Shown one piece after another: positions 1-32,000 of a stretch of DNA of 32,000 nucleotides (position 1 is its first letter; each line of letters begins with the position of its first letter). A program made the position numbers and the translations under genes. The stretch spans positions 1-32,000 of the forward strand of contig NZ_QLIR01000011.1 in the NCBI RefSeq assembly GCF_003428155.1, read 5' to 3'. The stretch comes from Fastidiosibacter lacustris (GTDB lineage Bacteria; Pseudomonadota; Gammaproteobacteria; Francisellales; Francisellaceae). The notes below the pieces were generated by a model. That model was not told the origin of the DNA. It ran no database searches and saw only the letters and a program-made list of their open reading frames with translations.

Positions 1-450
1 TTCATTGGTTATTTTGTGCAAATAACCGTGTTTATCATATTGATATCTCATCACAGTATCACTGCTGTTGTAAGGCGCTTGAACCGTAGCGGGAATAAAA
101 TGCTGATCATTCAGATACGTATAACGCCATTGTCTTGTATTGCTTTTATCAGCAGCGTTTACGGTGCTTATGTTTAACAGTCTGTTGTGATTGTCATACT
201 CAAACGAGGTGACTAAGCCATTGACTTCATTAGTGATCAATTGAGGCAGTTCAGCTTCAGTAAACTGATAGCTGATCTTCAAAGCATCCTCATCAGTGCA
301 TTGTTGACTAAAGAAAGGTTTATTAGCACAGGTATTACCACTATCCCCACCAGCATATCCCAATGAGGTCCATAACGTGCAAACTGATAGTAAATAAACT
401 AAATAAAAAAGTGTCGCTTGAAGATACTTTAGAACAACACTTTTAATCAT
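1..450 (-). CDS. RHS/YD-repeat family protein, N-terminal part (gene continues beyond window start)
   Basis: Absent from the ORF track because it runs off the window. My own minus-strand translation from ATG (450-448), with AAGGAA 7 nt upstream, gives MIKSVVLKYLQATLFYLVYLLSVCTLWTSLGYAGG... A hydrophobic signal-like N-terminus is followed by three YD-type repeats (TSFEYDNHNRLLNIS, WRYTYLNDQHF, MRYQYDKHGYLHKITNE). Confidence 0.55.
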   Translation of the reverse strand, partial: MIKSVVLKYLQATLFYLVYLLSVCTLWTSLGYAGGDSGNTCANKPFFSQQCTDEDALKISYQFTEAELPQLITNEVNGLVTSFEYDNHNRLLNISTVNAADKSNTRQWRYTYLNDQHFIPATVQAPYNSSDTVMRYQYDKHGYLHKITNE

Positions 451-649
451 CTAAGGTTTCCTTACATTCACTTTACCTCAAATACAGATGGTATCTTAAA
501 ATTCCAGTATCGCTGTAATGCTTTGTTGTAAAGAGTTGTTCGGTTGTGTTTCTCCAATCTCAAAACATAAAGGAACTAAATCTCAATCGATGATAACTTA
601 GTAAACGCTATCATAATTTTCTATTTTTTATGACTTTATTTTGCTTTTA

Positions 650-724
650 TGGTGTCCCGAGCAGGAATCGAACCTGCATTTAGCCCTTAGGAGGGGCTTG
701 TTCTATCCGTTAAACTATCGGAAC
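650..724 (-). tRNA. tRNA-Arg (anticodon CCU)
   Basis: The reverse complement GTTCCGATAGTTTAACGGATAGAACAAGCCCCTCCTAAGGGCTAAATGCAGGTTCGATTCCTGCTCGGGACACCA folds as a 75-nt cloverleaf. It has a 7-bp acceptor stem (one G-U), a D-loop with GG, anticodon stem AGCCC/GGGCT with loop CTCCTAA (anticodon CCT), a T-arm GCAGG-TTCGATT-CCTGC, and an encoded CCA. Confidence 0.9.
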
Positions 725-783
725 ACGGCGCTAAATAATGCACGAAAATAGATGTTTATTCAAGTTCAGTTTCTGGTACAGAG

Positions 784-1054
784 TCAATTTTTTGTAGCTT
801 GATTAACCGTGACAGACAGGGGTAACTTGTCTTTCAGGTAGGTGATAAGGGCTTTTACCACATTTTCATCTATGGTTTCTACCACCTCACCATTGACATC
901 TATTTTATCAAGAGTGACTAGACGCTCCAGCTCATTGGTGATTTATTTTGTCCAAAAAATCGTAGTTATCGTATTGATCGCTAATCACTATGGACTTAAG
1001 GATTATTTTTGGAATCTCAAAATAAACTTGGGTCTGACTATAAGTGTATACATC
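784..1054 (-). pseudogene. Frameshifted relic of a YD-repeat (RHS-like) coding segment
   Basis: The minus strand translates to ...VYTYSQTQVYFEIPKIILKSIVISDQYDNYDFLDKINHQ*. After a frame change it continues ITNELERLVTLDKIDVNGEVVETIDENVV...ATKN*. This parallels RYTYLNDQHFIPATV...MRYQYDKHGYLHKITNE of the gene at 1-450. Plus-strand 1-60 and 930-993 align at roughly three-quarters identity by eye, apart from a 4-nt insertion (gatt) that causes the frameshift. There is no start codon or SD. Confidence 0.35.
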
Positions 1055-1056
1055 TG

Positions 1057-2715
1057 TTATTTTGACCACGTATCTTTTAAGCTAACAATTTGATTAAAGA
1101 TCAGATGCTGATCGTTATGATCATAACGATCAGCACAGAAGTAACCTAAACGATTAAACTGAAAGCGTGTTTCAGGCGCCACGTCGGATAAGGATTTTTC
1201 AAGTTTAGCATTTTTAATGGTATTTAAAGAACTTGGGTTTAGTCCATCTTCTAAGTTATCCAGTCCACCAGGATTTTCACAGTTAAACAAACGATCATAT
1301 TGTCTTATTTCAGCATTGATACAGTTGTTTGCATCTACCCAATGTACTATGCATTCAGGTTTTTTGCCATCGGTAGGTTTCTGTCCACCTAGCGTTTCAG
1401 GAAGATAGTAGCATTTTAGTTTGGTGATGTTTCCTTTATCATCTCTCTCTAGCCCATAACATTCAATAACATAGGCGTTTAATAAACGAGCACGTCCATT
1501 TAAGCTGAGTCGTTTATGACCTTTTTCTAAAACATCCATAAAGTCATTTTGTTCAATATAAATTTGATTTGAAATACTGATATCTCTACGTCCAAAATCG
1601 GGATTCTGTGGATGATTAGGAACGTTAAGGAGTTCATGATTTAGGTTATCAATTTCAACGAGTAGGGGATACAAAACAACGTTTCGCCTTGGGGTAATTT
1701 GATTTAAATCATCTCGAATCACCTCTTCAAAAAGACTAAAATCGGTGAGGGAGTCTTGCTTAGAAATGCCAACAAGTTCAACTAATCTACGAATGGCAGA
1801 AGGCGTGACGCCTCTTCTGCGAAGCCCACAAATAGTAGGCATCCTTGGGTCATCCCAACCATGGACAAGCTGATTCTCAACGAGGTATTTAAGTTTTCGT
1901 TTACTGGTGATCGTGTAGTTTAGATTTAAGCGTGAAAACTCAATTTGCTGAGGCTTACATGTGAAGCCACATTTTTCAACTATCCAGTCATAAAGTGGGC
2001 GATGATCTTGAAATTCAAGTGTGCACAATGAATGAGTGATACTTTCAAGAGCATCTGATGCGGCGTGAGCAAAGTCGTACATTGGGTAAATACACCAAAG
2101 CTCTTCAGTATGAGGATGAGTAACTTTTTTGATCCGATAGAGTGTAGGATCGCGCATATTAATATTCCCTGAAGTCATATCTATTTTTGCACGCAAAGTA
2201 CAGCTGCCTTCATTGAACTCACCATTACGCATTTTTTGAAATTTTTGTAAATTTTCTTCAATAGATCGAGTGCGATAAGGACTGTCTACACCTTTTTCAG
2301 TGAGCGTACCTCGATAGCTTTTGACTTCATCAGCACTTAAGTCACAGACATAAGCATCTCCATTTTTAATGAGTTTAAGAGCTAACTCGTAAAGCGTTTC
2401 AAAGTAATCAGAGGCATAAAATAACTTGTCGTGCCAATCAAATCCTAGCCATTTTACATCTTCTTGGATGGCATGTACAAATTCAGCTTCTTCGTTAGCA
2501 GGGTTAGTGTCATCAAAGCGCAGATGACAAGGTCCGCGCTGATAAGCTTGCGCTAAGCCAAAATTCAAGCAAATGGATTTTGCATGTCCTATATGTAGGT
2601 AACCATTAGGCTCAGGTGGAAAACGGGTAACGACTTTACCCTTGTTTTTATTATGTTTAATGTCTTCATCAATAATATTGCGTATAAAGTTAGTCTTATG
2701 TGCAATGTCAGCCAT
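1057..2715 (-). CDS. glnS: Glutamine--tRNA ligase
   Basis: ORF 1057..2781. N-terminus MADIAHKTNFIRNIIDEDI...TRFPPEPNGYLHIGHAKS contains the class I HIGH motif and resembles E. coli GlnS from its first residues. I therefore place the start at ATG 2715 rather than GTG 2781. Confidence 0.95.
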   Translation of the reverse strand: MADIAHKTNFIRNIIDEDIKHNKNKGKVVTRFPPEPNGYLHIGHAKSICLNFGLAQAYQRGPCHLRFDDTNPANEEAEFVHAIQEDVKWLGFDWHDKLFYASDYFETLYELALKLIKNGDAYVCDLSADEVKSYRGTLTEKGVDSPYRTRSIEENLQKFQKMRNGEFNEGSCTLRAKIDMTSGNINMRDPTLYRIKKVTHPHTEELWCIYPMYDFAHAASDALESITHSLCTLEFQDHRPLYDWIVEKCGFTCKPQQIEFSRLNLNYTITSKRKLKYLVENQLVHGWDDPRMPTICGLRRRGVTPSAIRRLVELVGISKQDSLTDFSLFEEVIRDDLNQITPRRNVVLYPLLVEIDNLNHELLNVPNHPQNPDFGRRDISISNQIYIEQNDFMDVLEKGHKRLSLNGRARLLNAYVIECYGLERDDKGNITKLKCYYLPETLGGQKPTDGKKPECIVHWVDANNCINAEIRQYDRLFNCENPGGLDNLEDGLNPSSLNTIKNAKLEKSLSDVAPETRFQFNRLGYFCADRYDHNDQHLIFNQIVSLKDTWSK

Positions 2716-2887
2716 AAAGCACTCGCGTTTTGTTTTTAACACCACATTGTAAAGTGCTTTAATAGCGAGCTCAATAGTCACAACGATAAAGGAAATAAAA
2801 ATTCAATAAAGTTAGCTATATTAGGTTGTTCATACTGCTTAAGCATATTATTATATTTGTGCTAGAACCAATGGAGAATCTACAAAC

Positions 2888-4507
2888 ATGTTGCTTGATC
2901 AGTTAAAAAAGTATCAAATTAATGAAACTAAAGAAATTTTTTACAATCTTAGTTATCAAGATTTGTATAGACACGAGACATCTAAGACTACTCACGGGTA
3001 TGAGAAAGGGATAGAAACTTCAACAGGTGCAGTGACTGTTGATACTGGTGAATACACAGGGCGCTCACCAAAAGATAAATTTATTGTTGAGACTCCAGAA
3101 GCAAAAGAAAATGTATGGTGGGCAAAAGATGGCTCAGATAATAAACCTTTATCTGCCAAAAGTTGGGAACATTTAAAAACACTTGCAACGAAGCAATTAA
3201 ATGATAAAAAACTCTATGTAATGGATGGTTTTTGTGGTGCCAATTCAGCGACAAGGCTTGCTGTCCGTTTGGTCACAGAAGTAGCATGGATGGCGCATTT
3301 TTTTAAAAATATGTTTATTCGCCCAACAGAAGAAGAGCTTAAAGCGTTTCAGCCAGATTGGACGATTTTGAATGCGTGTAAGACAAAATGTGAAGATTAT
3401 GAAAAGTGGGGTTTGAATTCTGAAACGTTTGTTGCTTTCAATATTACTGAACGTATGACTTTAATTGGTGGTACATGGTATGGTGGTGAGATCAAAAAAG
3501 GTATTTTTTCAATGATGAATTACTTTTTGCCACTCCAGGGGATTGGCTCTTTCCATTGCTCTGCTAATGTTGGTGATAAAGGCGATTCAGCTTTATTCTT
3601 TGGTTTATCAGGAACAGGTAAGACAACACTATCAGCAGATCCAAAGCGTAAACTCATAGGTGATGATGAACACGGTTGGGATGACGATGGCATTTTTAAC
3701 CTTGAGGGTGGTTGTTATGCCAAAACCATTAATCTATCTAAGGAGAATGAGCCTGATATTTATCACGCCATTCGTCGTGATGCGTTGTTGGAAAATGTTG
3801 TATTAAATATAGATAAAACAATTGATTTTTCTTCAAGTGTCAAGACAGAAAACACACGTGTATCGTATCCGATTTACCATATCAATAATATTGTTAAACC
3901 TGTTTCAAAAGCAAGACATCCAACTAAAATTATTTTCTTAACCTGTGATGCTTATGGTGTGTTACCACCTGTATCTAAGCTTTCAATTGAGCAAGCGATG
4001 TACCAGTTTTTATCAGGTTATACAGCAAAAGTAGCGGGAACTGAGCTAGGTGTCAAAGAACCAACAGCAGTTTTCTCATCGTGTTTTGGTCAGCCATTTT
4101 TATTGTTGCACCCAACTCGATATGCTGAGATTTTGGGCAAAAAAATGCTCGTGCATGGTGCGAGTGCATACCTTGTAAATACAGGTTGGACTGGTGGTGG
4201 TTATGGCAAGGGGCATCGTATTTCAATTAAAGATATGCGTGCAATTATTGATGCTATATTGGATGGATCGATTGATCATGCACCACTAAAAAAAGATGTG
4301 GTTTTTGACTTTGAGATTCCACAAGCTTTGCATGATGTTGATAGTAATATTTTAAATCCACGTAACACTTGGAAAGACAAAGAGGCTTACGATGTGCAAT
4401 ATCAGAAGTTAGCGGCGATGTTTGTTAAAAATTTTAAAAAATTCACTAACAATCTACTAGGGAAAAAATATGAGGAATATGGCCCAAAGTGTGACGCCTT
4501 GGTTTAG
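2888..4507 (+). CDS. pckA: Phosphoenolpyruvate carboxykinase (ATP)
   Basis: 539 aa, the same length class as E. coli PckA. Kinase-1a motif [11 protein letters not shown], then IGDDEHGW and [13 protein letters not shown] lies 9 nt upstream of the ATG. Confidence 0.95.
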
Positions 4508-4674
4508 TTGATAAACTTAAGGCTTTAAAATAAAAACATGTTAAATATGAAATTTTCTTTCCTATAGTCATAGCGAACTTAAAAAACTTATTTGATTTTC
4601 ATATTTTTTCTAACTCATTGTTTTTCTATGATATATTTACCGACCTTATCAAAGATAAGTATTTCTCCTAATTT

Positions 4675-5874
4675 ATGAAAAAAGATGTCTTAGTGATTGG
4701 GGCAGGAGCCTCGGGCTTAATGTGTGCAATTGAAGCAGCAAAGCGTGGGCGCAAGGTCATTGTGATTGATCATGCCAATAAGGTTGGTAAAAAAATTTTA
4801 ATGTCAGGTGGCGGGCGTTGTAATTTCACCAATTACTATGTTGAACCTGCACGTTTTTTATCACAAAATCCGCATTTTTGTAAATCTGCGCTTAATCGCT
4901 ATACACAGTGGGATTTTGTTGCACTTGTTGACAAGTACCAGTTGCAATATCATGAAAAAACATTGGGGCAGTTATTTTGTAACGGTAAGTCTTCAGAAAT
5001 TATTGAGATTTTGCTTTCTGAATGTAAAAAATATGCAGTTGAGATAGAGCTCAACACTGAAATAGATGCAATTGAGGAATTAAAATCAAATGAAAAAAAA
5101 CTTACTGAGCGATTTAAAATCAAAACATCAGCACAAGGGTATATTGTAGAGTCACTTGTTATCGCAACAGGTGGCTTATCAATTCCCACTATGGGGGCAA
5201 CGGGGTTGGGTTATCAAATCGCTAAAGACTTTGGAATAAGAGTATTACCTACATCAGCTGCTTTAGTACCTTTTGTTTTATCAGAAAAAGATAAAAAACG
5301 TTATGCCACACTTTCAGGTATTTCAGTGTTTGTAGAAGTAGAATGTCGTAATCAGTCTTTTCGTGAGAATATACTTTTTACCCATAGGGGTTTAAGTGGT
5401 CCTGCGATGTTGCAAATTTCTTCTTTTTGGCAGTTAGGAGACATTTTGCATATTAATCTTGTTCCAGATGCTCCTGAGTTGGCAGCATATCTTGTGCAAG
5501 GGCAACATAAAAATGGTTCAATTAAGCTCAAAACTTTATTGGAAGAACTGCTACCTAAGCGTTTACTCAATGTGTTTTTAAATGAAACTATGCTAAACAG
5601 TAACATTGCAGAGCTTGCAACAAACAATCTGCTAGAGGTAGCAAATATATTGCAAAACTGGCAAATTAGACCATGTAGTACAGAGGGCTATCGAACAGCA
5701 GAAGTCACCAAAGGCGGTGTGCATTGTGATGAGCTATCATCCAAAACTTTTGAGAGTAAAAAAGTTAAAGGGTTGTATTTTATCGGAGAGGTGATAGATG
5801 TGACGGGCTGGTTAGGTGGATATAACTTTCAATGGGCATGGGCTTCTGGTTGGGCGGCAGGGCAAATTGTTTGA
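4675..5874 (+). CDS. NAD(P)/FAD-dependent oxidoreductase, BaiN/YhiN (HI0933-like) family
   Basis: N-terminal Rossmann motif VLVIGAGASGLMCA, followed by the family-typical KILMSGGGRCNFTN and a C-terminal GEVIDVTGWLGGYNFQWAWASG. Confidence 0.85.
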   Translation: MKKDVLVIGAGASGLMCAIEAAKRGRKVIVIDHANKVGKKILMSGGGRCNFTNYYVEPARFLSQNPHFCKSALNRYTQWDFVALVDKYQLQYHEKTLGQLFCNGKSSEIIEILLSECKKYAVEIELNTEIDAIEELKSNEKKLTERFKIKTSAQGYIVESLVIATGGLSIPTMGATGLGYQIAKDFGIRVLPTSAALVPFVLSEKDKKRYATLSGISVFVEVECRNQSFRENILFTHRGLSGPAMLQISSFWQLGDILHINLVPDAPELAAYLVQGQHKNGSIKLKTLLEELLPKRLLNVFLNETMLNSNIAELATNNLLEVANILQNWQIRPCSTEGYRTAEVTKGGVHCDELSSKTFESKKVKGLYFIGEVIDVTGWLGGYNFQWAWASGWAAGQIV

Positions 5875-6050
5875 CCTGGTACTTGCTGCAAAAATTATAT
5901 TAACTGTAAATGTTTGTTTTAATGTTGAATATTGTTATATATTTACAGAAGCTAAAAATAACGTTATATTCTCACGCTGTACGGGATGGCTTAGGCAAAA
6001 TAACGCTTTAATTTCAACTCAGTTTATGTGAACAAATAAAGGGCAGAACA

Positions 6051-7553
6051 ATGAGTACAGGATATATACCCAAAAAATCGGGCGTTTCACTTGTAAGTGC
6101 AACGTTATTAAGTGCAACGTGTATGGTTGGTTCAGGTTGGCTTTTTAGTGCTCAATTAACAGCGAGAATTGCGGGAAATTGGGCATTTGTTGCGTGGATA
6201 TTAGCGGCTATTTTAGTATTATTTGTTGGACTTTGCTTGTCTAAAGTTGTATCTGTTTATCCTGTAAGAGGGGCAACAACCCGATCAAGTGCATTGTCAC
6301 ACAATGGTATTTTTGGGATGCCGTTTGCCTTTGCAAACTGGTTTGGAGTTATGGTAGTCATTGCAACAGAAGCACAAGCAACGACTCAATATCTATCTGC
6401 TGCTATTGGTTCTGAGGTGTTAATGCAAAATCATGCTTTAACGTACGGTGGTAAGTTTCTAGCATTAGGCATTTTATTTTTATATTTAGTTGTGAATTTT
6501 TATGGGATTAAGCTTTTAGCACGTGTCAACAATATTATTACGGTGTTTAAAATATTTATACCTCTTTTTGTAATTACAGTATTTTTAATTGCAGGCTTTG
6601 ATCACACAGGCGCTGTAAACAACTTTGATTTGACGACAAATGGTGATTATGGCTTTAGTAGTGCAGTGGTAGCTATCATTAGTGCTGGCTTAATTTACTC
6701 ATTCAATGGTTTTCAGATTAGTGTATCCTTTGCAAGTGAAATTAAAAATCCCAAACGTAATGTCCCTTTATCAATTATACTATCGGTATTTATTATTTTA
6801 ATTGTTTATATGGGCCTGCAATATGCCTTTATGACAGCGGTTCCCCATGATTTATTGGTTAAAAATGGTGGTTGGCAAGGAATGAATTTTTCATCGCCAT
6901 TATTAAATCTTGCAATGCTATTGGGATTAAATTTCTTAGCGTTGTTGTTGTTAGCAGATAGTGTAGTGAGTCCCTCTGGCACTGGTTACACTTATTTGGG
7001 TGCATCATCTCGTATGCTTTATGCAATGTCAGCTGAAGGGCAAATGCCACGTTGGATTGCAAAACTTGATCCGATCTATAATTTCTCCAAGCGGTCAATG
7101 ATGATTAATTGGATTTTAGCAGCTATTGTGTTGTTTAATGCTGAAAGTTGGGCGGCTTTAATGGTGATTGTAACTGGTTATCACGTTATTGGCTATATGG
7201 CAGCACCAATTAGCATGGGTGCTATTGCACCTAAAACGCGTTGGGCAGGTTTGGTGGTGTTTATTCTGTTAGGACTCATTATGCTGACGATTCCAGCGGG
7301 TGACTTGTTAATGGTTAATTTGTCATTAACAATATTGTTGGCGATCTATGCTGTTGTGCAACGAAAAGTGGGTGTGCAAAAATTGCTATTATTTATTATT
7401 CCGTTTATTGCATACTTATGGCTATTGTATATTGTGCCACATATTTGGTTTGTTGCTATTATTTCAGCTGTTTTCTATATTTTAATCACCACAAAGTCTT
7501 ACGTTGCTTTATGTAAAGAACATAGTGATGAGACTCGCGTGATTGAAGACTAA
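6051..7553 (+). CDS. APC-superfamily amino acid permease
   Basis: 500 aa, strongly hydrophobic with roughly 12 predicted helices. Start of TM1 (GSGWLF) is typical of amino acid/polyamine permeases. The substrate cannot be inferred. Confidence 0.75.
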   Translation: MSTGYIPKKSGVSLVSATLLSATCMVGSGWLFSAQLTARIAGNWAFVAWILAAILVLFVGLCLSKVVSVYPVRGATTRSSALSHNGIFGMPFAFANWFGVMVVIATEAQATTQYLSAAIGSEVLMQNHALTYGGKFLALGILFLYLVVNFYGIKLLARVNNIITVFKIFIPLFVITVFLIAGFDHTGAVNNFDLTTNGDYGFSSAVVAIISAGLIYSFNGFQISVSFASEIKNPKRNVPLSIILSVFIILIVYMGLQYAFMTAVPHDLLVKNGGWQGMNFSSPLLNLAMLLGLNFLALLLLADSVVSPSGTGYTYLGASSRMLYAMSAEGQMPRWIAKLDPIYNFSKRSMMINWILAAIVLFNAESWAALMVIVTGYHVIGYMAAPISMGAIAPKTRWAGLVVFILLGLIMLTIPAGDLLMVNLSLTILLAIYAVVQRKVGVQKLLLFIIPFIAYLWLLYIVPHIWFVAIISAVFYILITTKSYVALCKEHSDETRVIED

Positions 7554-7762
7554 GTATAGCATCGTATATACTTGTCAGATTTAAAATTTTGCTATCTAAA
7601 CTTGAAAAAACCCTATCTAGCTGTCATTCTTTAGATGGTGAATTCAAATGCTTGAGTACGAACTGTTTTGTGATTTTTGTGCTAAAAGTGTGCAAAATTT
7701 AAAAATCAGGAAGTTTGTAAAATAGTTTATGATGAAAATCACAAGATAGGAGTCTTGTTATT

Positions 7763-8032
7763 ATGGTTAGCGGAAAATTTTTACTGACATTTGATTGGGT
7801 AGTCAACTGTTTGAAATCCTTTAATCAAACCCAGCCAAAAGATAAAAAAATAGCAGAACGATTGCGTTATATCGTTAAGCTTGCAACTGCAAGAGGCTGC
7901 AAGTCGAGCGCTCATTTTTTTGAGCGTTTATGTCAGGTGAGTTTGTCGATTACTGAAATTCGTAAATCAACTAAACATTTAGCAAGTTTTGTTTCTCCTG
8001 ATGAGATGAAAATTTTATTATCGACTGCTTAA
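7763..8032 (+). CDS. Hypothetical small basic protein
   Basis: 89-aa ORF with TAGGAG 10 nt upstream of the ATG. I recognise no family. Its 3' end overlaps the rsfS stop convergently by 4 nt. Confidence 0.3.
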   Translation: MVSGKFLLTFDWVVNCLKSFNQTQPKDKKIAERLRYIVKLATARGCKSSAHFFERLCQVSLSITEIRKSTKHLASFVSPDEMKILLSTA

Positions 8033-8373
8033 CTTGCTTTTGATGAGTTGGGTTTAATATCCCATAGTTTCTCAAGTTGATAGAAATTTCTCGTCTCTTC
8101 GCGCATAACGTGAACGACAATATCTGCTAAGTCGATTAAAATCCAGTCGCTTTTTGCCTCTCCTTCAACCCCTAGAATCTTAATGTTATGTTTTTTAGCC
8201 ATCATCTCTAAATGACTGGCTAAAGCTTTAGCATGTGTACCCGAATTAGCTGTACAAACAACAACGTAATTCATCAATTCGGTCAAATGGGTAACGTTCA
8301 TGACGTTGATGTTTTCTGCTTTAATGTCTTCTAAGGCATTTATAGTTAAATCAAGAATTTTTTTTGCTTCCAT
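8029..8373 (-). CDS. rsfS: Ribosome silencing factor RsfS (iojap/YbeB)
   Basis: 114 aa. The stretch ...VVCTANSGTHAKALASHL...LGVEGEAKSDWILIDLADIVVHVMREETRNFYQLEKLW is collinear with E. coli RsfS. Confidence 0.9.
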   Translation of the reverse strand: MEAKKILDLTINALEDIKAENINVMNVTHLTELMNYVVVCTANSGTHAKALASHLEMMAKKHNIKILGVEGEAKSDWILIDLADIVVHVMREETRNFYQLEKLWDIKPNSSKAS

Positions 8374-8588
8374 TGTTGAAGTGATCGTAAAGTTACTTAA
8401 GTTTAAAGCGTAACAGTTTAGTATAAGTTAAAAAGACAAGCAAGTGCTATGTGATTGGTGATATTTTCGTTACAATGCAATCAAAAGAGGAGTTTAGGAG
8501 TTGCTTGGCAATATTTAAAACTGTTAATTGCAATTCTGCGTTTAAAGTTTTGTAGTGAATGTTAATAAAAATGCTCAGCAAAAAGTAA

Positions 8589-10691
8589 ATGAAAGGTAAA
8601 TTGAATTATACAGCTGAACAATGGGAGGTTATTAGACATGACCTTGATAGTCATGCTTTGATTGCAGCTGTGGCAGGTAGTGGTAAAACACAGACGTTAA
8701 TTGCACGCATTGAGCACCTATTAGAAAATAATGTAAATCCTCATGAGATATTAGTGTTAATGTTTAATAAATCAGCATGCAATGATTTTCAAAAGAGGTT
8801 AAGCTTACTTGAGTTTGATATGCGTCAACGAATTGACATTAAAACCTTTCATGCTTTAGGGTATAAAACGATTGGTTTTATGGAGAAAAAAGGCTTGCTT
8901 GAACCTGCAACCCTTATCAATGCAGACTACCTATTAGAAAAACTGACAAAAGAGGCTTTACAGAAAACGCACAGATTAATGGCATACAAAGAAGAGATTA
9001 CAACAGAACTTATTGATACCTTTAGTCAATACGTTGCAATGATTAAATCAAACTTACTATTATCAGATGCGCTTAAACTAATCAATAAGAGTGAGTACAG
9101 TAAAGTTGAGGTATTTTTTCAGTTTTATGAACAACTTCGTTATCACTATAAGTGGCGAACATTTGATGACTTACTCTATGAGCCGATGCAAATTTTATAC
9201 AAAAATAAAGTTTTAGCTGAACGCTTTGGCAATCGTTATCATTATGTGATAGTCGATGAATATCAAGATATTAATGAAGTGCAGCAATATTTGTTAAAGC
9301 TTGTTGCTGCAAATGCTAAATCGGTAATGGTAATGGGAGATGTAGATCAAACTATTTATGAATGGCGTGGCTCAAAACCATATTATATGTCAAAAGGTTT
9401 TGCTTTGGATTTTCAGCCACTTAAACGTTATAGTTTATCACAGACTTTTCGCTATGGGCATTTGTTGTCAATGATGGCAAATCAAGTGATTCAATATAAC
9501 GATGTGCGTTCACAAAAAATATGCTTTTCAGCACTAACTGCGCAAAAGAAAACGGACGTCAATATTATCAGTAAAAAGCAGTTAACATCTGTGATTGAAG
9601 CGGTTCAACAGGATTTAGATAATCAGCTATATTTGTTGCAAGATGTCGTTGTTTTAGTGAGGAAATATAGCTCGTCTATATTATTTGAGTTAGCCTGTTT
9701 GCAAGTAGGTATGACTTATCAAATCTTAGGTGGAAAAAGTGTATTTAAACTGTCAATAACCGAGACAATTTTAGGATATTTACAACTCACAGAACAAGCA
9801 AAGTACTTATTGATTCTAGATAAAGCCACGTGCCAAAATATAATATGTACAATGTTAAGCTATCCAAGTTTGTATTTAACAGCAAATCAATTACATAGTC
9901 TAGCAGCACTGCTTTGTGAGCAGCCAACTAAACCTGAAGAAGTATTTTCAGCATTTAATAAAATGTATACTTTGCCTTTTTATCAACAAAAACACATTGA
10001 AGAAAGAATGTTTGTATGGCGCACAATGTTAAATTGGCGTCCAACGGATAAAGCAAAGACAGTTATCAATGGATTATATACACTTTTAGATCTTAAAAGT
10101 TTCTTGACCAAAAAAACTACAGTTAATCCGGTATATATGGATAGTGATGTGGCAGATGCTTGGTTGAGTTTTGCATCGGATGATCAAAAGACTCTTGCAC
10201 AATTTATACAACAGCTTTTAAACTTGAAAGAAAAGTCGTTAAAAGACTCAAATAGCAATAGTGGATTAGTGATTTCATCTATCCATAAGGCAAAGGGTTT
10301 ACAATGGCAGCATGTAATATTGTGCGATATGACAGAACAAAGCTTCTTTGGTAACGTCAGTGAACAACCAACTCAAGAGGAAATTGAGAGAGAACGTAGA
10401 CTTTTCTATGTCGCAATTACACGTGCAATTAGCAAGCTTAGCATTATTGCTGGAACCGACATTGCAAAACTTAATCAATGGTTCAATACAGGTGGTGTGC
10501 GACATCCTTGTGACTTAAGAAAAACAAACTCGGTACGCTTTTTATATGAAAGTCAATTGCTTACGTGTGAAAAAGCGTTACATACACTCACAGAAAATCA
10601 CAATAATGCTGTGAACATTAAGCCAAAATATAATAAACTAATCGCAACTTATTTACAGAGGCTTCAATCAAAGGCCAGTTTAATTGAGTAA
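8589..10691 (+). CDS. UvrD/Rep-family (SF1) ATP-dependent DNA helicase
   Basis: 700 aa. Motif I AVAGSGKTQT, motif II VIVDEYQDIN, motif III MGDVDQTIYEWRG, C-terminal IHKAKGLQW and YVAITRA. Confidence 0.8.
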   Translation: MKGKLNYTAEQWEVIRHDLDSHALIAAVAGSGKTQTLIARIEHLLENNVNPHEILVLMFNKSACNDFQKRLSLLEFDMRQRIDIKTFHALGYKTIGFMEKKGLLEPATLINADYLLEKLTKEALQKTHRLMAYKEEITTELIDTFSQYVAMIKSNLLLSDALKLINKSEYSKVEVFFQFYEQLRYHYKWRTFDDLLYEPMQILYKNKVLAERFGNRYHYVIVDEYQDINEVQQYLLKLVAANAKSVMVMGDVDQTIYEWRGSKPYYMSKGFALDFQPLKRYSLSQTFRYGHLLSMMANQVIQYNDVRSQKICFSALTAQKKTDVNIISKKQLTSVIEAVQQDLDNQLYLLQDVVVLVRKYSSSILFELACLQVGMTYQILGGKSVFKLSITETILGYLQLTEQAKYLLILDKATCQNIICTMLSYPSLYLTANQLHSLAALLCEQPTKPEEVFSAFNKMYTLPFYQQKHIEERMFVWRTMLNWRPTDKAKTVINGLYTLLDLKSFLTKKTTVNPVYMDSDVADAWLSFASDDQKTLAQFIQQLLNLKEKSLKDSNSNSGLVISSIHKAKGLQWQHVILCDMTEQSFFGNVSEQPTQEEIERERRLFYVAITRAISKLSIIAGTDIAKLNQWFNTGGVRHPCDLRKTNSVRFLYESQLLTCEKALHTLTENHNNAVNIKPKYNKLIATYLQRLQSKASLIE

Positions 10692-10694
10692 AAA

Positions 10695-11204
10695 ATGATC
10701 AAAACAGTTAGCATTTTGTTCGTGTGTATGGGCAATATCTGCCGCTCACCCACGGCACATGGCATATTTAGACAATTAGTGCAAGCAGAAAATTTAGAAG
10801 CCTATTTTGAAATAGAATCTGCGGGAACACATTCAGATATTTGGCATAAAGGGAGTGTTTCTGATCCTAGAAGCGTTGCAACAGCGTTAAAATATGATTG
10901 TGATATCTCGGATTTACGTTCAAGACAACTTGTTGCTTGTGACTTTGATTATTATGATTATATTGTTGCGATGGATGAGCAAAATGTTATGGATATGGCA
11001 GTTATTGCTAAAAAAACACATGACATGGGAAAGGTTACAAAATTATTGGACTATGCCCCACATTTAAATCTTAAAGATGTACCTGATCCTTATTATCATC
11101 ACGGATTTGATCAAGTGTATTTGATGATTGATACCGCGTGTAGAAAACTTTTATCACATCTAAAAACCAATTTACAAATAGATAAAAATAATGAATTATC
11201 GTAA
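10695..11204 (+). CDS. Low-molecular-weight protein-tyrosine phosphatase
   Basis: 169 aa. P-loop signature [10 protein letters not shown] (CX5R-S) near the N-terminus and a DPYY acid loop. Starts 3 nt after the helicase stop. Confidence 0.85.
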
Positions 11205-11814
11205 TGTAAAGTATTTGATGGGTGCTTCTCTTGTTAGTCAATTACCTCATGATTATGGAATTGAAGTTGCCTTTGCTGGACGCTCAAATGCCGGCAAATC
11301 AAGTGCTTTAAATACTTTGACAGAGCACAATAAACTCGCGCGCGTGAGTAAAACGCCAGGGCGCACACAATTGATTAATCTTTTTAGTCTAGACGAGCAC
11401 AGAAGACTTGTGGATTTGCCTGGTTATGGTTATGCCAAAGTATCAGAGAAAACTAAGGCAAATTGGCAAAAAACGCTAGAGCAATATTTAACTATGCGTC
11501 AATGTTTAAAAGGTATTGTGCTACTTGTTGATGCGCGTCACCCAATTAAAAACTTTGATTGTATGATGGTGGAATCAGCAGTAGTGTATCAGCTAAATTT
11601 ACATATTCTACTAACTAAAGTAGATAAACTTAAAAACAGTGAAAAAGCCAAAGCTGAACGCTTATTGGGTGACTACTTAAAACAAGTCAAAGCAGGTGAA
11701 AACATAAGCTTTCAACTCTTTTCTGCGCATACGGGAACAGGATTAGAGAAGCTAAAGCAAAAGCTTGATTTATGGTATGGTTTACCCTTTGTTGATATGT
11801 CATCTGTTGAGTAG
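11191..11814 (+). CDS. engB: Ribosome biogenesis GTP-binding protein EngB/YihA
   Basis: [18 protein letters not shown] (G1), DLPGYGYA (G3) and TKVDK (G4), collinear with E. coli YihA. Overlaps the preceding gene by 14 nt. Confidence 0.9.
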
Positions 11815-11821
11815 TTTTAAA

Positions 11822-13345
11822 ATGGAGAAAATGGTGAGAAATGACGCTCAAAACACCAGAGAATATGTACTCAAGCTTGAAGATATTCATAAAAATTTTC
11901 CAGGAACAAAGGCATTAGATGGCGCAAGCTTAAACGTTTATAAAGGCAAAGTCATGGGGCTTTTAGGTGAAAATGGCGCAGGTAAATCAACCTTGATGAA
12001 GGTATTAAATGGTATTTACCAAAAAGATAAAGGTGTAATTTACTTTGAAGGACAAGTAGTAAAGTTCAATCACATTCGTCAAGCACAAAAAGCAGGTATT
12101 GCTATGGTCCATCAAGAGCCACACATCTTGCCAGATTTAACGATTGCAGAGAATGTATTACTTGGACAGGAGTTAATGCAACATCGTTTTAAAATCAATT
12201 GGAAAGCAATGTATAAAAAAGTGGATGATTTGTTGCAATCACTACATATGAAACAAAAGGCCAAATCTCTGGCGCAAGGTGTAAGTATAGGTGACCAAAA
12301 ATTGCTAGAAATTGCCAAAGCATTATCTATCGATGCAAAAGTCATTATCATGGATGAGCCAACCGATGCTTTAACAGAAAAAGAAGTTTTGCGATTGTTT
12401 GAAATCATTCGTAAGTTATGCTTTCAAGGTAAAAGTATTATTTATATTTCGCACCGAATGGAAGAGATTTTTGATATATGTGATGACATTACTATTATGC
12501 GTGATGGTCAATCTATTATCGAAAGCCCAATAAGTATACTCAATTACGAACAAATCATCGAAAAAATGGTTGGACGTAAATTAGAGCAAATTACATATAA
12601 AGGGCAAAGCATCTTAAAAAGTAAGCAAAAGGTTTTTTGTGCTCAAAATATTAGTAATAATCAAATTAAGCCTATAAGCTTTGAGATTTATCAGGGTGAA
12701 GTGTTAGGATTTTATGGTCTTATTGGTGCAGGTAGAACACAATTGGCACGCAGTATTTATGGTTGCTATCCGATTGTTGAAGGTGAGCTTATATTAGAAG
12801 GCAAATTGATTAAGGTCAAAAGTCCTTATGAAGCGATCGTGCATGGGATTATCTATATTTCAGAAGATAGAAAAATAGATGGACTTATTATTGGTGCTAG
12901 TGTACGCGAAAACATGTCTCTATCAACTTTAAAGTCCTTAAGTAATCGATTTGGACATATTGATTGCAAAAAAGAAAAGGAAGAAGTGAATCGGTATATC
13001 GAGAAGTTTAAAATTAAAACCTCTAGCCAAACGCAACTTGTGCAAAATTTAAGTGGAGGAAATCAGCAGAAGATCTCAATTGCAAAAGGCTTAATGTGTC
13101 ATCCAAAACTTCTCATCTTAGATGAACCTACGCGCGGCATTGATGTTGCAGCAAAACGTGAGATCTACCGTTTAATACATGAATTTAAACAACGTGGTTT
13201 GGCAATTTTACTGATATCATCCGAGATGCCAGAGGTAATTGGATTAAGTGATCGTTTAATGGTAATGAGTGATAGGCAAATCAAGGGTGAGCTTGAGTTA
13301 GGTGCCATTACACAGGAAGCAATTATGAAACTGGCGCTTGGCTAA
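11822..13345 (+). CDS. rbsA: Ribose/sugar ABC transporter ATP-binding protein (tandem ABC domains)
   Basis: Two ABC cassettes (GENGAGKST plus LSIGDQKLLEIA...IIMDEP, and GLIGAGRT plus LSGGNQQKISIA...LILDEP). I moved the start to ATG 11822 (MEKMVRND), just after the engB stop; 11831 is also possible. Confidence 0.85.
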   Translation: MEKMVRNDAQNTREYVLKLEDIHKNFPGTKALDGASLNVYKGKVMGLLGENGAGKSTLMKVLNGIYQKDKGVIYFEGQVVKFNHIRQAQKAGIAMVHQEPHILPDLTIAENVLLGQELMQHRFKINWKAMYKKVDDLLQSLHMKQKAKSLAQGVSIGDQKLLEIAKALSIDAKVIIMDEPTDALTEKEVLRLFEIIRKLCFQGKSIIYISHRMEEIFDICDDITIMRDGQSIIESPISILNYEQIIEKMVGRKLEQITYKGQSILKSKQKVFCAQNISNNQIKPISFEIYQGEVLGFYGLIGAGRTQLARSIYGCYPIVEGELILEGKLIKVKSPYEAIVHGIIYISEDRKIDGLIIGASVRENMSLSTLKSLSNRFGHIDCKKEKEEVNRYIEKFKIKTSSQTQLVQNLSGGNQQKISIAKGLMCHPKLLILDEPTRGIDVAAKREIYRLIHEFKQRGLAILLISSEMPEVIGLSDRLMVMSDRQIKGELELGAITQEAIMKLALG

Positions 13346-13358
13346 TAAAGAGAGGACT

Positions 13359-14306
13359 ATGGGAAAAATCAAATATAAATTTTTAAGTAAGCAATTTCTT
13401 ATCGAATATAAGGCAGCAATTGTCCTTATTATAATGGTTATTGTTATGTCGTGTTTAAACGAGTATTTTTTAACGTGGAGCAATATTTTAGTAGTTTTAC
13501 AGCAAACTTCAGTCAATGCGATTATTGCAGTTGGTATGACATTTGTAATTTTAACCAAAGGCATTGATTTATCTGTAGGTTCAGTTTTAGCATTGTGTGG
13601 TATGATTTGTGCTTTTTTATTATATTGGGAATGTCCTTTATATATTGTTATACCCTTAACAATACTAGTTGGTATTGTTTTAGGAGCTATTAGTGGCATA
13701 ATTGTAACCAAAGGTGTAGTACAACCTTTTATTGCAACGTTAATTACAATGACACTTTTTCGTGGTTTAACAATGGTGTTTAGCAATGGTTACCCTGTTG
13801 CAACGAGCTCAGATGCCTTTGCCGTTATTGGAACATGGCGCCTGTTTGGAGTTCCTGTGTCAGTTTATATAACAGCTATGATTTTTGGGTCAGCTTTTTA
13901 TATTTTAAAGTACACGCGTTTTGGTCGTTATGTTTATGCTACAGGCGGTAATGAAGAAGCTGCTAAATTAGCAGGTATTCGCATAAATAACATTAAACTT
14001 GCAGTGTATGTCATTTCAGGTGCATTAGCTGCAGTGGCCGCGATGGTTATCACTTCGCGCTTATCTTCGGCGCAACCGACAGCAGGAACAGGTTATGAGC
14101 TTGATGCTATTGCTGCCGTTGTTTTAGGTGGAACAAGCTTGTTTGGTGGTAAAGGTAAAATCATAGGCACTTTGATGGGTGCGCTTATTATTGGGCTGTT
14201 GAGTAATGCTCTTAATTTAATGGATGTTTCATCATATTATCAAATGATTGTGAAAGCATTCGTTATTTTAATTGCAGTATTATTTGATTTTAAAGTAAAA
14301 AACTAA
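13359..14306 (+). CDS. rbsC: Ribose ABC transporter permease
   Basis: Hydrophobic, about 315 aa, in the RbsC/AraH family (ATGGNEEAAKLAGI motif). The track ORF starts at a TTG (13338). ATG 13359 is preceded by AGAGAGGA. Confidence 0.85.
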   Translation: MGKIKYKFLSKQFLIEYKAAIVLIIMVIVMSCLNEYFLTWSNILVVLQQTSVNAIIAVGMTFVILTKGIDLSVGSVLALCGMICAFLLYWECPLYIVIPLTILVGIVLGAISGIIVTKGVVQPFIATLITMTLFRGLTMVFSNGYPVATSSDAFAVIGTWRLFGVPVSVYITAMIFGSAFYILKYTRFGRYVYATGGNEEAAKLAGIRINNIKLAVYVISGALAAVAAMVITSRLSSAQPTAGTGYELDAIAAVVLGGTSLFGGKGKIIGTLMGALIIGLLSNALNLMDVSSYYQMIVKAFVILIAVLFDFKVKN

Positions 14307-14329
14307 CCAACCTTATGGAGAGAAGTCGT

Positions 14330-15241
14330 ATGAAAAATAAAATCATGAAGTATGTCAGTTTAATCATAGGTATTTTTTCGATTTTAATATTAGCAGGTTG
14401 TGGAAACTCAAATGACAATAGCAAAACCATTGGTTTGGTTGTTTCTACGCTAGATAACCCATTTTTTGTCAGTATGAAAAGTGGTGCAGAGGAAACAGCA
14501 AAAGCAGAGGGTTATAAGGTTATTGTTCTTGATTCACGCAATGATCCATCTAAAGAATTATCGAACGTACAAGATCTTGTTACACGTAATATTAAAGTTA
14601 TTATTATCAATCCAACTGACTCACAGGCGGTTTCTAATGCGGTGAAATATGCCAATCAACACAACGTTGAAGTGATTACTTTAGATCGAACTGCTGTTCA
14701 AGGGAAAGTATTATCTCACGTTGAATCGAATAATGTTGTAGGTGGAAAAATGGCTGCTCAATATATGATTGAGCGCTTAAATGATAGTGGTAAAATCATA
14801 GAACTTGAGGGGATTCCTGGTACATCTGCTGCAAAAGAGCGAGGTAAAGGTTTCGAAGATGAAATTGCCAACTCAGGCATCACGATTGTTGCTAAACAAC
14901 CTGCAAACTTTGATCGTACCCAAGGTTTAAACGTAACCCAAAATCTATTGCAGGCCAATCCTGATATTAATGGTATTTTTGCACAAAATGATGAAATGGC
15001 ATTAGGTGCAATACGTGCTGTAGAAGAAGCTGGTAAAAAGCGTATTATAATTATAGGCTTTGATGGTACCAAAGAAGCTATCAATGCAGTAAAAGCTGGG
15101 AAAATGACAGCTAGTATTGCTCAGCAGCCTTATTTAATGGGAGAGCTAGGGGTTGAGGCAGCAATTAAATTCTTAGTTGGTCAAAAGGTTAATCCACATA
15201 TTGTTGTGCCATTAAGATTGGTAACACAATCTAATGCTTAA
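14330..15241 (+). CDS. rbsB: Ribose-binding protein, apparently lipoprotein-anchored
   Basis: Collinear with E. coli RbsB (VVSTLDNPFFVSMK..., VIVLDS..., IIINPTDS..., ITLDR..., FAQNDEMALGA...). The N-terminus carries a lipobox, LILAGC. ATG 14330 lies 7 nt after GGAGAG. Confidence 0.85.
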   Translation: MKNKIMKYVSLIIGIFSILILAGCGNSNDNSKTIGLVVSTLDNPFFVSMKSGAEETAKAEGYKVIVLDSRNDPSKELSNVQDLVTRNIKVIIINPTDSQAVSNAVKYANQHNVEVITLDRTAVQGKVLSHVESNNVVGGKMAAQYMIERLNDSGKIIELEGIPGTSAAKERGKGFEDEIANSGITIVAKQPANFDRTQGLNVTQNLLQANPDINGIFAQNDEMALGAIRAVEEAGKKRIIIIGFDGTKEAINAVKAGKMTASIAQQPYLMGELGVEAAIKFLVGQKVNPHIVVPLRLVTQSNA

Positions 15242-15297
15242 TTGAAAAAGTAAACTCAATTTCTTTATGGATATTGGTTAATCCACTGGGCATTTAA

Positions 15298-17245
<1,948 letters not shown>

Positions 17246-17249
<4 letters not shown>

Positions 17250-17938
17250 AAAGAATTGTGGTTATTCCTGCAAGTGGCATAGGTTCAAGGATGCAGCAAG
17301 ACATTCCTAAGCAATATATTAAGCTAGATAATGGTTTGACGATTCTAGACACAACAATTTCATGCTTATTGAGTGAGTCTTTTTTTGATTTAATTGTAGT
17401 AGCGCTTAATTCAAAAGATCGCCATTGGAAGTATTCAATTCATACTACTAATGCACACATTAAAATTTGTGCAGGAGGGGCAGAAAGAAGAGATAGCGTG
17501 CGCAATGCACTGATGGCATTAAAAAATATTGCTAAAGATGACGATTGGATTTTTGTACACGATGCCGTGCGCCCTTGTGTTCGTCTAGATGATATACGGC
17601 GTTTATATGCTTCCGTTATGGTAGAAAATGCTATTGGTGGCGTTTTGGCATTAAAGGCGTCTGATACAGTTAAATGCGTTGATAAGCAACAAAATATTAT
17701 TAAAACAACAGATCGAAATTATATTTATCTTGCACAAACGCCTCAAGTTTTTAAATATAGAACTTTGTTAATGGGATATTATTTTTGTTTGCATAATGAC
17801 ATATTAGTGACTGACGATTCATCTGTAGTTGAAGCATTGGATCACCAACCAATTGTGATAGAGGGAGATAAACGTAATATCAAAATTACAACGCCAGATG
17901 ATTTAGTGCTAGCAAATTATTTTTTGTCAACGCTATGA
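17246..17938 (+). CDS. ispD: 2-C-methyl-D-erythritol 4-phosphate cytidylyltransferase
   Basis: N-terminal VVIPASGIGSRMQQDIPKQYIKL, plus VHDAVRPC and AQTPQVF motifs. The GTG start overlaps the ftsB stop (GTGA). Confidence 0.9.
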
Positions 17939-18005
17939 GACATACTTCTCATATTTTTGAAATTCGCTACAATGAGTTTACCTATTGCAAAGGATAAGCT
18001 TAACC

Positions 18006-19349
18006 ATGCCAAATTACCTTATCAAAAATCCAACAATTGTTAATGAAGGAAAAATATTTGTTGCAGATGTCTTAATTGAAGATGGGCGTATTACACAAAT
18101 TAAAGTTGGTATAGAATCACATCAAAATGTTAAAATTATTGATGCTGAAGGTTTATATTTATTACCTGGTATGATAGATGATCAGGTGCATTTTCGCGAA
18201 CCAGGCTTAACCTATAAAGCAGATATTGAAAGCGAATCAAAAGCAGCAGTTGCGGGTGGTATTACTTCATACATGGAAATGCCAAATTGTAAGCCTGCGA
18301 CCGTGAATATTGAACGTTTGCAAGCAAAGAAAGATCTAGCCAGTTTAAAATCACATGCTAATTTTGCATTTTACCTTGGGGCAACGAATGATAATATTGA
18401 TGAGCTTAAACGCTTAAAGACGGATGATGCTTGTGGTGTTAAAATTTTCATGGGCGCATCAACAGGTAACATGTTAGTTGATAATATTAAAATCTTAGAA
18501 GGCTTTTTTGCAAATTCACCAATCTTAATTGCAACGCATTGTGAAGACACACCAATTATTACGACTAACGAAGAAAAATATAAAGCTCAATACGGTGAGA
18601 ATATCCCATTTAATTTACATGCAGAAATTAGAAGTCGTGAAGCATGTATCAAATCGTCCAAACTTGCAGTAGAGTTGGCCAAAAAATTTAACACTAAGCT
18701 TAACGTTTTACATATTACAACTAAAGAAGAGCTTCAATTATTTGCAGATAATAAAACTAAGGATTTAGTCAATAAACGTATCACCGCTGAGGTTTGTGCT
18801 CACCATTTGTTTTTTTCACGCAAAGACTATGATATGAGAAAAGGCTTGATCAAATGTAATCCTGCAATCAAAGAAGAAGCAGATCGTTTGGCATTATTAC
18901 AAGCTGTAAATGATAATACGTTAGATGTCATTGCCACTGATCATGCTCCACATACATGGGCAGAAAAACATCAAAGTTATTTTCAAGTACCTTCAGGTTT
19001 ACCACTTGTCCAACATGCTTTATTATCTCTTTTGGAGCACTATCACCATGGTATTTTTAGACTTGAAAAAATTGTCCAAAAAATATCCCACGCACCAGCA
19101 ATTATCTACCAAGTAAAAGATCGAGGTTTTATTCGTGAAGGTTATTGGGCAGATTTGGTGTTAGTTGATTTAAATACACAAAACAAAATTACGGATACAA
19201 CAGCTAAATCAAAATGTGGTTGGTCTCCGTTTAGTGGTTTAACGTTTTCATCAGCAATCGATAAAACCTTTGTTAATGGCATATTGAAGTATGAACATGG
19301 TAAGGTTATAGCAGATAATTTGGCTATGCCTTTGAGTTTTAACAATTAA
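18006..19349 (+). CDS. pyrC: Dihydroorotase-type cyclic amidohydrolase
   Basis: Amidohydrolase signatures DDQVHFREPG, GVKIFMG (candidate carbamylated Lys), ATHCED, VLHITT and ATDHAPH. The track ORF begins at TTG 17985; I prefer ATG 18006 (MPNYLIKNP). Confidence 0.75.
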   Translation: MPNYLIKNPTIVNEGKIFVADVLIEDGRITQIKVGIESHQNVKIIDAEGLYLLPGMIDDQVHFREPGLTYKADIESESKAAVAGGITSYMEMPNCKPATVNIERLQAKKDLASLKSHANFAFYLGATNDNIDELKRLKTDDACGVKIFMGASTGNMLVDNIKILEGFFANSPILIATHCEDTPIITTNEEKYKAQYGENIPFNLHAEIRSREACIKSSKLAVELAKKFNTKLNVLHITTKEELQLFADNKTKDLVNKRITAEVCAHHLFFSRKDYDMRKGLIKCNPAIKEEADRLALLQAVNDNTLDVIATDHAPHTWAEKHQSYFQVPSGLPLVQHALLSLLEHYHHGIFRLEKIVQKISHAPAIIYQVKDRGFIREGYWADLVLVDLNTQNKITDTTAKSKCGWSPFSGLTFSSAIDKTFVNGILKYEHGKVIADNLAMPLSFNN

Positions 19350-19481
19350 GAATATTTCAAGGTAGTTTAATGGTGTTAATTGACGATGATATAAGTGGTG
19401 GCTTGATCCAATATGGGAGGCTTGTATACCATTTTCTATTAAAATAGACGTTTGTAACACCACCAATAGAAAGTTTTGCAA

Positions 19482-19513
19482 CTAGAAATGCCCACATAAG
19501 CGGGCATTTCTAG
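19482..19513. terminator. Candidate bidirectional rho-independent terminator between convergent pyrC and the ompA-family gene
   Basis: Perfect 12-bp inverted repeat ctagaaatgccc / gggcatttctag with an 8-nt loop (acataagc). It is followed by ttattgt on the plus strand. Confidence 0.6.
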
Positions 19514-19535
19514 TTATTGTATCTATTTTAAAGTA

Positions 19536-20543
19536 TTATTGTGCTTTTAGTGGCACAGGAATGCTTGCCTCAACACGTTGGTTGATAGATTGATTTGCTT
19601 TAGTTGTATTTGGTACCAATGGGTGTGTGTATCCATAACCAATCACTTCAATGTTACTTGCGTCGACACCTTTAGAAATCATGTAAGTTTTAACTGCTTG
19701 AGCACGATTAACAGAAAGTTGTTGGTTATATTGTGCATAGGCCTGTCCAGTCTTACCTTGCGATGCAAAGCCTTTTAATACAACTTTATTAATATTATAT
19801 TCTTTCATAAAATTAATTAAGTTATTAATTGCTGCTTTTGCTTTTGCATCTAACGTATAATTGCTATAAGCGAATTTCGCATCTAAATGCATTGTAACTT
19901 TGTCGCCATCAACAGTATAGCAACCAATTGATTCACGCGTCATTTCAGAAGTGTTTGCTTGACACTCCATTACATTTTTAGGTAAAGCATAGGTTGCATG
20001 ATATTCATTTTCGCGTGCTTGTTGTTCAGTTGACATTGGACCTACTGCTGCATAAGCGCTTGAATTACTTGCACCACCAAAATACAAACCAATACCAACA
20101 GTAACCATGCTACCATTTGGTGTTTTAGAACCAAATGATTGTAAGTAGCGGTAATCCGCCGATACAAACGCATTAGGCGCGAAGTCATATTTAACACCAG
20201 CACCTACATCCAAACCAAATGAATTCGTTGTAAAATTCATATAACCGCCACCTAATGCTACATAAGGAGTTAAGTTTGTGCTATTGGTAAGGTTCCAAAT
20301 GCCTTCAGCAAGAACTGTTTTTTGATTATTGCCCATATAGCTTAGAGTCGTTTGTGCAGCTAGGTTTTTATTGAAGCCATAACCAACCGTACCAACTACC
20401 GCAGGACCAGTATTAGAATGGCTGTTGTTAAAATAACCACCCAAACCAAATTGTCCATATAATTGCTTGCTATGATCATTAGCTGCAAATGCACCTGAGC
20501 ATAATCCAGCTGCTAGCAAACTTACAATGATTTTTTTCTTCAT
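19536..20543 (-). CDS. OmpA-family outer membrane protein (N-terminal beta-barrel plus C-terminal OmpA-like domain)
   Basis: Signal peptide MKKKIIVSLLAAGLCSGAFA. The N-terminal half is Gly/Tyr/aromatic-rich and alternating. The C-terminus reads LSVNRAQAVKTYMISKGVDASNIEVIGYGYTHPLVPNTT...NQRVE (OmpA_C-like). AAGGAGAA precedes the ATG. Confidence 0.8.
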   Translation of the reverse strand: MKKKIIVSLLAAGLCSGAFAANDHSKQLYGQFGLGGYFNNSHSNTGPAVVGTVGYGFNKNLAAQTTLSYMGNNQKTVLAEGIWNLTNSTNLTPYVALGGGYMNFTTNSFGLDVGAGVKYDFAPNAFVSADYRYLQSFGSKTPNGSMVTVGIGLYFGGASNSSAYAAVGPMSTEQQARENEYHATYALPKNVMECQANTSEMTRESIGCYTVDGDKVTMHLDAKFAYSNYTLDAKAKAAINNLINFMKEYNINKVVLKGFASQGKTGQAYAQYNQQLSVNRAQAVKTYMISKGVDASNIEVIGYGYTHPLVPNTTKANQSINQRVEASIPVPLKAQ

Positions 20544-20812
20544 GTTTTCTCCTTTTTTTAAGTTATCATTATTTAATCTAAATTAAATTTAAACTAGGTA
20601 CTCTCTGTATCATCTTACGAAAGTCATAAGATGGGATCTATGCTTAACTACATTCAATTTAAACTCATGCCAGTATAATTAACTTTTTAGCGAAGGTGGA
20701 GAGGGGTTAGCGCTTTTTTTCATAAAAATGCTGGAAATCTTATTGTTTCTGCGATTTATCTACGTTTAAATGGGGTTATTTTGTTTCTCACCCAATTAGT
20801 AAGGAAAGCCAT

Positions 20813-22603
20813 ATGCCATCCATTATCACTAAAATAAATGATGTACGCACACTCATGCAACAAAAACACTATGATTATTACTTTGTGTCATCAACAGATG
20901 CGCATAACAATGAATACTTACCTACAAATTGGCAACGCCGGATGTGGATAAGTGGTTTTGATGGCAGTGCTGGAGAAGCATTAATTGGTATGAATGACGC
21001 TTATTTATGGACAGATGGTCGCTATTTTCTACAAGCCGAAGCTCAGCTTGATCCTAGTATTTTTAAATTACAAAAACAACAAGGATTAAGTTTAGAGTTT
21101 GAAGTGTGGTTAAGTGAGCATGCTAAAGGAAAAACACTGGCTGTTGATCCTACAACCGTTTCTATTAAACGCGGACAAGCTTTGGATAAAATCATGCATG
21201 AAATTGGTGGTAAATGCATTTTTGATACTAATAATATAGTTGACATCGTACGCAAGGAACTAAACGACATGCCACAACCACCATCTAGTCAAGCATTCTT
21301 ACATCCAGAACAATTTAGTGGTAAAGCAACAAAAACAAAATTAGATGAAGTTAGAGACAAAATGGCTAAGCAAGGCGTTGCCTTTGTTGTTATTAGTATG
21401 TTAGATGAAATTGCATGGCTGTTGAATATTCGTGGCAACGATATTGCCTTTAATCCTTTAATTATTAGTTATGTCATTATTGGTCAAGATATGTGCTCAT
21501 TTTTTGTTGATCAAACGAAACTAAGTACTGAGATCAAAAACAACCTTACCGAACAGGGCGTTACAATCATAGACTACAATTGCTTTTATTCGCAACTGAG
21601 TGATTATGAAGGCCGTATTTGGTTAGATCCTAATAGCGCAAACTATTCAATACTACAACACTTAAATAAAAATTGTGAGCCTTATTTTGTCCAATCCTCA
21701 ATAAGTTTGCTCAAGGCATGCAAAAATATTGTCGAAATCGATGGTGCTAAATATGCCCATAAAAAAGATGCAATCGCCGTTATTTCATTTATTTACTGGC
21801 TTGAAAATAATTGGCAAAATGGTGTTGATGAACTTTCAGCACAAGATAAGTTACTAGCATTTCGCCAACAACAAGCCAACTTCAAAGGAGCAAGTTTTGA
21901 CACCATAAGTGGTTTTGCCAGCAATGGTGCTATTATTCACTATCGCTCAAGTAAAAAAACCACCAAGGTTATTAATGAATCAAGTCTCTATTTACTTGAT
22001 TCAGGTGGTCAATACCTAGAAGGGACAACCGATATTACGCGTGTGTTTCACCTAGGTACACCAAAGTTTGAACACAAACACTATTATACACTTGTGCTAA
22101 AAGGGCACCTTGCTATTCAAAATGCACACTTTCCAAAAGGTACGAAAGGTGAGCAGTTAGATACAATTGCGCGTTTACCACTTTGGCAAGAACAATTAAA
22201 TTATGGGCATGGGACAGGTCATGGAGTAGGGAGCTTTTTATGTGTCCATGAAGGGCCTCAACGTATTTCACCTGTTAATACTAATCAAGTACTTGAAATT
22301 GGTATGATTATAAGTAATGAACCAGGTGTATACTTTCCTGGTCAGTTTGGTATTCGAATTGAAAACCTTTGTTTTGTCAAAAAAATGCGTAAACAAGCAC
22401 ATCATGAATTTGGTGAGTTTTATTGTTTTGAAGATTTAACTTTAGTGCCCTATGCACGCAATTTAATTGATATACAATTACTTTCCAATGAGGAAATCAA
22501 ACAAATCAATAGCTATCATCTACGCATTGAAAAGGAACTAATGCCGATGATCAGTGATGAAAACTTAAAAATTTGGCTTAAAGCACAAACTAAAGCTTTA
22601 TAA
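20813..22603 (+). CDS. Aminopeptidase P family (M24B) Xaa-Pro aminopeptidase, long three-domain form
   Basis: 596 aa. C-terminal pita-bread catalytic motifs DSGGQY, TDITR, HGTGHGVGSFLCVHEGP, SNEPGVY and IRIEN. The length and N-terminal domains resemble eukaryotic-type APP1 rather than the 440-aa E. coli PepP. Confidence 0.85.
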   Translation: MPSIITKINDVRTLMQQKHYDYYFVSSTDAHNNEYLPTNWQRRMWISGFDGSAGEALIGMNDAYLWTDGRYFLQAEAQLDPSIFKLQKQQGLSLEFEVWLSEHAKGKTLAVDPTTVSIKRGQALDKIMHEIGGKCIFDTNNIVDIVRKELNDMPQPPSSQAFLHPEQFSGKATKTKLDEVRDKMAKQGVAFVVISMLDEIAWLLNIRGNDIAFNPLIISYVIIGQDMCSFFVDQTKLSTEIKNNLTEQGVTIIDYNCFYSQLSDYEGRIWLDPNSANYSILQHLNKNCEPYFVQSSISLLKACKNIVEIDGAKYAHKKDAIAVISFIYWLENNWQNGVDELSAQDKLLAFRQQQANFKGASFDTISGFASNGAIIHYRSSKKTTKVINESSLYLLDSGGQYLEGTTDITRVFHLGTPKFEHKHYYTLVLKGHLAIQNAHFPKGTKGEQLDTIARLPLWQEQLNYGHGTGHGVGSFLCVHEGPQRISPVNTNQVLEIGMIISNEPGVYFPGQFGIRIENLCFVKKMRKQAHHEFGEFYCFEDLTLVPYARNLIDIQLLSNEEIKQINSYHLRIEKELMPMISDENLKIWLKAQTKAL

Positions 22604-22616
22604 GCTATTAAAAAGA

Positions 22617-25600
22617 TTATTCTAAAGGATGACTCTTATTGATTTGAGCAATGATTTTTTCTTCCTCTTTCCAGCGAGCGATAAGCGCACGACGATCTTT
22701 AGCAAGGTAGCTATACACAACAGGTACAACGAATAACGTAAACATGGTACCAATTGTCATACCTGAGGCAATCACAATACCGATAGATTGTCGGCTAACG
22801 GCACCAGCACCAGTTGCAATAACAAGCGGAACGACACCAACAACCATTGCAGCAGTGGTCATCAAAATGGGGCGTAAACGAAGTGCAGCTGATTTTAAAA
22901 TAGCTTCAACTTTATTGTAACCTTCTTCTTGTAATTTATTGGCAAATTCCACAAGTAGAATGCCATGTTTACTAATAAGTCCAATGAGTGTAATTAGACC
23001 GACTTGGGTGTATATATTAATTGAAGCATAGCCTAAATTAAAGATCTGACCTAAATATAACGGAATAAGGGCGCCACAGATTGACATTGGTACGCTAATG
23101 AGAATAATGAAAGGGTCTCTAAAGCTTTCAAACTGTGCAGCAAGCATTAAGAAGATAACGATTAATGCAAATAGGAAAGCAATCGCCATTTGGTTCGTAT
23201 TTCCCAGATATTGCCTAACAGAACCTGCATAGTCATGAGTATAACCTTGTGGTAATTCATTTTTTGCTAGGTTTTGCATATATTCAATTGCTTGCCCTTG
23301 ACTAATACCGGGTGTAGTAACTGCATTAATTGTTGCAGAGTTTAACTGTTGAAAACGATTTAAGCTGAGTGGCATACTTTGAGTTTCAAAGGTGACAATA
23401 GATGACAGTGGGATTAACTTACCACTTGCTGTGGCAATACGGATTTGCCCGAGTTGTTCTTTTGTGAGTTTCATGTCATTTGCAAGTTCTGGAATGACTT
23501 GATAACTATAGCCAAGCATACTGAAGTAGTTAACATAGCCACCAGAATAAGCATAACCTAATGCCTGGGCAATTTTCTGCATGCTAATGCCAAGGGAGGC
23601 GGCTTTTTCTCGATCAATGTTGATGACCATTTGCGGATTATCAAATTGAAGGTCGCTTTGAGCAAAAACAAATAAGCCACTTGTCATCATTTTCTTTATG
23701 ATATTATTCGCAATATCATAAATACTAGGGTAGCTATTAATAGATTGAATGACAAACTGCATAGGTGGTCCAAAAGAAACTCCAGGTAAAGATGGCATTT
23801 CAAATGTATAAATTTGCGAGCCAGCGACATTATTGGTAAGGTTTTGTAAAATTGATTTAAGCTCCATTTGTGTTTCTTTGCGCTCATTCCAAGGTTTAAG
23901 TACGACGCCACCAAAACTACTATTGCTTTGTGGGTAGCCATTAACGACAAAGGTTGATTGTACACCCGTTAGGCTTTGCATATCTTTATAAAGTGCAGGT
24001 GAAAATGTATCTAAATAATGAATGTTAGCAGGTGAGGGAGCAGTACCTTGAATACCAATAAAGGCTTGATCTTCTGTAGGTGCAAGCTCAGATTTTGTGC
24101 CTGAAAATAAGAAGTAACAGCTAATAACCACAACGGCACCAAATAAGATAATAACGATACGCACACTCATCACCGTACGTAAAGCCTTTTCATAAGCATT
24201 TTTAAGTTTCTCAAAAGTGGAATCAATGAATTTAACTGTTTTTGTTTCGGTGATTGATTTTGACAATACTTTTGAACAAAGCATAGGTGAAAAGGTGTAA
24301 GCAACGATTCCTGAGATCACTACAGCACCTGCAAGTGAATAAGCAAATTCAGTAAATAATATACCCGTTAAGCCGCCCATCATCCCGATTGGTAAATATA
24401 CAGCAACGAGTGTTAAAGTCATCAAAATAACCGGATTAGCGATTTCTCTGGCTCCTTGAATTGCGGCTTCAAAAGGAGTTGCACCTTCTTCAATATGACG
24501 ATAAATGTTCTCAAGTACTACAATTGCGTCATCGACTACAAGACCAATTGCAAGTACCATTGATAGTAGTGTTAAAAGATTAATAGAAAAGCCCATTAAG
24601 AACATAAAGAGAAATGCGCCAATCATTGATAGCGGAATTGCAGCAACAGGGATAATTACTGAGCGAATGGAGCCAATAAATAGAAATAACACAATCGTCA
24701 CAATAACAATTGCTTCAATAAGGGTTTTAACAACGTCATGAATGGATGCTTTAATATAGGTTGTATTATCATAAACGATATTCATGTTAAGACCAGCTGG
24801 TAAGCTTGTCTCAATTGTTGATAAGTTTTTCATGATATTATCGACAACTGTTAATACGTTAGCATCTGATGCAGTCACAACGCCTGCAAAGACCCCGTAT
24901 TTGCCATTGAAGCTAACATTGGAGGTATAAGTTTGTGCGCCAAGCTCTACATTTGCAACGTTACCTATACGTACCAAATTACCATTTTCGTTTTTGACAA
25001 CGAGTTGCTCGTATGCTTGGGCTGAATCTAAGTTAGTCGTTGGATTAAGTGTGAAATTAAAGTAAGGTCCTTTAATTTGCCCGCCTGCAGCGATTAAGCT
25101 ATTGACCTGCAAAGCATTAGCAATATCATCAGGTGTCACATTAAAACGTGCCATATTGTCATAGTTTAACCAAATGCGCATCGCATAGTTTTTCTCGCCC
25201 CAGATAATCACATTTGAAATGCCACCTAACGACTGTAATTTAGGTGTAAGTTGATTTTTTATATAAGCAGTAATTTCTTGTTCATTTAAGGCATTACTGG
25301 TAAAGCTTAAAATAAGGGAAGGAAAAGAGTTCCCAGATTGCATTTCAATAGAGGGTGATTGCGCGCCTTGTGGCATTTGGTTTTGTACTGCATTAACTTT
25401 TTGTACGACCTGACTTAAGACGTTGTTTGGATCAGACCCAAGTTTAACATTAATCGTAAGGGTGCTTAAGCCCAACGTGCTTGTTGAAGTCATATAATCA
25501 ATGCCATCAGCACTTCCAACTGACTGTTCAAGTGGAGTGGTAATAAAGCCTTGGATAATGGAAGGGTTAGCTCCAGGATAAGCAGTTGTTACAATAATAG

Positions 25601-25730
25601 TCGCATTGTTCATGTAGGGGTATTGGCGAACTTGTAAAGTCAATGCTGTACCAATACCTGCAGCTAAAATGAGTAAGCTTATGACCGTAGATAGAACAGG
25701 CCGCTTTATAAAAATATCAATAAAATGCAT
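22617..25730 (-). CDS. RND efflux transporter permease subunit (AcrB/Mdt-like)
   Basis: 1037 aa. It has the typical AcrB-family N-terminus (FIKRPVLSTVISLLI), two large periplasmic loops, 12 TM helices and a VVDDAIVVLENI motif. Confidence 0.9.
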   Translation of the reverse strand: MHFIDIFIKRPVLSTVISLLILAAGIGTALTLQVRQYPYMNNATIIVTTAYPGANPSIIQGFITTPLEQSVGSADGIDYMTSTSTLGLSTLTINVKLGSDPNNVLSQVVQKVNAVQNQMPQGAQSPSIEMQSGNSFPSLILSFTSNALNEQEITAYIKNQLTPKLQSLGGISNVIIWGEKNYAMRIWLNYDNMARFNVTPDDIANALQVNSLIAAGGQIKGPYFNFTLNPTTNLDSAQAYEQLVVKNENGNLVRIGNVANVELGAQTYTSNVSFNGKYGVFAGVVTASDANVLTVVDNIMKNLSTIETSLPAGLNMNIVYDNTTYIKASIHDVVKTLIEAIVIVTIVLFLFIGSIRSVIIPVAAIPLSMIGAFLFMFLMGFSINLLTLLSMVLAIGLVVDDAIVVLENIYRHIEEGATPFEAAIQGAREIANPVILMTLTLVAVYLPIGMMGGLTGILFTEFAYSLAGAVVISGIVAYTFSPMLCSKVLSKSITETKTVKFIDSTFEKLKNAYEKALRTVMSVRIVIILFGAVVVISCYFLFSGTKSELAPTEDQAFIGIQGTAPSPANIHYLDTFSPALYKDMQSLTGVQSTFVVNGYPQSNSSFGGVVLKPWNERKETQMELKSILQNLTNNVAGSQIYTFEMPSLPGVSFGPPMQFVIQSINSYPSIYDIANNIIKKMMTSGLFVFAQSDLQFDNPQMVINIDREKAASLGISMQKIAQALGYAYSGGYVNYFSMLGYSYQVIPELANDMKLTKEQLGQIRIATASGKLIPLSSIVTFETQSMPLSLNRFQQLNSATINAVTTPGISQGQAIEYMQNLAKNELPQGYTHDYAGSVRQYLGNTNQMAIAFLFALIVIFLMLAAQFESFRDPFIILISVPMSICGALIPLYLGQIFNLGYASINIYTQVGLITLIGLISKHGILLVEFANKLQEEGYNKVEAILKSAALRLRPILMTTAAMVVGVVPLVIATGAGAVSRQSIGIVIASGMTIGTMFTLFVVPVVYSYLAKDRRALIARWKEEEKIIAQINKSHPLE

Positions 25731-25742
25731 ATGCCTTTTTTC

Positions 25743-26948
25743 CTATGGATTGTTTTTAAAGTTATAGTCATTGTTGATGATGGCACTGCTACCGTTTTGT
25801 AATTTATTTTGACCAGAAGTTGCAACAATTTCATTTGCTTTTATGCCTTCTACAATAACTTCATTATTATTAGTCATAGTTGTTTTTACCGGAATTTGTT
25901 TGGCAGTGTATTGCTGTTTACCTGTTGAAATAATTTGAGCTTGACCGTCTTTAAATGCACTATATTCAGCTATAACAGGCTTACCATCTTTGTAATCAGA
26001 TACAAGTACAAATACAGTTTCACCATAAAGGGCGTAGCTTACCGCGTTACGTGGAATGATAATAGTGTTATCAATTGGAGGCAAAATAACGCTAACGTCT
26101 AAGAACATACCAGGGTAAATCAAATATTGTTGATCTTTATTATCATAGGTGGCTTGGACATTGATTGCGCGATTATCACTAGTAATTTCTGAGTTAAGCG
26201 CTGTAATTTTTGCTTTAAATACTTTCCTTGGATAGGTATCGCTACTAAATTCGATTTCACCATCGACGTGTAAGTTGCTTAAGTAATTTTGAGTAACGGT
26301 AAAGTTAATGTAGATAGGTGAAATTTCGGTGAGTGTTGCAGCATTATTACCAGCACTGAAATATTGACCAAGACTGATTTGACGAAGACCAATTTTACCA
26401 TCAAATGGGGCTTTAACAATGTGATAACCAATATTAGCTTGAATGGAGGCAACGTTTGCAAGATTTGCTTCATATTTTGCTTTAGACTCATCTGCTGTTT
26501 GTTGTGAAATAGCTTGTTGTTTAACAAGATCCAGGTCGCGCTCATAAGTAATTCTAGCAAGTTCCAGATCAGCTTGAGCTTGTTTTAATTGTGCTTGTAA
26601 TTGTTGTGTATCCAACGTGAAAAGTACTTGTCCTTTTTTGACCATTTGTCCTGCTTCAAACGAAATAGAGGAAACTAAGCCTGAAGCTTGTGCAGTAACG
26701 TTAACATTTTGGATAGCTACGGCTTCGCCTATGGTTTTAACCGTTGGATACCAAGTTTGTGCTTTTGCTTGAGTGGCGGTCACTTCAGGTGGTTGCATTT
26801 TCCAAGTTGCCATTGCAGCTGCTTTTTTGCCGTTGACAAAGGCTGCAAAACCAAATATACCACCAAATACTACAACGAGTATGGCAATAACGATAATAAA
26901 AGCCGTAATGAACTTCTTTTTTGAAGCCTGTTGAACATGCTCAACCAT
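25743..26948 (-). CDS. RND efflux periplasmic adaptor (membrane fusion protein)
   Basis: 401 aa with an N-terminal TM anchor, a coiled-coil hairpin (LQAQLKQAQADLELARITYERD), and lipoyl/beta-barrel segments. It lies 12 nt upstream of the RND permease. Confidence 0.85.
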   Translation of the reverse strand: MVEHVQQASKKKFITAFIIVIAILVVVFGGIFGFAAFVNGKKAAAMATWKMQPPEVTATQAKAQTWYPTVKTIGEAVAIQNVNVTAQASGLVSSISFEAGQMVKKGQVLFTLDTQQLQAQLKQAQADLELARITYERDLDLVKQQAISQQTADESKAKYEANLANVASIQANIGYHIVKAPFDGKIGLRQISLGQYFSAGNNAATLTEISPIYINFTVTQNYLSNLHVDGEIEFSSDTYPRKVFKAKITALNSEITSDNRAINVQATYDNKDQQYLIYPGMFLDVSVILPPIDNTIIIPRNAVSYALYGETVFVLVSDYKDGKPVIAEYSAFKDGQAQIISTGKQQYTAKQIPVKTTMTNNNEVIVEGIKANEIVATSGQNKLQNGSSAIINNDYNFKNNP

Positions 26949-26951
26949 GAT

Positions 26952-27473
26952 TTATCCTTTTTTAGTGTTTTTAAGATGATGTGTAGAGTTATAAAACAAA
27001 AATTGCCAAAAATGTAGCGCAGAAAATATGATAAAGATCATAAAGCTATACGCTGCCATGCTTAAACCAAATAGTTGCCAGTCAATTTGCGAGCAATCTG
27101 GTCCACTGGTAAATAAAGCTTTTACAAAGTTCAAAAGCGGTAGGTTTTGGAATAAGCTATCAACACCGGCTTCACAGCTTCCAATATATTTGCTAGGATG
27201 CCATTGCATCCAAACTTGTTTAAGGGCAATAAGTGCACCAAGTAGCGAAATAATTCCAATTATAAAACTATAAATACGCACACCAGTGGTTTGTGGTCGA
27301 TGCAGTAGTGCAATCAATGAAACAACGGTGAGCAGCAAAATTGCAAATTGTTGTAGTAAACACATTGGACAGGGTTTTAAGCCTGTGAATTCAAAGTATA
27401 TAATGCCAAAGATGACTAATAAGCCTGTCATAAAGCTTTTAAAATAAAAATGGGGACTTCTAAATCCGTGCAT
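26952..27473 (-). CDS. dsbB: Disulfide bond formation protein B
   Basis: 173 aa with four TM helices. LKPCPMCLLQQ (CxxC in loop 1) and a second Cys pair (GSCEAG ... SGPDCSQIDWQLFGLSM) are collinear with E. coli DsbB. AAGGAAG lies upstream of the ATG. Its stop is 3 nt from the MFP start. Confidence 0.85.
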   Translation of the reverse strand: MHGFRSPHFYFKSFMTGLLVIFGIIYFEFTGLKPCPMCLLQQFAILLLTVVSLIALLHRPQTTGVRIYSFIIGIISLLGALIALKQVWMQWHPSKYIGSCEAGVDSLFQNLPLLNFVKALFTSGPDCSQIDWQLFGLSMAAYSFMIFIIFSALHFWQFLFYNSTHHLKNTKKG

Positions 27474-27695
27474 GACGCTTCCTTAGTTTGCCATTGCTTT
27501 GTAAAAAAAGCGTAATTATAGACAAAAAAGTCATGAAGTCATTAGCTAAGCTAGTAGGATGTAAATAAGAATGAATGTAAAAAGTACCCTGTTGCGTCAT
27601 TTCTAGCTTTACCTTAATATAAACGTAGAACGGTCGTTCATTCTAATGAGTGTTTGCAGAAAAATAAATAAAATCATTTTCTTCCTTATCGATTG

Positions 27696-28406
27696 TTATA
27701 AATGCGTTAAAATATTTTTGCGTAAAAAAGACTCGCATAATGCACGACCTGCTATGACAAAATCATCATTAAACGTAAGTAATAAGTTATCCGCAGTAAT
27801 TTTAAGTGCGGTATCAATATTAAATCCAGACTCAAAAACCTCAACTAGGCGAGCACTTAGTAAATTTACTTCCATAAAACAAACTTTAAAATCATAATTA
27901 CGGTAAACAATTAAAAATGTAGGGTTTAGAGGTGGATTAAGTGGTAAATAATTTCTGCATATTTGATGGACAGGGAATTGGTAAATTAAAACACGAGTAC
28001 TAGTGTTACGAATAAGTGTATCTTTATTATCAATAATTTCTTTAGGTTGGTAATCGGGTGAAATTTCGACCTCAAGTTCAATCCACTCATAGTGCATAAG
28101 TTCGACTAGAAATGGAAAACTGAGTTTAGGTAGTCCATTTAGGTAGTCAACAAATTGTTTAGGGATATGGTAAAAATAAGGGCTCGTTGCACTGTGGTCT
28201 TTAATGAAACCTTTAACTAATTTATGCCATTGAGAAGAAGTTAAAATAGAAAAACTAACAGGAAAGGCGCGCTTAAGTATACTATTGATATTGTTGTATA
28301 TAAGTTCTTGATAAATTTGCATACGATTATCATGAACATTGACAATTGATTTTAAGGTGGATTGATTACGGATATTATGAGCAAAGTCAGACATCGTATC
28401 AAACAT
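27696..28406 (-). CDS. DUF2063-family RiPP partner protein (HvfC/BufC/MbnC-like, putative RRE-containing)
   Basis: 236 aa. N-terminal F..IRN...RMQIYQELIYNNINSILKRAFPV....W..L...F matches my memory of the DUF2063 signature. Its ATG overlaps the stop of the upstream DUF692 gene (TAATG), the canonical DUF692-DUF2063 pairing. Confidence 0.75.
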   Translation of the reverse strand: MFDTMSDFAHNIRNQSTLKSIVNVHDNRMQIYQELIYNNINSILKRAFPVSFSILTSSQWHKLVKGFIKDHSATSPYFYHIPKQFVDYLNGLPKLSFPFLVELMHYEWIELEVEISPDYQPKEIIDNKDTLIRNTSTRVLIYQFPVHQICRNYLPLNPPLNPTFLIVYRNYDFKVCFMEVNLLSARLVEVFESGFNIDTALKITADNLLLTFNDDFVIAGRALCESFLRKNILTHL

Positions 28407-29248
28407 TATTCAAATACCTTTGATTCACATCTGTTATGAATAGACTTAATCGTACTAAGTTCTTGTTGCAACGATAATAAGTTTGGAATATTAAAATCAC
28501 GCTCAAGAAGTGTTGGGAAAAAGCCATGTGTTTGATAAGTGTACTGTAGTAGCTGCCACACAGAGCTATTTACATCTTCACCATGCGTATCGATAATTAA
28601 ACTGTCTGTTTTTTGACAGTGACCAGCAATATGAATATAACAAATTTTATTGGTTGGTAGTTGGTCAATAAACGTATAAGGGTTATAGCCATGATTAATG
28701 CTATTGACATAAACATTGTTGACGTCTAAGAGTAGCTGACATCCAGATTCTTGAATAACGATATTTAAGAAATCAATTTCTTTAATGACTTGAATAGGAG
28801 CAGCATAATATGAGATATTCTCTAATACAAGAGGTTGTTCGATTATATCTTGGACTTGTTTAATTTTCATAACAACGTGTTTGATTGTCTTGTCATGAAA
28901 AGGCAAAGGTAATAAGTCATATAGATAGCCTTGTGCATCGCTACAGAAGCTTAGATGCTCACTATATATCAAAATATTATATTCACGCATAAAGGCTTTA
29001 ATTGACTTAATAAATTTGATATTAAGTGGTGCAATACTACCAATAGAAAGATTAAGCCCATGCAATACAATAGGAAGCTTTTGCAGGTATTGGTTAAGTA
29101 AATGTTTACGCTTACCACCCATTCCAAGCCAGTTTTCAGGCGCAATTTCAATAAAATCAACAATATCGGTTTGTGCTAAAAGTGTGTTAAAAAACTCTTG
29201 CCTTAGTCCCAAGCCAATTGCTTTATGATGGATAGTAAGATTAGTCAT
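28406..29248 (-). CDS. DUF692 / MNIO (multinuclear non-heme iron oxidase) RiPP maturase, MbnB/HvfB/BufB-like
   Basis: 280 aa with a TIM-barrel-type DUF692 signature throughout: GLGLR, FIEIAPEN, PIVLHGLNLSIGS, IYSEHLSF, YLYDLLPLPF, VLENISYY, LLLDVNNVYVNSINHG, IHIAGH, IIDTHGEDV, PTLLERDFNIP. The His/Glu/Asp/Asn positions that ligate iron in MbnB-type enzymes all appear to be present. Confidence 0.85.
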   Translation of the reverse strand: MTNLTIHHKAIGLGLRQEFFNTLLAQTDIVDFIEIAPENWLGMGGKRKHLLNQYLQKLPIVLHGLNLSIGSIAPLNIKFIKSIKAFMREYNILIYSEHLSFCSDAQGYLYDLLPLPFHDKTIKHVVMKIKQVQDIIEQPLVLENISYYAAPIQVIKEIDFLNIVIQESGCQLLLDVNNVYVNSINHGYNPYTFIDQLPTNKICYIHIAGHCQKTDSLIIDTHGEDVNSSVWQLLQYTYQTHGFFPTLLERDFNIPNLLSLQQELSTIKSIHNRCESKVFE

Positions 29249-29280
29249 TGTGTATATTTGTTCAACTCAGGTATGCGTTA

Positions 29281-29577
29281 TTACATAGTTGAATCACTGT
29301 CACATGAGCCACTTTCACAATTTGCATCAGAGGTGTTATCAGATGAGTACATGCCACTACATTGACCTTCACCACACTTACCTGCCCCGCATTTTGCATC
29401 TTCAAGTTTAATATTATCGGCATTAGGGTTTTGATCGGCTTGCATACTGTTAGTTTGGGCATTGGCATAACCTGAATTCATGTCATTACTTTGGAAATTG
29501 GTATTGTTTGCAAAAGTGCTACTAGACATACCAAAAGCTAAAGCGGCTGTGATAAGGGCAGATTTTTTGGTGTTCAT
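29281..29577 (-). CDS. Secreted Cys/Gly-rich RiPP precursor peptide (HvfA/oxazolin-like metallophore precursor)
   Basis: 98 aa. Sec-type signal peptide MNTKKSALITAALAFGMSSSTFA|NN, an N/Q/S/D-rich linker, then the core AKCGAGKCGEGQCSGMYSSDNTSDANCESGSCDSDSTM with 5 Cys. A strong SD (AAGGAG) lies 8 nt upstream. It is the first gene of the operon, 32 nt upstream of the MNIO gene. Confidence 0.75.
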   Translation of the reverse strand: MNTKKSALITAALAFGMSSSTFANNTNFQSNDMNSGYANAQTNSMQADQNPNADNIKLEDAKCGAGKCGEGQCSGMYSSDNTSDANCESGSCDSDSTM

Positions 29578-29585
29578 TTATTTAT

Positions 29586-29591
29586 CTCCTT
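29586..29591 (-). promoter_or_regulatory. Shine-Dalgarno site of the precursor peptide gene
   Basis: Plus-strand ctcctt is AAGGAG on the minus strand, 8 nt upstream of ATG 29577. It is among the best SD matches I noticed in the window. Confidence 0.6.

Positions 29592-32000: not shown

What the first reader, a model, noticed from the sequence alone, without database searches (positions are those of the whole stretch)
29281..29577. Precursor peptide architecture: signal peptide, N/Q-rich spacer, and two different Cys motif classes with an odd Cys count
Seen in the sequence:
- Residues 1-23 form a Sec signal (positive N-region, hydrophobic core, TFA|N cleavage context).
- Residues 24-61 are a low-complexity N/Q/S/D/A spacer without Cys.
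- The C-terminal 36 residues hold all five Cys: C-x4-C-x4-C in a Gly-rich K/E/Q context (KCGAGKCGEGQCSG), then C-x4-C in an acidic Ser-rich context (NCESGSCDSDSTM).

The (A/E)GKCG-type repeat is what I recall for HvfA-type 'low-complexity' precursors. The acidic CESGSC pair is not, so this may be a hybrid or divergent core. Five Cys cannot all be disulfide-paired, which fits enzymatic conversion rather than a structural disulfide knot. The small residue after each Cys (G, G, S, E, D) may determine which sites are substrates.
Basis: partly seen in the sequence, partly recalled or inferred. Interest (0 to 1): 0.7.

Follow-up and report, generated by a model that had tools for sequence, protein, structure and literature searches.

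The report
Divergent copper-peptide (HvfA/oxazolin) precursor gene
This small gene encodes an exported, cysteine-bearing peptide of the known HvfA/oxazolin ("captophorin") family, which neighbouring iron enzymes convert into a copper-binding molecule; it is an unusually short and partly degenerate member, not a new kind of system.

Summary
A 98-codon ORF on the minus strand (29281-29577) encodes a signal peptide, an N/Q-rich Cys-free stretch, and five Cys arranged as C-x4-C-x4-C plus C-x4-C.

It lies 32 nt upstream of an HvfB maturase and an HvfC partner, both above NCBIfam cut-offs. The window is Fastidiosibacter lacustris.

The "two motif classes / hybrid core" reading is not supported.
- In alignments with seven relatives, the acidic pair DANCESGSCD sits column for column on their canonical terminal dyad D(G/M)KCG-x-G-xCG.
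- It is therefore a degenerate copy that differs by three one-nucleotide substitutions.
- Triads and odd Cys counts are common in the family (12 of 50 relatives).

Acidic residues after Cys are rare (E 0 and D 2 of 316 sites). A related enzyme, FonBC, does not process such sites. I therefore predict that C63 and C68, and probably C73, become 5-thiooxazoles, while C87 and C92 are doubtful.

The "spacer" contains a conserved motif, NFQ..DM..GY, found in 29 of 40 relatives.

The peptide scores below both NCBI HvfA models, and its exact sequence is absent from a 15-billion-protein collection. A published table already lists its maturase as oxazolin-associated.

Verdict: a new, divergent member of a known family, of modest interest.

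The parts
29281..29577 (-). Precursor gene (hvfA-like), 98 aa, oxazolin/captophorin-type
   Evidence: ORF and translation. Homologues were found by phmmer. Orthologues lie upstream of HvfB in relatives.
29585..29590 (-). Shine-Dalgarno AGGAGA, 7 nt before the ATG
   Evidence: Read directly from the sequence. The ACCCA-AACAAGGAGA context is also present upstream of the Cysteiniphilum orthologues.
29509..29577 (-). Signal peptide, residues 1-23 (MNTKKSALITAALAFGMSSSTFA), predicted cleavage TFA|N
   Evidence: K4 and K5, a hydrophobic core and small residues at -3/-1. Residues A12-S18, F22 and A23 are invariant in the Cysteiniphilum/Caedibacter orthologues. Cleavage of the HvfA signal peptide has been shown experimentally in E. 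coli (PMC11252979). The cleavage site here is inferred.
29467..29499 (-). Conserved post-signal motif N27-F-Q-S-N-D-M-N-S-G-Y37, pattern F-x(3-5)-[LMI]-x(1-2)-G-[YS]
   Evidence: Present in 29 of 40 relatives from several lineages (one further regex hit, P0021, lies inside its signal peptide). It matches 0.1% of shuffles of the window's spacer. F28, Q29 and G36 are invariant in alignment A3. Its function (recognition by HvfC?) is inferred.
29353..29400 (-). Core triad, residues 60-75: DAKCG-AGKCG-EGQCS-G (C63, C68, C73)
   Evidence: These are canonical 5-mers of the family (-1 is K in 249 of 316 sites; +1 is G in 284 and S in 22). The EGQCS 5-mer occurs naturally in Methylophilaceae precursors (L022). 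Triads are common.
29299..29328 (-). Degenerate terminal dyad, residues 84-93: DANCE-SGSCD (C87, C92)
   Evidence: It aligns with the canonical terminal dyad of 7 relatives and 4 close relatives. +1 = E occurs in 0 of 316 sites and +1 = D in 2 of 316. The codons AAT, GAA and GAC are each one nucleotide away from Lys or Gly codons.
28406..29248 (-). hvfB, MNIO (DUF692) maturase, 280 aa, identical to WP_116964160.1 of Fastidiosibacter lacustris
   Evidence: NF003818 387.5 bits (cut-off 360) and PF05114 at 3.5e-100. PDB 3BWW at 7e-74. The His/Asp/Glu/Asn columns are invariant across 41 homologues. Identity to the F. lacustris protein.
27696..28406 (-). hvfC, DUF2063/RRE partner protein (PME type 1), 236 aa; its start overlaps the hvfB stop by 1 nt
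   Evidence: NF050145 223.5 bits (cut-off 142); PF09836 and PF22106. PDB 3DEE at 1e-14.

Best explanation
The ORF is the precursor peptide of a three-gene hvfABC-type operon in Fastidiosibacter lacustris. It belongs to the oxazolin / Buf_EGKCG / 'captophorin Lys-Cys' family.

Proposed mechanism, inferred from characterised homologues:
1. The peptide is made in the cytoplasm.
2. The HvfB-HvfC complex (multinuclear non-haem iron oxidase plus RRE partner) oxidises Cys in (D/A/E)-x-(K/Q)-C-(G/S) 5-mers by four electrons to 5-thiooxazoles.
3. The Sec system exports the modified peptide, and signal peptidase I cuts after TFA23.
4. The mature ~75-residue acidic peptide binds Cu(I) in the periplasm through pairs of heterocycles and buffers copper stress.

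Site predictions:
- C63 and C68 (KCG-AG-KCG) are canonical substrates and form one Cu(I) site.
- C73 (QCS) is a probable substrate.
- C87 (NCE) and C92 (SCD) form the orthologue of the family's terminal KCG-x-G-xCG dyad. It has degenerated through three single-nucleotide substitutions. These two Cys are likely poor substrates or not substrates, and may stay as thiols or form a disulfide.

Shown here: gene anatomy, family assignment of the enzymes, homology of both Cys blocks to canonical dyads, and rarity of acidic +1 residues. Inferred: translation, export, the PTM, copper binding, and which Cys are modified.
For: Context:
- HvfB and HvfC score above the NCBIfam equivalog cut-offs and lie immediately downstream. 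hvfA-hvfB are 32 nt apart, and hvfB-hvfC overlap by 1 nt.
- The closest solved structures are 3BWW and 3DEE, which PMC12668002 names as captophorin MNIO and PME1.

Homology:
- phmmer hits are EGKCG-type precursors.
- The nearest orthologue family in Cysteiniphilum is named 'HvfA family ... RiPP metallophore' by NCBI and passes NF050137 at 50-52 bits.

Alignment:
- A1 and A3 place both Cys blocks on canonical dyads. C68, C73 and C92 are invariant in all 8 sequences, and C87 is kept in 7 of 8.

Statistics:
- Cys-context counts, x4 spacing (139 of the successive Cys pairs), triads and odd counts.
- Clade-wide acidic, N/Q/S-rich composition.

Literature:
- The maturase WP_116964160.1 is in the Buf_EGKCG/oxazolin column of Table S1 of PMC12452194.
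- HvfA carries six PTMs and binds 1 Cu(I) per pair of PTMs; its signal peptide is cleaved in E. coli.
- The PTM has been reassigned to 5-thiooxazole.
- FonBC accepts only G or A at +1 and rejects charged +1 residues.
Against: - The peptide scores below both curated NCBI HvfA models: NF050188 21.3 bits against 95, and NF050137 12.3 against 19.5.
- Only one fully canonical dyad is present.
- There is no DoxX gene in the window. DoxX is also absent from the closest relatives.
- No sigma-70 promoter-like site was found upstream of the gene.
- No expression, export or mass-spectrometry data exist for this organism.
- FonBC specificity may not transfer to this HvfB, which differs at the second-Arg site (R-Q instead of R-R) and carries unique substitutions.
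Confidence: 0.8

Rival explanations
1. Hybrid core. The peptide combines two distinct substrate motif classes, a Gly/Lys-rich HvfA-type block and an acidic CESGSC block of separate origin, and both have dedicated functions or modifications.
For: The two blocks differ in local composition. E or D after Cys is almost unseen in relatives (0 and 2 of 316).
Against: The acidic pair aligns column for column with the canonical terminal dyad of all 7 relatives, including the flanking D at -3 and G-S before the second Cys. The differences are three single-nucleotide substitutions. The acidic Ser/Asp tails follow canonical dyads in the relatives as well. There is no second modifying enzyme in the locus.
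Confidence: 0.05
2. Adapted specificity. F. lacustris HvfB has co-evolved to accept acidic +1 residues, so all five Cys are converted and the terminal dyad is a functional, tuned metal site.
For: HvfB and HvfC are intact, with all invariant catalytic columns conserved. F. lacustris HvfB carries four substitutions at positions invariant in 14 clade relatives, including the charge reversal E120K. The clade already shows enzyme-substrate co-variation, with R-R changed to R-Q alongside fewer Glu at position 1. C87 and C92 are retained.
Against: FonBC does not process Cys followed by charged residues. Both Gly-to-acidic changes are G-to-A changes in a 36% GC genome, which fits mutational drift.
Confidence: 0.2
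3. Decaying gene. The precursor is a degenerating remnant with little or no function. It is the shortest of the nine clade precursors with six or fewer mature-region Cys except L043 (79 aa), and it has broken motifs.
For: It has 98 aa and 5 Cys, against 118-130 aa and 6-8 Cys in Cysteiniphilum. It scores below the HMM cut-offs. Its exact sequence is absent from a 15-billion-protein collection. A related metagenomic fragment, P0028, also shows lost Cys.
Against: The reading frame, Shine-Dalgarno sequence, signal peptide, conserved NFQ..GY motif and a perfect KCGAGKCG dyad are all intact. HvfB and HvfC are full length with conserved catalytic residues. Other relatives are just as short, for example L043 at 79 aa.
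Confidence: 0.1
4. Member of the separate 'CxxxxC' precursor family defined in PMC12452194. That family includes the accession WP_003025489.1, which looks like a Francisella protein because it is numerically close to the F. tularensis MNIO WP_003025492.1; the organism was not verified.
For: The peptide has a signal peptide and CxxxxC spacing. If WP_003025489.1 is indeed from Francisella, the host is in a related family.
Against: Table S1 lists this maturase in the Buf_EGKCG/oxazolin column, not the CxxxxC column. There is no Lactamase_B_2 or DoxX neighbour. The phmmer hits retrieved (24 of 25) are EGKCG-type.
Confidence: 0.05

Closest known systems
Oxazolin precursor HvfA (NTHI1441) of nontypeable Haemophilus influenzae with HvfB/HvfC (PMC11252979; 10.64898/2026.06.05.730506)
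   Same: Both have a Sec signal peptide followed by a Cys-free or non-core N-region and C-terminal x-G-K-C-G 5-mers in C-x4-C dyads. The gene order is precursor, MNIO, DUF2063/RRE partner. The enzymes score above the HvfB/HvfC equivalog cut-offs.
   Different: This peptide has one canonical dyad plus a third Cys and a degenerate dyad, where HvfA has three AEGKCGEGKCG repeats. The mature peptide is acidic and N/Q/S-rich (net charge -8), where most relatives whose maturase keeps the second Arg (RR/KR) are Lys-rich and net basic. It lacks the N-terminal disulfide Cys pair and has no DoxX gene. It carries an NFQ..DM..GY motif that Pasteurellaceae and Neisseria precursors lack. It scores 21 bits against a cut-off of 95 on NF050188.
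Fontiphorin / gonophorin, 'captophorin' Lys-Cys group (FonABC, NgoABC; PMC12668002)
   Same: MNIO plus PME1 pair and Lys-Cys 5-mer repeats. The Asp-Phe pair (D251-F252 here, likely equivalent to FonB D249-F250) is retained.
   Different: The second Arg (FonB R16, reported to contact Glu1 of the substrate) is Gln here and in every HvfB at 60% identity or more, except one with Pro. The substrate 5-mers have little Glu at position 1 (15% against 61%). Two Cys are followed by E or D, a context FonBC did not process.
Cysteiniphilum / Caedibacter HvfA-family precursors (e.g. P0026, NCBI 'HvfA family oxazolone/thioamide-modified RiPP metallophore')
   Same: They share 48-54% identity, the same signal peptide, the same SNFQSNDMNNGY motif, KCGAGSCG dyads and an acidic Ser/Asp tail. 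Their HvfB is 67-70% identical.
   Different: They have 3-4 clean dyads (6-8 Cys, all followed by Gly except one Ser). The window has 5 Cys in a 3+2 layout with E/D after the last two and a shorter peptide. A DsbB gene follows hvfC only in the window.
Bufferins (BufA1 DUF2282, BufA2) with BufB/BufC (PMC11626156, PMC12452194)
   Same: Sec-signal RiPP precursors modified by closely related MNIO/DUF2063 pairs to 5-thiooxazoles that bind copper in the periplasm.
   Different: There is no DUF2282 or other Pfam hit on the peptide. HvfB scores 278 bits on the BufB model, below its cut-off of 310. The Cys context is the Lys-Cys-Gly repeat type.

Membership tests
HvfA / oxazolin / Buf_EGKCG (captophorin Lys-Cys group) precursors | N-terminal Sec-type signal peptide instead of a classical RiPP leader | tested here: met
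   The n-region has K4 and K5, the hydrophobic core peaks at 2.08 on the Kyte-Doolittle scale, and T is at -3 and A at -1. The region is conserved in orthologues. No dedicated predictor was available, so this rests on sequence rules and homology.
HvfA / oxazolin / Buf_EGKCG (captophorin Lys-Cys group) precursors | Repeated (E/D/A)-G/A-K-C-G 5-mers, typically in adjacent C-x4-C pairs | tested here: met
   DAKCG-AGKCG-EGQCS is a contiguous run of three. A second dyad, DANCE-SGSCD, is degenerate.
HvfA / oxazolin / Buf_EGKCG (captophorin Lys-Cys group) precursors | Score above the NCBIfam equivalog NF050188 (HvfA) cut-off | tested here: not met
   21.3 bits against a cut-off of 95. This equivalog is narrow: the Neisseria (81) and Glaesserella (94.3) precursors also fall below it.
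HvfA / oxazolin / Buf_EGKCG (captophorin Lys-Cys group) precursors | Score above the NCBIfam domain model NF050137 'KCGExKCG_twice' (family-level naming model) | tested here: not met
   12.3 bits against a cut-off of 19.5. Relatives score as follows: Cysteiniphilum 50-52, L047 24.6 and L049 20.5 pass; L043 17.7 and L044 17.6 fail. The model needs two clean dyads and the window has one.
HvfA / oxazolin / Buf_EGKCG (captophorin Lys-Cys group) precursors | Significant sequence similarity to recognised members | tested here: met
   phmmer gives E = 3e-13 to P0001 and 1e-5 to 1e-7 to EGKCG proteins in a library of 1.8 billion sequences. Identity to the NCBI-named HvfA-family proteins is 48-54%.
HvfA / oxazolin / Buf_EGKCG (captophorin Lys-Cys group) precursors | Encoded next to an HvfB-type MNIO and an HvfC-type DUF2063/RRE partner | tested here: met
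   NF003818 387.5 bits (cut-off 360) and NF050145 223.5 bits (cut-off 142). The maturase is listed as Buf_EGKCG/oxazolin-associated in Table S1 of PMC12452194.
HvfA / oxazolin / Buf_EGKCG (captophorin Lys-Cys group) precursors | DoxX gene in the cluster (frequent but not universal) | tested here: not met
   No DoxX was found among the window ORFs scanned. It is also absent from the nearest relatives.
HvfA / oxazolin / Buf_EGKCG (captophorin Lys-Cys group) precursors | Cys converted to 5-thiooxazole (-4 Da, ~305 nm absorbance) and Cu(I) binding | not testable with these tools
   This needs co-expression and mass spectrometry, UV or NMR. It is known only for HvfA, FonA, NgoA and the bufferins.
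'CxxxxC' precursor family (PMC12452194) | Match to the authors' CxxxxC HMM; Lactamase_B_2 gene in 54% of clusters | tested here: inconclusive
   The HMM was not available. There is no Lactamase_B_2 neighbour. The maturase is listed under Buf_EGKCG/oxazolin and not under CxxxxC.
Bufferins (Buf1 DUF2282 / BufB) | DUF2282 domain in the precursor; maturase above the BufB cut-off | tested here: not met
   The peptide has no Pfam hit. NF050167 scores 278 bits against a cut-off of 310.
Methanobactin (MbnA/MbnB) | MbnB equivalog score; leader peptide without a Sec signal | tested here: not met
   TIGR04159 scores 39.5 bits against a cut-off of 325. The precursor has a Sec-type signal peptide.

The most novel reading that the evidence does not exclude
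The terminal NCE/SCD dyad is not junk. Either it remains as an unmodified thiol or disulfide pair that gives this minimal peptide a mixed thiooxazole/thiolate metal site, or F. lacustris HvfB has evolved tolerance for acidic +1 residues. Candidate changes are E120K plus the clade-wide Arg-to-Gln change at the Glu1-contacting site. In either case the pair would be a natural example of enzyme-substrate co-evolution that resets MNIO site selectivity.
Probability: 0.2. Interest if true: 0.45.

Novelty: new member of a known kind. Interest (0 to 1): 0.28.

Why it matters
The practical value is in annotation and enzymology, not in discovery.
- The peptide falls below both curated HvfA models, and its exact sequence is missing from a very large protein collection. 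This shows how short, degenerate RiPP precursors escape annotation even beside well-recognised maturases.
- It is a natural minimal substrate: one clean dyad, one Cys-Ser site and two Cys followed by acidic residues. Together with an HvfB that lacks the second substrate-contacting Arg, it offers a compact test of the site-selectivity rules recently proposed for 5-thiooxazole-forming MNIOs.
- The conserved NFQ..(D/E)(L/M)..GY motif just after the signal peptide is a candidate recognition sequence for the HvfC partner.

Tried and rejected
- A word-index protein search with the single peptide found nothing, probably a limit of the index on low-complexity sequence. The exhaustive phmmer search and the profile search succeeded.
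- Exact-match contig look-ups for the window's HvfB, for P0044 and for Facilibium P0058 found nothing on record.
- The promoter and terminator scan gave counts no higher than shuffled controls and no convincing promoter upstream of the precursor. An alignment of upstream regions with Cysteiniphilum showed conservation only around the ribosome-binding site.
- DNA-level similarity between the two dyads inside the gene is weak (17 of 30 nt). The case for common origin therefore rests on the protein alignments with relatives, not on intragenic repeat evidence.
- Functional linkage of the downstream DsbB was considered and rejected as unsupported. It lies 222 nt away, has a promoter-like site of its own, and is absent downstream of hvfC in all relatives examined. 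Folding of the gap showed no significant structure (z = -1.09).
- Membership of the CxxxxC family was considered but could not be tested directly.
- Structure prediction was not run. The peptide is short and probably disordered, and coordinates cannot be inspected for enzyme-substrate contacts.
Full report
**1. The observation**

The minus strand of 29281-29577 carries a 98-codon ORF. The product is MNTKKSALITAALAFGMSSSTFA|NNTNFQSNDMNSGYANAQTNSMQADQNPNADNIKLEDAKCGAGKCGEGQCSGMYSSDNTSDANCESGSCDSDSTM.

- The N-terminus is positively charged (K4, K5).
- The hydrophobic core has a Kyte-Doolittle 11-residue mean of up to 2.08.
- The cleavage context is T-F-A|N.
- Residues 24-61 contain no Cys and 10 Asn out of 38 residues.
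- Cys are at 63, 68, 73, 87 and 92, spaced x4-x4 and x4.

An AGGAGA Shine-Dalgarno sequence lies 7 nt upstream of the ATG. The same ACCCA-AACAAGGAGA context precedes the orthologous genes in Cysteiniphilum.

**2. Context**

A 280-aa protein starts 32 nt downstream on the same strand. It scores 387.5 bits on NF003818, 'HvfB family MNIO-type RiPP peptide maturase' (cut-off 360), and 3.5e-100 on PF05114.

A 236-aa protein overlaps the hvfB stop by one base. It scores 223.5 bits on NF050145, 'HvfC family RiPP maturation protein' (cut-off 142), and carries DUF2063 plus NGO1945_C domains.

Their nearest solved structures are 3BWW (7e-74) and 3DEE (1e-14). PMC12668002 identifies these as the MNIO and PME1 of captophorin clusters. 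Across 41 HvfB homologues, the columns H63, H98, E143, D175, N178, H206, D220, H222, E249 and D251 are invariant. From my own recollection, this pattern matches the iron ligands and catalytic base of MNIOs.

HvfB is 100% identical to WP_116964160.1 of Fastidiosibacter lacustris, so the window comes from that organism.

After hvfC there is a 222-nt gap, then a DsbB homologue, an RND adaptor and an AcrB-type pump. In Cysteiniphilum, hvfC is followed by a convergent ComP-type pilin gene. None of the other relatives examined has a DsbB there, and a promoter-like site lies in the gap. I therefore treat DsbB as a neighbour and not as part of the operon. The rest of the window is housekeeping genes, with no DoxX and no ECF sigma factor.

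**3. Relatives of the peptide**

A scan of 185,579 species genomes with HvfB returned 42 loci. In 41 of them a Cys-rich ORF of signal-peptide type lies just upstream of the maturase; L014 has none.

An exhaustive phmmer search of the peptide against 1.8 billion representatives gave 25 hits. The best was 3e-13 at 52% identity. The 24 whose sequences I retrieved are signal-peptide proteins with x-G-K-C-G repeats.

A profile search recovered the Cysteiniphilum orthologues, one of which NCBI names 'HvfA family oxazolone/thioamide-modified RiPP metallophore'.

Context look-ups for HvfB proteins at 60-64% identity gave five more precursors, in L043, L044, L045, L047 and L049.

**4. Are there two motif classes?**

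No. In alignments A1 and A3, the acidic pair D84-A-N-C-E-S-G-S-C-D93 lies column for column on the terminal dyad of every relative:
- DMKCGAGSCG in Cysteiniphilum
- DGKCGQGNCG in L047
- EQKCGEGSCG in L043
- DGKCGEGACG in L044
- EGKCGEHTCG in L045

C92 is invariant in all 8 sequences, and C87 is kept in 7 of 8. The window differs by K to N (AAT), G to E (GAA) and G to D (GAC). Each change is one nucleotide away, and both Gly losses are G-to-A changes in a 36% GC genome.

Acidic Ser/Asp-rich tails also follow clean dyads in the relatives (…CGSDDDSGDNDNGDQ, …CGSKDDSSDQS). The whole clade has acidic, N/Q/S-rich mature peptides: net charge -8 here and N+Q+S 24-37% in 8 of the 9 (L045: 12%). Most relatives outside the clade are Lys-rich and net basic. 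The 'acidic Ser-rich context' is therefore a trait of the lineage, and the terminal pair is a degenerate copy of the family dyad.

**5. Triad and odd count**

Among 50 relatives, spacing x4 is by far the commonest (139 Cys pairs). Runs of three or four Cys at x4 spacing are frequent. Twelve relatives have an odd Cys count, and P0008, P0011 and P0002 have the same 3+2 or 2+3 layout. The 5-mer EGQCS occurs verbatim in Methylophilaceae precursors (L022). An odd count therefore says nothing specific. In H. influenzae HvfA, two of the eight Cys form an ordinary disulfide while six are modified.

**6. What is unusual**

In 316 Cys sites of relatives, the residue after Cys is G in 284, S in 22, D in 2 and E in 0. 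Within the closest clade it is G in 44, S in 2 and A in 1 of 47 sites. C87-E and C92-D are therefore outliers.

For FonBC, PMC12668002 reports that position 5 tolerated only Gly or Ala and that substrates with a charged residue after Cys were not processed. A single 5-mer was not modified, but two were.

On that basis my site predictions are:
- C63 and C68 are modified.
- C73 is probably modified. Cys-Ser is a natural context, although many of the Cys-Ser-rich relatives have lost the Phe next to the catalytic Asp, and this enzyme keeps it.
- C87 and C92 are doubtful.

Because the peptide has only one clean dyad, it scores below both NCBI models: NF050188 21.3 against 95, and NF050137 'KCGExKCG_twice' 12.3 against 19.5. 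The Cysteiniphilum proteins pass the latter at 50-52 bits.

The exact 98-aa sequence is not in a 15-billion-protein collection, although the adjacent HvfB is. Even so, Table S1 of PMC12452194 lists WP_116964160.1 among the MNIOs associated with Buf_EGKCG/oxazolin precursors and not among the 'CxxxxC' ones. The locus has therefore already been catalogued in bulk.

**7. Two additional findings**

(a) The 'spacer' begins with a conserved motif. The pattern F-x(3-5)-[LMI]-x(1-2)-G-[YS] is N27-FQSNDMNSG-Y37 here and typically (D/E)NPFxxxxLSSGY elsewhere. It occurs directly after the signal peptide in 29 of 40 relatives; a 30th regex hit, P0021, lies inside its signal peptide. It matches only 0.1% of shuffles of the window's spacer. 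It is absent from the Pasteurellaceae, Neisseria and Acinetobacter precursors. I did not find it described in the passages I read. Recognition by the RRE of HvfC is my inference. In FonA no single residue upstream of the core was essential.

(b) Every HvfB that is 60% or more identical to this one reads G-L-G-L-R-Q (one reads R-P), where other HvfB proteins have R-R or K-R. By position this matches FonB Arg16, which is reported to pair with Glu1 of the 5-mer. Accordingly, Glu at position 1 drops from 61% to 15% in the precursors of this clade. This is a single phylogenetic event, so it is suggestive co-variation and not proof.

F. lacustris HvfB also has four private substitutions at positions that are invariant in the rest of the clade: Y101F, E120K, R128K and Q271H. 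Whether any of them touches the substrate is unknown.

**8. Mechanism**

By homology with HvfABC, FonABC and NgoABC, the proposed sequence is as follows.
1. The cytoplasmic HvfB-HvfC complex carries out a four-electron oxidation of Cys to 5-thiooxazole. The PTM was reassigned from oxazolone/thioamide.
2. The Sec system exports the peptide and the signal peptide is cleaved.
3. The mature peptide binds Cu(I) in the periplasm, about one Cu per pair of heterocycles. This serves copper buffering or detoxification.

All of these steps are inferred for this organism.

**9. Verdict**

The HvfA-type assignment is right, the hybrid-core idea is wrong, and the odd-Cys argument is uninformative. This is a short, partly degenerate new member of a known and already surveyed family. 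Its interest lies mainly in being a natural test case for MNIO site selectivity and an example of a precursor that escapes curated models.

Noticed in passing
window 29467-29499 (-), residues 27-37; also L015-L031, L043-L049, P0005-P0024: A conserved motif lies directly after the signal peptide: (N/D)(P/x)F-x4-(L/M)-x2-G-Y, here NFQSNDMNSGY. It is present in 29 of 40 relatives from several proteobacterial and other lineages, and absent from the Pasteurellaceae, Neisseria and Acinetobacter precursors. It may be the recognition element for HvfC.
   Followed up: partly
window 28406-29248 (-), HvfB residues R16-Q17; L001-L004, P0045-P0061: The second Arg of the conserved G-L-G-L-R-R segment is Gln in every HvfB at 60% identity or more to this one, apart from one with Pro. 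By position it is probably FonB Arg16, which contacts substrate Glu1. The precursors of that clade have Glu at position 1 in 15% of 5-mers, against 61% elsewhere.
   Followed up: partly
window 26952-27473 (-): A DsbB-family gene lies 222 nt downstream of hvfC on the same strand, followed by an RND adaptor and an AcrB-type pump. The adjacency is not found in Cysteiniphilum or the other relatives, and a promoter-like site lies in the gap, so it is probably unlinked.
   Followed up: partly
window 29281-29577 (-): The exact 98-aa product is absent from a 15-billion-protein collection, although the neighbouring HvfB (WP_116964160.1) is present. The precursor may be unannotated or annotated differently in public records.
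   Followed up: yes
window 29656-29667: A G+C-rich palindrome, GGGGGAGACCCC, lies about 80 nt upstream of the precursor start in an otherwise 36% GC region. It was not seen upstream of the Cysteiniphilum orthologues. Its function is unknown.
   Followed up: no
L043 1425-2254; L045 1174-2048; L049 1264-2105; L015-L031: Many relatives have an ECF sigma factor and a zf-HC2 anti-sigma gene directly upstream of the precursor. The window and Cysteiniphilum have none, so regulation must differ.
   Followed up: partly
L049 2102-2422; L029 1988-2248; L032 2242-2508: Some precursors carry a lipobox (VSAC, LAGC) in place of a signal peptidase I site. This suggests lipoprotein-anchored variants of the same metallophore family.
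   Followed up: no
P0028 (578-nt metagenomic contig): A Cysteiniphilum-like precursor fragment has lost several Cys (KRGSGNW, KLSAGSCG). This is either motif decay or sequencing error.
   Followed up: no
window 15352-16932 (+): The enolase ORF is 526 aa. The Enolase_C domain ends near residue 425 and is followed by a low-complexity tail of about 100 residues rich in E, K and Q.
   Followed up: partly
window 28406-29248 (-), HvfB residues 101, 120, 128, 271: F. lacustris HvfB differs from 14 clade relatives at four otherwise invariant positions: Y101F, E120K, R128K and Q271H. E120K is a charge reversal that might relate to the acidic residues after C87 and C92. This was not tested.
   Followed up: no
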